Program-made: the position numbers and the translations under genes | In this document: piece by piece, positions 1-64,000 of the stretch | How the letters are laid out: the number at the start of each line of letters is the position of its first letter | Position numbering within the stretch: position 1 is the first letter of the stretch | Source: an uncultured Gemmatimonadaceae bacterium | GTDB taxonomy: Bacteria; Gemmatimonadota; Gemmatimonadetes; Gemmatimonadales; Gemmatimonadaceae | NCBI GenBank assembly: GCA_963751275.1 | Contig: CAVVTZ010000007.1 | Coordinates: 864,001-928,000 of the forward strand | Length of the DNA stretch: 64,000 nt | Direction: 5' to 3' | The notes under the pieces: model-generated | The model's input: only the letters and a program-made list of their open reading frames with translations | Databases searched by the model: none | Told to the model about the DNA's origin: nothing

Positions 1-164
1 TTCATGATCCGCTGGCGGTCCTTGGCGACATTCACGGAATCGGCGCGCGCGCGCGCGAGCGAGTCCGCGGCCTGTCGGGCGCGAGCGGCGGAGTCCGGCT
101 GCTGAGCCGCGAGCGGCAGGGCAATGAGGCCCAGCGTGACGGCGTAGAACGAATGAGAGCGCAT
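1..164 (-). CDS. Exported protein, 5' part only (runs off window start); possibly outer-membrane/metal-uptake protein
   Basis: Manual translation from ATG at 164: MRSHSFYAVTLGLIALPLAAQQPDSAARARQAADSLARARADSV..., a Sec signal peptide; lies directly downstream of a DUF2946-like leader. Not in the ORF track because it has no stop in the window. Confidence 0.6.
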   Translation of the reverse strand, partial: MRSHSFYAVTLGLIALPLAAQQPDSAARARQAADSLARARADSVNVAKDRQRIM

Positions 165-268
165 GTGTCCGTGAGGTCGGCGCGCGCCGTGCGGCCGCGA
201 GGATCGCGGCGCTGGTGCGGCGTGCGGTCGGCTTCGCGCCGGCGGGATGGCCGGCGGGCGCGCTCAGG

Positions 269-637
269 TCAGATGCTGAGGCGCGCGCGGGCGGAGGCGG
301 GAGGCGCCCGTGGGGCGCCGGGGCTCCACGCGATGCGTGCGACGGCCTCCGAGGCCGTCGCGGCGAAGGCCGACGCCGCCGCATCGGGGGCGTTCAAGGC
401 CTGGGAGCCGCTCGACGTGATGCCGATGAGCGTCTGCGCGGCGCACGCCGCGCAGTCGTCCGGATTGTGCGCGAAATGCAAACTCACGCCGAACGCCTCG
501 ACGTGCGACGGCGCGCTGTTCCCCGCGTTGGAATCCGCGATCGGCGCGAGCGACGACACCGCGAACTGCGCCGCCGCCACGAGGGCGGCGGCGAGGACAC
601 GGAAGGTCGAACGGCGACGGGAAATCAGGCGGGTCAT
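269..637 (-). CDS. DUF2946-like (CruR/CutF-type) leader protein with CxxC and C-terminal RAPP motif
   Basis: N-terminal basic + hydrophobic segment, HVEAFGVSLHFAHNPDDCAACAA, and PRAPP near the C-terminus; paralog of 3289-3642. Confidence 0.75.
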   Translation of the reverse strand: MTRLISRRRSTFRVLAAALVAAAQFAVSSLAPIADSNAGNSAPSHVEAFGVSLHFAHNPDDCAACAAQTLIGITSSGSQALNAPDAAASAFAATASEAVARIAWSPGAPRAPPASARARLSI

Positions 638-675
638 GCCTCTAAGGTAGCTGGAGGGTTTCGGGTTGGCAAAAC

Positions 676-761
676 ACTACAGACTGAGACCTTAGACTGA
701 GACTTCGGAATGCGGGAGGAACCGATTTCTAGAGTCTCAGTCTAACGTCTCAGTCTGCAGT
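676..761. repeat. Palindromic intergenic element built from AGACTGAGAC units; possible terminator of the TonB receptor gene
   Basis: actacagactgagaccttagactgagact ... agtctcagtctaacgtctcagtctgcagt form inverted arms just downstream of the receptor stop. Confidence 0.6.
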
Positions 762-786
762 TAGAACGCGCCAGACGGCCCGTTCG

Positions 787-3141
787 TTACAGATTCACCG
801 ACACCTGCAGCTGCACCGTCCGCGGGCGTCCCGCCGAGGCACCGCTGAAGAACTGGCCTTTGAGCAGGTACTGCGAGTCGAAGAGATTGTCGATGTACAG
901 CACCGGGCGCAGGACGGTCCTCCCGAAGATCCAGGTGTAACCGGCGCTGAGGCTCGTGATGAAGTTGGGCGCGACGTGGATGCTGCGGTTGAAATCGGTG
1001 AGTCCCGTGCCGATCGGCTGAGTGATGTCGGCGCCGTTCGTGAGGCCCGTGCCGTACGTGCCTGAGGCGCTCGCGAACCAGTTCTTGCCCGAGTACACGA
1101 CCGAGGCCACCGACGAGATGCGCTGGTCGTGGTCGAGGTCGAACCAGTTGCCCGGCACGCCGGTGGAATCCACGGGAAAGAATCCGCCGGTGATCGGGCC
1201 TTTCCCATATGCGTGATTCAGCGCGAAGTTCACGTAGCCCGACCACGGGCCGGCGGGGCGGATCTCGAGCGTGGCCTCCACGCCCTTGATCTGCACGTCG
1301 GCGATGTTGACCGACGTGACGATCGCCGAGCCGGGCACCGTCTGATCGTCGATCCCGGGCGTGCTCTGCTTGTAGTACCCCGAGAGCTTCAGCACGCCGA
1401 ATGACAACCGCTGCACGTACCCCACTTCGAAGAAGTTGTCACGCTCGGGGAGCGTTGGCGCGGTGACGACGTTGGAATCGGCGACGCTCGTGATGGTGCG
1501 CAGATCCTCGACGTTGGTCGGCATGAACAGCCGCCCGTAGTACGCGTAGAGGGTGGCGCTCGCGGTGGGGTAGAAATTCACGCGGATGCGCGGGCTCCAT
1601 TGTTCCTGGTGGCCGGCGAACGGCGCCGCGTGGTCGTCATAGCGCACCCCGAGGTGGAAGTCGAACCATTCGACCGGTGCGATGACCGATTGCGCGTAGC
1701 CGTCCACGTCGCTGCCGTTCAAGTCCGAGTTCGACGCCGGTCCCGGATTCCCCAGCGAATCCACCGACGTGAACGATTCATGGCCGGTGGTCTGGGAGAC
1801 GAGCGCGCCCACCTTGAACGAGAACATGTGCCCGGTGCGCCACGCGTAGCTCGCGGTCAGGCCGTAATTCTGGAAATTGCGGTCCTCGTGGAGATTGTAC
1901 GGAGTCGTGTCGGGGAAGAAGATGAACGTGGGGTCATCGTCGACGCCCGGGGTGTAGAGGAGCGAGCCCTTCCGGTAGAAGAGTCCGGTGAACACTTCGC
2001 CGCCGGGTTCCTCCGGGCCCGCCTGCGGCGAGCCGGTGAGGTGATGCCACCCGAAGTTGATGAAACTGTTCTTGTCCTTCTGATTGTCGTCGATGATGCC
2101 GGTGGCGGAATCGAAGGGGATCTGGAAATTCGTCGTGGATGCGTTCCCCTCGAGATAGAACTGGTCCCGGTCGCCCGGGGAGTACTCGATCTTCCCGAAG
2201 CCGAAGAGGTCCTGCCCGTAGTTGCTGTAGTTGTACGGCTTGAACGTGGTGGTGTCGTACGCCACCGGATACTGCCGCATGTCCGTCACCTGGCGCGTGC
2301 CCGCCGCGAAGAAGCCCCATGTGCCATTGCTGCTGCTGAGGTCGAGGGTCTGGCCGTTGCTGTTGTACGATCCCGCGTACGCCGACGCCCCCATGTGGAA
2401 CGCGCCCGTGGGGACGCGCGTCGCCACGTTCACGATGGCGGCGTTGCGATTGCCGTATTCCGCGTCCCAGCCGCCGGTGAGGAAGGAGATGCGGTCCACG
2501 ATGGCTGGATCGAACAGCTCATTGAGGCTTCCGGAGATCCCGGGATACACGGGAATGCCGTCGAGATAGTACGTGTACTCGGCGTGCTGCCCGCGGATGT
2601 GCACTTCGCCGGTGGGAGCGCGCGCCGCACCGGTGATCGCCTGCTGCAGGATCTGCGACGTGGTGCTGGTGGGCGATCCGTGATACTCGTCCTGCTGGAA
2701 GACCTGCACGCCACTGCGCGTGTCGATCGCGATCGGTGCGCTGGTGTTCACGGAGATGGCCTGCAGCGTGACCGCGACGGCGACCAACTTGAAGGCGATC
2801 GAGACGTTCTTGCCGCCTACCAGACTGATCGCTCGATCCTCCGGGCGGAAGCCGAGGAGGCGGACGAGCAGTGAGTAGTGTCCTGGTTTGACGTTGTGGA
2901 TCACGAAGCGGCCGAACGGGTCGGCGAGGACGCGCGAGATCACCTGCTGCTGGTCGGTGATGATGCTCACCTGCGCACCCTGCAGTGCCTGGCCGGTGGC
3001 GGAATCGGTGACCGTGCCGCTGACATCGGAGTTGTCGGGATCGGTGGCGGCATGCGCGGTCGCGGGGGCGAAAAGGGCGAACGCCACGCACGCGGCGAGG
3101 CCGGCGAGTTGACGGATGTGCTCGAGTGTTCTGCTGGACAT
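787..3141 (-). CDS. TonB-dependent outer-membrane receptor with N-terminal carboxypeptidase-regulatory-like domain
   Basis: 784 aa; signal peptide, VSGTVTDSATGQAL N-domain, plug motif (HIRGQH..YYLDGIP, GGWDAEYG), NLFD..Y and terminal beta strand. Confidence 0.9.
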   Translation of the reverse strand: MSSRTLEHIRQLAGLAACVAFALFAPATAHAATDPDNSDVSGTVTDSATGQALQGAQVSIITDQQQVISRVLADPFGRFVIHNVKPGHYSLLVRLLGFRPEDRAISLVGGKNVSIAFKLVAVAVTLQAISVNTSAPIAIDTRSGVQVFQQDEYHGSPTSTTSQILQQAITGAARAPTGEVHIRGQHAEYTYYLDGIPVYPGISGSLNELFDPAIVDRISFLTGGWDAEYGNRNAAIVNVATRVPTGAFHMGASAYAGSYNSNGQTLDLSSSNGTWGFFAAGTRQVTDMRQYPVAYDTTTFKPYNYSNYGQDLFGFGKIEYSPGDRDQFYLEGNASTTNFQIPFDSATGIIDDNQKDKNSFINFGWHHLTGSPQAGPEEPGGEVFTGLFYRKGSLLYTPGVDDDPTFIFFPDTTPYNLHEDRNFQNYGLTASYAWRTGHMFSFKVGALVSQTTGHESFTSVDSLGNPGPASNSDLNGSDVDGYAQSVIAPVEWFDFHLGVRYDDHAAPFAGHQEQWSPRIRVNFYPTASATLYAYYGRLFMPTNVEDLRTITSVADSNVVTAPTLPERDNFFEVGYVQRLSFGVLKLSGYYKQSTPGIDDQTVPGSAIVTSVNIADVQIKGVEATLEIRPAGPWSGYVNFALNHAYGKGPITGGFFPVDSTGVPGNWFDLDHDQRISSVASVVYSGKNWFASASGTYGTGLTNGADITQPIGTGLTDFNRSIHVAPNFITSLSAGYTWIFGRTVLRPVLYIDNLFDSQYLLKGQFFSGASAGRPRTVQLQVSVNL

Positions 3142-3288
3142 GGACTGCTCCGGGCATATGTGTGAGTCCGCCGGCGGCGCACGCGAATGCGGCTCCGCCG
3201 AAAGACCGAGTCGTGGATGCGCCGACCGGAGCCCCGAAGGGCCCGCGATCAGCGCGCGCGATCAGTTGTCAGTGGCGCTCGGCTGGAT

Positions 3289-3642
3289 TCAGCGAGCGGC
3301 GGCGGCGGAGCGGGGAGGGGCGCGCGGGGATTTCGGAGTGCCGGCGCGAGCGCGCACCGGCGGGACCGCGGCGATCGCGACGCGATCGCGGTGCGCGGCG
3401 AGCTGGAGCGCCGGCGTCGGCGCGCGCGGCGCGTCGCCCACCATGTGCGACGCGGCACATGCGGCGCAGTTGTCGGGATCGTGCGAATAGTGGAGATGAA
3501 CGCCGAACTCTTCCACGTGCGCCGGCGCACTCGCGCCCTGCACGCCATCCACGAGCGGGCCGAATCCGACGACCACGAATTGCACCGTCGCGATGAACGC
3601 GGCGGCGAGCTTGCGGATGCGCGGAGCGGTCAGCGGTCGCAT
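3289..3642 (-). CDS. DUF2946-like (CruR/CutF-type) leader protein with CxxC and C-terminal RAPP motif
   Basis: Signal-like N-terminus, HVEEFGVHLHYSHDPDNCAACAASH, SPRAPPRS near the end; immediately upstream of a TonB-dependent receptor. Confidence 0.8.
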   Translation of the reverse strand: MRPLTAPRIRKLAAAFIATVQFVVVGFGPLVDGVQGASAPAHVEEFGVHLHYSHDPDNCAACAASHMVGDAPRAPTPALQLAAHRDRVAIAAVPPVRARAGTPKSPRAPPRSAAAAR

Positions 3643-3660
3643 ACGCTCACGATAATCGTG

Positions 3661-4533
3661 CTACCGGACATCCGCCACACTCTTCGCGTAGCCCCTGAGG
3701 CGCCGCAGCATCTTCGAATCGGCCTTCGCATGGTCATCGCCTTTGGGGGTCTCGATCACTTTCGCGACCTTCTCTAAACGCGGATCGGTCATGATCCGTT
3801 GGAACGGTTTCCTGCCCAGCGAGCCCTCGCCGATCAGCTCGTGGCGATCGCGGCGGCTCGCGAAGGGGGTCTTCGAGTCGTTCAGGTGCATGGTGCGGAG
3901 GCGCGCCATGCCGAGCGCATCGTCGAACCGCTGCCACACTCCATCGTAATCCTTCACGAGATCGTAGCCTGCGGAATAGACGTGGCAGCTGTCAACGCAC
4001 ACGCCGACGCGTTTCCTTTGCGCCTTCGGCAAGCGCTCGATGATCGCGGCCAGTTCCTCGAACGTCGCGCCAAGCGCGGTGCCGCTGCCGGCGGTGGTCT
4101 CCAGGCAGAGCACGGTGCGGCCGGGCGCGCGCTCGAGCGCCTCGGCGATCGCGTCGGCGTTGCGCGCGAGCCCGCTCGCGCGGTCGTCCATGAAATTCCC
4201 GGGGTGACTCACGAGATAGGTAAGGCCGAGGGCCTCGCAGCGCCGCAGCTCCGCAACGAAGCTCTCGGTGCTGCGGCGGCGGAGCGCCTTGTCGGGGCTC
4301 GCGAGATTGATGAGATACGAATCGTGCGCCATGGTGACGCGCACATCGGTCTCGGCGAGCGCCGCGCGGAAGCCCGCGATCTCGGCCTCGTCGCACTCGC
4401 GCTCCTGCCAGCGGCTCGCGGCCTTCGTGAACAGTTGCAACGCGGTAGCCTTGATCAGCTTCGCGCGCGGCGGTGCGGTGACGGTGCCGCCGCCCGCGGT
4501 GGAGCAATGCGCGCCGAGCGGCGCTTCGCTCAC
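3661..4533 (-). CDS. nfo: Endonuclease IV (AP endonuclease)
   Basis: LGAHCS, HDSYLINLAS, HPG, LETTAGSGT, DSCH, HLNDSK, DRHE and ETPK motifs; GTG start overlaps envC stop (GTGA). Confidence 0.93.
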   Translation of the reverse strand: MSEAPLGAHCSTAGGGTVTAPPRAKLIKATALQLFTKAASRWQERECDEAEIAGFRAALAETDVRVTMAHDSYLINLASPDKALRRRSTESFVAELRRCEALGLTYLVSHPGNFMDDRASGLARNADAIAEALERAPGRTVLCLETTAGSGTALGATFEELAAIIERLPKAQRKRVGVCVDSCHVYSAGYDLVKDYDGVWQRFDDALGMARLRTMHLNDSKTPFASRRDRHELIGEGSLGRKPFQRIMTDPRLEKVAKVIETPKGDDHAKADSKMLRRLRGYAKSVADVR

Positions 4534-5735
4534 GGGAGCGGCTTGAGGTAGTCCAGCGGATCCACCGCGTGGCCGCCCGGCCGCAGCTCGAAATGCAAAT
4601 GCGCGGGGAGCTCGGGGTCCGAGACGCCGGCGTATCCGATCACCTGTCCGCGGTTCACGATATCGCCCTTCTTCACGTTGAGACGGCTGAGCGAGCCATA
4701 CACCGAGTAGTCGCCGCCGGCGTGCTGGACGATCACGGTGAGCCCGTACGTGCTGAGCGCATCGGCGACCACCACCTTGCCCGCCGCCACCGTGCGCACC
4801 TCCGTCCCCTCCGCCGCGGCGATTCCGATGCCGTTCCACCGGACGGTGGTGTTGTTCGGGTTCACGACCCGGCCGAAGCTGTAGAGGAGATTCCCCTTGA
4901 GCGGCCAGTCGAAGGTGCCGGTGCCGCTCCTCTTGAGCGTCGGCGCCGCCTTCGGGGCGCGTGACTCGCGCTCGGCCTTGGCCCGCGCGGTCTCCAGCGT
5001 GCCGATCATGTCGGTGAGCTTCTGCTCGTCCTCGGCGAGCGATGCGAGCCGCTTCTCGGTCTCGCGCGATTTCTGCTTGGCGGAGGCGAGGCTGCTCGCC
5101 TGCTCCTCCTGCAGGCTGCGCAGGCGCCGCTCCTCATCGGCCTTCTCACCGAGATTGATCTCGATCTCTTCCTGGAAATGCACGAGGTTCTCGCGCTGGT
5201 GGTCGATCTGCTTGCGCAGGTCGTCCACGCGCTTCACGAGCGCCTGGTCGCGCAGGGCGGCGAGATGCAGGTACTTGTAGCGCGCCACGAGGTCCGCGAA
5301 GCTGTTCGCGCTGAGCAGCACTTCGCTCGAATAGAGGCCGCCGCGCTTGTAGATGTCCACGAGGCGCCGCTGCAGGACGACCTTCTTGAATTCCAGCTCG
5401 TCCTGCGCGCGCACGAGGTCGGCCGTGGTGACGCTGACATCGGCGTTGATCGCGGCGAGCTGGTTGTCGAGCGTCTCCACCACGCGCGCCGTCGTCTCCA
5501 CCTGGCGGTTCACGTTCTCCAACTCTTCGGAGAGGTCGTGCACCGTGCCCTGCAGCGCGATGCGGCGGCGCTCGAGCTCCTGGCGCTCGTTGCGCAGCTG
5601 GTCGAGGCGCGCGCGCTCATCGCGCAGGCGCTGCTCGGCCTGCTGCAGCGTGGGCTGCTGGGCGCCGGCGCGCGGCGCATTCGCGGCGAGCGCGAACGCG
5701 GCGAGCGTAGCGGCGATCGCGAGCCGCCGCCTCAC
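4530..5735 (-). CDS. envC: Murein hydrolase activator EnvC (coiled coil + M23 domain)
   Basis: Signal peptide, long coiled coil, degenerate M23/LytM domain (WNGIGI, HLHFELR); downstream of ftsEX. Confidence 0.85.
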   Translation of the reverse strand: MRRRLAIAATLAAFALAANAPRAGAQQPTLQQAEQRLRDERARLDQLRNERQELERRRIALQGTVHDLSEELENVNRQVETTARVVETLDNQLAAINADVSVTTADLVRAQDELEFKKVVLQRRLVDIYKRGGLYSSEVLLSANSFADLVARYKYLHLAALRDQALVKRVDDLRKQIDHQRENLVHFQEEIEINLGEKADEERRLRSLQEEQASSLASAKQKSRETEKRLASLAEDEQKLTDMIGTLETARAKAERESRAPKAAPTLKRSGTGTFDWPLKGNLLYSFGRVVNPNNTTVRWNGIGIAAAEGTEVRTVAAGKVVVADALSTYGLTVIVQHAGGDYSVYGSLSRLNVKKGDIVNRGQVIGYAGVSDPELPAHLHFELRPGGHAVDPLDYLKPLP

Positions 5736-6581
5736 ACGTCGCGCAGGTGGCGCCCGACGGACATCGAACTGCCGAGCAGTCCGATGAGCCCTCCGCCGAG
5801 GATGCCGAGCAGCGCAATGTCGCGGTCGAAGAAGACCGTCGTGATGAAGCGGTCGCTGATGAGCTGGCTCGCGCCCCAGGTCATCGCGAGCGCGAGCGCC
5901 CCGCCGGCGACGCCCTTGAGGAAGCCGTCGATCAGGAAGGGGCGGCGCACGAAGCCGTTCGTCGCGCCCACGAGGCGCATGATCGAGATCTCGCGCGCGC
6001 GCGCGAGCACGGCCATGCGGATCGTGGTGCCGATGATGATGACGGCGACCGCCGCGAAGGCGAGGCCGAGCACGACGCCCGCGGCCACGGCGAGCCGGCG
6101 GATGTCGTACAGCTTCTTCACCCACTCCTCGCCGTAGCGCACGTCGTCCACGAACGGATAGCTTGAGCACCCGTGAGGCGACCGAGGCCACATTGGTGGG
6201 ATCGCGATAGCCATCCTTGAGCCGGACGTCGATCGACCCGGGCAGCACGTTCGCGTCGAACACGTCGCTGAACTCGCTGAGCTCCTTGCGCGCGCGCTGG
6301 AGCGCCATCTCCGGCGTCACGTACTCCACCGATTGCACTTCGGGGAAGGCATTGATGTCGCCGAGCGCGGTGGTGATCGCCTCGAGCGGCGTGCCGTCGG
6401 CGATGAACGCGCGGATCTCGACGCGCTCCTCGAGCCCGCGCAGCGCGCGGCTCACGTTGAGCGCCACGAGGCCGAACAACCCGACGGCGAACAGCAGAAC
6501 GCGATGGTCACGATGCTCAGCGTGCTGAGCAGCGGCGCGCGGCGGAAGGCCGAGGACGACTTCGCGGAGCGTGAGGCGCAT
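5732..6581 (-). CDS. ftsX: Cell division permease FtsX (apparent frameshifts)
   Basis: Pieces in different frames: MRLTLREV..., LFAVGLFGLVALNV...DVRLKDG, and VDDVRYGEEWV...IGTTIRMAVLARAREISIMRLVGATNGFVRRPFLIDG. Confidence 0.8.
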
Positions 6582-7290
6582 CAGGCGTCCCCATCCTGGG
6601 TGCCGCCGGCACGGGCTGCGCCGCCGAATCGAACACGAGCTGCGCCGTCGATTGAGCTCGATCACGCGGTAGTTCGAGCGCCGGACGAGGTCGAGGTTGT
6701 GCGTCGCCATGATCACCGCCGTGCCGGACGCGTTGATGTCGCGCAGCAGCTGGAAGACGCCGCGGGTGGCGCGCTCGTCGAGGTTGCCGGTGGGCTCGTC
6801 GGCGATCGAGCACGATCGGGATCGTTGACGAGCGCGCGGGCGATCGCAACGCGCTGCTGCTCGCCGCCCGACAGCTCGCGGGGATAGCTCGTCGCCTTGG
6901 ACGCGAGCCCGACCTGCGTGAGCAGGCGGCTCACGCGCGCCGCGAGTCCGTCGCGCGGCGCGCCGGTCACCTCGAGCGCGAAGGCGACGTTCTCCTCGGC
7001 GGTGCGGTCCTCGAGCAGGCGGAAGTCCTGGAAGACGACGCCGAGCTTGCGGCGCAGCAGCGGCACGCTCGCGCTGGCGGATCGTCGACTCGCGGCGGTG
7101 CCGCTCACGCGCACCTCGCCGGAGGTGGGATGCTCCTCCATGAAGATGAGCTCGCAGGATCGTGGTCTTGCCGGCGCCGCTCGGGCCCGGTGAGGAAGAC
7201 GAACTCGCCCTTGGCCACGTGGAAGGTGACGTCGTTGAGCGCGACGCCGGTGCGCGGATATTCCTTCGTGACGTGCGTGAAGCGGATCAT
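6581..7290 (-). CDS. ftsE: Cell division ABC ATPase FtsE (apparent frameshifts)
   Basis: [11 protein letters not shown]...[43 protein letters not shown] and MATHNLDLV occur in shifted frames. Confidence 0.8.
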
Positions 7291-8451
7291 CAGCGAATGG
7301 CCTGCTTCGAGGTCGGCGATCAGGTCGGCGGCGTCCTCGATGCCCACCGAGAGGCGCACGAAGCCATCGGGGATGCCGATCGCGCGCGCGCTCCTCGGGC
7401 GTCATGTGCGCGTGCGACGTGAAGCGCGGCTCGCACACCAGCGAGTCCACGCCGCCGAGGCTCGTGGCGTGCGCGAAGATCTGCAGGCGCCGCAGGAAAG
7501 TTCGGCCCCGGCAGGCGCCGCCCTCCACCTCCACCGCCAGCATGCCGCCGAAGCCGTCCAGCTGCTCGCGCGCGATCGCGTGGTCGGGATGCGACTCGAG
7601 CCCGGGGTAGTGCACGGCCGTGAACGCCTTCTGCGACGCGCACCAGTGGGCGATCTTCATGGCGTTCTCGTTCTGCCGCTGCACGCGCACGTCGAGCGTC
7701 TTGAGGCCGCGCTCGAGCAGCCAGCAGGCGAAGGGATCCGGCGCCTGGCCCCACAGCATCATCTTCTGCCGCACTTCCTCGATGTAGTCGCGGTGCCCAT
7801 CACCGCGCCGCCGATGACGTCGTGGTGGCCGTTGAGGTACTTGGTGACCGAGTGGATCACGACGTCGGCGCCGTGCTCGAGCGGGCGGAAGTTGATCGGC
7901 GTCGCGAAGGTCGAGTCCACGACCAGCGCGAGCCCGGTCTCCTGCGTGAGGTAGCTGATCGGCCGCAGGTCGAGCACGCGGCAGCGTCGGGATTCACCGG
8001 CGTCTCGACGAAGATGGCGCGCGTGTGCTTGCGCAGCTTCTTGCGCCAGCCGCGCGACTCGAGCGGATCGACGAGCGTGACGCTGATGCCCATCGCCTCG
8101 AACTCCTGCGTGAGGAGCTGGTGCGTGCCGCCGTAGATCCACGCGCTGGCGAGCAGGTGGTCGCCGGGGCGGAGCAGGGCGAGCAGCGCGCACGCGGTGG
8201 CGCCCTGTCCGCTGCCGAGCACGAGCGACGGCCTCGGCGCCTTCGAGCAGCGCGAGCCGGCGCTGCACGAGCTCGGCGTTGGGATTGTTGCCGTAGCGCG
8301 GATAGCGCAGGCCCTCGCTCGTGCCGACTTCCTGGATGAAGTTGACCGATTGATAGAGCGGCGAGACGACCGGCGTGTCGGCGTCGCGGGACTCGCGCGC
8401 GCCGTGCAGGGCGAGCGTCGAGAGGCCGGGGCGGGATTCGGGAGTGGTCAT
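7290..8451 (-). CDS. PLP-dependent trans-sulfuration enzyme (cystathionine gamma-lyase/synthase family; apparent frameshifts)
   Basis: [44 protein letters not shown] and RLSVGIED motifs split over frames. Confidence 0.85.
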
Positions 8452-8462
8452 GGGTTCGCGGC

Positions 8463-8768
8463 TCAGACGTTGCGGCGGGGCCCGGTGCGGGCGTCGGTGT
8501 TCGGTTTGACGATCGTCACTACTTCGGACGGCAGGGCGCCGGCGATGTCACGCAGCACCACGTGTCCGCGCGGGATCCGGTCGTCGATCGCCAGTGGGGC
8601 GAGTTCGTGACGCCGGGGCCCATACACCCAGACGAGTTCCCCCTCGGTGAGGATTCGGAGCCGCGCATCCTCCGCGCTCATCCATACCATGGTACCGCGC
8701 TCAGGGTCCTGCGGACGGGTGGAGATGAAATCAAGCACCCGGAGCGGCGGATTGAATGTCTCGTTCAC
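8463..8768 (-). CDS. Small molybdopterin-dinucleotide-binding-like (double-psi barrel) protein
   Basis: VWMSAEDARLRILTEGELVWVYGPR...IDDRIPRGHVVL pattern typical of this domain; translationally coupled to the upstream gene. Confidence 0.6.
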   Translation of the reverse strand: MNETFNPPLRVLDFISTRPQDPERGTMVWMSAEDARLRILTEGELVWVYGPRRHELAPLAIDDRIPRGHVVLRDIAGALPSEVVTIVKPNTDARTGPRRNV

Positions 8769-9331
8769 TGCGCCGCTCCCACGGCGACGTAACTCTGCTC
8801 GAGACGCATGGCGAGGCGGCGGCGGAAGAGGCGGTCGAGCACGCGCTCGGCGTCGAAGCCGGCGAGTCCCACCTCGCAGGCGAGCTCGTGCGGGGTGAGG
8901 CGGCCGCGGCGGCAGAGCGTGTCCCAGGCCATCCGCTCTTCCTCGGCGACGATCCCGATGAGGATCACGTCGCCGCCATCGACCTCGGCGACGATCGCGA
9001 GGCCGTGCCGCTCGAGCACCGCCTCGATCGCGTCGTAGTGCTCGTCCTTCACGCCGCGGAAGACGAAGTACGCATTGCGCGGCGGCGGCGCGGCATCATC
9101 GAGGCCGGCGTAGCGCATGAGCAGCTTCGCGACGATCTCATCGGCGCACGAGTAGTCGATGACACCCACGTGCGAGAAGTCGATCACGGTGAGCGACCGG
9201 TCGCCGAGCTCGGCGAGCTGCTTCTCGATGCCATCGCGCACCGCCGCGCCGGTGGGGCGCGTGACCAGATCGGTGTAGAGGTCGCACACCGTGCGGCGCA
9301 GGACGCCGGTGAGGTCGATGTGATTGATCAC
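8765..9331 (-). CDS. STAS-like domain protein with C-terminal winged-helix-like segment
   Basis: VIDFSHVGVIDYSCADEIV (STAS-like); C-terminal LTPHELACEVGL...VLDRLFRRRL (wHTH-like). Confidence 0.6.
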   Translation of the reverse strand: MINHIDLTGVLRRTVCDLYTDLVTRPTGAAVRDGIEKQLAELGDRSLTVIDFSHVGVIDYSCADEIVAKLLMRYAGLDDAAPPPRNAYFVFRGVKDEHYDAIEAVLERHGLAIVAEVDGGDVILIGIVAEEERMAWDTLCRRGRLTPHELACEVGLAGFDAERVLDRLFRRRLAMRLEQSYVAVGAAQ

Positions 9332-10215
9332 TTCTCCGCCACGTGCTCGGGGATCGTGATCTGGATCTGGGCGCCGGGGAAATTCGGCAGCTTCTCTTCG
9401 AGCGGCACGTCGTCGTCCCAGGAAGGCACGATGGCGATTCTAGCGGTTCCGGAGCGAACAGACAACTTGCCTTGCCATCTTCCAATGTAACGACGCACGC
9501 CCGCCAGGCCTTGACCGCGGCCCGGATCCTGGAACCGGGACACGCCGCGCAGCACCGCTTCCTCGAGCGCGCGGCCGTCGCCCCACCGTTCGTCCAGGCG
9601 CCGGCCGTGCGCGCTCTCGAGCGACTGCCGGAATCCGATGCCGGCGTCGCACACCGCGATGACCACCACGCGCCGTCCCTGCAGCCGCTTCTTCCAGGTG
9701 TACGTCTGCACCGCGACCCAGCCGCCGCGTCCCGCGTGCTCCACGATGTTCTGGCACGCTTCGCTCAGCGTCATCGCGAATCCCATCGTCGCTTTCGGAT
9801 CGACGTTCAGTTCCTTCACGAGGATCTGCGTCGCCTTCTGCTGGATGCGGCCCACGACCTCGTGCACGTCGTCGCTCTTGGCGATCGGCGTGATCTCGAG
9901 CAGCACGCTGCTCTCGCCGCCGCGCGCACGCGGCACCTTGCCGACGAAATCGTACAGCTCCGCGGCGTGCGTGAAGAAGCCGGTGCGCGCCCAGTAGCCG
10001 GCGGTGTCGTCGGCCTCGGGCGGAATGAACTCGGCGCGCGCGCCGCGCGACTGCGCGAGCGTCAGGAGCGCGGTGAGTCCGTACGGGCTGGCCCAGCGCG
10101 TGTGGCGCGCATCGACGACGAACTTCTCATCCAGGGCGAGCGGCGCGACCTGCTCGAGCACATGCTCGAACGTCTTGTCATCAAGAGAGGGCGGAACGTT
10201 GACGACAGCGGTCAT
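9328..10215 (-). CDS. STAS-like + HATPase_c (anti-sigma/Ser kinase-like) ATP-binding protein
   Basis: N-box SEACQNIVEHA, G1 CDAGIG, G2 GRGQGL, GAQIQITIP; no HisKA domain. Confidence 0.8.
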   Translation of the reverse strand: MTAVVNVPPSLDDKTFEHVLEQVAPLALDEKFVVDARHTRWASPYGLTALLTLAQSRGARAEFIPPEADDTAGYWARTGFFTHAAELYDFVGKVPRARGGESSVLLEITPIAKSDDVHEVVGRIQQKATQILVKELNVDPKATMGFAMTLSEACQNIVEHAGRGGWVAVQTYTWKKRLQGRRVVVIAVCDAGIGFRQSLESAHGRRLDERWGDGRALEEAVLRGVSRFQDPGRGQGLAGVRRYIGRWQGKLSVRSGTARIAIVPSWDDDVPLEEKLPNFPGAQIQITIPEHVAEK

Positions 10216-11182
10216 CGCGAGCTGATCTCTCCGCGCAAGTGACGAGTGAGTCCGGTGGCGCCGCGGTGCGCGACGTTGCGAGCGGCCGCGGCGTGCGCGG
10301 CGTCGATCGACTGACGTAAGGTATCACCGTGCAGCAGCCGGGAGAAACAGGTCGCGCCCCACACGTCACCGCAGCCGGTGGGATCTCCCTCTTGACGCAG
10401 CGCATCCACGCTCACGAGTTCGGTGCGGATCGGCCCGGTGCCCGCGGCGCCGCGGTCGAGTTGCGGCGCGCGTGTCAAGTCGCGCAGACGGTCGAAGCCC
10501 GGCGCCGCGAAATACACCGCGCCGCGCGGGCCGAGCGTCACGAACAGCGCGCGCACGCCCTGCGCGAGCGCGGTGGCCGCGAGCGCCATCGGGTCCGGCG
10601 CCGACGCGGTGACTTCCTCGTCGTTCATCTGCAGCAGGTCGAAGCATCGGCACCACTCGGCGGCGTTCGGCAGCGGGCGCAGCGCGCGCCATCCCTCGGG
10701 CTGCACGGCCATCACGAGCATGTGCAGGTCGCAGTAGATCGGACCTTTGAAATGCTGGCGCAGCAGCTGCGCGGTCTCGAGGTCGAGCTCCCACCCCGAG
10801 AGGAAATTGATGTAGAGCGCGTCGATGTCTTTCAGAAGCGGCTTGAGTCCCAGCCACGTCCAGCCGGGCAATCCGCCGGTGAGCTTCTCGCAGCGCCGCT
10901 CGCTGGATTCGTAGACGATCTCGACGCGATTGTTCGGCTGCGCCACTTCGATGAGCGCGGCGTCGGGCGCGATGTGCGCGAGCGATGCGCGTGAACTCAC
11001 GCGCGCGCGACGCGAGATCGCTGCCCACTTTGATGAGCGGCACGATCTGCCACTCTGCATCCAGCGCCGCGTCGAGCGCCGCGAGGGAGTAGGTGATGCC
11101 GCCCCATTCCTCGAACGGGCTTGATCCCGCGGCCGTGGATCGTGTCCCACACGAATGTGCCTATTACGCCGAGCCGTTTCAC
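10212..11182 (-). CDS. PfkB/ribokinase-family carbohydrate kinase (frameshifted near N-terminus)
   Basis: VKRLGVIGTFVWDTIHGR start, QMNDEE, VTLGPRG and DPTGCGDVWG signature; frames switch around 11130-10980. Confidence 0.8.
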
Positions 11183-11234
11183 TATCGCTCCGACCAACGG
11201 AGAGATGACGCGGTCCCTGACGGGATATCCGGTG

Positions 11235-11326
11235 CAATCATGTCAATCATGTTAATCCTGTCAGATGCTCTTGCCAGTCACTTCTGGGAACTGCATTTGA
11301 CAGGATGAACATGATGAACATGATTG
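11235..11326. repeat. 9-bp-periodic palindromic element, family copy 1
   Basis: caatcatgtcaatcatgttaatcctgtca ... tgacaggatgaacatgatgaacatgattg inverted arms. Confidence 0.85.
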
Positions 11327-11341
11327 TGATTGACTAACGAC

Positions 11342-12331
11342 TCACAGCGTTCCACGCTGCTGTTTGAACGTCGCGACCGCTCCGACCATGCCCGCGCTTC
11401 CTTCCAATTCACCCGGCACGATGCGGCATGCGGCGACGGCGGGGCGGAAGGCGCGGCGCTTCACTTCGGCGCGCAGCGGCTCGAAGAGGCGCTCGCCGGC
11501 CTTGGTCACGCCGCCGGTGATCACCACCACGTCGGGATTCAGGATGTTCAGCAGGTTCGCGATGCCGGTGCCGAGGAATCGCGCGGTGTCGCGCACGATC
11601 TCGAGCGCGAGCGCGTCACCCTGGTTCGCGCCCTCGTACACGGTGGCGGCGGTGAGCTGCGCGAGATCGCCGCCCGACATCTTGCGCAGCGCGCTCTGCT
11701 CATCGCGCTCGAGCGCCTCGCGTGCGCGCTGCGCGATCGCGGGTCCGCTCGCGTACGCCTCCAGACAGCCGTAGTTGCCGCAGCGGCAATAGCGGCCCGT
11801 GGAATCGATGGTGGTGTGCCCGATCTCTCCCGCCACGTCGGACGATCCGTGATACAGCTTTCCCTCCAGGATCACGCCGCCGCCGATGCCGGTGCCGATC
11901 GTCACGCCCACCACGTTGCGCGCGCCCTTCGCGGCGCCGCGCCACCACTCGCCCACGGTGGCGCAGTTCGCGTCGTTGTCGAGCGTCACCGGCAGGCGAA
12001 TGCGCTCGAAGATCGCATCGCGCAGCGGGAAGTCGTGCCAGCCGAGGTTCGGCGCGATCACCACGATCCCCTTCTCGCGGTCGAGCGGACCGGGCGCGCC
12101 CACGCCGATGCCCAGGAAGTCCGAGGCCTGCGCCTTCTCACTCGCGAGGACGTCGGAGATGGTGCGCGTGATGAGCGCGACGATGCGGTCCACGACGCCT
12201 TCGGCGCCGCGCTGCGCATGCGTCGGCTCGGAGCGCACGGCGATCTCGCGGCTCCCGTCTTCGGGCATCGCGCCGACCACGATGTTCGTGCCGCCGAGGT
12301 CGACGCCGACGATGAATTTCTGGTTTGGCAT
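11342..12331 (-). CDS. glk: ROK-family sugar kinase (glucokinase-like)
   Basis: GVDLGGT, DNDANCA, GTGIGGG and GEIGH...CRCGNYGCLEAYASG motifs. Confidence 0.88.
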   Translation of the reverse strand: MPNQKFIVGVDLGGTNIVVGAMPEDGSREIAVRSEPTHAQRGAEGVVDRIVALITRTISDVLASEKAQASDFLGIGVGAPGPLDREKGIVVIAPNLGWHDFPLRDAIFERIRLPVTLDNDANCATVGEWWRGAAKGARNVVGVTIGTGIGGGVILEGKLYHGSSDVAGEIGHTTIDSTGRYCRCGNYGCLEAYASGPAIAQRAREALERDEQSALRKMSGGDLAQLTAATVYEGANQGDALALEIVRDTARFLGTGIANLLNILNPDVVVITGGVTKAGERLFEPLRAEVKRRAFRPAVAACRIVPGELEGSAGMVGAVATFKQQRGTL

Positions 12332-12426
12332 TCTTCAGCGGGTGATGGAAAGTCTCAGAAGAGTCACGTTCGGGACTTGGGACTCGGGATTCGGTTCGGG
12401 CCGATGGCCGATGACGCGAGGTCAGG

Positions 12427-12517
12427 CAATCATGTCAATCATGTTCATCCTGTCTCAGGCCGTTGCGTTGCATTTCCTGGAACTGCATTGGACAGGATGA
12501 ACATGATCGACATGATG
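12427..12517. repeat. 9-bp-periodic palindromic element, family copy 2
   Basis: caatcatgtcaatcatgttcatcctgtc ... gacaggatgaacatgatcgacatgatg. Confidence 0.85.
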
Positions 12518-12552
12518 TTCTCCTGCCGAGAAATGTGCGATCCACGAATCGC

Positions 12553-13659
12553 CTATTTGGCGGCCGAAGCGTCGAAGATCCCGTCAACGAGCGCCTCGAC
12601 TTGATCCACCGGCAGATCGCGCATGCATTTCCAGTGCGTGAGTGGGCAGGTGGGTGGGCCGTGGTGGTGGCACGGGCGGCAGGGGAGATCGGGCAGCTCC
12701 GCGATCTGTGAATGCGGCGCGAGGGGGCCGAAGCCGAAGGCCGGCACGGTCGGGCCGAAGATGGCGATCGTGGGGGTGTTCATCGCGCTCGCCAGGTGCT
12801 GCGGCGAGGAATCGTTCGTGATCAGCAACCGCGCGCGCGCGAGCAGCTCGGATGATCCGAGCAGACTCAGCTTGCCGGTGGCGTCCAGCGCCATGCCCGG
12901 CTCGGCCGCCGCGACGATGGCGGCTGCCAGCTCGGCGTCGTCCGGGCCGCCCACCACCACCAGTTTGTGCCGCCGGGAAAGGCGGGAAGCGAGCATACTA
13001 TAGTAGGGCCAGCGCTTGGTTCCCCAAACAGAACCCGGCGCTATCGCGATCAACGACTCGTGCGCCCACGCGCCGAGCACCGCGTCCACGGCGCTCTGTT
13101 CCGCGGCGCCCGGGTAGAGGCGCGGCCGCAACGCGCCCTCCGGCGGCTCCACATTCGGGTTCGACGGGAAGGCCAGCCGCCACAAGCGCTCGGCGTGGTG
13201 GCGGTCGTTCCGCCGGATCACGCGCATCGTGTAGAACAGACGGCCCGGCGCATCGGCGAAGCCCACGCGCTCATCGTATCCGGCGAGCGCGGCGAGCGCC
13301 GCCGTGCGCAGCGACCCCTGCGCGATGTACGCGATGCTCCGCGATGCCCTCCGCGAACGCATCGCCTCGCGCAGCCGCTGCGCGACGCGATGCAGTCCTG
13401 TGGCGCCCGAATCCTCGCCGCGCTTGTCGTAGATGTGGAGCGTGCGGATGTGCGGATTGTTCTTGAGAACCGGTGCGGCCGCCGGCGTGGTGAGCACGTC
13501 CACCGGGCCGCGCATCGCGAGTTCGGTGATGAGCGGCGTGGTGAGCACCGCATCGCCGAGGAAGCTCGTCTGCAGCACCAGCTGCTCCACGACGAGCGGT
13601 GGATCGAGCACGCGTTGCCGCTGGACCGCAGGAAGCTCGGCCGTCGGCGTCGCGGTCAT
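12553..13659 (-). CDS. waaF: Glycosyltransferase family 9, LPS heptosyltransferase II-like
   Basis: QTSFLGDAVLTTP, APGSVWGTKRWP, TNDSSPQHLA and IFGPT motifs. Confidence 0.82.
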   Translation of the reverse strand: MTATPTAELPAVQRQRVLDPPLVVEQLVLQTSFLGDAVLTTPLITELAMRGPVDVLTTPAAAPVLKNNPHIRTLHIYDKRGEDSGATGLHRVAQRLREAMRSRRASRSIAYIAQGSLRTAALAALAGYDERVGFADAPGRLFYTMRVIRRNDRHHAERLWRLAFPSNPNVEPPEGALRPRLYPGAAEQSAVDAVLGAWAHESLIAIAPGSVWGTKRWPYYSMLASRLSRRHKLVVVGGPDDAELAAAIVAAAEPGMALDATGKLSLLGSSELLARARLLITNDSSPQHLASAMNTPTIAIFGPTVPAFGFGPLAPHSQIAELPDLPCRPCHHHGPPTCPLTHWKCMRDLPVDQVEALVDGIFDASAAK

Positions 13660-13662
13660 CGG

Positions 13663-15459
<1,797 letters not shown>

Positions 15460-15521
15460 TCGATTCCCGGGGTATGCGACACGAGCTGCGGCGACGAAGA
15501 AATATAGCGGCGCGCCGCTTC

Positions 15522-15897
15522 GGGCGCCCGGCGGGCCGCCTGACGCGCCAGTCGCTCCGTAACTCGCGCACTGGCGCGCGCGAGTTCCTCGCTGAGCGCT
15601 GCGGCGGCCCGCCGGGGCGCCCTCGCTGCCGGGATCGCGAATGGAGCGACGTCGTTCAGCCCGTGGTTCCCAGTCTGGACCGGCGCGATGTCGTTCGGTC
15701 CGTGAACTCGACGCACGCGGCGGGCACGACTGCCGCCGCGGAGGGTATCGATCATCAGTCCTCGCGCGGGCAAGATGCTCGGCCGCTCGGAAGGCCCGGG
15801 CGGGCCGCCGCAGCGCTCAGCGAGGAACTCGCGCGCGTCAGTGCGCGAGTTACGGAGCGACTGGCGCGTCAGGCGGCTCGCCCGGGCCTTCCGAGCG
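15522..15897. repeat. Pair of ~100-bp self-palindromic elements in inverted orientation (REP/MITE-like)
   Basis: 15522-15622 and 15784-15897 are near reverse complements over ~80 bp and each folds on itself. Confidence 0.8.
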
Positions 15898-15958
15898 TGC
15901 GCGATGATTGCCCCTACTCGCGTGGCTGTCTAGTTTGAACGCCTCCCCCTGCTACGAC

Positions 15959-16867
15959 ATGGAACTCCATCGCCGCGCCGATCTGTTGGATCCCGCCACG
16001 ATCGCGGCGCTCGGGCGCATCGAGGTCGTCGCGCGTTGGGTCGTGGACGGGTTCCTCACCGGGCTGCATCGGTCGCCACGCAAGGGATTCTCGGTGGAGT
16101 TCGCGGAGCACCGGCCTTACCAGCCGGGCGACGAGCCGCGCACGCTCGACTGGAAGATCGCGGCGCGCTCGGACCGGCTCGTCGTGAAGCAGTTCGAGGA
16201 GGAGACCAATCTCCGCGCGACGATCATCCTCGACGTGAGCCGCTCGATGGCGTGGACCGGCGACCGGGCGCGGCTCACCAAGCTCGCGTACGCGGAGCGT
16301 CTCGCCGCGGCGCTCGCGCTCCTGCTGCTGCGCCAGCGCGATGCAGTGGGTCTCATCCGATTCGATGCGGAAGTGCGCACCGCGATCGCGCCGCGCGCGC
16401 GCGTCGGACAATGGAAGCGGCTCGTCGCGTCGCTCGACGATCCGGGCGCGGGGCGCGCGACGCGCGCGGGCGCGGCGTTCGCGCAGGCGGGGCGGCTCGT
16501 GCCGCGGCGCGGGTTGATCGTGCTCATCTCCGATCTCCTGCTCGAACCCGAAGACGTCCTGGGCCCGGTGCGCGCGCTGCGGAAGGCGGGGCATCAGGTG
16601 ACGGTGCTGCAGGTGCTCGATCCGGCGGAGCGCGATCTTGGCGCCTCCGCGGGCGAAGCGCTGTTCGTGGATCCGGAGAGCGACCTCACCGTGCCGGCGA
16701 GCGTCGCCGATGTGCGCGCGGCGTATCGCGCCACGGTGGAGCAGGCGCTCGGCGAATGGCGCGAGCAGCTCGCGCGCGCGGGCGCGACGCACGTGATCGT
16801 GGGCACCGACGCGCCGTTCGGCGTGCCGCTGCGCCGCGCCTTCGCCGCGCGGCAGCAGCTGCCGTGA
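15959..16867 (+). CDS. DUF58 domain protein (MoxR-associated, VWA-like)
   Basis: GLHRSPRKGFSVEFAEHRPYQPGD, DWK, VKQFEEETN, DVSRSM motifs. Confidence 0.9.
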   Translation: MELHRRADLLDPATIAALGRIEVVARWVVDGFLTGLHRSPRKGFSVEFAEHRPYQPGDEPRTLDWKIAARSDRLVVKQFEEETNLRATIILDVSRSMAWTGDRARLTKLAYAERLAAALALLLLRQRDAVGLIRFDAEVRTAIAPRARVGQWKRLVASLDDPGAGRATRAGAAFAQAGRLVPRRGLIVLISDLLLEPEDVLGPVRALRKAGHQVTVLQVLDPAERDLGASAGEALFVDPESDLTVPASVADVRAAYRATVEQALGEWREQLARAGATHVIVGTDAPFGVPLRRAFAARQQLP

Positions 16868-18681
16868 TCGCGTTCCTCTCGCCGGTGTGGCTGCTCGCCG
16901 CCCTCGCCGCGGCGGTGCCGCTCGTGATCCATCTGATGCGCCGGCGCATCGGCGCGCGCCTGGAATTCCCGGCGGTGCGCTGGCTCGAGCGCGCCGAACG
17001 CGAACACAGCCGCTCGCTCAAGCTGCGGAACCTGCTGCTCATGCTGCTGCGCGTGGCGGCCGTGTTGACGCTCGCGCTCGCGGCGGCGCGTCCGGTGGCG
17101 CGCATCGGCGGACCCGGGTTCCTCCATGCGCCCACCGCGGTCGCGATCGTGCTCGACAATTCGCTGAGCACCACGGCGATCGTGAACGGCCGTCCGGTGC
17201 TGGACGATCTCAAGGCCCGCGCGCTGGCGGTCGCCGCGCGTGCCTCCGGCGATGACCGGCTCTGGCTCGTCACCGCCGATGGCACGGTGAACGGCGGCTC
17301 GCGGGGCGCGGTGAGATCGCGCATCGCGCAGGCGCCGCCTCTCGCCGGCGCCGGCCAGCTCGAGAGCGCGGTGGAACAGGCGGCCGCGCTCGTCGCGGCG
17401 AGCCCGCTCGCCGACCGCGAGCTGGTGATCCTCACCGACGCGCAGGCCACCACGTGGGCCGCGCCCGTCGCGCTCGGCGACGTGCGCGTTTCCATATACC
17501 GGCCGGCCGGCGCGCCGCCGCCGGACCACGCGGTGATCATGGCGGCCGCCGAGCCGGCGCGCTGGACGCCGCGCGGCGCCGTGCAGGCGCGTGTCCGCGC
17601 GCCGGATTCCGTGACGTACCGCATCGAGCTGGGCTCGCGCACGCTGGCGCGCGGCACCGCCGGCCCGGACGGCGAGATCTTCGTGCGCGCGGCGCCGCCG
17701 GAGCTGGGATGGATCGCCGGCCTGGTGGAACTCGAGCCCGACGAACTGCGCGGCGACGACGCCCGCCATTTCGCCGTGTGGATCGGCGCGCCGCCGGCGG
17801 TGCGCGTCGACACGTCGGCCGGCATGTTCGCGCGCACCGCGATCGACGCGCTCGCGCAGGCCGGCCGCGTGACCGCCGGCAGCGCGATCACGATCGCCTC
17901 CGCCGACGCGGCGCAATCGCTGCCCGCGCTCCTCACGGCGCCGTCGGACCCCGTGCGCATCGGCGCCGCGAATCGCGCGCTCGAGCGGCTCGGAGTTCCG
18001 TGGCGCTTCGGCGACGCGCGCCGCGGCGCTGCGGCCGCGAGTGCGCCGGCGGGCGTGACCGTGCAGCTCCGCTACACGCTCGCGCGCGCCGGCGGCGCTG
18101 CGGCGGCGGCGAGTGACACCGTCGCGCTCGCGGGCGGAGAACCGTGGATCGTGCGCGGGCCCGGTTACGTGCTCATCGCGAGCCCGCTCACGCCCGATGC
18201 CACCGACTTCCCCGTGCGCGCGTCGTTCGTCCCGTGGATCGCCGATGCGCTGGCGCAGGACCTCGGGACGCAGGGGCGCGTGATCGAGGCCGCGCCGCTC
18301 GCGCGCGTCGCGCGTCCCGTGAACGCCGAGGCGCTCGAATCGCCGGCGGGCACGCGCGCGCCGCTGGACGGCGACTCGCTCGACGTGCCCGGCGAGCCTG
18401 GCGTCTACTGGTTCATCCGGTCCGGCGCGCGCGCCGGCGCGCTCGTGGTGGATGCCGCGCCCGGCGAGAGCGACCTCGCGCGCCTCGACAGCGTGACGCT
18501 CGCATCGCGCGTCACGGCGCGCGACGTTGCCGTCGTCACGGACAGCGCCATCTTCGCCGCCGCGACGTTCGCGTCCGCGCCGCGGCGCGCGGTGGGTGGC
18601 TGGCTGCTCGGCATCGCGCTCGCGCTGCTGCTCGTCGAGGGCGCGATCACCGCCGCGGGCCGCCGCGTGGACGCCGCGTAG
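16864..18681 (+). CDS. BatA N-terminal domain + VWA-like membrane protein
   Basis: FLSPVWLLAALAAAVPLVIHL...LLLMLLRVAA..LALAAARP, then DNSLS and ILTDAQ; C-terminal TM helix. Confidence 0.8.
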   Translation: MIAFLSPVWLLAALAAAVPLVIHLMRRRIGARLEFPAVRWLERAEREHSRSLKLRNLLLMLLRVAAVLTLALAAARPVARIGGPGFLHAPTAVAIVLDNSLSTTAIVNGRPVLDDLKARALAVAARASGDDRLWLVTADGTVNGGSRGAVRSRIAQAPPLAGAGQLESAVEQAAALVAASPLADRELVILTDAQATTWAAPVALGDVRVSIYRPAGAPPPDHAVIMAAAEPARWTPRGAVQARVRAPDSVTYRIELGSRTLARGTAGPDGEIFVRAAPPELGWIAGLVELEPDELRGDDARHFAVWIGAPPAVRVDTSAGMFARTAIDALAQAGRVTAGSAITIASADAAQSLPALLTAPSDPVRIGAANRALERLGVPWRFGDARRGAAAASAPAGVTVQLRYTLARAGGAAAAASDTVALAGGEPWIVRGPGYVLIASPLTPDATDFPVRASFVPWIADALAQDLGTQGRVIEAAPLARVARPVNAEALESPAGTRAPLDGDSLDVPGEPGVYWFIRSGARAGALVVDAAPGESDLARLDSVTLASRVTARDVAVVTDSAIFAAATFASAPRRAVGGWLLGIALALLLVEGAITAAGRRVDAA

Positions 18682-21600
18682 TGCTCACCGCACTGCTCGA
18701 CGCCGTCGAGGCGCTCCCGCTCTTCGCGCGCCTCGCCGGTTCGCTCCCCGCGCCGCGCGCCCGCACCACCGCCGGCGGATTGCCCGGCTCCAGCGATGCC
18801 GCGCTCGCCGCGGCGCTCTCGCGCGGCGCCGGCTCCGGCCGCGTCTTCATGGTGGTCACCGCCACGATCGCCGAGGCCGAGCGCTGGCTCGCGGACCTCG
18901 AGGCGCTGCTCGGCGCCGGCGGCGCCGCGCTCTACCCGCCGCGCGAAGGATTCGGCGAGATCGAGCCGCATCTCGAGGTCGCCGGCGAGCGCGTCGAGAC
19001 ACTCGAGCGTCTCGCGCGCGGCGAGGTGCGCATGCTCGTGACCACCGCGCGCGCGGTGCTCGAGCGCACGCGGCTCCCCAGCGTGGTGCGCACCGCGCGG
19101 CTCGAGCTCAAGGTGGGCGACGCGCACCGCCTCGAGTCGCTCGCGGACCACCTGCGCGCCGTGGGCTTCGAGCAGGTGCCGCTCGTGGACGAAGTCGCGC
19201 AGTTCTCGGTGCGCGGCGGCATTGTGGACATCTACAGCTTCGGCATGGCCGGCCCCGTACGCCTGGAGTTCTTCGGCGATGAGATCGCCTCGCTCCGCCA
19301 CTTCGACATCGCGACGCAGCTCTCCACGCGCGACGCCGAGCGTGCGGTGGTGCTGCCGGTGGAAGCGCCGGCGCGCGCCGAGGACGATGAACGGGAACTC
19401 CCGGCGTCCGCCGGCGAGCGCGGCGCGCTCACCGATCTGCTGCCGCCCGACGCGCTGCTCATTCTTCCCTCGCATGCGCATCTCGAGCCCGAGATGCGGC
19501 GCGCGTGGGACGAAGCGCAGCATCACGCGGAGCTCGCGCGCCGCCGCGGCGAGGACACGCCGGGCCGCGACGAACTCTTCCGCTCGCCCGCGGACGCGCT
19601 CGGCGATCTCGCCGCCTTCGGCACGATCGCCGTGGTCGAGCGCAGTGCCGACCCCGAGGCGGAGCCGGCGCAATTCCTCTTTCCGCTGCGCCCGCCGGAG
19701 CCGGTGGAGCGCGACATCAAGCGGCTGCGCCGCCTCGTGGACGATGGGATGCCCACGATCATCCTCTGCGACAACGCGGGGCAGGCCGAGCGCCTCGATG
19801 AATTGCTGAGCGAGAGCGCGGCGCGCCCGTCGAGCGCGGGGCTCGCGGTGGGCGTGCTCGACGGCGGCTTCGTGGTTCCGCCCGCCGGCGGTCACGCCGG
19901 CCTGCGCGTGCTCACCGACCACGAGATCTTCCGGCGCGAGCGCCGCATCCGCCGCGCGCGCCGCTATGCCAGCGGCGCCGCCGGCGCGGTGAACGTCGCC
20001 GCGCTCCTCGCCGGTGACTACGTGGTGCATCTCGAGCACGGCGTGGGGATCTTCCGCGGCATCGAGCGCATCTTCGTGGGCGAGAGCACGATCGAGGCGG
20101 CGGTCATCGAGTACGAAGGGGGCGACCGGCTCAACGTGCCGCTGTATCGCATCGACCAGATCGAGCGCTACCGCGCGGCGCGCGACACCGACGATGATTC
20201 CCCGCCGCCGCGCCTGCACAAGCTGGGCGGCCGCAGCTGGGCGCGCCAGCGCGACCGCACGCGCGCCGCGCTCCAGGAGATGACCGAGGAACTGCTCGTG
20301 CTCTACGCGCGCCGCCGCGTCGCCTCCAAGCAGCCCGCGCATCCCGACGGCAGCTGGCAGCGGCAACTCGAGTCGAGCTTCCTCTTCGAGGACACGCCCG
20401 ACCAGCGGCGCGCGACGGTGGAGGTGAAGCGCGACATGGAATCGCCGCGACCGATGGACCGCCTGCTCGTGGGCGATGTCGGCTACGGAAAAACCGAGAT
20501 CGCCGTGCGCGCCGCCTTCAAGGCGGTGCAGTCCGGCCGCCAGGTGGCCGTGCTCGTGCCCACGACGATCCTCGCCGAGCAGCACGGCCGCACCTTCGGC
20601 GACCGCCTCGCCGATTTCCCGATCAAGATCGCCACGCTCTCGCGCTTCCAGAGCGCCAAGGAGCAGGCCGCCGTGCTCGTTGCGCTCGCGGCCAAGCAGA
20701 TCGACATCGTCATCGGCACGCACCGCCTGCTCAGCCCCGACGTGAAATTCGCCGACCTCGGCCTCGTCATCGTCGATGAAGAACACCGGTTCGGGGTCAA
20801 GCACAAGGAACGCCTCAAGCAGCTCAAGCTCGAGACCGACGTGCTCACGCTCACCGCCACGCCCATCCCGCGCACGCTCCATCAATCGCTCGCCGGCCTG
20901 CGCGACATGACCGTGATCGAAACGCCGCCGCGCGACCGTTCGCCGGTGCTCACCTTCGTCGAGCCGTGGGATGACGGACTCATCGAGGAAGGGATCGCGC
21001 GCGAGCTGGATCGCGGCGGCCAGGTCTTCTTCGTGCACAACCGCATCGAGACGATCGAAGCGATCGCCGATCATGTGCGCCGTCTCGCCCCGCGCGCGGC
21101 GGTGGCCGTGGCGCACGGGCAGATGCGCGAGCGCGATCTGGACGATGTGATGCGCCGCTTCGTGGCGGGCGAGATCACGGTGCTCGTCAGCACGCTCATC
21201 GTCGAATCAGGCCTGGACGTGCCCAATGCGAACACGATGTTCGTGAGCCGCGCCGATCACCTGGGCCTCGCGCAACTCTACCAGCTCCGCGGCCGCGTGG
21301 GCCGCTCGCACCGCCGCGCCTACTGCTACCTGCTCGTGCCCGACGAAGTGGACCCCGATGCGGAGCGCCGCCTGGAAGTGCTCGAGCATCACACCGAGCT
21401 CGGCGCCGGCTACCGCGTGGCGATGAAGGACCTCGAGATGCGCGGGGCGGGGAATCTGCTCGGCCCCGAGCAGAGCGGCTTCGTGCAGGCGGTGGGCTTC
21501 GAGCTGTATCTCAAGATGCTCGAGCAGACGGTGCATCGCGTGATGCGCGGCCCCGACGCGCCCGCCATCATCCCGGCGGACGTGACGCTCGACGCGCCGA

Positions 21601-22010
21601 GCTACCTGCCGGATGACTATCTCGGCGTGCCGGAGGTGAAGCTCGGCTTCTACCGGCGCGTCTCGGCGGCCAGCGATCCGGCGGAGATCGACGCGATGCG
21701 CGCCGAGCTGCGCGACCGGTTCGGCCCGCTGCCGCCGCCCGCCGAGGCGCTGCTGCACGCGGCGCTCTTGCGGGTGTTGGGGGGCCGGTTGGGGATCGAG
21801 GGCGTGCTGGTGCGCGGCGACGAGGCGCGTATTACATTTAGGGCTGATGCGGCGCCTCGATTGAAGGGGCTGACCGCGGCCTTCCACGAGGTGCAATTCC
21901 AGGCCGAAGTCCGCCGCACGAACCCGCTGTCGCTCAAGCTGACGCGACTGGGAGGCGCTACGCTGCTGGATGGCCTCGCGCGGGCGCTGAGAAGCCTGAC
22001 ACGATCCTGA
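18681..22010 (+). CDS. mfd: Transcription-repair coupling factor
   Basis: UvrB-like N-terminus, CarD/RID (GDYVVHLEHGVG), MDRLLVGDVGYGKTE, DEEHRFGV, QLRGRVGR, TRCF domain. Confidence 0.96.
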   Translation: MLTALLDAVEALPLFARLAGSLPAPRARTTAGGLPGSSDAALAAALSRGAGSGRVFMVVTATIAEAERWLADLEALLGAGGAALYPPREGFGEIEPHLEVAGERVETLERLARGEVRMLVTTARAVLERTRLPSVVRTARLELKVGDAHRLESLADHLRAVGFEQVPLVDEVAQFSVRGGIVDIYSFGMAGPVRLEFFGDEIASLRHFDIATQLSTRDAERAVVLPVEAPARAEDDERELPASAGERGALTDLLPPDALLILPSHAHLEPEMRRAWDEAQHHAELARRRGEDTPGRDELFRSPADALGDLAAFGTIAVVERSADPEAEPAQFLFPLRPPEPVERDIKRLRRLVDDGMPTIILCDNAGQAERLDELLSESAARPSSAGLAVGVLDGGFVVPPAGGHAGLRVLTDHEIFRRERRIRRARRYASGAAGAVNVAALLAGDYVVHLEHGVGIFRGIERIFVGESTIEAAVIEYEGGDRLNVPLYRIDQIERYRAARDTDDDSPPPRLHKLGGRSWARQRDRTRAALQEMTEELLVLYARRRVASKQPAHPDGSWQRQLESSFLFEDTPDQRRATVEVKRDMESPRPMDRLLVGDVGYGKTEIAVRAAFKAVQSGRQVAVLVPTTILAEQHGRTFGDRLADFPIKIATLSRFQSAKEQAAVLVALAAKQIDIVIGTHRLLSPDVKFADLGLVIVDEEHRFGVKHKERLKQLKLETDVLTLTATPIPRTLHQSLAGLRDMTVIETPPRDRSPVLTFVEPWDDGLIEEGIARELDRGGQVFFVHNRIETIEAIADHVRRLAPRAAVAVAHGQMRERDLDDVMRRFVAGEITVLVSTLIVESGLDVPNANTMFVSRADHLGLAQLYQLRGRVGRSHRRAYCYLLVPDEVDPDAERRLEVLEHHTELGAGYRVAMKDLEMRGAGNLLGPEQSGFVQAVGFELYLKMLEQTVHRVMRGPDAPAIIPADVTLDAPSYLPDDYLGVPEVKLGFYRRVSAASDPAEIDAMRAELRDRFGPLPPPAEALLHAALLRVLGGRLGIEGVLVRGDEARITFRADAAPRLKGLTAAFHEVQFQAEVRRTNPLSLKLTRLGGATLLDGLARALRSLTRS

Positions 22011-22095
22011 TCCTCTTTCGTCTGCCGCAACGCGTGATGCGTCGGACGGGCCCCGCTTCGCCAGTCACGATTCACGCCCACACCCACCCGATCAC

Positions 22096-23556
22096 ATGAA
22101 GCGTCGCACCGTTCTCGCCCTCACCGCCGCCCTCACGCTGTCCTTCGGCGTCGCCGCCTGTCAGGGTCTCAAGGAAGCGCTCACCGCGCACGTCAACGTC
22201 GCCGCGAAGGCCGGCTCGCAGGAGCTCTCGGTGGACCAGCTCAGCAAGCTGCTGGCCGGCGTGCAGGTGCCGCTGACCCCCGACATCGCCAAGGCGATCG
22301 CGAACATCTGGGTCGACTACCAGCTGCTCGGCACGGCGGCGGCGCGGAACGACACGCTCAACGACCCGAAGCTCGTGGACGACGCGCTGTGGGCGTTCCT
22401 CGCGCAGCAGCGCGTGGGCAAGTATCACGAGCAGATCGTGAAAACGTACAACGTGCCTTCCGTGGCCGGCCCAGCGGAGTACGCCAAGGGCACCTATCTC
22501 GCCGCGCAGCACATCCTGTTCATCGTGCAGCCGACGGCGACGCCGGCGCAGAAGGACTCGGTGCGCCGCGAAGCGCAGAAGGTGCACGGCATGCTGACGT
22601 CCGCGAACTTCTCGCAGATGGCCGAGAAGTACAGCGGCGATCCGGGTTCGGCGGGCAAGGGCGGCGAGCTCGGCATCTTCCAGAAGGGGCAGATGGTGCC
22701 GCAGTTCGAGCAGGCGGTGCTGGCGCTGCAGCCGGGCCAGATCTCGGGCCTGGTGGAGACGCAGTTCGGCTTCCACATCATTCGCCGGAACACGTACGCC
22801 GAGGTGAAGGATGAGTTCGAGCGCGCGGCGAACGGGCCGGCGATCCAGAAGGCCGACAGCATCTACATGACGGGCCTCGAGACGGCGGCCAACATCGTGA
22901 TCAAGCCGGATGCGGCGACCACGGTGAAGACCGTCGTGACGGATCTCGACGCGCACACGAAGGACAACACCGTGCTCGCCACGTACAAGGGCGGCGACTT
23001 CACCGTCGCGCGGCTCGTGCGGTGGCTGGAGGCGGCGCCGCAGAAGGAGCAGATGGCGGACCAGGTGCGGCAGATGCCGGACTCGTCGGTCACCGGCATC
23101 CTGAAGCAGATCCTGCGCAACGAGCTCGTGCTCAAGGCGGCGGACAGCGCGAAGGTCGTGATCGATTCCGCGGAGATGGCGACGATCCACCAGCGCTACA
23201 CGGCGGCCGTGGTCAACTCGTGGACGCAGCTCGGCATCACGCCGACGGTCCTGGCGGACAGCGCCAAGACGTCGGCGGCGCGCGAGAAGGTGGCGGCCGG
23301 CATGGCGAACGCGTTCATGATGCGCTTGATGAACCAGCAGGCGCAGTTCGTGGCGATCGCGCCGCCGGTGGAGAACGTGGCGCGCGCCAAGTACGGCGCC
23401 AACGTGAACACCGCGGGGCTGCAGCGCGCGGTGGAGATGGCGACGAAGGCGAAGAAGACGGCCGATTCGCTCAAGGCCGCGACGCGCCCGCCCAGTGAGG
23501 TCCCGATGGGGCTGCCGCCCGCCGCGCCGCCGGCTCCGCCGAAGCCGAAACCCTGA
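22096..23556 (+). CDS. Parvulin-type peptidyl-prolyl isomerase lipoprotein
   Basis: Lipobox VAAC; AQHILF, SGDPGSAGKGGELG, MVPQFE and VETQFGFHII rotamase motifs. Confidence 0.88.
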   Translation: MKRRTVLALTAALTLSFGVAACQGLKEALTAHVNVAAKAGSQELSVDQLSKLLAGVQVPLTPDIAKAIANIWVDYQLLGTAAARNDTLNDPKLVDDALWAFLAQQRVGKYHEQIVKTYNVPSVAGPAEYAKGTYLAAQHILFIVQPTATPAQKDSVRREAQKVHGMLTSANFSQMAEKYSGDPGSAGKGGELGIFQKGQMVPQFEQAVLALQPGQISGLVETQFGFHIIRRNTYAEVKDEFERAANGPAIQKADSIYMTGLETAANIVIKPDAATTVKTVVTDLDAHTKDNTVLATYKGGDFTVARLVRWLEAAPQKEQMADQVRQMPDSSVTGILKQILRNELVLKAADSAKVVIDSAEMATIHQRYTAAVVNSWTQLGITPTVLADSAKTSAAREKVAAGMANAFMMRLMNQQAQFVAIAPPVENVARAKYGANVNTAGLQRAVEMATKAKKTADSLKAATRPPSEVPMGLPPAAPPAPPKPKP

Positions 23557-23593
23557 ACCGGACCGCCATTCAGCGTCCGGGGTATTCGAGAGC

Positions 23594-24937
23594 ATGAATC
23601 TCAGTCGCAGTGCTCGGTCCCTGTCCGTGCTCGCCGTCATGGCGGGCACGGCGGGGTTCGCGCGCGCCGGCGTGGCGCAGAACATGGCGCCCGTGTCGGC
23701 CGGCACGGTGGACGGCGTGGTCGCGATCGTCGGCAGCGACGCCATCCTCCGCACCGATCTCGAGGAGCGGATCGTCGCCTACCGCGCGAGCGGTGCGACG
23801 CTCCCGACCGATTCCGTGGGGCAGCGCGCGCTCATGGAGCGCTTCCTCAACGAACTGATCGACGAGGACCTGCTCATCCAGAAAGCGAACGAGCTGAAGG
23901 TGACGGTCAGCGAGAGCGACTACGCACCGACGGTGGACAAGCAGATCGCGCAGATCCGCAGCCGGTTCACCAGCGAGGCGGAATTCCGCAGCGAGCTCCG
24001 CAAGGCGGGCTTCGGCACGCCGGAGGAGTACCGCAAGTTCATGATGGATGGCGCCCAGAAGCAGGCGCTGCAGCAGAAGCTCTTCGAGAAGCTGCGCGAG
24101 GACAAGAAGATGCCGAACGTGCCGGTGACGGACGCGGAAGTGGACGCGTACTTCGCCGCGCATAAGGGGGAGATCCCGCGGCTGCCGTCGTCCGTGACGC
24201 TGCGGCAGGTGGTGGTGACGCCGCAGCCGAGCCCGCACGCGGACTCGGCGGCGTTCTGGCGCGCCGACTCCATCTACAACCAGATCATGAAGGGCGGCGA
24301 CTTCGAGCAGATCGCGAAGCGCGTATCGGAGGACCAGGCCACGCGCGAACTGGGCGGCGATTTCGGCTGGCGGCGCCGCGGCGACTTCGTGCCGGAGTTC
24401 GATCAGGTCTATTTCGGCATGCTGCCCGGCCACGTCAGCCCGCCCTTCCGCACGACCATCGGCTGGCACATCGTGCGCGTGGACCGCGTGCAGCCGTCCG
24501 AGGTGAAGGGGCGCCAGATCCTGATCCGTCCGAAGATCGATTCGGCGGACATCGCGAAGGCGCGCCTGCGGGCGGACAGCGTCGCGGCCGCATGGCGCAA
24601 GGGCGCGAAGTTCGATACGCTCGCCAAGAAATACCACGATCCGACCGAGGAGAAGGCGATCCTCAATCCCTTCCCGCAGGCGCAGCTGCCGGTGGAGTAC
24701 CAGACCGCGTTCAAGGGGCACAAGGCCGGCGACATCCTCGACCCGTTCACGATGATGGACAAGTCGCGGGGCGTGCCCAAGTTCTTCGTCGTGGAGATCG
24801 TGACCATCGACAATGACCGCGATGCGTCGGTGGCCGATTGGCGCGACCGGATCCGCGATCAGCTCGCGCAGGAGAAGGCGATCCGCCGCTATCTCGACAA
24901 CCTCCGGCGCGAGACGTTCGTGGTGGTGCGCCTCTAA
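23594..24937 (+). CDS. surA: SurA-like chaperone/PPIase
   Basis: VDGVVAIVGSDAIL SurA N-domain followed by two parvulin-like domains; upstream of pdxA. Confidence 0.85.
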   Translation: MNLSRSARSLSVLAVMAGTAGFARAGVAQNMAPVSAGTVDGVVAIVGSDAILRTDLEERIVAYRASGATLPTDSVGQRALMERFLNELIDEDLLIQKANELKVTVSESDYAPTVDKQIAQIRSRFTSEAEFRSELRKAGFGTPEEYRKFMMDGAQKQALQQKLFEKLREDKKMPNVPVTDAEVDAYFAAHKGEIPRLPSSVTLRQVVVTPQPSPHADSAAFWRADSIYNQIMKGGDFEQIAKRVSEDQATRELGGDFGWRRRGDFVPEFDQVYFGMLPGHVSPPFRTTIGWHIVRVDRVQPSEVKGRQILIRPKIDSADIAKARLRADSVAAAWRKGAKFDTLAKKYHDPTEEKAILNPFPQAQLPVEYQTAFKGHKAGDILDPFTMMDKSRGVPKFFVVEIVTIDNDRDASVADWRDRIRDQLAQEKAIRRYLDNLRRETFVVVRL

Positions 24938-24940
24938 GCC

Positions 24941-25201
24941 GTGCGCGTGGACCTCGCGCTCAAGCGGCTGCTCCTCGTGAAGAGCCGCACCGAGGGAAAG
25001 GAGGCGTGCGACGTGGGAGCCGTATTGGTGAACGGCGCGCGCGCCAAGGCCTCCGCGGAAGTCCGCACCGGCGACCGCGTGCGCATCGACTTCTCGGACC
25101 GGACGCTCGAGATCCAGCTCACCGGCGAGATCGGCAAGAGCGTGAGCCGCGCCCAGGCGAAGACGCTGTACACCATCGTGCGCGACGACCGCGCGCCGTG
25201 A
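24941..25201 (+). CDS. S4-domain RNA-binding protein (Hsp15/RqcP-like)
   Basis: MRVDLALKRLLLVKSRTEGKEACDVGAVLVNG...AKASAEVRTGD S4 signature. Confidence 0.85.
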   Translation: MRVDLALKRLLLVKSRTEGKEACDVGAVLVNGARAKASAEVRTGDRVRIDFSDRTLEIQLTGEIGKSVSRAQAKTLYTIVRDDRAP

Positions 25202-26175
25202 CGCGCCCCGCGTTTCGGCCCAAGTTGGCGGTCACGCTCGGCGATCCCACGGGCATCGGGCCGGAGATCGTGGCCGCGGCCGCGGCGAACTCGCGCGTGC
25301 GCACGGCGTGCGATCTCGTGATCGTCGGCCCGGAGGGGACCGGCACGCCGGTGCAGGAGTCCGTGGGGCGCTGGAGAGGCGGAGCGTCTTATGGAAAGTT
25401 GCCCGCCGAATTGCCTCCCGAGTTGGCCGCCGAGTTCGCGGCCGGGTTGGGCGCCGAGATGGACGCCGAGTCGGCCGGCGCGCTCGCCGCGAAAGCGATC
25501 ATGCGCGCGGTGATGCTGGCGGAGCGCGGCGACGTGGCCGGCATCGTCACCGCGCCCATCGACAAGCACGAACTGCATTCGGCGGGGCATTTCGATCCCG
25601 GTCACACCGAGATGCTCGCGCGCCTTACGCACGTGCCCGTGGCGATGATGCTGGCCTCCGACCGCTTGCGCGTGATCCTCGCCACGACGCACATCGCGCT
25701 GCGCGAGGTGCCCACGATGCTCACGGGAGAGCGGATCGCAGCGACCGCGAAGATCGCGATCAAAGGACTCCGCGACTGGTACGGCATCGCGCAGCCGCGG
25801 ATCGCGCTCTGCGCGATGAACCCGCACGCCGGCGACCGCGGGAGCTTCGGCAGCGAAGACGACACGGTGCTCGCCCCCGCCGCGCGCGAGGCCGGCATCG
25901 CCGGACCCTTCCCGGCGGACACGGTGTTCGTGCGCGCTATGCAGGGCGAGTTCGACGCCGTGATCGCGCCATACCATGATGTGGGGATGACGGCGATCAA
26001 GGTCGCCTCCTTCGGGAGCGCGGTGAACGTCACGCTGGGTCTTCCGTTCCCGCGCACTTCCCCCGATCATGGCACCGCCAAGGACATCGCCGGCACCGGC
26101 CGCGCGAACCCGGAGAGCATGGTGCTCGCGATCCTCGAATGCGCCCGCATCGCCAAGGTGATCCATGGGGCATAG
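25198..26175 (+). CDS. pdxA: 4-hydroxythreonine-4-phosphate dehydrogenase
   Basis: TLGDPTGIGPEI, VTAPIDK, GHTE, NPHAGD, YHD and RTSPDHGTA motifs. Confidence 0.92.
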   Translation: MTRPAFRPKLAVTLGDPTGIGPEIVAAAAANSRVRTACDLVIVGPEGTGTPVQESVGRWRGGASYGKLPAELPPELAAEFAAGLGAEMDAESAGALAAKAIMRAVMLAERGDVAGIVTAPIDKHELHSAGHFDPGHTEMLARLTHVPVAMMLASDRLRVILATTHIALREVPTMLTGERIAATAKIAIKGLRDWYGIAQPRIALCAMNPHAGDRGSFGSEDDTVLAPAAREAGIAGPFPADTVFVRAMQGEFDAVIAPYHDVGMTAIKVASFGSAVNVTLGLPFPRTSPDHGTAKDIAGTGRANPESMVLAILECARIAKVIHGA

Positions 26176-27100
26176 CCACTCGCACGGCGGACATGCGCAC
26201 CATCATGGTCACTCGCACGAGCACAGCGACGGCGGCGCCGACCAGCAGCGCCGGCTCACGATCGCGCTCACGATCACGGCCATCCTGCTGGTGGCCGAGT
26301 TCGCGGGCGGATGGATCGCGAACTCGCTCGCGCTCCTCGCCGACGCGGGACATTTGCTCACCGACGTGGCGGCGCTCGGTCTCTCGCTGCTCGTCGCGGT
26401 GCTGAGCCGCCGCCCCGAGACCCCCAAGCGCACCTACGGCTACCGCCGCCTCGAGATCCTCGCCGCCTTCGCGAACGGCTCGACGCTGCTGCTCATCTGC
26501 GCACTCATCATTTGGGAAGCGGTCGCGCGCCTGCGGCACCCCGAGCCGGTGGCCGGTCCGCTGATGCTCGCCGTGGGCGTGCTCGGCCTCGTCGCGAACC
26601 TCGCGTCGGCGCGCGTGCTGCACCCCGCGAGCCACGACAATCTGAACATGCGCGGCGCCTATCTCCACATCCTGGGCGACGTGCTGGGCTTCATCGGCAC
26701 GATCGTCGCCGCGCTGATCATCTGGCGCACCGGCTGGCTCCCGGCCGACACCATCGCCTCGATCTTCGTCACGCTGCTCATCGTGCGCGGCGCCTGGGCG
26801 CTCGTGCGCGACTCGGTGGACGTGCTCCTCGAATCGACGCCCTCCTACATCTCACTCGGCAAGGTCCGCGAGCAGTTGGAGGCGATCCCCGGCGTCGAGA
26901 GCGTGCACGACCTTCACGTGTGGACCGTCACGTCCGGTGTGGTCGCCATGAGCGCCCACGCCATCGTCCGGCAGCCCGAGCGCCACCAGCACGTGCTGGA
27001 GCATATCCACGACGCGATGGCGCTGTTCGGGATACAACATTTGACGATTCAAATGGAACGGCAGGAGATGTTCGAGAAGGAAGGGCACAGGCATGCGTAA
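26165..27100 (+). CDS. czcD: Cation diffusion facilitator (Zn/Co/Cd) transporter
   Basis: His-rich N-terminus, SLALLADAGHLLTD, TYGYRRLE, NMRGAYLHILGD, HDLHVW. Confidence 0.9.
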   Translation: MGHSHSHGGHAHHHGHSHEHSDGGADQQRRLTIALTITAILLVAEFAGGWIANSLALLADAGHLLTDVAALGLSLLVAVLSRRPETPKRTYGYRRLEILAAFANGSTLLLICALIIWEAVARLRHPEPVAGPLMLAVGVLGLVANLASARVLHPASHDNLNMRGAYLHILGDVLGFIGTIVAALIIWRTGWLPADTIASIFVTLLIVRGAWALVRDSVDVLLESTPSYISLGKVREQLEAIPGVESVHDLHVWTVTSGVVAMSAHAIVRQPERHQHVLEHIHDAMALFGIQHLTIQMERQEMFEKEGHRHA

Positions 27101-27110
27101 CGGCGAACGG

Positions 27111-27261
27111 CGACTGACGATTGACGACTGACGACTGACGCCTGCCCCGTTCGGTACCGTTGCGCCAGGCAGCTCTTTTCGTGATACTCTGGGCCGCGCC
27201 CATGACATCGCTCCCTCGCCGCACCCGTAGTTTGCAGGCGTCAATCGTCAGTCGTCAGTCG
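27111..27261. repeat. Inverted arms of heptamer tandem repeats (CGTCAGT/CGTCAAT)
   Basis: 27111-27145 (cgactga cgattga cgactga...) and 27234-27261 (gcaggcgtcaatcgtcagtcgtcagtcg). Confidence 0.8.
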
Positions 27262-27290
27262 ATGTTCGCCACACGCCCTTCTCCGAGCCC

Positions 27291-28883
27291 ATGCCTCACT
27301 TAGATCGCTTCCTCTCCGCCCTCCTCACCAACGGCGCGACGGCCCTGCTGCTGCAGGCCGACGACTGCGCGCAGTTCGATTTCGCGGGGAGCCCGCGGCC
27401 GGTCACGAAGCAGCCGATCACCGGGGCGCAGCTCGCGGCGCTCATGAAGGAGATCGCGCCCGCCGACCTGCACGCCGACATCGACGCGGGGCGCGACATC
27501 ACGTTCAAGTACCGCACCACCGAGTGGGGCTTCAACGCGCGCTACGGGCTCGCGGCGGGACGCCTCGCGGCGAGCATTCGCCCCGAGAGCGCCAACGGCG
27601 ACGACGAGCAGGGCGCGACCACCGCGGCTGCGACGCCCGCGTCGGCCGCCGAGGCCGTTGCCGTGGCGGCGAATCCGGCGCGCGCCGAGATCCGCGTGAA
27701 CGCGGATTCCGAGCCCGCCGACAGCGCCTACCGCGATGAGCTCGAGACGCTGCTGCGCCGCCTCGTGGTGGATGGCGGCAGCGACCTGCACCTGCGCGTG
27801 GGCGAGCCGCCGGTGCTGCGCAAGGATGGCGAGATGAAGCGGCTGAAGGACGAGCGGCCGATGGACAACGCGCGGCTCGAGGTGATGCTCCGCACGATCA
27901 TGCCCGAGCGGAACCGCGATGAGTTCGCGGCCATCAACGACAGCGACTTCGCGTATGAGATCACCGGCGTCGCGCGCTTCCGCTGCAACGCGCTGCGGGA
28001 CCACCACGGCGCGGGCGCGGTGTTCCGCGTCATCCCCGCGAAGGTGGTCACGGTGGAGCAACTCGGCCTGAGCGAAGAGGTGCAGCAGCTCTGCAATCTC
28101 ACGCGCGGCCTCGTGCTCGTCACCGGGCCCACCGGCAGCGGCAAATCCACCACGCTCTGTGCGCTGGTGGACCGCTGCAACGCCACCCGCAACGACCACG
28201 TGATCACGATCGAGGACCCGATCGAGTTCGTGCACCAGAACAAGAAGTGCGTCATCACGCAGCGGCAGGTGGGCGTGCACACCAGCTCCTTCAAGCACGC
28301 GCTGCGCGCCGCGCTCCGCGAGGATCCGGACATCGTGCTCGTCGGCGAGCTGCGCGACCTCGAGACGGTGTCGATCGCGATCGAGACCGCCGAGACGGGG
28401 CACCTCGTGTTCGGCACCCTGCACACCACCGGCGCCGCGCAGACGATCGACCGTCTCATCGACCAGTTCCCCGCGGATGCGCAGGAGCAGATCCGCGTGA
28501 TGCTCTCCGAGAGCCTCAAGGGCGTCATCTCGCAGACGCTGTGCAAGAAGATCGGCGGCGGCCGCGTGGCCGCGCGCGAGATCCTGCTCAGCACCCAGGG
28601 CGTCTCCAACCTCATTCGCGAGGGGAAGACCTTCCAGCTGCAGAGCGTGCTCCAGACCTCGAAGAAGATGGGCATGGTGCCGCTCAGCGATGCGCTCATT
28701 GACCTCGTGGACACGAACCAGGTGGAGCCGCAGGAAGCCTACTTCAAGGCGAACGACAAGCCGGGCTTCGTGAACCTGCTGAAGGCCAAGGGCCACGACA
28801 TCTCCTTCCTCGACGGCGTCGAGCTCGCCGCGACGATGGGCTCCGCGCCGCCGCCGGCCGCGCCCGCCGGCAAGGGCCGCTGA
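27291..28883 (+). CDS. pilT: Type IV pilus retraction ATPase with extra N-terminal domain
   Basis: GSDLHL, GPTGSGKSTT, TIEDPIE, ALREDPD, GELRD, TGHLVFGTLHT motifs. Confidence 0.92.
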   Translation: MPHLDRFLSALLTNGATALLLQADDCAQFDFAGSPRPVTKQPITGAQLAALMKEIAPADLHADIDAGRDITFKYRTTEWGFNARYGLAAGRLAASIRPESANGDDEQGATTAAATPASAAEAVAVAANPARAEIRVNADSEPADSAYRDELETLLRRLVVDGGSDLHLRVGEPPVLRKDGEMKRLKDERPMDNARLEVMLRTIMPERNRDEFAAINDSDFAYEITGVARFRCNALRDHHGAGAVFRVIPAKVVTVEQLGLSEEVQQLCNLTRGLVLVTGPTGSGKSTTLCALVDRCNATRNDHVITIEDPIEFVHQNKKCVITQRQVGVHTSSFKHALRAALREDPDIVLVGELRDLETVSIAIETAETGHLVFGTLHTTGAAQTIDRLIDQFPADAQEQIRVMLSESLKGVISQTLCKKIGGGRVAAREILLSTQGVSNLIREGKTFQLQSVLQTSKKMGMVPLSDALIDLVDTNQVEPQEAYFKANDKPGFVNLLKAKGHDISFLDGVELAATMGSAPPPAAPAGKGR

Positions 28884-31333
28884 GGATCCTCCGCGCCGCC
28901 GCCGCCGCGCTCGTTCTGGGCGGCGCGCTCTACGCGGGCGCGTTCAGCGTGCGCGGCGTGCCCGCGCTCGGCCCGCTGCTCGATCCCGCCAACGGCATCT
29001 GGCATGTGGCCGCGAACGCGGAGCTGCCGCGCGAGGCGAGCGCGCAAGTCCCGGGCCTCACCGCGCCCGTGCGCGTGCTGTACGACGACCGCGCCGTGCC
29101 GCACATCTTCGCCGCCACCGAAGCCGACGCGCAGCGCGCCCTCGGCTACGTCGTCGCGCGCGACCGCCTCTTCCAGCTCGAACTCCACGCCCACGCCGGC
29201 GCCGGCACCCTCACCGAAATGCTCGGCAAGCGCGCGCTGGGCATGGACCGCCGAATGCGAGGGTTGGGCTTGCCGCTCTCAGCGGAATGGAAGCTGGCGC
29301 AGGCGTCAGGCGTCAGTCGTCAATCGTCAGTCGGCATTTTTGCCTTTAGTGAGGGCGTCAACGCCTATATCACGAGCCTCGCCCCGCGCGACTATCCCTT
29401 CGAAGACAAACTCCTCTCCCGCGCGCCGTCGCCGTGGATGCCCATCAACAGCATCCACCTCTTCAACAACATGACGCTGGACCTCGCGTTCAACGGCCAG
29501 GAGATGACGAATCTCGCCGTGCGCCAGCGCGTGGGACGCGCCGCCGCGGACGCGCTCTTCCCGGTGAACAGTCCGGTGCAGGAACCGATCCAGGTGTCGA
29601 GCCGCGCCGAGCCGCGCACGGATTTCCGGATCATCCCGCCCCCGGGCAAGCCCGAGCCGTATCCGTGGCGGGTCGCGTCCACCGAACGATCGCGCGATGA
29701 GTTGATCATCGGCTCGAACAACTGGGCCGTGGCCCCGAAGCGCACGCACGATGGCCACGCGATCCTGGCCGGCGATCCGCACCTCGACCTCTCGCTCCCG
29801 TCGATCTGGTACGAGGCGCACCTCGTGGTGCCCGGCACCATGGATGTGTACGGCGTCACGATCCCCGGCGCGCCGTCGATCATCATCGGCTTCAACCGCG
29901 ACGTGGCGTGGAGCTTCACGAACGTCAGCGGCGATTTCGTGGACCGCTACGTGGAGACGGTGGACGACAGCGCGCATCCGACCCAGTACAAGCTCGATGG
30001 AAAATGGCGCCCGCTCACCACGCACATCGAGCAATACCGCGGTACGGACGGCGCGGTGATCGCGACGGACACGATCTACTGGACGCACCGCGGCCCGATG
30101 CACCATGTGAACGGCCGCTGGATCTCCATGCGCTGGACCGCGAACGACAGCTCGCTCAGCGCGACGACCTTCGAACACGCGCAGCACGCGCACTCCGTTG
30201 CCGAGTTCATGGCGGCGATGGCGCCGTACCGCTCGCCCGCGCAGAACATGCTCGCCGCCGACCGCGCGGGCACGATCGCGATCCGCTCCACCGGCGCGTA
30301 CCCCATCCGCCCCGGCGACGGCCGCGGCGACGAGCTGCGCAATGGATCCACCAGCAAGAGCGACTGGACCGGCTTCGTGCCGCTCGCGAAGTACCCGCAA
30401 TCGGTGAATCCCGCGCGCGGCTATCTCTCATCGAACAACCAGCAGCCCTTCGATCCCGCCGACGATGCGCGTTACCTCGGCAGCGACTGGCCGCCGCCCT
30501 GGCGCGCGATCCGCATCAACGAACTCATGCGCGCCGACGCGAACGTCACGATGGACGACATGCGCAAGTGGCAGACGGACCCGCACAGCGCGCGCGCGGA
30601 ACTGTTCGTGCCCGCGTTCGTCGCCGCGGCTCGCGCGCGCGCGAACTCGAACGATCCCGCGCTCGCGCGCGGCGCGGAAGTGCTCGCCGAGTGGGACCGC
30701 GCGTACACGGCGGACGACCAGCACGCCATTCTCTTCGAGAACGCCATGGCGGAGATGGTCGATCGCGTGTGGGACGAACTCGGCAGCGATGATATCGCGG
30801 GCGGGAGAGTGCCGACGCCGAGCGGGAGCGTGCTGGCCGAGCTGCTGCAGCAGCCGAAGAGCGCGTGGTGGGACGACAAGCGCACGCCCAAGGTCGAGAC
30901 GCGCGATGACATTCTCGCCGCGGCGCTCTCGGCGGCGTATACGCGCACCGTGAAGGAACTCGGCGAGCCCGACGAGGGCGGATGGCGGTGGGGGCGGCTG
31001 CGTCACGCGAACATCTACCACCTGCTCCAGATCCCGGCGCTCAGCGCGTTGCTGGTGCCGAGCCAGGGCGGGCCGAGCACGCTGAGCCCGGTGGGCTCCG
31101 ATGGAAGGCACGGCGCGAGCTGGCGGATGGTGGTGGAACTGGGCCCCGAAGTGCACGCGATGGCGACGTACCCCGGCGGGCAATCGGGGAATCCGGCCAG
31201 CGCGCGCTATCAGGATCATCTGGTGACGTGGAGCAAAGGAGAGCTGGACAGCGTGCGGTTCCCGAAGAGCGAGACCGCGCTCGACCGGCGGCTCGTGATC
31301 TCGACGCTCACTTTGACGCCGGCGGCCAAGTGA
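28880..31333 (+). CDS. Penicillin/AHL acylase family Ntn-hydrolase (start uncertain: CTG 28880 or GTG 28949)
   Basis: VPHIFA, DRLFQLE, GSNNWAV nucleophile, DPHL, WYE, PGGQSGNP motifs. Confidence 0.9.
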   Translation: MRILRAAAAALVLGGALYAGAFSVRGVPALGPLLDPANGIWHVAANAELPREASAQVPGLTAPVRVLYDDRAVPHIFAATEADAQRALGYVVARDRLFQLELHAHAGAGTLTEMLGKRALGMDRRMRGLGLPLSAEWKLAQASGVSRQSSVGIFAFSEGVNAYITSLAPRDYPFEDKLLSRAPSPWMPINSIHLFNNMTLDLAFNGQEMTNLAVRQRVGRAAADALFPVNSPVQEPIQVSSRAEPRTDFRIIPPPGKPEPYPWRVASTERSRDELIIGSNNWAVAPKRTHDGHAILAGDPHLDLSLPSIWYEAHLVVPGTMDVYGVTIPGAPSIIIGFNRDVAWSFTNVSGDFVDRYVETVDDSAHPTQYKLDGKWRPLTTHIEQYRGTDGAVIATDTIYWTHRGPMHHVNGRWISMRWTANDSSLSATTFEHAQHAHSVAEFMAAMAPYRSPAQNMLAADRAGTIAIRSTGAYPIRPGDGRGDELRNGSTSKSDWTGFVPLAKYPQSVNPARGYLSSNNQQPFDPADDARYLGSDWPPPWRAIRINELMRADANVTMDDMRKWQTDPHSARAELFVPAFVAAARARANSNDPALARGAEVLAEWDRAYTADDQHAILFENAMAEMVDRVWDELGSDDIAGGRVPTPSGSVLAELLQQPKSAWWDDKRTPKVETRDDILAAALSAAYTRTVKELGEPDEGGWRWGRLRHANIYHLLQIPALSALLVPSQGGPSTLSPVGSDGRHGASWRMVVELGPEVHAMATYPGGQSGNPASARYQDHLVTWSKGELDSVRFPKSETALDRRLVISTLTLTPAAK

Positions 31334-31671
31334 TGCGCACCGTGCTGCGATTCGCGCTGCTGGCTGTGGCGTTCGCGTTGGCGACGCGCGCGGCGGGATG
31401 GTGGGCGGTTCCGGTGACGGCGGGGCTGTGGACGGTGATCTACCGCGGGCCATCGGGGGCGGCGTGGAAGACCGGACTGGCGGCGGTGATCGGATGGGGC
31501 GGGATCCTGCTATGGACCGCGGCGACCGGACCGCTCGGCGAACTGATGAGGAGATTCGCGGGAGTGGTAGGCGTACCGGCGGCCGGACTGATCGTGCTCA
31601 CGCTCGTGTTCGGGGGAGCGCTCTCCTGGAGCGCGGCCGAACTTACCGAGCAGCTACTACCGCGAAAGTAG
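31333..31671 (+). CDS. Small hydrophobic membrane protein
   Basis: ATG overlaps acylase stop (TGATG); ~112 aa with several TM segments. Confidence 0.7.
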   Translation: MRTVLRFALLAVAFALATRAAGWWAVPVTAGLWTVIYRGPSGAAWKTGLAAVIGWGGILLWTAATGPLGELMRRFAGVVGVPAAGLIVLTLVFGGALSWSAAELTEQLLPRK

Positions 31672-31986
31672 CACCCCTAACTCCGTATTTGGTCACCCGA
31701 ACTCCGCAATTAGCAGAAGAGTTGTGGTCACTGCTCAGGCGCCATTGGCGCTTGCGGCTACGGTTACCAGCAACGCTTGAGCCCTGACCACGCCTCAGTT
31801 GCCAAGTACGGAGTTCGGGGGACCAAGTACGTAGTTCTTGGGGTCCTGAGCCCTGACTGCGCCTCAGTTGCCAAGTACGGAGTTCGGGGGACCAAGAACG
31901 CAGTTCGTGGGGCTACCAGCAACGCCTGAGCCCTGACTATACCTCGGTCGCCAAGTACGGAGTTCGGGTGACCAAGGACGTAGTGC
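31672..31986. repeat. Three direct ~60-bp repeats plus one inverted partial copy, internally heptamer-phased
   Basis: tgagccctgac...ccaagtacggagttcggg.gaccaag starts at 31778, 31847 and 31927; inverted arm at ~31672-31711. Confidence 0.85.
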
Positions 31987-32051
31987 ATGCCGTAATCTGT
32001 TGCAATATTTAGACTTTGGCCCCGCCCTCCAGTCGGTTATATTGATTGACT

Positions 32052-33893
32052 ATGGATATCCGTAATATCGCCATCATCGCCCACGTCGATCACGGCAAAA
32101 CCACCCTCGTGGACAAAATGCTCCGGCAAGCCGGGGCGTTCCGCGAGAATCAGGTCGTCGAAGAGCGCGTGATGGATTCGAACCCGCTCGAGCGGGAGCG
32201 GGGCATCACGATCCTCGCCAAGAACACGTCGGTGCGCTGGCACGGCGTGAAGATCAATATCGTCGACACCCCGGGTCACGCGGACTTCGGCGGCGAAGTG
32301 GAGCGCATCCTCCGCATGGTGGATGGCGTCCTCCTCGTGGTGGACGCCTTCGACGGCCCGATGCCGCAGACGCGCTTCGTGCTCCGCAAGGCGCTCGCGT
32401 TGGGCCGTACGCCCATCGTCGTCATAAATAAGATTGACCGGCCCGGCGCCGACCCGCACCGCGTGCATCACGAGGTGCTCGGCCTCTTCCTGGAACTCGA
32501 AGCGAACGACGAGCAGCTCGACGCGCCCGTGGTCTACGCCTCGGCGCGGCAGGGCGTCGCGACGATGGACGCCGACAAGCCCGGCACCGATCTCGTGCCG
32601 CTCTTCCAGACGATCGTCGATCACGTGCCCGCGCCGCGCTTCGCGCCCAGCGAGCCGTTCCAGATGCTCATCTCCACGATCGACCACTCGCCGTACCTCG
32701 GCCGCCTGGGCATCGGCCGCATCGAGCGCGGCACCGTCACGGTGGGCGGCGAGCTCGCGCTCCTGCCGCTCGACCCGACGCTGCCCATGCAGCGCTCGCG
32801 CGTCACGAAGCTCTTCGTCTACGAAGGACTCGAGCGCCTCGAAGTGCCCAGCGCGATGTCGGGCGACATTGTCGCGCTCGCGGGACTCGAAGGCGTCGAG
32901 ATCGGGCTCACCGTCACCGCGGCCGACACGCCCGAGCGCCTCGCGGGGATCGCGGTGGAAGAGCCGACGATCAGCGTGGACTTCGTCGTGAACAATTCGC
33001 CCTTCGCCGGCAAGGAAGGGAAGTTCGTCACGTCGCGGCAATTGCGTGAGCGGCTCTATCGCGAATTGGAGCGCAACGTCGCGCTGCGTGTGGAGGACAC
33101 CGACGCCACGGACACGTGGAGCGTCTCCGGCCGCGGCGAGCTGCACCTCGGCATCCTCATGGAGACCATGCGGCGCGAGGGCTACGAGTTCCAGGTGTCG
33201 CGCCCGCGCGTGATCACGCGCGAGGGACCCGGCGGCGAGCGCCTCGAGCCGTACGAGGAACTCTCCATTGACGTGCCCGAGGAATTCCTCGGCGCCGTGA
33301 TCGAGAAGCTCGGGCCGCGCCGCGCCGAGATGCTCGAGATGAAGAACCCCGGTCAGAACCTCGTTCGGCTGCTCTATCGCATCCCGGCGCGTGGATTGTT
33401 CGGCTACCGGTCGGAATTCCTGACCGATACGCGGGGAACCGGGATCATCCATCATCGCTTCCTGGAGTACGGGCCGTGGGCCGGTCCGCTGGCGGGGCGC
33501 AAGCGCGGCACGCTCGTGAGCATGGAAGGCGGAGTGGCGGTGGCGTTCGGCTTGTGGAACCTTCAGGATCGCTCGACGTTATTCGTAGGACCGGGCACGC
33601 CGGTATACGAAGGGATGATCATCGGCGAGAACGCGCGTCCCGGCGACATGGATGTGAATCCGACGAAGGAGAAGAAGCTGTCGAACATGCGCACCACCGG
33701 CACCGACGAGAACATCCAGCTGGAGCCGCCGCGCGACATGACGCTGGAGATGGCGCTCGAATACATCGATGAGGACGAGCTGATCGAGATCACGCCGGCG
33801 AGCATCCGGCTTCGGAAGCGCGCGCTCAGCACGAACGATCGCCGCAAGCAGTCGCGGGAACTGAAGCGCGAGCGCGAGCGCGCGTCGTTGTAA
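32052..33893 (+). CDS. typA: Translational GTPase TypA/BipA
   Basis: [41 protein letters not shown]-terminal [11 protein letters not shown]. Confidence 0.97.
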
Positions 33894-33922
33894 CGGGACA
33901 CCTTCCTTCGGAGGCACCGGGC

Positions 33923-34195
33923 ATGCTGGACGAACTCGAGCCGTCAGAAGAACCGCGCATGTTCCGGCGCGGAGACGACGGCCTCGAAGCGGGCGCGGCG
34001 AAAGAGCCGGACGACGAGGACGACCTCGAAGACGAGGACGACCTCGACGACAATGAGATGGACGACGATGAAGATGATCTCGACGACGACCTCGACGACG
34101 ATCTGATCGATCTCGATGATGAGTTCGACGATCCCGAGGGGGATCGCGAGCGCCAGCATCCGCCCCACCCCCCGCGGCGGAAGTACGACGACTGA
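33923..34195 (+). CDS. Small Asp/Glu-rich hypothetical protein
   Basis: GGAGG RBS upstream; 90 aa with long acidic tract and basic C-terminus. Confidence 0.55.
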   Translation: MLDELEPSEEPRMFRRGDDGLEAGAAKEPDDEDDLEDEDDLDDNEMDDDEDDLDDDLDDDLIDLDDEFDDPEGDRERQHPPHPPRRKYDD

Positions 34196-34235
34196 TCGAT
34201 CGGCTCGGCGCGAGGCGCCGGGCAAGCCCACCATA

Positions 34236-34315
34236 CAATCGTGTCAATCATGTTCATCCTGTCAAAGCAGTGCACCGGCAACTACTTTGACAGGATGAAC
34301 GTGATGGACATGATG
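34236..34315. repeat. 9-bp-periodic palindromic element, family copy 3
   Basis: caatcgtgtcaatcatgttcatcctgtcaaag ... ctttgacaggatgaacgtgatggacatgatg. Confidence 0.85.
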
Positions 34316-34347
34316 TGAACTGCACACCCGAATAACGGAGATCGGCC

Positions 34348-35040
34348 ATGCGCACGAGACTCATCGTTACTTCATTGCTCGTCGCGGCCCCTCTCGTCGC
34401 GCAGAGCCCCGACATGCAGCAGAAGGTCGCGGCGCTCAAGCAGTCGATCGCCGAGAACCAGGCGGCGCTGCGGAAGTACCAGTGGATCCAGACCACCAAG
34501 ATCTCGCTCAATGGCGAGGTCAAGCAGACGCAGGTTTCCCAGTGCCAGTATCAGGGCCCGGGCAAGCCGGTGTGCACGGAGCTGAGCAACACGCCGGCCG
34601 AGAAGCCGAGCGGCGGCCCGGTCCGGAAGAAGATGATCGAGAACAAGATCGCCGAGATGAAGGCGTACATGGACAGCGTGAAGACCCTCGTGGCCATGTA
34701 CGTGCCGCCGAACGGCGAGAAGATCGAGGCCGCGCGCAACACCGGGAACGTCTCGTTCTCCGAGAATCCCTCGGCCGGCACCGAGAGCATCGTGATCTCG
34801 AACTACGCCCAGAAGGGCGACAACATGGCGGTCGTGCTCGGCGCGGTGGGGAAGGGGATCCGGGAGCTGGTGATCAACTCGTGGCTCAACGATCCCACGC
34901 AGGTCGTGACGCTGCGCGTGACGATGGCCAAGCTCCCTGACGGCACGCGCTACTCCGCGAGCAAGGTGCTGAACGCGACGGCAAAGGGGATCACCGTGGC
35001 GATCACGGCGACGAATTACTCGATGGTCGCGGGCCAGTAA
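34348..35040 (+). CDS. Secreted hypothetical protein (paralog 1)
   Basis: GGAG RBS, signal peptide, CQYQGPGKPVCTE motif shared with the next gene. Confidence 0.8.
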   Translation: MRTRLIVTSLLVAAPLVAQSPDMQQKVAALKQSIAENQAALRKYQWIQTTKISLNGEVKQTQVSQCQYQGPGKPVCTELSNTPAEKPSGGPVRKKMIENKIAEMKAYMDSVKTLVAMYVPPNGEKIEAARNTGNVSFSENPSAGTESIVISNYAQKGDNMAVVLGAVGKGIRELVINSWLNDPTQVVTLRVTMAKLPDGTRYSASKVLNATAKGITVAITATNYSMVAGQ

Positions 35041-35088
35041 CGCGCGAGATGGTCTGACGGCTCACGCCGGCGTTCGGTGTTCGTCGTC

Positions 35089-35190
35089 ATCCTGTCAATC
35101 CTGAAAATCCTGTCATCCTGTCAAAGCAGTGCCGTTCCCACTAACGACACTGCTTTGACAGGATGACAGGATTTTCAGGATTGACAGGAT
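35089..35190. repeat. 9-bp-periodic palindromic element, family copy 4 (perfect 43-bp inverted repeat)
   Basis: 35089-35131 is the exact reverse complement of 35148-35190. Confidence 0.9.
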
Positions 35191-35254
35191 ACGGCTGGGT
35201 GTTCCATTTCTGGGCGGAAGGTTGGAGTATGCGTACGATCAACGGAGATGGAAC

Positions 35255-35959
35255 ATGCGAATGAAATACCTCGTGGCTTCATTGCTCATCGCGGCACCGC
35301 TCGCGGCGCCGCTCGCGGCACAGGCCCCCCAGCAGCAGGTGGCGGAGTTCCGGCAGATGCTGGCGGCGAACCAGGCGAAGCGGCGGATGTTCACGTGGCT
35401 CGAGACCACGCACGTCGCGTATCAGGGCGTGATCAAGGTGACCAAGGTGACGGACTGCCAGTACAGCGGGCCGAGTCCGAAGCCGGTGTGCACGGAGATC
35501 AGCCTGCAGCAGGCGCCGCCGCCGAGTGGGTTCTTCCGGCGGAAGATCGCGGAGAAGAAGGAAGGCGAGATGAAGGCGTACATGGACACCGTGCGCACGC
35601 TGCTCGCGGAGTACGTGCCGATCGCGCCGGCGCTAGTGGAAAAGGCGTACCAGAGCGGGAATGTCGCGATCTCGATGGATCCGTCGAACGGCACGAAGAA
35701 GCTGGTGATCTCGAGCTACCGGATGCCGAACGACAACCTGACCGTAGTCTTCAACGCGGCCACGAAGCAGTTGGTATCGGCGAGCATTGCGACGTACACG
35801 GGCACGGCGGCGAACCCGGTGCCGGTGACGGCCAACGTGACATTCGCGACGCTGCCGAATGGGGTGTTCTATGCGTACCAGAAGACTTTGAATGCCACGG
35901 GGGCGCAGATCACGGTGACCATTACCAGCACTGACTTCTCCGAGATGATCCAGCAGTAA
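35255..35959 (+). CDS. Secreted hypothetical protein (paralog 2)
   Basis: Signal peptide; CQYSGPSPKPVCTE and EMKAYMDTVRTL align with 34348-35040. Confidence 0.8.
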   Translation: MRMKYLVASLLIAAPLAAPLAAQAPQQQVAEFRQMLAANQAKRRMFTWLETTHVAYQGVIKVTKVTDCQYSGPSPKPVCTEISLQQAPPPSGFFRRKIAEKKEGEMKAYMDTVRTLLAEYVPIAPALVEKAYQSGNVAISMDPSNGTKKLVISSYRMPNDNLTVVFNAATKQLVSASIATYTGTAANPVPVTANVTFATLPNGVFYAYQKTLNATGAQITVTITSTDFSEMIQQ

Positions 35960-36003
35960 CTACCAGCGTCTGGACGGCAGACGGCAGTACAACGAACTGC
36001 TAG

Positions 36004-36183
36004 CTGCCGGAGTAGGACGAGGCACTGGCACTACGAACGCCGTCGTTTGCGAGTAACGCCGTAGAGAGTGAGACTGGGGACTTGATGCGCCATTCGTCGT
36101 TCAAGTCCCCAGTTCGACATTCTACGGCGTTACTCGCAAACGACGCCGTATGTGGTGCCCGCACCGGGTCCTACTCTCGGCAG
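36004..36183. repeat. ~180-bp long imperfect hairpin
   Basis: Perfect 25-bp arm 36041-36065/36121-36145, inner 13-bp arm 36073-36085/36101-36113, outer arm 36004-36018/36168-36183. Confidence 0.85.
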
Positions 36184-36199
36184 TCGCGGATCGAGTGGC

Positions 36200-36226
36200 A
36201 TCGGTTCGATTCCGATAGGCTCCACC
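36200..36226 (+). other. tRNA-Ala-like 3' fragment (T-arm + acceptor 3' strand)
   Basis: ATCGG-TTCGATT-CCGAT T-arm followed by AGGCTCC-ACC; no 5' half found. Confidence 0.55.
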
Positions 36227-36395
36227 GAGGCGTTGCCAATCGCGGTGGAAGATTGTATCGTTGGAAACCGAAGGCAGTGTCGAGTCTCGCACACTCGGAT
36301 AAAGCATTGTTTTCGTCGCACACGGTGGAGCCCAAAGGGCCCGGAGGGCCGCCAGCAGCCGAGGCGGCCCTCGTTGCATCCGCCGCTCTCGTTCG

Positions 36396-36424
36396 TTGAC
36401 TGCGTGTATGAGCCCGGCTAACTT
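36396..36424 (+). promoter_or_regulatory. Sigma70-type promoter for tRNA-Ile
   Basis: TTGACT-17 bp-TAACTT ending 12 bp before the tRNA. Confidence 0.6.
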
Positions 36425-36436
36425 TGGTTGCTAACC

Positions 36437-36510
<74 letters not shown>

Positions 36511-36521
36511 TGGCACGGAAG

Positions 36522-36563
36522 ATCACGCCCCGCTTGAGCTTAAATGCTTGGGCGGGGCGATTC
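36522..36563 (+). terminator. GC-rich hairpin downstream of tRNA-Ile
   Basis: atcacgccccgcttgagc-ttaaat-gcttgggcggggcgattc; the same hairpin family follows the longer tRNA fragments. Confidence 0.7.
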
Positions 36564-36627
36564 ACATCGGCGGATTCCGACCGATGGTGTAAGTTCGTGG
36601 TGTACGCGACCGCACGCCCAGGGGAAG

Positions 36628-37686
36628 ATGAGCGCTCTCGATCTCACCATTGCGATCCACGAAGCGGGACACGCAGTAATCGGCATTCGGCGGGGCCTTC
36701 GGCTGCTCTTCATCAAACGCGACTGTGGCAGGGACGACCCCAATCCCTGCTGTGGGTGGGCGCCGCACAATAATCCCCTGGATGTCATCGACATGATGCT
36801 CGCCGGAGAGATCGCTGGAGATCGCCATCACCTCGAGTTCGGGGGCGACCCGCAAGGCGAGCCCGGCCTTCAGCGAGATCGCGATGACGTCGAGGCCCGA
36901 CTGGCAGAAGTTGCACCAGGCATTGAGCAGCGCGCGCTGCTTCGCAAAGCGCGAGCTGCTGTGGTACGGGAGGAGATTGGCTCGAGCGTCGTATGGGGCG
37001 CGATCGAGGAGATCTCCGCCGCTCAGCTTCGCGACGGCCTTCTCGCGGGTGGCACGGTCGCCGCGATCGTCGCGAACCGGGCGCCCTTCCGACCTGCCGA
37101 CGGTCGCTCGCGGACGGGCCGAGCCGCTGGCGAATCGGCGAGCGCACCAGAGGCCGCGGTTCCGCGACGCGCTGAGCTCACGATCGCCTATGAGGAGTGC
37201 AAGGTGGCGCTCCTGCCCCTCCTCCGCGAGCGCGTCTTTCACGTCACGGCGGCTTCGAATCTTGACGCGATCATTGCCTCCGGGTCCCTACTGGCGAATC
37301 CTCCCGATGGCTCGACAGGTCACTTCGGTCGCTACCTCCAGTCCTATGGCCGCACGCTCAATAAGGTTTCATTCTTCGACTATCGGGAGCGGACCGAGGA
37401 GGCACTCGAGGAATCGTTCACCAAGTGCTCTCCGTGGTCCGGACTCCATGCGTGCGATCATCGCATCGCGATTCTGTTCCTGTCGCGGGTTGAGTGGCAC
37501 GCTCTGGAGCGCTGGACGCGCGAAGCGATGATCGCGACGCGGTGGCTCCAGGCTGTGCCGTGGGTCGAGTCGTGGCACGCGAGTCCGGTCCCTCTCAACC
37601 ACATCGAGGAGATTCTCCTTGTCGCCGTCGCTGAACCGACCGACCCTTTTCTACAAGCAATGCTCAAGCGTTCGCGGCGATCGTAG
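36628..37686 (+). CDS. Hypothetical fusion: HEAGH (M41-like zincin) N-domain + ADP-ribosyltransferase-like C-domain
   Basis: IAIHEAGHAVIG...MMLAGEIA...DRDD, low-complexity linker, then RVFHVTAASNLDAIIASGSLL. Confidence 0.6.
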   Translation: MSALDLTIAIHEAGHAVIGIRRGLRLLFIKRDCGRDDPNPCCGWAPHNNPLDVIDMMLAGEIAGDRHHLEFGGDPQGEPGLQRDRDDVEARLAEVAPGIEQRALLRKARAAVVREEIGSSVVWGAIEEISAAQLRDGLLAGGTVAAIVANRAPFRPADGRSRTGRAAGESASAPEAAVPRRAELTIAYEECKVALLPLLRERVFHVTAASNLDAIIASGSLLANPPDGSTGHFGRYLQSYGRTLNKVSFFDYRERTEEALEESFTKCSPWSGLHACDHRIAILFLSRVEWHALERWTREAMIATRWLQAVPWVESWHASPVPLNHIEEILLVAVAEPTDPFLQAMLKRSRRS

Positions 37687-37797
37687 TGCTCGGGCGGGGC
37701 GTTTCCATTGCGTTCGAGCACCGAACGCTGTCTCTTGGAGGCAGCATCCGAACTGGGAGTGGCCCACGTCCATTGCCACGGGGAGACCTTGCCCACG

Positions 37798-40290
37798 ATG
37801 AACCCCGATCGCTCGCGCCGAATTTCCGGCAGGAATGTCGACCTGCCGGGTGAATTCCACCACGCGATCCGAACTCTTGGCCGCGCTCCAGGCTTCGCAG
37901 TCACGGTCGTGCTCACGCTCGCGCTCGGCCTTGCCGCGACGAGTACGATGTTCGAGCTGGTCGACCAAGTGCTGCTTCGGCCGTTACCGTACCGGGACGC
38001 GGATCGCCTCGTCACGCTCTTCCAGACCGGCACGTCCGGCGCCCGGCGGCTCGTCTCCTACCCGACGATGCAGGACTGGGCGCGGGACGATCAGCAATTC
38101 GCGGAGATGGCCTGGATGCGCGGGACGATGCACACGCTATCGGCGCCGGCAGGCGTGGATCGCGTCATCGCCGCCTACGTGTCGCCCGGCTTCTTCCACC
38201 TCATGGGCACCGCGCCGGCTCTCGGGCGCACCTTCGCTCCTGAGGAAGAAACGGCCAGCGGCGCCCCGGTCGTCGTGCTCTCAACCGAACTCTGGAAGCG
38301 ACTCTTCAACGCGGACTCCGGAGTGATCGGGCGAACGATCGATCTGGATGGCAGCCCCGTCGTCGTGATCGGCGTTATGCCGGAAGGGTTCGAGTATCCC
38401 TGGGGCGGCATGTGGCGCCCGCTGGCACCGGCGGCGGCGAAGGAACCGGTGATCGATCGTCGCGATTATCACGTGGACAGCCGGGCGATCGGCCGTCTCG
38501 CCCCCGGTGTGAGCATCGACGCGGCGCGCGGCGCCCTCACGATCGCCCAGCGCCGAGTCGCGGCGGCGTACCCTCATGAGGAGAGCGACTGGACCGGTGC
38601 CGCGGTGGCCCCGCTGCGCGACGAAGCCGTCGGCAATATCCGGCCCGCCCTGCTCGCGCTCGGCGGCGCTGTGGCGCTCCTCTTCCTCATCGTGTGCGTC
38701 AACGTCGCGAACTTGTCGGCGATCCGCGGCGCGTCGCGCTCGCGTGAGGTCGCGATCCGAACCGCCCTGGGAGCGAGCCGCGGCGATCTGGTTCGGGGCC
38801 TGTTCATCGAGTACTCGCTGCTCGCGGGCGCCGGCGGCGCCATCGGCATCTGGCTGTCGGTGCTGGCCGTCGGTTGGCTGCGCGCGACGGCGCCATGGGA
38901 TCTACTGCGCGTGCGAGAGATCGCGCTGGACGGTAAGACGCTCGCCGTCGCTGCGGCGATGAGCGCTCTCGTGGCGATCGTTGCCGGGGTCGTGCCCGCG
39001 CTCCGCGCGGCCTCTGAACGGGGAGCGACTTCCGGGTTGCTCGGCGCTCGAACCGGGAGTACCACCCGCCGCCATACGCACGTGCGGTCGCTGCTGACCG
39101 CGAGTCAATTCGCCCTCGCGCTGATGCTGCTCATCGGAACGGGACTGCTCATTCGAAGCTACGAACGCCTCGTGGCGGTTCCCCTCGGCTTCGATTCGCG
39201 CGGAGTCCTGGCGATCACGCTGTCTCCCGACCGCATTCCCAAGTATGCGGAGTCGCAGGCGACGCTGGCATTCTATGAGCGCATCATGGATCAGCTCCGC
39301 ACCGTTCCAGGTGTCGGGGACGCTGCCATCGTGAACTTCGTTCCCCTCGGTTCGGCGGGCATGCCCACGGCGCTCGAATTGCCAGGAAGGCCGGTGAGCG
39401 CGGACGACCAGGCGACGTATCTCACCGTCTCCGCGAATTACCTCCATACCATGGGGATCCGGCTCGTCCGCGGCCGCTGGTTCTCTCCGGCGGAGATGCG
39501 TGCGCCGGACGACGGCATCGTCGTGAGCGAATCGGTCGCGAAGCGATTCTGGCCGGGCGCCGATCCGATCGGGCAGACGATCACGATCCATCGCGTATCG
39601 CAGGATCGTGCGGACTTCGGGCGCGCCGTCCCTTCGATCGTGATCGGGGTCGTCGGCGATGTGTTGCAGTTCGGCCCGGAGTGGGGACCCGACAAGGCGG
39701 TCTATGTGCCGCTCGCGGCGGAAACGTGGCCGTGGGCGACGGTCGTGGTCCGAGCGCGGTCGTCGAGTGGTGCCATGCGGGCCGCCCTCGGTCGTGCGGT
39801 CGCCGGGGTCGACGCACAGGTGCTCGCGCCGGGATCGCCCGACGCTCTCTCGGGCTTCGAGCCCATCGAGGGCGCGCTCACGAACATGTTGGAGCCTCGG
39901 CGTTTCGTCCTCGCGTTCGTGACGGCGTTCAGTGGTTGTGCGCTCCTGCTCGCCGCGCTCGGTGTGTACGGGGTCATGAGCTACGCGGTCACGCAGCGCA
40001 CACACGAGATGGGCATCCGCATGGCGATCGGTGCGACGGCGCGCGATGTGCTGATGGTCGTGCTCACGCGAGGGATCGGGCTCGCGGTGATCGGATCTCT
40101 GGTTGGAATGGCTGGCGCCTTGGCGTTCGCGAAGGTGCTCGCGAGTCAGCTCTTCGAGACGTCTCCGGTCGATCCCGTCGTGTTCGTTCTGACGCCGGTG
40201 CTCTTGATCACTGTTGGGGCGCTGGCGTCCTACCTGCCGGCGCGCCGCGCCGCGAGCGTGGATCCGGTGATCGCGCTTCGAAGCGAGTGA
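37798..40290 (+). CDS. MacB/FtsX-type duplicated ABC permease (ADOP-like); start uncertain
   Basis: AIRTLGRAPGFAVTVVLTLALG, VLLRPLPY, REVAIRTALGASR, QRTHEMGIRMAIGA, YLPARRAASVDPVIALRSE. Confidence 0.9.
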   Translation: MNPDRSRRISGRNVDLPGEFHHAIRTLGRAPGFAVTVVLTLALGLAATSTMFELVDQVLLRPLPYRDADRLVTLFQTGTSGARRLVSYPTMQDWARDDQQFAEMAWMRGTMHTLSAPAGVDRVIAAYVSPGFFHLMGTAPALGRTFAPEEETASGAPVVVLSTELWKRLFNADSGVIGRTIDLDGSPVVVIGVMPEGFEYPWGGMWRPLAPAAAKEPVIDRRDYHVDSRAIGRLAPGVSIDAARGALTIAQRRVAAAYPHEESDWTGAAVAPLRDEAVGNIRPALLALGGAVALLFLIVCVNVANLSAIRGASRSREVAIRTALGASRGDLVRGLFIEYSLLAGAGGAIGIWLSVLAVGWLRATAPWDLLRVREIALDGKTLAVAAAMSALVAIVAGVVPALRAASERGATSGLLGARTGSTTRRHTHVRSLLTASQFALALMLLIGTGLLIRSYERLVAVPLGFDSRGVLAITLSPDRIPKYAESQATLAFYERIMDQLRTVPGVGDAAIVNFVPLGSAGMPTALELPGRPVSADDQATYLTVSANYLHTMGIRLVRGRWFSPAEMRAPDDGIVVSESVAKRFWPGADPIGQTITIHRVSQDRADFGRAVPSIVIGVVGDVLQFGPEWGPDKAVYVPLAAETWPWATVVVRARSSSGAMRAALGRAVAGVDAQVLAPGSPDALSGFEPIEGALTNMLEPRRFVLAFVTAFSGCALLLAALGVYGVMSYAVTQRTHEMGIRMAIGATARDVLMVVLTRGIGLAVIGSLVGMAGALAFAKVLASQLFETSPVDPVVFVLTPVLLITVGALASYLPARRAASVDPVIALRSE

Positions 40291-40346
40291 AGCGCCGCAT
40301 TAAGTGGTGGCTGGAGGCCGCTGTGCATTGCGGCAGAAGAGGTGAC

Positions 40347-41324
40347 GTGCGCCGCGCTGCGTCTCTCGCCCTGATCTGCGCGCTCAGTGCCTGTAGCCGG
40401 CGAGCCGAGCGTCTTGTCGCAGGGCGGTCGGACACCGTAGTCGTAAACAGCCGCGGGCCAGTCCAATTGCCGGTGGAAGCGCTGGACGTTAGAGGTCGCA
40501 GCGTTGAGCTGACAGGAGCACGCTTCGCGTGGCTTACGGGCGATACAGTGCGAGTGACGACCGGTGGACTGGTGACGTGTGCCAGGCGCGCGAACGCCAC
40601 GGTGCGTGTTTCGACCCAGAGTCTGTCCACCGACTTCGTGCTCCAGTGCCGCCCGATCCGGGACTTGCACATTCCTTGGGACATGCGGTTGGTGCTCGGA
40701 GGTCCGTCGAAGCACTTGGAGATCGCTGCGATCGGTATCGATGGTCAGCCACTCAGCACAATTGCCGGCACGGCCACGGTACGGAACAGCCGGATCGCGC
40801 GGCTCGAGGGACTCGAAGTCTTCCCAGTGAGCGTTGGAGCGACGACTGTGGACATAGACGTCGGCGACTGCTCGGACGAGATCCCGATCGAGATCGACTC
40901 ACTCGTACGCACGCCCGCCGCACTGGGGCCATTTCGCGTCTTCGCCGAGCGCGTTGAATTGGTCCCGGGAGAGGTGCGGAGTTGGCACCTTGCGCCGGGA
41001 CCCTATGAGTTGTGGCTCGCGCCGGATAGCCTCGTCGACACCGCGCGAGAGCTCGTCACTCACAACACCAACTGCGTGCAAGTTCCGGGGGAGGGGAAGC
41101 GATATCTGTGCGTTGCTCTCCAGAATGCAGCGGTCGCGCTGCGCGATACGACGCGGCCGCGAAACGGGAAGGCGCTGACTGGCGAATTGTCGATGCGCAT
41201 GGACCTTGTTCAGCCTGATGATCCGACAGATGAGGCAGCGGCTGCTACCGCTGCGAGGCGGGACGCGCATGCGTGCAAGGAGATGGAAGTGCCGCGCTAC
41301 AGCTACGTCCTGTTAGCCCGATGA
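40347..41324 (+). CDS. Hypothetical lipoprotein, beta-rich/Ig-like
   Basis: GAGG RBS, GTG start, lipobox LSAC, beta-strand-rich Cys-containing sequence. Confidence 0.6.
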   Translation: MRRAASLALICALSACSRRAERLVAGRSDTVVVNSRGPVQLPVEALDVRGRSVELTGARFAWLTGDTVRVTTGGLVTCARRANATVRVSTQSLSTDFVLQCRPIRDLHIPWDMRLVLGGPSKHLEIAAIGIDGQPLSTIAGTATVRNSRIARLEGLEVFPVSVGATTVDIDVGDCSDEIPIEIDSLVRTPAALGPFRVFAERVELVPGEVRSWHLAPGPYELWLAPDSLVDTARELVTHNTNCVQVPGEGKRYLCVALQNAAVALRDTTRPRNGKALTGELSMRMDLVQPDDPTDEAAAATAARRDAHACKEMEVPRYSYVLLAR

Positions 41325-43407
41325 AGTCGCGCCTCCTCGGGCTCTTCGTTTGCCTCGCGGCGTTCGGCGTGTATGCCGCCACGGCTTATCGTACCATCAA
41401 CTGGTGGGACGCGAGCGAGTATTCCCTCGTCGCGGTGTCGCTCGGCATTGCCCACCCGCCCGGATCCCTCTTGCTCACGTTATTGGGGTGGCTGTTTCTC
41501 CGCGTGCCGCTCGGCATCTCAGCGGCCCATCAACTCAGCCTCCTCGCCGGCGTACTAGCGGCGTCGACAGTGTATCTGACGTTCGTGATGGCGACGATGC
41601 TCGTTCGCCGTACGCAGCAACGCGATCCGATGGGGAATCCAAGCGAGTCCGTGATCCCTCTGGCCGCGGCAGCCGTCGCCAGCCTCAGCTTCGCATTCAG
41701 CCCGACTCTTTGGCTCTACGCGGTTCAGTTCACACCGTACGTGCTGAGCGGCCTCTTCAGTGCGCTGCTCCTGTTCACTCTCATTGGATGGTGGCAACAC
41801 GCCGACGACGCGCGAGGGTGGCTTTGGCTGCTTGCCTTTGCGCTGCTCCTCGGACTGGACTACAGCGTTCATCGCACGAATGCTCTGTTGGTCCCCGGTG
41901 CCGTTGCCTGGGTGATCATGCGCAAGCCGTCCACGCTGCGATCCGGAAAGGTGTGGGCGGTGTCGATCGGCGGATTGTTGGCTGGTCTGAGCGTCCAGCT
42001 GCTGCTTATCCCGATATCTCGCGCGCATCCCCTGTTCGACTTCGGGCGCACGGACAGTTGGCCGGGTTTCTACGACTATGAGTCGCTGCAGCGACTCGGC
42101 GGTGGCTTCCTTGTGAAGTTCTATCCGCGAAACGCTCCTCTCTGGACGGTGCAGGCGATGGACTTCGCCCGCGCGTTCGGAGCGAACTTTGGCTGGTGGT
42201 CTGGGCCCTGGCGAATCGTGGGTAGGCATTCTGGCCGGTATTCGCTCTGGTCGGCGCGGTCACGCTCTGGCGCCGGGATCGACGCCTGGCGTTGGCGTTC
42301 GGGATCCTTCTCGCGCTTCAGGCGGTCATGACCGTGGCATTCTTCAATATCCCGACCCATTTCTTCCGGACGTTCGACCGCCACTACCTGCCTGTATTCG
42401 TGACCTGGGCGGTCTTGCTCGTCTACGGCGCCTCGACCACCACCGAATGGCTATGGAGGAGGCTAGCGCGACGGTCGCCGAGACTGGCGATGATCGCGTT
42501 CATTCTCCCGGTGGTCCCAGCGGCGACGCAGTTGGCGCGCAACTGGCGATCGATCGACGGCTCCAAGCGGACATTCGCCCGCGACTTCGCCGTCAACATG
42601 CTGGCGGCGCTCCCGGAGCACGCCATCCTCTTCACGTTCGGCGACAACGACAGCTACCCGCTCTGGTACGAGCAAGCAGTCGAGCACGTCCGTCCGGACG
42701 TGCGAGTCTTGAATCTCTCGTTGCTCTACGCGGATTGGTACATTGGCGAGGTCGTGCGGGAAGATCCGCAGTTCCCGTTGCCGGCGGGATGGACGTTGCC
42801 GGCCATGTCTACGCCCTGGCGGGACACGACCATTATCGTATCCGTCGGACGCGCGGCGTTAGACCGCGACGTCCATGCGCCGGGCGATGGAGCCCGATCG
42901 GTCGCGTTGCACGTCGCGCCGGGCGAGGATGGGAACATCGGGCGATCAGATCTGCTGGTCGCAGCGATCGTGCAGGCCAACGCCTGGCGCCGTCCGCTCG
43001 CGACTTTCGCAGCGGTAACTCCCGCGGCGATACCCGCGCTCGCGCCGTTCGCGCGGCTTGAGGGATTGTTCTGGAGGTTCGTGCCGGAAGCGGACCCCCC
43101 ACTCGATCGCGAGACAGTGCGCACCGATCTGCTTCAGACGTACGTCTACCGCGGGTACTCGGATCCGAGCATAGCGCTGGATCTCACCGACAAGATGGTC
43201 GGCAGCATCTATTTCGATCCGCTGAAGACTCTGCTCCGCGCTGATGTCGCCGCTGGTGACTTCGCGGCGTGCGCACGCACGCGCGAACAGATGCTGAAGT
43301 GGCTTCCCCCCGCCCGACTCGGCTTGGACTCTGCGCAAACTCGCGATCTCATCCCCGAATGCAACGCCGATGCTAGCAGTTCCCGCGCGACGCTGCCAAC
43401 GCGATGA
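41321..43407 (+). CDS. DUF2723 (TMEM260-like GT-C) membrane glycosyltransferase, one frameshift near 42220-42300
   Basis: WWDASEY...LGIAHPPG in the first frame; DRHYLP and ILFTFGDNDSYPLWY...VRPDVRVLNLSLL in the second. Confidence 0.8.
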
Positions 43408-43424
43408 AAGAGATCGGAGCGATG

Positions 43425-43648
43425 ATGCTGTCCGTTATGCTGCCCGTTCAGTGCGGCATTCTACGGCATGGAGGAAAGCAGAATCCGGCAGATCGCGCGA
43501 TTCATCAATGAGTTAACGGTTTCTTGCCGTCCTTTCGCGCCGTAAGTGCACTGCTGATAAGCGTGAGGTCCGAGGTTCAACTCCTCGCAGGCCCATGGAA
43601 GCGAAGATCACGCCCCGCTTCGACTTGACCGTCGGGGCGGGGCGATTC
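43425..43648 (+). repeat. Junction unit A: diverged arm + intact tRNA-Ile 3' half + hairpin
   Basis: 43554-43598 identical to 36469-36513 (45 bp); 12-bp tandem atgctgtccgtt/atgctgcccgtt at 43425-43448. Confidence 0.9.
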
Positions 43649-43857
43649 GCATCAGTGTACGCCCGCATGGCTTCGCGAAGATGTGCGGAATTGAGCGACC
43701 GAACCAGCGCGCGGCGCCAGCTTGAATTCGTCGAGTGGCTCGCCCAACGGCCTGTCGGTAAGTTGGTCGGTCGCGCGCGGCGTCCCGACCGCTGAACGCT
43801 CGTCGCCGTGATCGTGGTGTAGGTGGCGGCGTACGTTGGATTCCCGGAGATCATCGA

Positions 43858-44487
43858 GTGGCACCAAACGCCGAACCCCGTCCATCGGAAGTAGCGCGCC
43901 GTCTCTTCGAGGCATTCGAGAGTAAGCACTGGCTCGAAGTCGCTCGGCTGACGCACGCCGATGCGCTCTCCGAGTTTCGAGAGAGACATTCTGGAATGGC
44001 GAAGGCATTCGAGGCGCGTCGCCCACTCATGGAAACGCGCCCTCCAGAGCTGCCCGAGGCCGTTGCCAAGTACTTCGACGAGATGCAGACGCGTGTTAGG
44101 GCTCAGATGGGCAATCCAATCGTCATAGGATTCGCGCGCGTGCAGAGCTTCGCGGAGCTGGAACAACTCCCGCAGGACGAGTTCTATGCGCGTTGGCTCG
44201 AGGCTTCGGCTCCGCGCCCCGAGAACTACGATGATGGCCGCGGGCCCATCTCGAGGCGCAACGTGATAGGGGAGGTGCACGAGAGCCCTACGCTCGTGCA
44301 CGTGGTCTACCGCATCCAGACCGACGTGGGTCGGTACGGCAATACCGAGGAGACGGAGGTGATTACGGCCAAGCACACGCCGGATGGCTGGCGATTGCTC
44401 ATGACCCGGGATATGTCTTCCAGCGGCTCGATGCGTTTAACCACCTTTCGCCAAGAGCCGGGTGAGGCGCAGATCGACGGAGCGTGA
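43858..44487 (+). CDS. Hypothetical protein (possibly NTF2-like)
   Basis: GGAG RBS, GTG start, 209 aa ending ...AKHTPDGWRLL..., typical of NTF2-like folds. Confidence 0.6.
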   Translation: MAPNAEPRPSEVARRLFEAFESKHWLEVARLTHADALSEFRERHSGMAKAFEARRPLMETRPPELPEAVAKYFDEMQTRVRAQMGNPIVIGFARVQSFAELEQLPQDEFYARWLEASAPRPENYDDGRGPISRRNVIGEVHESPTLVHVVYRIQTDVGRYGNTEETEVITAKHTPDGWRLLMTRDMSSSGSMRLTTFRQEPGEAQIDGA

Positions 44488-44586
44488 TGCGGGCGCAGTG
44501 GTTCGTCTCCCATGCTGAGATGCTAGGCTGCGGAATCCCTGAACGATCACTGTTAGGAAGACTGACGTTCCTCGCTGGAGGCCGGC

Positions 44587-44874
44587 ATGACCGAGCCCGT
44601 TGCTCCGACTACATCCGAAGCTTTTCGCGGTATGGCATTGCGCGCCGTGATTTGGTGCGCCGTTGCCATCCCGTGCGGCATCGGGATTAGCAGGCTTTTC
44701 ACGAGTATGCACTGGCCTGGCAAGTATTACGCGACGTCCGCTGTCATACTCAGTAACACTTTCGTCCTGAATTGGCAGCCGCGGCTTACGAGAGCGGCTT
44801 GGGTGGAGCGGGTCACAATCTGGTTGGTGATCGTCTTGATCGCGGGTTACCTCTTCACGGCGAACAATGGCTGA
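44587..44874 (+). CDS. Small membrane protein
   Basis: GGAGG RBS; three hydrophobic segments; lower GC than core genes. Confidence 0.55.
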   Translation: MTEPVAPTTSEAFRGMALRAVIWCAVAIPCGIGISRLFTSMHWPGKYYATSAVILSNTFVLNWQPRLTRAAWVERVTIWLVIVLIAGYLFTANNG

Positions 44875-44991
44875 TACGGACGCATAGAGGTAGCGCGATA
44901 AGCATTGCGTCTTAGCTTCGTTTTCCTGACCGATTGAGACCTGGAGCCGCACCTGCGACGACTGCTTGGCTACTATCAACTATACGGTGCA

Positions 44992-45417
44992 ATGGCTGGG
45001 TTGGCAGTCACCCTCTGGGCTGGCCTCCACACCGGCACTCTCCTGAGCAGCGGCACGCTCGCTCTGACTATCCCGTTCGGCCTTGTTGGTACGGCCGGCC
45101 GCTGGATGCTTCGAGGTCGAACGGGCGCCCGGCGACTCACCGCAGTTGCTCAGCTGCTGCAGATCCCGATCATTCTCTTACCACAGTTTTCTTGGAAGTT
45201 CATTGCCGGCGCTATTCTCTCGATCACGATGACTGAAGCGGAAACGCGCATGTATCTGGGCGTTGAGGCGACCTGGAGTGTTGGTCACCGTGTCCTAACG
45301 GTCGCACCAGCCGTTGGCCTGAACATTCTTCCTCTGATCGCGCTAGGCTGCCTCTTTCTTGTGAAGCCGCCGCCCACGATTCACGACGGGCTAACTTCCG
45401 TTTCAGCCGACCGCTGA
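44992..45417 (+). CDS. Membrane protein (start uncertain)
   Basis: Hydrophobic ORF with QLLQIP and VGLNILPL segments. Confidence 0.5.
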   Translation: MAGLAVTLWAGLHTGTLLSSGTLALTIPFGLVGTAGRWMLRGRTGARRLTAVAQLLQIPIILLPQFSWKFIAGAILSITMTEAETRMYLGVEATWSVGHRVLTVAPAVGLNILPLIALGCLFLVKPPPTIHDGLTSVSADR

Positions 45418-45630
45418 GCTATGGAGTGCGCGCGTCGCTTGCGCGATCGCATCGCCCGCAGCTGAGCGCACTTTGTCAGCTGACCTCTCGGGACCCTATC
45501 GAATGCCCATATCGCGGGACGCAACTTGACGTAGCCCCCGCAAACGGGACCAACTAGTCTGGGTTCTGCGATAGGTTGGTCGTGCAGGCTCGACGGATGA
45601 AGGTCCGTGACCGCCGTGACCGCCGTGACC

Positions 45631-45874
45631 GTGGTGTAAGTTGTGGTGTAAGTTGGACCCGGCATCCTGCCGAATCGAGGGCCCAAAGTCCGGGCAGATC
45701 GCGCGATCCGCTCTATGAAAGACGGCATCGTGCCGGACTTCGGCCTACTATAGAAAGGCCTGATAAGCGTGAGGTCCGAGGTGGAGCTTCGCTCTCCTGC
45801 GGATCAACTCCTCGCAGGCCCATACGTCCGAAGATCACGCCCCGCTCGAGCTTAGCGCTCGGGCGGGGCGTTTC
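45631..45874 (+). repeat. Junction unit B: arm repeats + tRNA-Ile 3' half with 21-nt insertion + hairpin
   Basis: gtggtgtaagtt x2 (45631-45654); tRNA fragment 45758-45822 with insertion 45783-45803. Confidence 0.92.
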
Positions 45875-45932
45875 GTTTCCGGCGTTGCCTATCTACCCGG
45901 TCTCTTCCATTGCGCAACAGTCATCCTGGGAG

Positions 45933-45961
45933 TTGCGAAGTGTATATGTCCATCGTATACT
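45933..45961 (+). promoter_or_regulatory. Promoter/operator of the TA operon (probably leaderless transcript)
   Basis: TTGCGA-17 bp-TATACT, 6 nt before the GTG start; overlapping GTATA-N9-TATAC inverted repeat. Confidence 0.65.
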
Positions 45962-45967
45962 TTAGCC

Positions 45968-46276
45968 GTGCCTGATCTGGACGAATTGCTCGCCGGAATG
46001 GAAGGATTCCAGTGGGACGCTGGCAACACGGACAAGAACGTGCTCGGCCACGATGTCACCCGATCGGAAGCCGAGGAGATGTTCTTTCACGCGCCGGTCG
46101 TCTTGCTCGAGGACGCCAAGCATTCCGTCGCCGAGTCGCGCTTCTTGATCTACGGCCCGACGAACGCCGGGCGCCTGCTGACAGCCGCGTTCGTCATAAG
46201 GGGTAAACGCATTCGAGTCATTTCGGTTCGCGACATGAGCCGCCAGGAGCGCCGCCGCTATGCCAAAACGCCATAA
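45968..46276 (+). CDS. brnT: BrnT family toxin
   Basis: FQWDAGNTDKNVLGHDV...EAEEMF...HSVAESRF...IRVISVRDMSRQERRRY. Confidence 0.9.
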   Translation: MPDLDELLAGMEGFQWDAGNTDKNVLGHDVTRSEAEEMFFHAPVVLLEDAKHSVAESRFLIYGPTNAGRLLTAAFVIRGKRIRVISVRDMSRQERRRYAKTP

Positions 46277-46577
46277 GAAGCTGAAGCCGATCCCGCATTT
46301 TCGCTCGGACGAAGAGGCCGGCAAGTTCTGGATGACGCACGACACGACGGCGTACGCGGACTGGAGCAAAGCACGCTTCGTCTCCTTCCCAAGCCTCCGG
46401 CCGTCGACGGCCACAATCTCGTTGCGGCTGCCTCAAAGCCTCCTCGATGAGCTTCGGACGCTGGCGAATCAACGCGATGTGCCGTATCAGTCGCTCCTCA
46501 AGGTCTATCTCGCGGAGCGCATCGCGCAGGAGCGCCGTCCCGTGCACCCGCGACGGCGTTCGCGCGCGAGCGCCTAG
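46260..46577 (+). CDS. brnA: BrnA/CopG-type antitoxin
   Basis: IPHFRSDEEAGKFWMTHD...TISLRLP...RDVPYQSLLKVYLAERI ribbon-helix-helix. Confidence 0.88.
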   Translation: MPKRHKKLKPIPHFRSDEEAGKFWMTHDTTAYADWSKARFVSFPSLRPSTATISLRLPQSLLDELRTLANQRDVPYQSLLKVYLAERIAQERRPVHPRRRSRASA

Positions 46578-46586
46578 CAGGCCCAT

Positions 46587-46940
46587 GCGCCTGTTCGTAC
46601 GCCGTCCGGCGCTCGCCACTACGCAATGGCGCTATCGATCATGGTCGGTGGTGGCATCGCCAATCTGCTGGATCTTCTCCTCCACGGCTCCGTGACGGAC
46701 TTCATCGTGCTTCGAGTCCTTGGATATCGATTTGGCATCTTCAACCTGGCCGACATTGCGATCGTGTTCGGGGGCCTGCTATTCCTGTTCCTGCGCATAC
46801 GTGACGGGATTCGGGAGGAGGGTTGGCGCAGGGCGCTCTTCTCATTCTCATTGTCGCCAGATGTGTTGCTTCTGCCTCCGTCCATGCGGCCGGCGAAGCG
46901 CCCAAGCACGCCTCCTCCGACCAGCGGTCCCGGGCGATAG
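46587..46940 (+). pseudogene. lspA: N-terminally truncated lipoprotein signal peptidase II fragment
   Basis: GGGIANLLD...GSVTDFI...GIFNLADIAI motifs; the N-terminal half is missing. Confidence 0.7.
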
Positions 46941-47004
46941 GTAATGAGTGGCGATCCATCGGCCTGGATCGAGAGGCCGGAACGCCGGGTGTCGTAGGGC
47001 CGCC

Positions 47005-47249
47005 GCGGTGTAAGTCGCGGTGTGAGTTCAACCCGGCATCCTGCTGTGTCTCGAGTCCGAAGTCCGGGCAGATCGCGCGATCCGCTCTATGAAACACGGC
47101 ATCGTGCCGGACTTCGACCTACTGTAGAATGGCCTGATAAGCGTGAGGTCCGAGGTGGAGCTTCGCTCTCCTGCGGATCAACTCCTCGCAGGCCCATTCG
47201 AGTGAAGACTGCGCCCCGCTTCGACTCAACCGTCGAGGCGGGGCGTTTC
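47005..47249 (+). repeat. Junction unit C
   Basis: gcggtgtaagtc/gcggtgtgagtt; tRNA fragment 47132-47196 with the same insertion at 47157-47177; hairpin. Confidence 0.92.
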
Positions 47250-47324
47250 GTTATGAGGACTCGGGCCGAGTGTCGCTCAGGTCTGGCCTGCTAAGAACCG
47301 TTCACCCGTCGGCCGCAACGACGG

Positions 47325-47489
47325 TTAGGCAGCTGCTCGGATGCGCAGCGCGAGGACGACAAACAGAGCACCGGATGCGAACAACCCCAGGGCACGCAGG
47401 AGATGTCCCGACGAAACGGCGAGTGCGGCAACCACCGCGAATGCTACTGCAACAACATAGGCCAACCACAACTGTGCGTTCTTGCCCAT
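47325..47489 (-). CDS. 54-aa membrane protein
   Basis: Manual translation MGKNAQLWLAYVVAVAFAVVAALAVSSGHLLRALGLFASGALFVVLALRIRAAA; GGAG RBS; stop lies within GCCTAAC. Confidence 0.55.
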   Translation of the reverse strand: MGKNAQLWLAYVVAVAFAVVAALAVSSGHLLRALGLFASGALFVVLALRIRAAA

Positions 47490-47818
47490 AGTCGTACTCC
47501 TGCGCTCGGAGTCTGTCTATCGCGGATGATGCGGCGCTCGGCACGTGGGCGCAAGGAAGATCTCTCTGACTCGAGGGGAAATCGTTAGCTGATGGAGGTG
47601 AGCGGCGGAACGACGGTGATCGGCGTGACCGCCGTTCTCACGGTCCATGTGCGGCTTCAGCGGGGTGCCCCGGAGCGTGTGCAAGCCGCGAGGTGCGATT
47701 CGTCTCCCTGCTGGGTGACTCTGGTCCGAGCCACGCCGCCGTCCGCGAGCCACCCCGCGCGGCAGAATACGGGAGATGCCGCGGGCGTTGCGACGTCGAT
47801 CGAGCCTCGGGTGGCATT

Positions 47819-48481
47819 GTGAGCGCCGAGTCCGCCCTTGACGCTCGCGGGAGCGCACGGATTTCGACCCTCGAACTGTTCGGCCTGCTGTGCGCGGCTA
47901 CACTCGCGATGGCATTCTACACCAACGAGGTGGTCCTCACTCGCGACGCATACCACTCGATGCTGGGCGGTCAACTGGATGCGAGTCGCATTGATGTCCT
48001 CTACCAGCTCACCCGCAAGATGCAGGTCCTCGGATATGTGCTCGCGCCGCTCTTCCTGGCGCTCCAGCTTTGGTTCCTGGCGTTCGTCGTACAGTTGTGC
48101 GCCCTCCTCTTCGGGAATGAAGTCGCGTTGGGCGCGATGTTCCGGCTCAGTGTCGTCGCGCGTTTCGCGATCCTCGCTGACACGGCCGCGCGCTCCTTCT
48201 GGCTCGGCACGATGCCGGCGTCGAGCGTGACCAAAGAGATGCTGAGTGTCGTGCCCTGGTCGTTCGCCGGGCTCTTCATGCGACCGGAGGATGCGCTCAG
48301 CCCTTCCTATGCGTTCGCCGCGGCGATCAATCCTGCGGAGCTCGCTTGGTGCTTGATCATGGTCGTCGGCCTGGCGCGGGGCGCCAAGATGACGATGGCG
48401 CGATCCGCGGCCGTCGTCGGTGGAATCTGGCTCGCCGCGCAGCTCATGAGCTACGTTCTGAGATCGTTCCTGACGCCATAG
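47819..48481 (+). CDS. Yip1-like multi-pass membrane protein (start uncertain)
   Basis: Five hydrophobic segments; upstream of an ABC ATPase/permease pair. Confidence 0.6.
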   Translation: MSAESALDARGSARISTLELFGLLCAATLAMAFYTNEVVLTRDAYHSMLGGQLDASRIDVLYQLTRKMQVLGYVLAPLFLALQLWFLAFVVQLCALLFGNEVALGAMFRLSVVARFAILADTAARSFWLGTMPASSVTKEMLSVVPWSFAGLFMRPEDALSPSYAFAAAINPAELAWCLIMVVGLARGAKMTMARSAAVVGGIWLAAQLMSYVLRSFLTP

Positions 48482-48539
48482 CATGCGCCGCACTGTCGCG
48501 CGGGCCGTTGAATCCATCTATGCTGAGGCTCGTTGAATC

Positions 48540-49253
48540 ATGATCGTCGTTTCCGGACTTGAGAAACGCTATCGGAACGTCCACGCGCTCCGAGGCGTCT
48601 CCTTCGAGGTGCCGCAAGGGGCGATCGTCGGACTCCTTGGACGGAACGGCGCGGGGAAGACCACCACGCTGCAATGCATTGCCGGCATCACGCGACCGGA
48701 CCAGGGAACGATCGTGATCGCCGGCCAGCGACTTGACGAGGCGCCGATCGAAGCCAGGCGCCGGCTGGCATTCATTCCCGACGAGCCGGAGTTCTTCGAC
48801 TATCTCACCGTGGACGAGCACATGGGCTTCTTCCGCCAGCTATACCCTGACGCGGAGGTGATCGACCCTGACCCGCTGTCCACCTTCGGCCTCGAGGAGA
48901 AGCGGGGGGCATTCCCCGATGAGTTGTCCCGCGGCATGAGGCAGAAGCTGGCCATGGCGTGCACGCTCTGGAGGCGGGCGGACGCCGTGCTGCTGGATGA
49001 ACCGCTCACGGGCCTCGACCCTTCCGGCATTGCGGAGGCGAAGCGTCTCGTGCGAGCGCTGGCCGCACAGGGCTCGGCGGTCCTGCTGAGCTCACATCTG
49101 CTGCATCTCGTGCGGGAACTCTGCTCGCGCATAGTCGTGATCGAACGCGGGGCGATCGTTGCCGACCAGGCGATCGCCAACGCAGCTGGCGCTGCCGGCG
49201 ACGAGCTCGAGCGGTTCTTCTCTCCGACTCTCCGCGAAGCGTCCGATTCGTGA
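48540..49253 (+). CDS. ABC transporter ATP-binding protein
   Basis: GRNGAGKTT, LSRGMRQK, LLDEPLTGLD, SSHLL. Confidence 0.93.
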   Translation: MIVVSGLEKRYRNVHALRGVSFEVPQGAIVGLLGRNGAGKTTTLQCIAGITRPDQGTIVIAGQRLDEAPIEARRRLAFIPDEPEFFDYLTVDEHMGFFRQLYPDAEVIDPDPLSTFGLEEKRGAFPDELSRGMRQKLAMACTLWRRADAVLLDEPLTGLDPSGIAEAKRLVRALAAQGSAVLLSSHLLHLVRELCSRIVVIERGAIVADQAIANAAGAAGDELERFFSPTLREASDS

Positions 49254-50911
49254 CGGTGCCTCTCCGCTTCTTCGCGCTTCGTTCCTTCCGGAATGCAGCG
49301 GCCCGCCAGATCCGCACACCGCGCGGCGCCGCAGCGGTCGTGATCGGCGCGGTGTACGCGGGCTGGATGCTCCTCGGCCAGCGTCCTCTCCTGACGATCG
49401 TCGATGCAGCGTGGGTCGGCCGCATCGGGGCTGCCGCGGCGTTCCTCGCTTCGGGCATGGCATGGTGGCAAGGATCACGGCGCATCGCGTTACGCGCACC
49501 GGAGCGCCAGTGGCTCGCGACCGCGCCGATCACCAGCGGACGGGTCCTCAGCTTTCATGCACTGGGACGCGTGCCGACGCTGCTGCTCAGCGCCGGCGTT
49601 CTCGCGGTAATCCTGAGGGCACCCACAATATTTGGCACCCTCTACCGTGGCGCGGCGATCGTCGTGGTCCTCGGGGTCGTCGAGGCGCACCAGCTGATCG
49701 CTGCCGTCGTGGCGGAACGAGTTGATCGAGGCATACGGCGCGCCGCGACCCTTCGCTGGTTCGTGCGAGTCGGTTACTGCGGGCTGGCCCTGGCCGCAAT
49801 CGCTGTCGGCGTGGCGGCGCTGTTCGCGGTGCAGGATCTGGCGGCGCGCGCTGCGTTCCGCGCGTGGGCACAGCGGGTGGCCGACAACGACGTGTGGTTC
49901 GCTTTCGGTCCCTTCACGGTGCTGGCGCGCGGCGTACTCGAGGATGGCGGCGGCGAACGCATGCGGGCGCTGGGAACGGCCATCCTGCTGCTCGCGGTCG
50001 AGCTGGCCTGGCTCGCTCGGGCGGGCATTGCGTGGCCGGAGCAGGCCGCGGAGACTCGCAGGGCCGGCAATGGGCGGCGAATGTTTCGCCGTGCGCCGCC
50101 TTCGTTGTTTCCGGGCAGGCTACTGCGGGGGTCCGAGTTCGCGTTCGCCTGGAAGAACATGCTCACGGCACCTCGAACGCAGCGGCTGGCGCCGCAGCTT
50201 GCCCTGTGCGTCGCCGTGCCGCTGTTGCTGTGGTTGACGGCGACTCCGATCTTTCACCGTTTCACAGAGTTCGCGTTCGGGCTCTCCTCCGTGTGGGGAC
50301 TGACGCTGATCGCCGCCGGACCGATGCTGATCCGCAACGATCTGCGCATGGATCTTCCACGGCTCCGGCTGCTCAAGTCACTACCGTTGCGTTCGAGGAG
50401 ACTCTTGATGGCCGAGAGTCTTCCGGCCGCCATCCTCCTATGGTGCTTCCAGCTCGTACTCGTTTCGCTGGCGTGGGTCGCGCTCGCGCCGAACCCAGTC
50501 ATGGCCGGGGTTGGCGCCCTTGGCTGGCCGATCGTGATCGCCACGATCATTGCGCTGGCAGGGGTCAATCTCGCAGTGGTGCTCTGTCACACGCTCGTGG
50601 CGCTGTGGCTCCCTTCGCTCTCCCTGCTCGGTGTGGCACGTTCCTCGAGGATCCGGGGAGGTGGGCAGTACTACCTGTTGCTCACGGCTGCCCTGGTGCA
50701 GTTCGCGATCATCATGCTCCTGCCCGCCCTGGTGGGGCTCATCGCGTTCGGCGCCACGCAGGCATCGTGGGGCAGGGCGCCGGCGGCCATTCTCGCGGGA
50801 GCCGCGATAGGCATGGTGGCACTGGCCGAAGCCATGGTGTTGGTCGCACTGGGAGGGCGTGCGTTCGAGAGATTGAATGTGTCGGAAGTACCTCGCTCGG
50901 CGACCGGATGA
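49250..50911 (+). CDS. Putative ABC exporter permease
   Basis: 553 aa polytopic protein, coupled to the ATPase (GTGA); AWKN and RNDLRMDL..L.LLKSLP motifs. Confidence 0.8.
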   Translation: MTVPLRFFALRSFRNAAARQIRTPRGAAAVVIGAVYAGWMLLGQRPLLTIVDAAWVGRIGAAAAFLASGMAWWQGSRRIALRAPERQWLATAPITSGRVLSFHALGRVPTLLLSAGVLAVILRAPTIFGTLYRGAAIVVVLGVVEAHQLIAAVVAERVDRGIRRAATLRWFVRVGYCGLALAAIAVGVAALFAVQDLAARAAFRAWAQRVADNDVWFAFGPFTVLARGVLEDGGGERMRALGTAILLLAVELAWLARAGIAWPEQAAETRRAGNGRRMFRRAPPSLFPGRLLRGSEFAFAWKNMLTAPRTQRLAPQLALCVAVPLLLWLTATPIFHRFTEFAFGLSSVWGLTLIAAGPMLIRNDLRMDLPRLRLLKSLPLRSRRLLMAESLPAAILLWCFQLVLVSLAWVALAPNPVMAGVGALGWPIVIATIIALAGVNLAVVLCHTLVALWLPSLSLLGVARSSRIRGGGQYYLLLTAALVQFAIIMLLPALVGLIAFGATQASWGRAPAAILAGAAIGMVALAEAMVLVALGGRAFERLNVSEVPRSATG

Positions 50912-51050
50912 CCTCGGGGGCAAGGCTCGTGAAGCAACGCCCGTACCAGACTAATCACCTTCATTCCGTCAGAGACACGGAGTTCGTCACGGCGAAGCAG
51001 GGTGTTAAGTCGCGGCCCGGGCGCGCGTGAGACGGAGCGCGCGACTCTTC

Positions 51051-51293
51051 GCGGTGTAAGTTGTGGCGTAAGTTCGACCCAGCTTCCTGCTGTTTCTATG
51101 GGTCGAAATCCGGGCAGATCGCGCAATCCGCTCTATGAAACACGGCATAGTCCCGGAACTCGGCCTACTATAGAAAGGCCTGATAAGCGTGAGGTCCGAG
51201 GTGGAGCTTCGCTCTCCTGCGGATCAACTCCTCGCGGGCCCATATCGATCAAGATCACGCCCCGCTTGAGGCAGCCTGCACAAGCGGGGCGTT
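51051..51293 (+). repeat. Junction unit D
   Basis: gcggtgtaagtt/gtggcgtaagtt; tRNA fragment 51178-51242 with the same insertion at 51203-51223; hairpin. Confidence 0.92.
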
Positions 51294-51472
51294 GTCGAAT
51301 CCACGCGACGTGAACCTCGCCGAGCACGCGCGCAGCGCCAGGCTTACCCCTACATAACGCCAGCGAATGCGACCACAGTCGCGTGACCTGACGTGCGCTA
51401 TCCTGAGTGCATGATTCGCATCACGTCCGCCGACTGCACCGGCGCCACCGCCGCCGATTCGCGGAGATCGGC

Positions 51473-52537
51473 GTGAGCACCGGCGCCGTTGCGCTCGGCC
51501 CGGCCCCGACGGCTGTACCGTCGTTACCGAAGTGGCTCGCCGGCGTGTCCGGCGCCATCGCGCTCTGGGTCGTCGTGTATTGGCAATTGGAACCGCTCTC
51601 GCACTGGATCACCCTGCAGCTCGGCCTCGAACGCGGCACCCACCTCGAGGAGGCGGTGCGATTCTTCGCCTTTGATGCGCCGAAGGTGTTGATGCTGCTG
51701 ACCCTCGTCGTGTTCGCGATGGGGGTCGTGCGCACGTACTTTTCGCCCGAGCGGACCCGGGCGCTGTTGGCCGGGAAGGCCGAGGGCGTCGGCAACATCG
51801 CGGCGGCCGGACTCGGCATCTTCACCCCGTTCTGCTCCTGCTCCGCGGTGCCGCTCTTCGTGGGATTCGTTTCCGCCGGGATCCCGCTCGGAGTCACCTT
51901 CTCCTTCCTGATCGCGGCGCCGATGATCAACGAGGTGGCGCTCGGTCTCCTCTTCGCCCTGCTCGGCTGGCAGACCGCGCTCACCTACCTCTTCTTCGGC
52001 CTCGCGGTCGCCATCGTCGCCGGCTGGGTCATCGGCCGTCTGCACCTGGAAGGCTGGCTCGAGGAGTGGGTGCGTGGCGTTCGCGCCGTGGATGCCGCGG
52101 TGCCGACGGAACAGTTCACCTTCGTCGGCCGACTGAAGGCAGGCCTCTCCTCCATTCGCGAGATCGTCGAAAAGGTCTGGATGTGGATCATCGGCGGGAT
52201 CGCGGTCGGGGCCTTCATCCACGGCTATGTGCCCGCTGAACTCCTGGCGACGATCATGGGCAAGGGATCATGGTGGTCGGTGCCGGCGGCCGTGCTCGTC
52301 GGCATCCCAATGTATTCCAACGCCGCGGGCATCATCCCGATCGTCGAAGCGCTCCTCGGCAAGGGCGCAGCGCTGGGGACGGTGCTCGCCTTCATGATGT
52401 CGGTGATCGCGCTGTCGCTCCCCGAGATGATCATCCTGCGCAAGGTGCTGAGCGGCAAGCTGATCGCGGTCTTCATCGCGGTGGTCGCCGCCGGCATTCT
52501 GGCGGTGGGATTCCTGTTCAACTTCCTGTTCACTTAG
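51473..52537 (+). CDS. DUF318/ArsP-family permease
   Basis: TPFCSCSAVP, FLIAAPMINEV, GIPMYSN, MSVIALSLPE motifs; GGAG RBS before GTG. Confidence 0.88.
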   Translation: MSTGAVALGPAPTAVPSLPKWLAGVSGAIALWVVVYWQLEPLSHWITLQLGLERGTHLEEAVRFFAFDAPKVLMLLTLVVFAMGVVRTYFSPERTRALLAGKAEGVGNIAAAGLGIFTPFCSCSAVPLFVGFVSAGIPLGVTFSFLIAAPMINEVALGLLFALLGWQTALTYLFFGLAVAIVAGWVIGRLHLEGWLEEWVRGVRAVDAAVPTEQFTFVGRLKAGLSSIREIVEKVWMWIIGGIAVGAFIHGYVPAELLATIMGKGSWWSVPAAVLVGIPMYSNAAGIIPIVEALLGKGAALGTVLAFMMSVIALSLPEMIILRKVLSGKLIAVFIAVVAAGILAVGFLFNFLFT

Positions 52538-52553
52538 CGCGAGGCAACGGATC

Positions 52554-52793
52554 ATGAAGGACTTCAAGATCCTTGGACCCGGATGTTCCAATTGCAAGAC
52601 CACGACGGCCCTCATCGAGACCGTCGCCCGGGAGAAAGGTGTGGAGATCCGTCTCACCAAAGTGGTGGAGATGGAGGACATCATGTCCTATGGCATCATG
52701 TCCACTCCGGGCGTGGTGCTGGACGAGCGCGTCGTTCACGCGGGCGGTGTACCGAGCCGAGCCAAGATCGAGGGTTGGTTCGCCGGAGCGTGA
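52554..52793 (+). CDS. Small redox-active disulfide (thioredoxin-like) protein
   Basis: KILGPGCSNC and YGIMSTPGVVLD; a usual partner of ArsP-like permeases. Confidence 0.88.
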   Translation: MKDFKILGPGCSNCKTTTALIETVAREKGVEIRLTKVVEMEDIMSYGIMSTPGVVLDERVVHAGGVPSRAKIEGWFAGA

Positions 52794-52803
52794 GGTCCGA
52801 GGT
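52787..52803 (+). repeat. 17-bp tRNA-Ile fragment
   Basis: agcgtgaggtccgaggt exactly matches tRNA positions 36475-36491. Confidence 0.7.
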
Positions 52804-53128
52804 CGCCCCCCGACCCCGGAACCCATCACCGATCGTCCCGGAACGGGGGCACCCTCAAGTGCGGAATCGCATGCTCACACCTCCGCATCGATATCCGATA
52901 GGCTCTTGCAGGGTACTACGAAATCGAAGGCGAAAGAAACTGTACGGCGGCGATCAAGTACTCGCACGCCCATTCAAGTGCAGGTGATGCCGCGCCTCGA
53001 CCACACGGTCCCGGCGGGGCGCTCGTTCGAAGCGCCTTCGCCCTTGGCCACGGCACTCCGCATCGGCTAGCTTCCAAGCCGCTGTTCACCTGCCGAATCA
53101 TCACTCGCGAACGTCGGAGCAAGAATCC

Positions 53129-54607
53129 ATGAGCGTCACCCTGCGCCGGATCTCCTCGTTGGTCATCATGAGTGCCGCCTCGATGACTCTCATCGCGGGC
53201 TGCAGCAAGAAGGACGACGCGATCTCCCAGGCCGCGAAGAACGACGCAGCCAAGGGCGTGTCCGCGCCGGGCATCGAGCAGACCAAGGCGATCGCCGAGG
53301 AAGGGTTCGTCTACGGACTGCCGCTCGTCATGAACTACGCGGTGATGTACGAGTTCGCGGTGGACAGCACCTCGAGCCAGTTCAAGGCGCCCTTCAACCA
53401 GATCAACAACCAGCACCGCGTGGCGACCTACCTCGACTCGGCGGTCATCACGCCGAACAGCGACACGCCGTATTCCATGTTGTGGCTGGATCTGCGCGCG
53501 GAGCCGATGGTGATCACGGTGCCGGCGGTGCCGAAGCCGCGCTACTACTCGGTGCAGTTGATCGACGGGAACACCTACAATGACGGCTACATCGGCAGCC
53601 GCACCACCGGCACCGAGGCCGGGAGTTATCTCGTCGCCGGTCCCGGCTGGACGGGCAAGACTCCCGCCGGCATCAAGAAGGTGTTCACGTCGACGACTCC
53701 CTTCATGCTCACGCTCTTCCGCACGCAGCTGTTCGACCCGGCCGACATGCCGAACGTCGAGAAGGTGCAGGCCGGCTATAGCGCGCAGCCGCTGTCGGCG
53801 TTCCTCAAGCAGCCCGCGCCGCCCGCGGCGCCCAAGATCGATTTCCTCCCGGCCACCACGGCCGGGATCAAAGCGAATTTCTACGAGTACCTCTCGTTCG
53901 CGCTGCAGTTCGTTCCGCCCACCGCGCAGGACAGCGGGATCCGCGCGCGGCTCGCGAGCATCGGCGTCGGGCCGGGCAAGACGTTCGAGTTCAAGGACCT
54001 GTCGGTCGAGCACAAAGCCGCGGTGCTGCTCGGCATGAAGGCGGGCGACGACCAGGTGGACAAGTTCCTCGCCAGCGGGAACAAGAACATCAACGGCTGG
54101 AACGTCGGCGCGTTCTTCGGAGACAGCGCGTTCTTCAAGGGCCGCTGGCTCATGCGGGCCGCGGCGGCCAAGGGCGGACTCTACGGGAATGACGCCGAGG
54201 AGGCGATGTATCCGTACACGCGCACGGATGGGAAGGGTGAAACGTTGGACGGCAGCAAGCACAACTACACGATCACGTTCGCGAAAGGGCAGCTCCCGCC
54301 GGTGAACGCGTTCTGGTCGGTGACGATGTACGATGGCAAGAGCCAGCTGCTGATCAAGAACCCGCTCGACCGGTATCTGATCAACTCGCCGATGCTGTCC
54401 GCCATGAAGAAGGGCGCCGACGGCTCGGTCACGCTCTACATCCAGAAGGATTCGCCGGGCAAGTCACTCGAGTCCAACTGGCTGCCCGCGCCGAACGACG
54501 TGATCTACATGGTCCTTCGCCTCTACTGGCCGAAGACCACGGCGCCGTCCATCCTGCCGCCCGGCGACGGAACGTGGAAGCCGCCGGCCATCACAGTGTC
54601 GAAATAG
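53129..54607 (+). CDS. DUF1254/DUF1214 lipoprotein
   Basis: Lipobox IAGC; YGLPLV, TPNSDTPYS, LPPVNAFWSVTMYD, NWLPAP, LRLYWP. Confidence 0.9.
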   Translation: MSVTLRRISSLVIMSAASMTLIAGCSKKDDAISQAAKNDAAKGVSAPGIEQTKAIAEEGFVYGLPLVMNYAVMYEFAVDSTSSQFKAPFNQINNQHRVATYLDSAVITPNSDTPYSMLWLDLRAEPMVITVPAVPKPRYYSVQLIDGNTYNDGYIGSRTTGTEAGSYLVAGPGWTGKTPAGIKKVFTSTTPFMLTLFRTQLFDPADMPNVEKVQAGYSAQPLSAFLKQPAPPAAPKIDFLPATTAGIKANFYEYLSFALQFVPPTAQDSGIRARLASIGVGPGKTFEFKDLSVEHKAAVLLGMKAGDDQVDKFLASGNKNINGWNVGAFFGDSAFFKGRWLMRAAAAKGGLYGNDAEEAMYPYTRTDGKGETLDGSKHNYTITFAKGQLPPVNAFWSVTMYDGKSQLLIKNPLDRYLINSPMLSAMKKGADGSVTLYIQKDSPGKSLESNWLPAPNDVIYMVLRLYWPKTTAPSILPPGDGTWKPPAITVSK

Positions 54608-54692
54608 CGAGGCCCGATCATGCGCAAACTCATTGCACTCGCCGCGCTGGGTGTTTCGCTCGCCCGCGCGTCTCGCCGCGGATGTGATGCGC

Positions 54693-57386
54693 TCACGGCT
54701 TGGCCTTCGCCTTCAGCGCCTGGGTCCAGTTCTCGGTGACGATCAGCTCCACTCCCTCCGCCGCGCCGCCCGTCTCGCGCAGCATCAGGAAGCGGCGGTC
54801 ATCCGGCGCCACTGAGTACATCGTCCGGGAACCCGATGCCACGTAGGGCGCCGCATTGAATAGCGCGCGTTGCTGAGCGGCGCTGAACACCGGGCTCGTC
54901 ACGACCGCTGCGGCGACGAACATTCCCTTCCCATTCCTGAAATACAGCTCTCCACCGCTGTGCGACCAGGCGGGCTCGCTCCCGCCGGCAACCGAGACCT
55001 GCCAGCGCGCCTTCGCGGCGTCGGGGAAGGGGCGCACATACACCTCTTTCGCGCCGGTCTCGTTCGAGACGTAGGCGAGCCACCTGCCGTCGGGGGAGAC
55101 CGCCGGCGAGGTCTCCCGCGCCGGACTCGCGACGAGCGGCGCGAGCGCGCTATCCCCCTCCTTCACGCCGAAGATATCTCCATTCCCCGGTTCAAGGGTC
55201 TGCCGCCGCGCGACGTACCATTTCCCGGCCGGTGATTCCTCAATCTCGGAAAAGGTCCAGGACGACGGGAAGAGCGGTCGCGCCGCACTCGCGCCATCGG
55301 CGCTCTTCGACATGGGGACGCCGCCCAAGTTGCCGCGATCCGACACGTACAGCACCGCGCGGCCATCCGCGGACCAACTCGGATGCAGGCTCGAAGTGTC
55401 GCCGAGCGTGAGACGGGAGAACGGTCCGCCAGGGATCCGCTTCACCCAAATGTCGGTGTGCGGTGGCTGCTCGAGCTCCACGGCGATCGCCTTGCCGTCG
55501 GGAGACAGCGCCGCGCCGATGACGTTTCCCTCCGCGCGCCACGTGGAGTCCACCGGTGTGCTCTTGCCCTCGCGGCTCACCCAGTCGATCTCCCGCCCGA
55601 CGGGCTTGGCCAGCCGCTGGAAGACGAGGGTGCCCGAATTGGAGAGCGCGATGCCCGACGAATAGATGGCCGTCTCCAGTCCGTCGTAGAGCACGACCGG
55701 CGCACCGGTGAGCGCGAGCGAGCGTTCGCTGAAGGGGACGGCGAGGAGCTTCCCGTCCGCGGTGACGACGAGGAGGTGGCCGCTCGGGGAGTAGCGCGCG
55801 TAAATGCCGCGGATCAGTTGACGCGGCTCACCAGCGGGGCGGGGGATCACCACGATCTGCTCATCGCCCGGTCCGCCCCCCTGGTAGCGGATGCGGACGA
55901 TCACGCCGCGGCCCCCCGGCAACAGACTCGCGAATTCCACGCCGACCTCACGGCGCGCACTCGAGATCATGTAGAAGCGGTCGATCTTCCCGCCGCCGCT
56001 GGGGATGCGCGCGAGGCCCGAGTCGGTCTCGAAGTAGATGAAGCCGTCGGTACCCCAGGAGGCGGCCGTGGTCGCGGCACTGTCGGTGAGGATGCGCGGC
56101 GCGGTCCCGTCCAGCGGCACCACTCGGATGCTCCGCCCCTCCTTCACGTACGCGAGCTGCTTTCCGTCGGGCGAGAAGAAGGGCTCCGCCATCCCCTCGG
56201 TGCCGGGGATCGGTTCGGGGCGTGCCCTGTCCCGCTCCTTCACGAAGAGACGGATCGTGCCCTCTCCCTTGCCCACATAGACGATGCGCCCGCCATGCGG
56301 GGAGATCGCGAGGAGCGACAGGAGCAGGTTCGGTCCTCCGGGCTGGAACGCCGCCTCAGCGGGGAGGGCGAGACTGTACTGCGTGAGCGGCGGCGGCGCA
56401 CCGCCGCGCAGCCATCCCCACGCCGCCGCCACGGCGAAGATGATCGTCGCCGCGCCGAGGATCGCGGCGAGCCGGCCGCCGCGCAGGCGTGCGGCCGGCG
56501 TGAAGGAGGGGATCGCCATCGTCGCACCCGCGGGATCGACCGCCGGTGCGCCGATGGCGCGAATGAACGTGTCGGCGCTGTTGAAGCGATCCGCGGGCAG
56601 CTTGGCGAGCGCGCGATGCACCGCCGCGGCGATCTGCGGGGGCACCGTGGGCCGCCGCGATGAGAGCGGCTCGGGCGCTCGCGTCACCACGGCGGCGATC
56701 ACGGCTTGCATCGTCGCGCCGGTGTGCGGCGGCGAGCCGGCGATCATTTCATAGACGAGCGTGCCCAGCGAGTAGACATCCGAGCGCGCGTCGAGTTTCC
56801 GCTCGCCCGTCGCCTGTTCCGGGCTCATGTAGTCCGGCGTGCCGACGGACATGCCCGTCCCGGTCATCCGGCCCCGGTCGGCTGAACTCACCGCCAGCGC
56901 GATCCCGAAGTCCGCCACCAGCGCCTGGCCGTCGTGCAGCAGGATGTTCTCAGGCTTGATGTCGCGGTGGATCACGCCGTGCCGGTGCGCGTAATCGAGG
57001 GCGGAACCGACCTCCGTCGCGATGCGCACGACGTCTTCGATCGGGAGCTGCGTCTCGCGCTGGAGGCGCGTGCGCAGGCTCTCCCCTTCGACGAGCGGCA
57101 TCACATAGTAGAGGAACGAATCCACCTGCCCTGAATCGAAGAGCGGGAGAATGTGCGGGTGCTGCAGCGCGGCGGTGGTCTTGATCTCGGCGAGGAATCG
57201 TTCGGCGCCGATCACGGCCGCGAGCTCAGGCCGCAACACCTTGAGCGCGACCTTCCGGTCGTGGCGAAGGTCATGGGCCACGTACACGGTCGCCATCCCT
57301 CCCTCGCCGAGCACGCCCTCGATGCGGTAGCGGTCGGCGATCGCCGCGGCGAGGCGCGCGGGCGGCGTTTCAGGCGAGTCGGTCAC
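54693..57386 (-). CDS. Hanks-type Ser/Thr kinase with TM helix and TolB/PD40 beta-propeller
   Basis: LGEGGMATVY, VALK, HRDIKPEN, DFG, GTPDYMSPE; repeated SPDG motifs. Confidence 0.93.
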   Translation of the reverse strand: MTDSPETPPARLAAAIADRYRIEGVLGEGGMATVYVAHDLRHDRKVALKVLRPELAAVIGAERFLAEIKTTAALQHPHILPLFDSGQVDSFLYYVMPLVEGESLRTRLQRETQLPIEDVVRIATEVGSALDYAHRHGVIHRDIKPENILLHDGQALVADFGIALAVSSADRGRMTGTGMSVGTPDYMSPEQATGERKLDARSDVYSLGTLVYEMIAGSPPHTGATMQAVIAAVVTRAPEPLSSRRPTVPPQIAAAVHRALAKLPADRFNSADTFIRAIGAPAVDPAGATMAIPSFTPAARLRGGRLAAILGAATIIFAVAAAWGWLRGGAPPPLTQYSLALPAEAAFQPGGPNLLLSLLAISPHGGRIVYVGKGEGTIRLFVKERDRARPEPIPGTEGMAEPFFSPDGKQLAYVKEGRSIRVVPLDGTAPRILTDSAATTAASWGTDGFIYFETDSGLARIPSGGGKIDRFYMISSARREVGVEFASLLPGGRGVIVRIRYQGGGPGDEQIVVIPRPAGEPRQLIRGIYARYSPSGHLLVVTADGKLLAVPFSERSLALTGAPVVLYDGLETAIYSSGIALSNSGTLVFQRLAKPVGREIDWVSREGKSTPVDSTWRAEGNVIGAALSPDGKAIAVELEQPPHTDIWVKRIPGGPFSRLTLGDTSSLHPSWSADGRAVLYVSDRGNLGGVPMSKSADGASAARPLFPSSWTFSEIEESPAGKWYVARRQTLEPGNGDIFGVKEGDSALAPLVASPARETSPAVSPDGRWLAYVSNETGAKEVYVRPFPDAAKARWQVSVAGGSEPAWSHSGGELYFRNGKGMFVAAAVVTSPVFSAAQQRALFNAAPYVASGSRTMYSVAPDDRRFLMLRETGGAAEGVELIVTENWTQALKAKAKP

Positions 57387-57424
57387 GCGGGCAAGTTGCA
57401 GGTGATGTACGGGAGTAGCAAGCG

Positions 57425-57513
57425 CCCTGACGCCCGAGGTGGAGCTCCGCGCTGGTACGGTTCAACTCAAAGGCCACGCCCCGCCCGAGCTTCGCGCTCG
57501 GGCGGGGCGTTGC
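57425..57513 (+). repeat. Degenerate distal junction unit
   Basis: ccgaggt-[ggagctccgcgctggtacggt]-tcaactc followed by cacgccccgcccgagc-ttcgc-gctcgggcggggcg. Confidence 0.75.
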
Positions 57514-57535
57514 GTTCGTGTGGCTCCGGCGCCGC

Positions 57536-58975
57536 TCAGTGCTTCTCCGGCTCGATCACGGTCGGCAGCGGATACGCGCTCTGCAGTGCCTTGAGGTAAT
57601 CCGCGTACAGTGCCTGCAGCCCGGTGAATTCCTTCGTCACCGTCGCGCGATACTTAGCGTCGGTCGCGAACGCATAGAGAATGCCCGTCATCGCCTGCGC
57701 GTCGATCACGAACGCGTTGTGGCCGATGTCGTTCAGCGCATCGGTCTCCATCTCGAAGGTGTGATAGCCGCCGCTCGAACTGTAGGCGGTGACGCCGACG
57801 CCGGGGATCTGCGTGGCCACGGTGCCCGTCTCCTCATAGGGAATGGGCGCGCCGGGCTCGGCGTTCACGTGCGTCGCGCCGAGCTGTTTCAGGTAGGTGA
57901 ACGCGAGATCGTTCAACGCGGCCACCGAGATGCCGTCGCGCGCGGCCGAGTCTACCTGGATGTGCACCTTCGTTCCCGTCGCGAGCGCGGCGCCGCGCGC
58001 GGCGTCCTCCACCTGGTCGCGGATCTGCTTGAGGTAGACCTCATCCGGGTAGCGGATCCAGATCTCCGCGGCGGTGCGGTCGGGGACGACGTTGGGCGCT
58101 TTCCCTCCCTCGGTGATGATCCCCTGAATGCGGGCCTCGGGGCGGATCGTCTTCCGGATCGCGTCGATGTGATTGAACAGCTCGATGACCGCGGTCAGCG
58201 CGTCGCGGCCGTTCCACGCCGTGAGTTGGTGTGCCGGCGCGCCGTAGAAGGTGAAGTGCAGCACATCGATGTTGAGACAGCAGCTCCCGAATCCTCCCTC
58301 GGAACGCTGCGTTGCGGTGGAGGAATGCGAGCGCACGATGACGTCGGCATCCTTGAACACTCCCGCGAGGTACATCGTGGTCTTCGCTTCCGGCGCGCCC
58401 ACCTCCTCGGCGGGCGTGCCGTACACGATCACCGTGCCCGGCGTCTTCGACTGCGTGAGGAACTCCGCCATCGCTACGGCCACGGCCATCCCCACCGGGC
58501 CCTGCGCGCTGTGCTGGTCGCCGTGGAAGTCGCGCGACGTTCCGCGCAGTGCGTCGTACTCGAGGATCACGCCGAGCTTCGGGCCCGCGGTCCCTTTCGT
58601 GTAGCGCGCGACGAACGCGGTGGGCATTCCGGCCACGCCTTGCTCGACGGCGAATCCGTGAGCAGTCAAGTAATCGGTGAGGATCTTCACGGAGCGTGTC
58701 TCGTGCCAGCCCACTTCGGGATGCTTCGTGATGTCGTCGGCCATCGCGAGGAGTTCCTTGTCCATCAGCTCTTTCGCGCGCGCCATCACGGCGTCGCGGC
58801 GCTTATCGGGCGCGCTCAGGCGCGAGACCATGGCGGGCAGTTGCAGCGAGGTCTCGAGCTCGCTCATGCGCTTGATCACATCAGCCGCGGCGTTACGCTC
58901 GGTGGGCGTTTCCTGGCCGGCGGCGGTCGCGGCGAGGAGCAAGGTGCAGGCGAGCAACAGGAGTGAACGGCGCAC
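57536..58975 (-). CDS. Exported M20 family amidohydrolase (AbgB/PM20D2-like)
   Basis: Signal peptide; HPEVGWHE, LEYDAL, GTPAEE, GGKAPNVVP motifs. Confidence 0.85.
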   Translation of the reverse strand: MRRSLLLLACTLLLAATAAGQETPTERNAAADVIKRMSELETSLQLPAMVSRLSAPDKRRDAVMARAKELMDKELLAMADDITKHPEVGWHETRSVKILTDYLTAHGFAVEQGVAGMPTAFVARYTKGTAGPKLGVILEYDALRGTSRDFHGDQHSAQGPVGMAVAVAMAEFLTQSKTPGTVIVYGTPAEEVGAPEAKTTMYLAGVFKDADVIVRSHSSTATQRSEGGFGSCCLNIDVLHFTFYGAPAHQLTAWNGRDALTAVIELFNHIDAIRKTIRPEARIQGIITEGGKAPNVVPDRTAAEIWIRYPDEVYLKQIRDQVEDAARGAALATGTKVHIQVDSAARDGISVAALNDLAFTYLKQLGATHVNAEPGAPIPYEETGTVATQIPGVGVTAYSSSGGYHTFEMETDALNDIGHNAFVIDAQAMTGILYAFATDAKYRATVTKEFTGLQALYADYLKALQSAYPLPTVIEPEKH

Positions 58976-59064
58976 GAGGTGGTCTCCCGGTGAGTGGGTT
59001 GGGACGAAAGTATACGGGCGCGAGGCGCCCGCCACCATTTCGCCGCAGGCTGCGTCTCGCGCGC

Positions 59065-59772
59065 CTAGTAATTCCAGAACGCGCTGAGCGCCAGGATGTC
59101 GTCGCTCTTGTCGGGCGCGTTCGTGCCGAACACGTACTGATGCAGGTAGCCGAACTCGATCGTCACCGTCGGGCTGACGGCCACGCCGGGGCCGATGAAG
59201 AATCGGTTACGGTCGGAGCCGGCGGTGGCGCCGTAGTTGGTGCTGTTCAGGTTGTAGAAATATTCGTCGTACAGCACGCCTGACCATCGCGACCCGAGCG
59301 GCACGGACAGCTTGACGAATTCGCGCAGCCGCCAGCCGGTCTCGCTGCCGGTGCTCACGAACCGTTCTTCCAATCGCGTGCGCGACGAGAGCCGGCTGCT
59401 GCCGACTCGGCTGCTCCAGGTCGCCTGTTCCCAGATGCGACTCTCATACGTGCTGGTGGAGGCATACGGCGGCTCGGTGTTGATATAGGCGTAGCCGAGC
59501 CACACGGTCCACGCCCCGCTCAGCGAGTAGCCGACGCCGGGACGGATGATCCCCTGCGCGAACGTGCTCGCGTCATCGCCGAAGCGGAGCTGCATGTCGA
59601 GCCAGAGACGCCATGAGCCGCTCGTGTCGTTGAGCGCCGGCGGGAGTTTCCCGTTGACGAAGCCGCCGAGCCAGATGCCGAAGTCCTCGGTCTGCGCGTG
59701 GGCGCGCATGGCGGGCGCGAACAGGAGCACGGCGCAGGCGACGCGGACGAAGCGGCTCCTGGAGCGAGACAT
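59065..59772 (-). CDS. DUF2490 outer-membrane beta-barrel protein
   Basis: Signal peptide; RPGVGY, ESRIWEQ, RTRLEERF, DRNRFFIG patterns. Confidence 0.82.
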   Translation of the reverse strand: MSRSRSRFVRVACAVLLFAPAMRAHAQTEDFGIWLGGFVNGKLPPALNDTSGSWRLWLDMQLRFGDDASTFAQGIIRPGVGYSLSGAWTVWLGYAYINTEPPYASTSTYESRIWEQATWSSRVGSSRLSSRTRLEERFVSTGSETGWRLREFVKLSVPLGSRWSGVLYDEYFYNLNSTNYGATAGSDRNRFFIGPGVAVSPTVTIEFGYLHQYVFGTNAPDKSDDILALSAFWNY

Positions 59773-59775
59773 GCC

Positions 59776-60180
59776 CTAGCGCTTCCTCGCCGTCTTGCCG
59801 TTGTGCGTCACCGCCGCCTTCACGAGCGCCTTGAATGCGCGCGCATCGACCGTTTCTCCTTCGTGGATGTCGATCGCCCTGCGCGTCGCGCCTTCCAAGC
59901 TGGAATTGAAGAGCTTCTTCGGATCCGGAAGGCTCGCCCCACGCGCGAACGTGAGCTTCAAGGCTTTCTTGTACGCTTCGCCCGTGGTGACGATCCCGTG
60001 ATGCGACCAAACGGGATTGGCCCACTTCCACTCCTCGGTCATTTCGGGATCGGCTTCCAGGATCAGCGCTCGCATGCGGGCCAGCGTCTCGCCGCGCCAC
60101 CCTTCGAGCTCACGGATCCGCTGGTCGATGAGCCGGCCGGCTGCTTCTTTGTCTGGAAAAGGATTCGTCTTCATTGGCAT
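59776..60180 (-). CDS. DUF1801 domain protein
   Basis: WRGETLARMRALILEADP..EEWKW..PVWSH.GI, LFNSSLEG..RRAIDI. Confidence 0.88.
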   Translation of the reverse strand: MPMKTNPFPDKEAAGRLIDQRIRELEGWRGETLARMRALILEADPEMTEEWKWANPVWSHHGIVTTGEAYKKALKLTFARGASLPDPKKLFNSSLEGATRRAIDIHEGETVDARAFKALVKAAVTHNGKTARKR

Positions 60181-60204
60181 TATTGAAGTAGGAAGCGTTC
60201 GGAA

Positions 60205-60582
60205 CTATCGCTGCTGCCCCGACCGCAGGCTCCACAGTCCGCGCACCGAGAGCATGAAGGAGAAGAGCCCGGTCACGCCCTGCGCGAGGATCAGCCAGAC
60301 CCAGAAGGCTCCGTGGGTCTTGGCGAGTTCGCTGCCCGGCCCCGTCATGTGGATGGTGGCGGTGCCCGCCCCAAGGATCGAACCGACGAGCATGATGATC
60401 AACCCCGATCGCCGTTCGGGGAGCACCAGCGTTCCGTACAGCCACACAGCCAGGACCGGCACCGTGACGAAGAAGTATGACGCCATCCCGCCCTGGTCGC
60501 GGAGGATGTCCTCCATCATGTGAAAGGTCATGAGGAGGATCGAGAGCAGCGACGCGATGGTCAACGCCGTGTTTGGTTTCAT
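60205..60582 (-). CDS. Four-helix membrane protein
   Basis: SLLSILLMTFH...WLYGTLVL hydrophobic pattern. Confidence 0.7.
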   Translation of the reverse strand: MKPNTALTIASLLSILLMTFHMMEDILRDQGGMASYFFVTVPVLAVWLYGTLVLPERRSGLIIMLVGSILGAGTATIHMTGPGSELAKTHGAFWVWLILAQGVTGLFSFMLSVRGLWSLRSGQQR

Positions 60583-60595
60583 TCAATACTCCGCG

Positions 60596-61715
60596 TCAGT
60601 ACGCGTAGCCCAGCTTCAGGTAGATGCCGTAGTTGCCCGCGTTGCCGTGCGCGTACTCGAGGTTCGCGATCATCCGCTGCACGGGCTTGATCACGTAGTG
60701 GATGCCGACGCCGAACGCCGGGTAGATCGTGTTCTCGTCCGTCGCGCCGGTCACGCCGCCGCCGTACAAGTACGCCGCGCCCAACGAACGCCGTCGCGCC
60801 CCAACGCTCCGAGATCTTGAATCGCTCCTCCGCCTCGAGCGACGACATGTACTGCCCGAGGTACTGTCCCTGCTTGTAGCCGCGCAGCAGCACGGACGCC
60901 TCGGCCGAACCCGGCGCGTCGAAGGTCCACCAGTTGTACTGTCGCACGGCGAGCACGTGTCCGCTCCCGTGCTCCCAGTATCCGCGCCCGTCCAGCCGCA
61001 CGACGCTGTACGTGCTGTCGCCCGGGAACCAGTCGCCGTACCACACGTTGTTGGCGTTCAGGTACCAGCCGCGCGTGGGCATGTCCTGATTGTCGCGCGA
61101 GTCCTGCATCGCCACGAGCCCAACGCCGGCCGATTTGAACGGGCGAATGCCGAGGCTCTCGAGGACCTCCTGATCCTGGGCGTCGTCGCCGAGCACTTGG
61201 TAGTTCGCGAATGATGTTTGCGCGCCAACGAACCAGTCGCCGGTGAGCCGGTACTCATAGCGCACGAAGATGGCGCGCAGGTTGTCCTGCGTCTGGAGCG
61301 GCTGGCCGGTGCCGAGGTAGTCCTCGTAGTTGTTGTTGATCTGTCCGTACGCGCCGAGCGCGGTGATGCGGTGGTGATCCTCGCCGAATGAGAGGCGCGC
61401 GAAGAGGCCGGCGATCTGCGAATGCGTGGTGGTGTACGTGTACATCGCGCCGATCATCGACGTGCGCGATTTCTCGTCGAACTTCTTCACCCAGGCGCCG
61501 AGCGCGCCGACCGCCGTGCCCAGCTTCGGGTTCGACGAGAGGGTGGGGAGGATGAGCCAGGGGGAGCCCACGGCCTTCACGAGGGAGTCCACGGGCGTCA
61601 CTTGGGCGTGCGAACCGGTCGCGAACGCGGCGAGCATCACGGCGCCGCACCAGATCTGCGCGATGCAGCGCCGGCTCGTTGCAGGTCCGCATTCGAATCC
61701 GACTCCACGCCGCAC
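60596..61715 (-). CDS. BamA/TamA-like outer-membrane barrel protein (single frameshift near 60782; start uncertain)
   Basis: PTLSSNPKLG, DSRDNQDMPTRG, LRGYKQGQY; C-terminus GIYLKLGYAY is in another frame after an extra G. Confidence 0.75.
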
Positions 61716-61720
61716 CGCGC

Positions 61721-62383
61721 CTAGTACCACTTGGCGTTGAACTGATGACAGTAGTGGTTCGGGTCAGCGCGCAGCCACTCCTGCTTGGTCATCCAGGAGT
61801 ACGCCTCACACTCCTCCTTGAGCTGCTGCTTCTGCTGCTTCACCTCGGTCTTCAACGCCTTCTGCCACTCCTTCGCAAATGCGACGGATGGGAATCGATA
61901 CACCCCCTCCCACACGTGCCCATGGGCGAGTAGGTCGAAGGCGGCGGTGAGTTGGGCATCCTGTCCCTTGATGTTCCATTTCAGGCCGCCCTTCGAGATG
62001 TCGCCCGCGTAGCTCCACTGCCACGCGTCGCCCGACTTCACGACCAGCATGCATTGGAATCCGCTGTTCGGCCGCGCGTTGTCGTACTGTCCCGACCAGA
62101 CCCAAGAGCCGTTCCGGCTGATGGTCAGCTCCGCCGACCCGCCCCCGTTCTTGAACTCCCAGTGGATGATGATCTGCCCGTTCTTGCCGATCCCGCGCTG
62201 GATCCCCGTGTTCTCCTCGACCGGAGCCTCGACCGTCTGCTCGGTCTGAAGGGCCGGAATGGGCTGGCTGCTATCCGCCGCGTGCTTCTTCTTCCCCCCT
62301 CCTTGCGCACTCAATGGATTCGCCAGCGCGACGACGAGCAGGCAGACGCAGGCGACCGCAATCGGTGAGTTCCGCATCGTCAT
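61721..62383 (-). CDS. Secreted hypothetical protein
   Basis: GGGAG RBS, signal peptide, Trp/Gly-rich beta domain with a C-terminal Cys pair. Confidence 0.65.
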   Translation of the reverse strand: MTMRNSPIAVACVCLLVVALANPLSAQGGGKKKHAADSSQPIPALQTEQTVEAPVEENTGIQRGIGKNGQIIIHWEFKNGGGSAELTISRNGSWVWSGQYDNARPNSGFQCMLVVKSGDAWQWSYAGDISKGGLKWNIKGQDAQLTAAFDLLAHGHVWEGVYRFPSVAFAKEWQKALKTEVKQQKQQLKEECEAYSWMTKQEWLRADPNHYCHQFNAKWY

Positions 62384-62607
62384 GGCTCCCAATGTTAGGG
62401 GAAGCTGCGTTTCCAACATAGGGCGGATGGGGCCGGAGCGCGACAGGGGCATTCGTCGAACAACCGGGAGCCGATTGCCGGGAGCCGATGAGGCATGACA
62501 ACGCATGGCGTCACTACTTGCGACTCAGGATTCTCCCGACGCGGCGAGGGTGTTTACGCGGTATGATTCTAACGGCGCGAAAGCGCTCACTCGTCCAGGA
62601 GATCCTC

Positions 62608-64000
62608 TTGAATCGCATCGCCCGCTGTCTCGATCTGCTCGCGCCCGTTCTCACGGCCGTGATTCTCGCGAACACCGCCGCCGCGCAGGGTGCGCCGGCG
62701 GCCGACACCACGCGCAAGCCGATCGAGGCGAAGAAGCCCGACTATTCGCCGTACCCCGATCAGAACTTCCCCACTCGCGTCTACTGGGGCGTCGCGCACG
62801 TGCACACCGGATTCTCCTTCGACGCTGGCATGTTCGGGATCACGCTCACGCCCGATGATCTCTTCCGCGTCGCCCGCGGCGGCACGGTGGTCATGGACAA
62901 CGGCCAGACCTTCAAGATGGACCGGCCGCTGGATTGGGTGTCGGTCACGGATCACGCCGAGTACCTCGGCATCTCCGACCAGATCCGCAACGCCAGCCCC
63001 GAGCTGCTCGAGAACCCGCAGGGGAAGCGGTGGTACGAGATGTCGAAGACGAGCCCGGAAGAAGGGGTGAAGGCCGCGATCGAGGCCGTCGTCTCCATGC
63101 AGACGGGCAAGCCGGTGTTCAAGAGCGACAAGCTCGCCGCCGCGGCGTGGCTGCACGCGACCGCCGCCGCCGAGAAGTGGAACGAGCCGGGCGTCTTCAC
63201 GGCGCTGCACGGCTTCGAGTGGACCTCCGCGCCGGGCGCGAACAACCTGCACCGCACGGTGATCTTCCGCGACAACGCGGACCGGGTGAACCAGATCCTT
63301 CCATTCTCGACGTTCGACAGTCCGGATCCGCTGGAGTTGTGGAAGTTCATGGACGGATACGAGAAGAAGACGGGCGGCCAGGTGCTCGCCATTCCGCACA
63401 ACGGCAATTTGAGCAACGGCGCAATGTACTCGGCTTCGACGTTCGACGGGAAGCCGATGGACCTGGCATACGCCGAGATGCGTGCGGCGCATGAGCCGCT
63501 GTTCGAGGCGACGCAGATCAAGGGCGACGGCGAGACGACGCCGTATCTCTCGCCCACCAATGAGTTCGCGAACTTCGAGCGCTGGGACGTCAGTTTCGGA
63601 AGCATGGAGAAGGCGAAGGACAGCGTGCTGAATGGCAATTACGTCCGGTCGGCGTTCCGACTGGGACTGGAACTCGAGAACAAGATCGGCGCCAACCCCT
63701 ACAAGTCGGGCCTCATCGGCGGGAACGACGCGCATGTCGGCGTCGTTACGACGCGCGAGGATAATTTCTTTGGGGAGTTCGCCAATGGCCTGCCGTCGCC
63801 GGATCGGTGGAAGGCGCCGCTTGCCATGATCGACAACGATCCGAAAAAGGGACCGCTCGTCTCCGTGTGGAACGAATCCGCGTCGGGACTCGGCGGCGTG
63901 TGGGCGCGCGAGAACACGCGCGAAGCGATCTGGGATGCGCTCAAGCGGAAAGAGGTGTACGCGACCACGGGCGACCGGCCGGTGGTGCGCGTGTTCGCGG
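62608..64000 (+). CDS. DUF3604 (PHP-like metallohydrolase) protein, 3' truncated by window end
   Basis: AGGAG RBS + TTG; YSPY..FPTRVYWGVAHVHTGFSFDAG, VTDHAEYLG, FEWTS, NLHRTVIFRD, IPHNGNLSNG, EVYATTG. Not in the ORF track because it has no stop. Confidence 0.88.
   Translation, partial: MNRIARCLDLLAPVLTAVILANTAAAQGAPAADTTRKPIEAKKPDYSPYPDQNFPTRVYWGVAHVHTGFSFDAGMFGITLTPDDLFRVARGGTVVMDNGQTFKMDRPLDWVSVTDHAEYLGISDQIRNASPELLENPQGKRWYEMSKTSPEEGVKAAIEAVVSMQTGKPVFKSDKLAAAAWLHATAAAEKWNEPGVFTALHGFEWTSAPGANNLHRTVIFRDNADRVNQILPFSTFDSPDPLELWKFMDGYEKKTGGQVLAIPHNGNLSNGAMYSASTFDGKPMDLAYAEMRAAHEPLFEATQIKGDGETTPYLSPTNEFANFERWDVSFGSMEKAKDSVLNGNYVRSAFRLGLELENKIGANPYKSGLIGGNDAHVGVVTTREDNFFGEFANGLPSPDRWKAPLAMIDNDPKKGPLVSVWNESASGLGGVWARENTREAIWDALKRKEVYATTGDRPVVRVFA

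Follow-up and report, generated by a model that had tools for sequence, protein, structure and literature searches.

The question raised by this locus is how one 21-nt sequence came to interrupt several displaced fragments of a tRNA gene at a single T-loop position. The window, the whole stretch of 64,000 nt that was analysed, comes from a 3.1-Mb assembly of 83% completeness (G000), and holds an intact tRNA gene followed by co-oriented 3′ fragments bounding variable DNA, the arrangement that defines a tRNA island array. Its features are as follows.

36437..36510, + strand: intact tRNA-Ile(GAT) without insert, the sole such gene called in the assembly and the target of the array
43554..43595, + strand: fragment A, a displaced 3′ half starting at the anticodon loop, without insert, identical to the gene
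45633..45757, + strand: conserved island-end arm upstream of fragment B, opening with paired GGTGTAAGT repeats
45758..45822, + strand: fragment B, a tRNA-Ile 3′ half interrupted by the insert
45783..45803, + strand: 21-nt twin mini-hairpin insert, copy B (GGAGCTTCGCTCTCCTGCGGA), between T54 and T55
45839..45869, + strand: terminator-like GC hairpin 3′ of fragment B (putative terminator, from sequence)
45968..46940, + strand: cargo between B and C, a BrnT/CopG toxin–antitoxin pair and a signal peptidase II piece (Pfam)
47007..47131, + strand: conserved island-end arm upstream of fragment C
47132..47196, + strand: fragment C, interrupted by the insert
47157..47177, + strand: insert copy C, identical to copy B
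51053..51177, + strand: conserved island-end arm upstream of fragment D
51178..51242, + strand: fragment D, interrupted by the insert, with one acceptor-strand substitution
51203..51223, + strand: insert copy D, identical to copy B
52787..52803, + strand: short fragment stopping at T54, followed by an unrelated small hairpin
57434..57468, + strand: fragment E, degenerate and outermost, its acceptor strand gone
57441..57461, + strand: diverged 21-nt insert, copy E (GGAGCTCCGCGCTGGTACGGT), matching B at 15/21 positions

Fragment A, lying closest to the gene, is likely the youngest and fragment E the oldest; backbone common to genus mates restarts at 57529, beyond E. Variants of the terminator-like hairpin also stand 3′ of the gene and of fragments A, C, D and E, and the paired repeats of the arm are likely integrase arm sites. 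No tyrosine integrase was found among 23 ORFs scanned in the array, and the three PF00589 matches in the genome, one of them an integron integrase, all lie outside it; a tyrosine integrase does adjoin tRNA-Ile in relatives with related arms (G069, G407). A permuted tmRNA called by ARAGORN at 36132–36628 is spurious, the normal tmRNA being on contig C11.

A prior sequence-only reading had described the same 21-mer at one T-loop position in B, C and D, and a different one at that position at 57441–57461. Both observations stand: GGAGCTTCGCTCTCCTGCGGA is flanked by CCGAGGT and TCAACTC at all three sites, which are also its only matches genome-wide at ≤3 mismatches, and copy E carries damage in both mini-stems. 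Folded as DNA, the insert is predicted to form the GAGC-TTC-GCTC mini-hairpin recognised earlier; a second mini-hairpin, TCC-TGC-GGA, had been missed. The motifs make sense as hairpins of DNA, on the strand that is not transcribed. Pairing of CCTGCG with the acceptor strand CGCAGG, also proposed, can be drawn by eye, but in the predicted folds the partners of this stretch are the variable loop and the T-stem. The supposed absence of a target duplication is correct for B, C and D but not for E, which ends in GGT and can equally be taken for an 18-mer accompanied by a 3-nt repeat. GGT ends one further copy (L237), and target-site duplication, seen in these two only, was rejected. The fragment at 52787 does stop after GAGGT (52803), as had been pointed out, but this says little, since related fragments stop elsewhere too (L042; sequencing run X6 at 47145).

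Inserts of the same design occupy pieces of several tRNAs in related soil bacteria of the same order. A strict script, requiring an N-GAGC…TNC-stem insert at T54|T55 and counting distinct loci, returned 29: three in this array and 26 spread over 19 further genomes from 13 genera. The loci are partly kin (eight from one genus), so these counts overstate independent events; the search patterns were derived from the insert, making its constant ends partly circular. All but one of the 29 are tRNA pieces, the exception (L143) being an unusual gene of Leu type whose anticodon is CGC. A 3′-junction pattern matched 51 places in 33/301 genomes, the reversed control only 7, and by eye the 51 comprised 39 tRNA T-loops, 8 chance matches in coding sequence and 4 unclear cases; the 5′-junction pattern showed no excess (16 places versus about 21 in the reversed control), its hits resting on context. 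Two 21-mers (L104, L105) differ by one base from GGAGCTTCGCTCTCCTGCGGA and lie in Ile pieces with a different T-stem. The earlier suggestion of a tiny hairpin-type insertion specific to T-loops is thus supported by the same position being used in other genomes and other tRNAs, an outcome contrary to the one that reading had named as its refutation, namely descent of every unit from a single local duplication with the motif nowhere else.

Other searches were less productive, the whole-genome ones covering this phylum. A first search gave 10 non-self places in 9/400 genomes, with no insert among them, and a genome-collection scan for tRNA-Ile T-loop inserts, with a pattern too stringent to detect L104 and L105, gave one match, an ordinary tRNA. 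Within the bacterium's own family, the 5′ pattern of the 21-mer matched in 0/250 genomes and the 3′ pattern six times in 110 genomes (two real); in another family, f7, the 3′ pattern matched in 0/111. Two of 29 matches in a metagenome scan were real, and two scans of viral contigs yielded no insert. Among the 10 of 82 plasmid records listed there were just matches to tRNA anticodon arms, and none of the sequencing runs listed as matches was an RNA run; run X5 gave no matching contig.

The three identical copies are not explained by local duplication or an assembly artefact, both rejected on flanks only 71–86% alike around an identical insert, on contigs from other studies and on the 19 other genomes. 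Compared pairwise, the units being too short for a tree, the arms of B, C and D share 82–86% identity (84–91% with the G405 unit) and the downstream sequences 71–74%. Contigs of sequencing runs X2 and X8 bridge the copy C junction, and a 64-nt piece in run X6 covers the insert; in these contigs, from three other studies, the junction of arm, fragment and insert is joined to other downstream sequence. Likewise L146 and L163, from two genera, have in common the arm, an altered T-stem and a near-identical insert. Whole junctions therefore also spread as units, as the sequence-only reading had allowed, and the identity of B, C and D may reflect either repeated use of one donor or conversion among them. 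Such observations favour an insert that originated rarely and has since travelled purely as a passenger, by conversion among tandem fragments and transfer of composite islands, with no recurring site-specific insertion. We consider this unlikely, because near-identical inserts are found in T-arms of different tRNAs, which share just GT before and TCRA.T after the insert: in G680 two T-stems (GGGTG/CACCC and GCGCG/CGCGC) contain almost the same 34-mer, in G162 both Met and Phe pieces have 38-mers, and in G699 six inserts share one ending. An orthologous gene outside any array, with an insert in G691 and none in G059, also speaks against passive carriage.

Empty sites occur among the array junctions as well. 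The G405 unit is an empty homologue, its arm 90–91% identical to those of B and C (which are 86% identical to each other), and the X3 contig has an empty site at B. An apparent paradox had been raised, namely that serial integration requires each fragment once to have restored a functional tRNA, which the insert would block. This probably dissolves, because insertion may follow displacement, as the empty G405 homologue indicates, at a stage when no working tRNA is needed.

The mini-stems covary. At the outermost position of the last mini-stem, left free in the search pattern, the bases pair in 26/29 loci (15 G-C, 8 T-A, 3 C-G), compared with a mean of 11.6 and a maximum of 21 in 2000 shuffles. 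Of 22 long matches, 19 nest extra sequence between GAGC-T and TY-GCTC (one of the 22 is a chance hit), and the nesting site, T^TC, matches the T-loop in context. Four Ile pieces from three genomes carry a GA→TC change in the 5′ T-stem arm, which would replace two pairs by tandem G.A on the opposite strand. Stems kept through compensatory change, this possible tandem G.A, and the tie of the family to island junctions rather than dispersed sites (4/4 module matches in G680 and 5/6 in G699) would all suit an insert selected as a part of the junction, for example as a single-strand recombination or priming signal of elements integrating at inner junctions. That appears improbable, however, given equivalent junctions lacking an insert (fragment A, G405, G069, G407, G328 and G417) and inserts in full-length genes and in short tandem duplications directly behind genes (L092, L145, L150); covariation, moreover, can stem from the inserting mechanism rather than from selection.

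Full-length tRNA-like genes with inserts number two (L123, L143). G614 (370 contigs, 90% complete) has a single assembled tRNA-Ser(TGA), which bears a 77-nt insert; once this is removed, ARAGORN recognises a tRNA. This case, and the fixed position, would fit working tRNAs that contain either a small intron or an extension tolerated in the T-arm, so that halves bearing the insert could restore the gene. We regard this as very improbable: all the strict loci but one are pieces and that one is odd, an intact Ser(TGA) is present in G333, a genus mate of G614, and 21 nt is below self-splicing size. There were no Rfam intron matches in 30000–60000 and no bulge-helix-bulge by eye at the junctions. 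In a hybrid of the gene's 5′ half and fragment B, furthermore, the T-arm is predicted to refold, and ARAGORN at a lowered threshold recovered only a distorted T-stem.

No enzyme tracks the inserts. The proposed assignment to REP-like elements moved by an HUH transposase (RAYT) is not supported: no Y1 transposase was found in G000 (83% complete), G699 or G594, all incomplete genomes, and where Y1 genes do occur, in G680, G630 and G023, their loci lack tRNA genes and they were not linked to inserts. Dispersed REP-like copies were lacking, module counts in five genomes being mostly at or below the reversed control, and other module matches in G000 are not T-loops. G53-T54 with the first two inserted bases reads GTAG in 2 of 29 copies (GTGG in 13, GTTG in 14), half of it being target-derived; the insert junction is T|T on the + strand and A|A on the − strand. 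An integron-integrase cassette was considered, as the genome has IntI and TGAGC-type starts read GTTRRRY, and rejected, G-TT being restored in just 1/29 and in copy E.

The leading candidate for the inserter is an Ssn-like GIY-YIG nuclease together with host repair, a tentative choice with the balance against it, which leads because of one locus and common hairpin motifs. That locus (L094, in G129) has a 771-nt insert at the same T-loop position with a 99-aa GIY-YIG gene (PF01541, E 1e-13), hairpin repeats inside, and ends resembling the two halves of the 21-mer. It is the only Ssn-like cassette at an insert site among 12 loci scanned. Repeats beside the Ssn-like genes of this order form GC-GNA-GC and CC-GNA-GG loops, as in the inserts. 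Ssn-like genes were present in 4 of 10 insert-bearing genomes probed, G000 (83% complete) being among the 10 and having none; in G699, with its six inserts, the only GIY-YIG frames are long ones, and none of 48 other loci had an Ssn-like gene within about 1.5 kb of the insert. The published SRM search sequence matched the window once, at 62378, and not at the inserts; it had no match around 11 Ssn-like genes of the order, where the pattern may be too narrow.

On balance, we favour the following reading as somewhat probable when taken whole. The 21-mer belongs to a family of twin mini-hairpin DNA modules, without genes of their own, which reside between T54 and T55 in the tRNA leftovers of this order. 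An island would displace a 3′ piece from the working tRNA-Ile gene, and the insert would then be written into that piece at T54|T55, likely by a single-strand, hairpin-guided process acting in trans. Once there, it would bar excision that returns the piece to the sole tRNA-Ile gene; the locking of neighbouring cassettes envisaged in the sequence-only reading would be a plausible consequence. A bolder form of the idea, to which we attach a rather low probability, is a 21-base gene-less mobile DNA that finds the universal tRNA T-loop on single-stranded DNA, is inserted in trans by a small Ssn-like GIY-YIG nuclease, grows by targeting its own TTC loop anew, and serves as a ratchet fixing genomic islands at essential tRNA genes.

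How short palindromic repeats enter genomes is an open question on which this family bears. Insertion could be assayed directly here, with T54|T55 as an invariant, universal target, naturally occurring pairs of empty and filled sites, a smallest form of 21 bases and, at the same site, one cassette with a candidate nuclease. The ratchet, if true, would explain how arrays of islands without integrases pile up at a sole tRNA gene. Fragments used as endpoints by island-finding programs are, in addition, split by such inserts.

Among the papers listed by literature searches aimed at such T-loop inserts and at this phylum, we found no description of them. The array itself resembles known tRNA island arrays (Islander, PMC4383910; PMC9897764) in its intact gene, co-oriented 3′ fragments from the anticodon loop, conserved arms and variable cargo, and relatives carry integrases at the same tRNA-Ile site, although the present array has none. 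Fragment damage named in the accessible text of those papers is a small deletion near the discriminator; the word ‘T-loop’ is absent from both papers, and no such insert is described in the accessible text. With REP/TnpA-REP (RAYT) systems, the dissemination of which is called poorly understood in the abstract of Corneloup et al. 2021 (PMC8266576), the inserts have in common that they are gene-less, short, composed of hairpins, without target duplication and given to nested mosaic growth. They differ, as far as the accessible part of that paper goes, in being low-copy, non-dispersed and restricted to tRNA T-loops, and in a T|T junction where REP cleavage is at CT or CA on single-stranded DNA; the GTAG foot occurs in 2/29 copies, half of it from the target, and this genome has no Y1. 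Ssn, with its NTS/SRM repeats, is described in the accessible text of Chenal et al. 2025 (PMC11893778) as a nuclease, with cleavage and no joining or insertion step, and mobility is left there as a hypothesis; ‘tRNA’ is absent from the paper's main text. The inserts and the order's repeats do not match the published SRM pattern, and such a gene was found neither in G000 nor beside the 48 other loci. The two systems are nevertheless alike in short hairpins read on one DNA strand, and one Ssn-like cassette (L094) lies inside the very T-loop position that the inserts occupy.

The window belongs to a 3.1-Mb, 83% complete assembly, which we place in Gemmatimonadota on gene content. It has a single tRNA-Ile(GAT) gene, downstream of which lie displaced 3′ pieces of tRNA-Ile:

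36437-36510: tRNA-Ile(GAT), sole copy in the assembly (ARAGORN)
43554: fragment A, 3′ piece, co-oriented with the gene
45758: fragment B, 3′ piece, co-oriented
47132: fragment C, 3′ piece, co-oriented
51178: fragment D, 3′ piece, co-oriented
52787: short 3′ piece, co-oriented
57434: fragment E, degenerate 3′ piece, co-oriented

Sequence common to the window and three genus mates starts again at 57529, so that 36511-57528 constitutes a variable array, within which a conserved 125-base arm precedes fragments B, C and D. None of the 23 ORFs scanned encoded an integrase; in relatives with related arms, a PF00589 gene adjoins tRNA-Ile. A tRNA gene with displaced fragments is the island signature described in the available part of PMC4383910, and the array fits it.

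Further features were observed in and around the array. A small ORF behind an ArsP permease (52553-52792) has its stop codon within the 52787 tRNA piece. Island cargo contains, by eye, attC-like imperfect palindromes (45390-45485 and 47288-47335), and an integron integrase gene lies at the end of contig C9 of this genome. Upstream of the tRNA gene, a ~175-base imperfect inverted repeat (36007-36182), REPIN- or MITE-like by eye, is shared with a genus mate (G402), and a further stretch resembling a T-arm, which has an acceptor-like end but lacks an insert (36202-36228), probably caused ARAGORN's spurious permuted-tmRNA call. Two related palindromes (34237-34315 and 35103-35176), with only sub-threshold matches in Rfam, lie between two paralogous secreted-protein genes.

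Fragments B, C and D each carry a 21-nt insert exactly where the sequence-only reading had placed it, between T54 and T55 (standard tRNA numbering). The 21-mer has three copies in the genome at ≤3 mismatches and contains a pair of mini-hairpins (GAGC-TTC-GCTC and TCC-TGC-GGA). Read on the opposite strand, each has a GNA loop, with GA on either side of the second. Such GNA loops and flanking GA motifs would be expected to stabilise DNA hairpins. Copy E matches copy B at 15/21 positions.

The possibility of a local accident, of duplication or of assembly, was rejected because identical inserts sit in unlike flanks (arms of B, C and D 82–86% alike, downstream 55 bases 71–74%), because a homologous unit in genus mate G405, 90–91% identical to the B and C arms, is empty, and because the insert-bearing junction recurs in three other studies: contigs bridge it in sequencing runs X2 and X8 (the first base differs in X8), and a 64-base piece covers it in run X6. 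The B-type junction is empty in a contig from run X3.

Nor do all copies descend from one local duplication of a motif found nowhere else, the outcome that would have undone the earlier proposal. A strict script yielded 29 distinct loci (after removal of one chance window match), comprising the three here and 26 spread over 19 genomes (13 genera); one genus supplies 8 of the loci. Searches varied in yield. The 3′-junction pattern gave 51 places in 33/301 genomes (control 7), inspection of which identified 39 T-loop inserts, 8 coding chance matches and 4 unclear cases; the 5′-junction pattern gave 16 places in 15/331 genomes, 10 of them tRNA pieces, with about 21 in the reversed control and so no excess. 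A two-module pattern found six non-self matches in 400 genomes, three at T54|T55. Real matches numbered 2/29 in a metagenome scan and 2/6 among 110 genomes of this bacterium's own family; in another family (f7), 0/111 genomes had a match. The module is not dispersed: genome-wide matches were T-loop inserts in 4/4 cases (G680) and 5/6 (G699).

Strict-set inserts measured 21, 34, 37–38, 41–44 and 51 nt, and all eight 21-mers lay in Ile pieces. Host pieces included, by best match, Ile, Val, Met, Phe, Leu and Arg(CCT) and, read by eye, Pro, Arg(CCG), Ser, Lys and Asn. Search patterns were derived from the insert, making the constancy of its ends partly circular. In the last mini-stem, the patterns left the outer pair free; its bases pair in 26/29 copies (15 G-C, 8 T-A, 3 C-G; shuffle control mean 11.6, maximum 21), a count inflated by kinship; the middle loop base is variable. 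Long matches carried additional sequence between GAGC-T and TY-GCTC in 19/22 cases (one of the 22 a chance match), often a perfect hairpin by eye, nested in a T^TC context as in the T-loop itself. In four Ile pieces from three genomes (L092, L105, L126, L159), GA is changed to TC in the 5′ T-stem arm beside the insert. Inserts at L062 and L237 read as two tandem family units, the inner unit at L062 being surrounded by a perfect 12-base inverted repeat.

Near-identical 34-mers occupy two unlike T-arms in G680, 38-mers occur in both Met and Phe pieces of G162, and six inserts in G699 have a common ending. Ordinary homologous recombination is unsuited to such placement, because the targets have few flanking bases in common. 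Whole junctions also travel: the arm, an altered T-stem and a near-identical insert are common to L146 and L163, which belong to two genera. A Leu-type tRNA-like gene has an insert in G691 and none in G059. This long-arm gene, with anticodon CGC (L143/L227 in G691, L231 in G059), is followed by a stretch complementary to the anticodon arm; the T-loop of empty L231 is changed.

The sequence-only reading saw a paradox, in that serial integration needs fragments once part of a working tRNA, which the insert would prevent. Were crossover to occur in the anticodon loop, every new island would push the earlier 3′ half downstream, and an insert gained after that displacement would carry no cost. The pattern in the window (gene and nearest fragment empty, middle three each with the identical insert, outermost with a decayed copy) fits insertion after displacement. 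Excision via a filled fragment would leave the sole tRNA-Ile with an interrupted T-loop; in the predicted fold of such a hybrid the T-arm refolds, and ARAGORN at lowered threshold recovered only a distorted stem. Filled fragments might thus act as a ratchet that locks islands in place. A possible exception to a strict ‘fragments only’ rule is the only assembled tRNA-Ser(TGA) of G614 (370 contigs), which is full-length (L123/L224), is followed by arm-like repeats and has a 77-base T-loop insert; a genus mate of G614 has an intact copy.

A real, recurrent, T-loop-specific mini-hairpin insertion is superimposed on an ordinary island array; literature searches, with supplements outside their scope, found no description of T-loop inserts. 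The proposed T-loop-targeting mini-element is supported as recurrent, T-loop-specific and hairpin-type. Its assignment to the HUH/REP type is not supported: Y1 transposases are missing from the incomplete assemblies of this genome, G699 and G594, and the inserts lack the dispersed copies of REPs (PMC8266576). The GTAG tetranucleotide 5′ of the REP palindrome occurs in 2/29 inserts, with half of it supplied by the target. A candidate enzyme comes from G129, in which a 771-base insertion, carrying hairpin repeats and a GIY-YIG gene of 99 aa, splits a tRNA-Val piece at T54|T55; the left end of this insertion has three extra bases then GGAGCTCACTC, and the right end is the last mini-stem of the insert family. 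This cassette may represent the element in its complete state, or may have entered an insert that was already in place. Ssn-like genes were present in 4/10 insert-bearing genomes probed, near 0/48 further insert loci, and none was seen in G699 with its six inserts. Repeats beside genes related to Ssn nucleases use the loop modules of the insert family, although the SRM hairpin pattern published in PMC11893778 matches neither the inserts nor those repeats. The inserts resemble both REP and SRM hairpins in design but did not qualify as members of either class.
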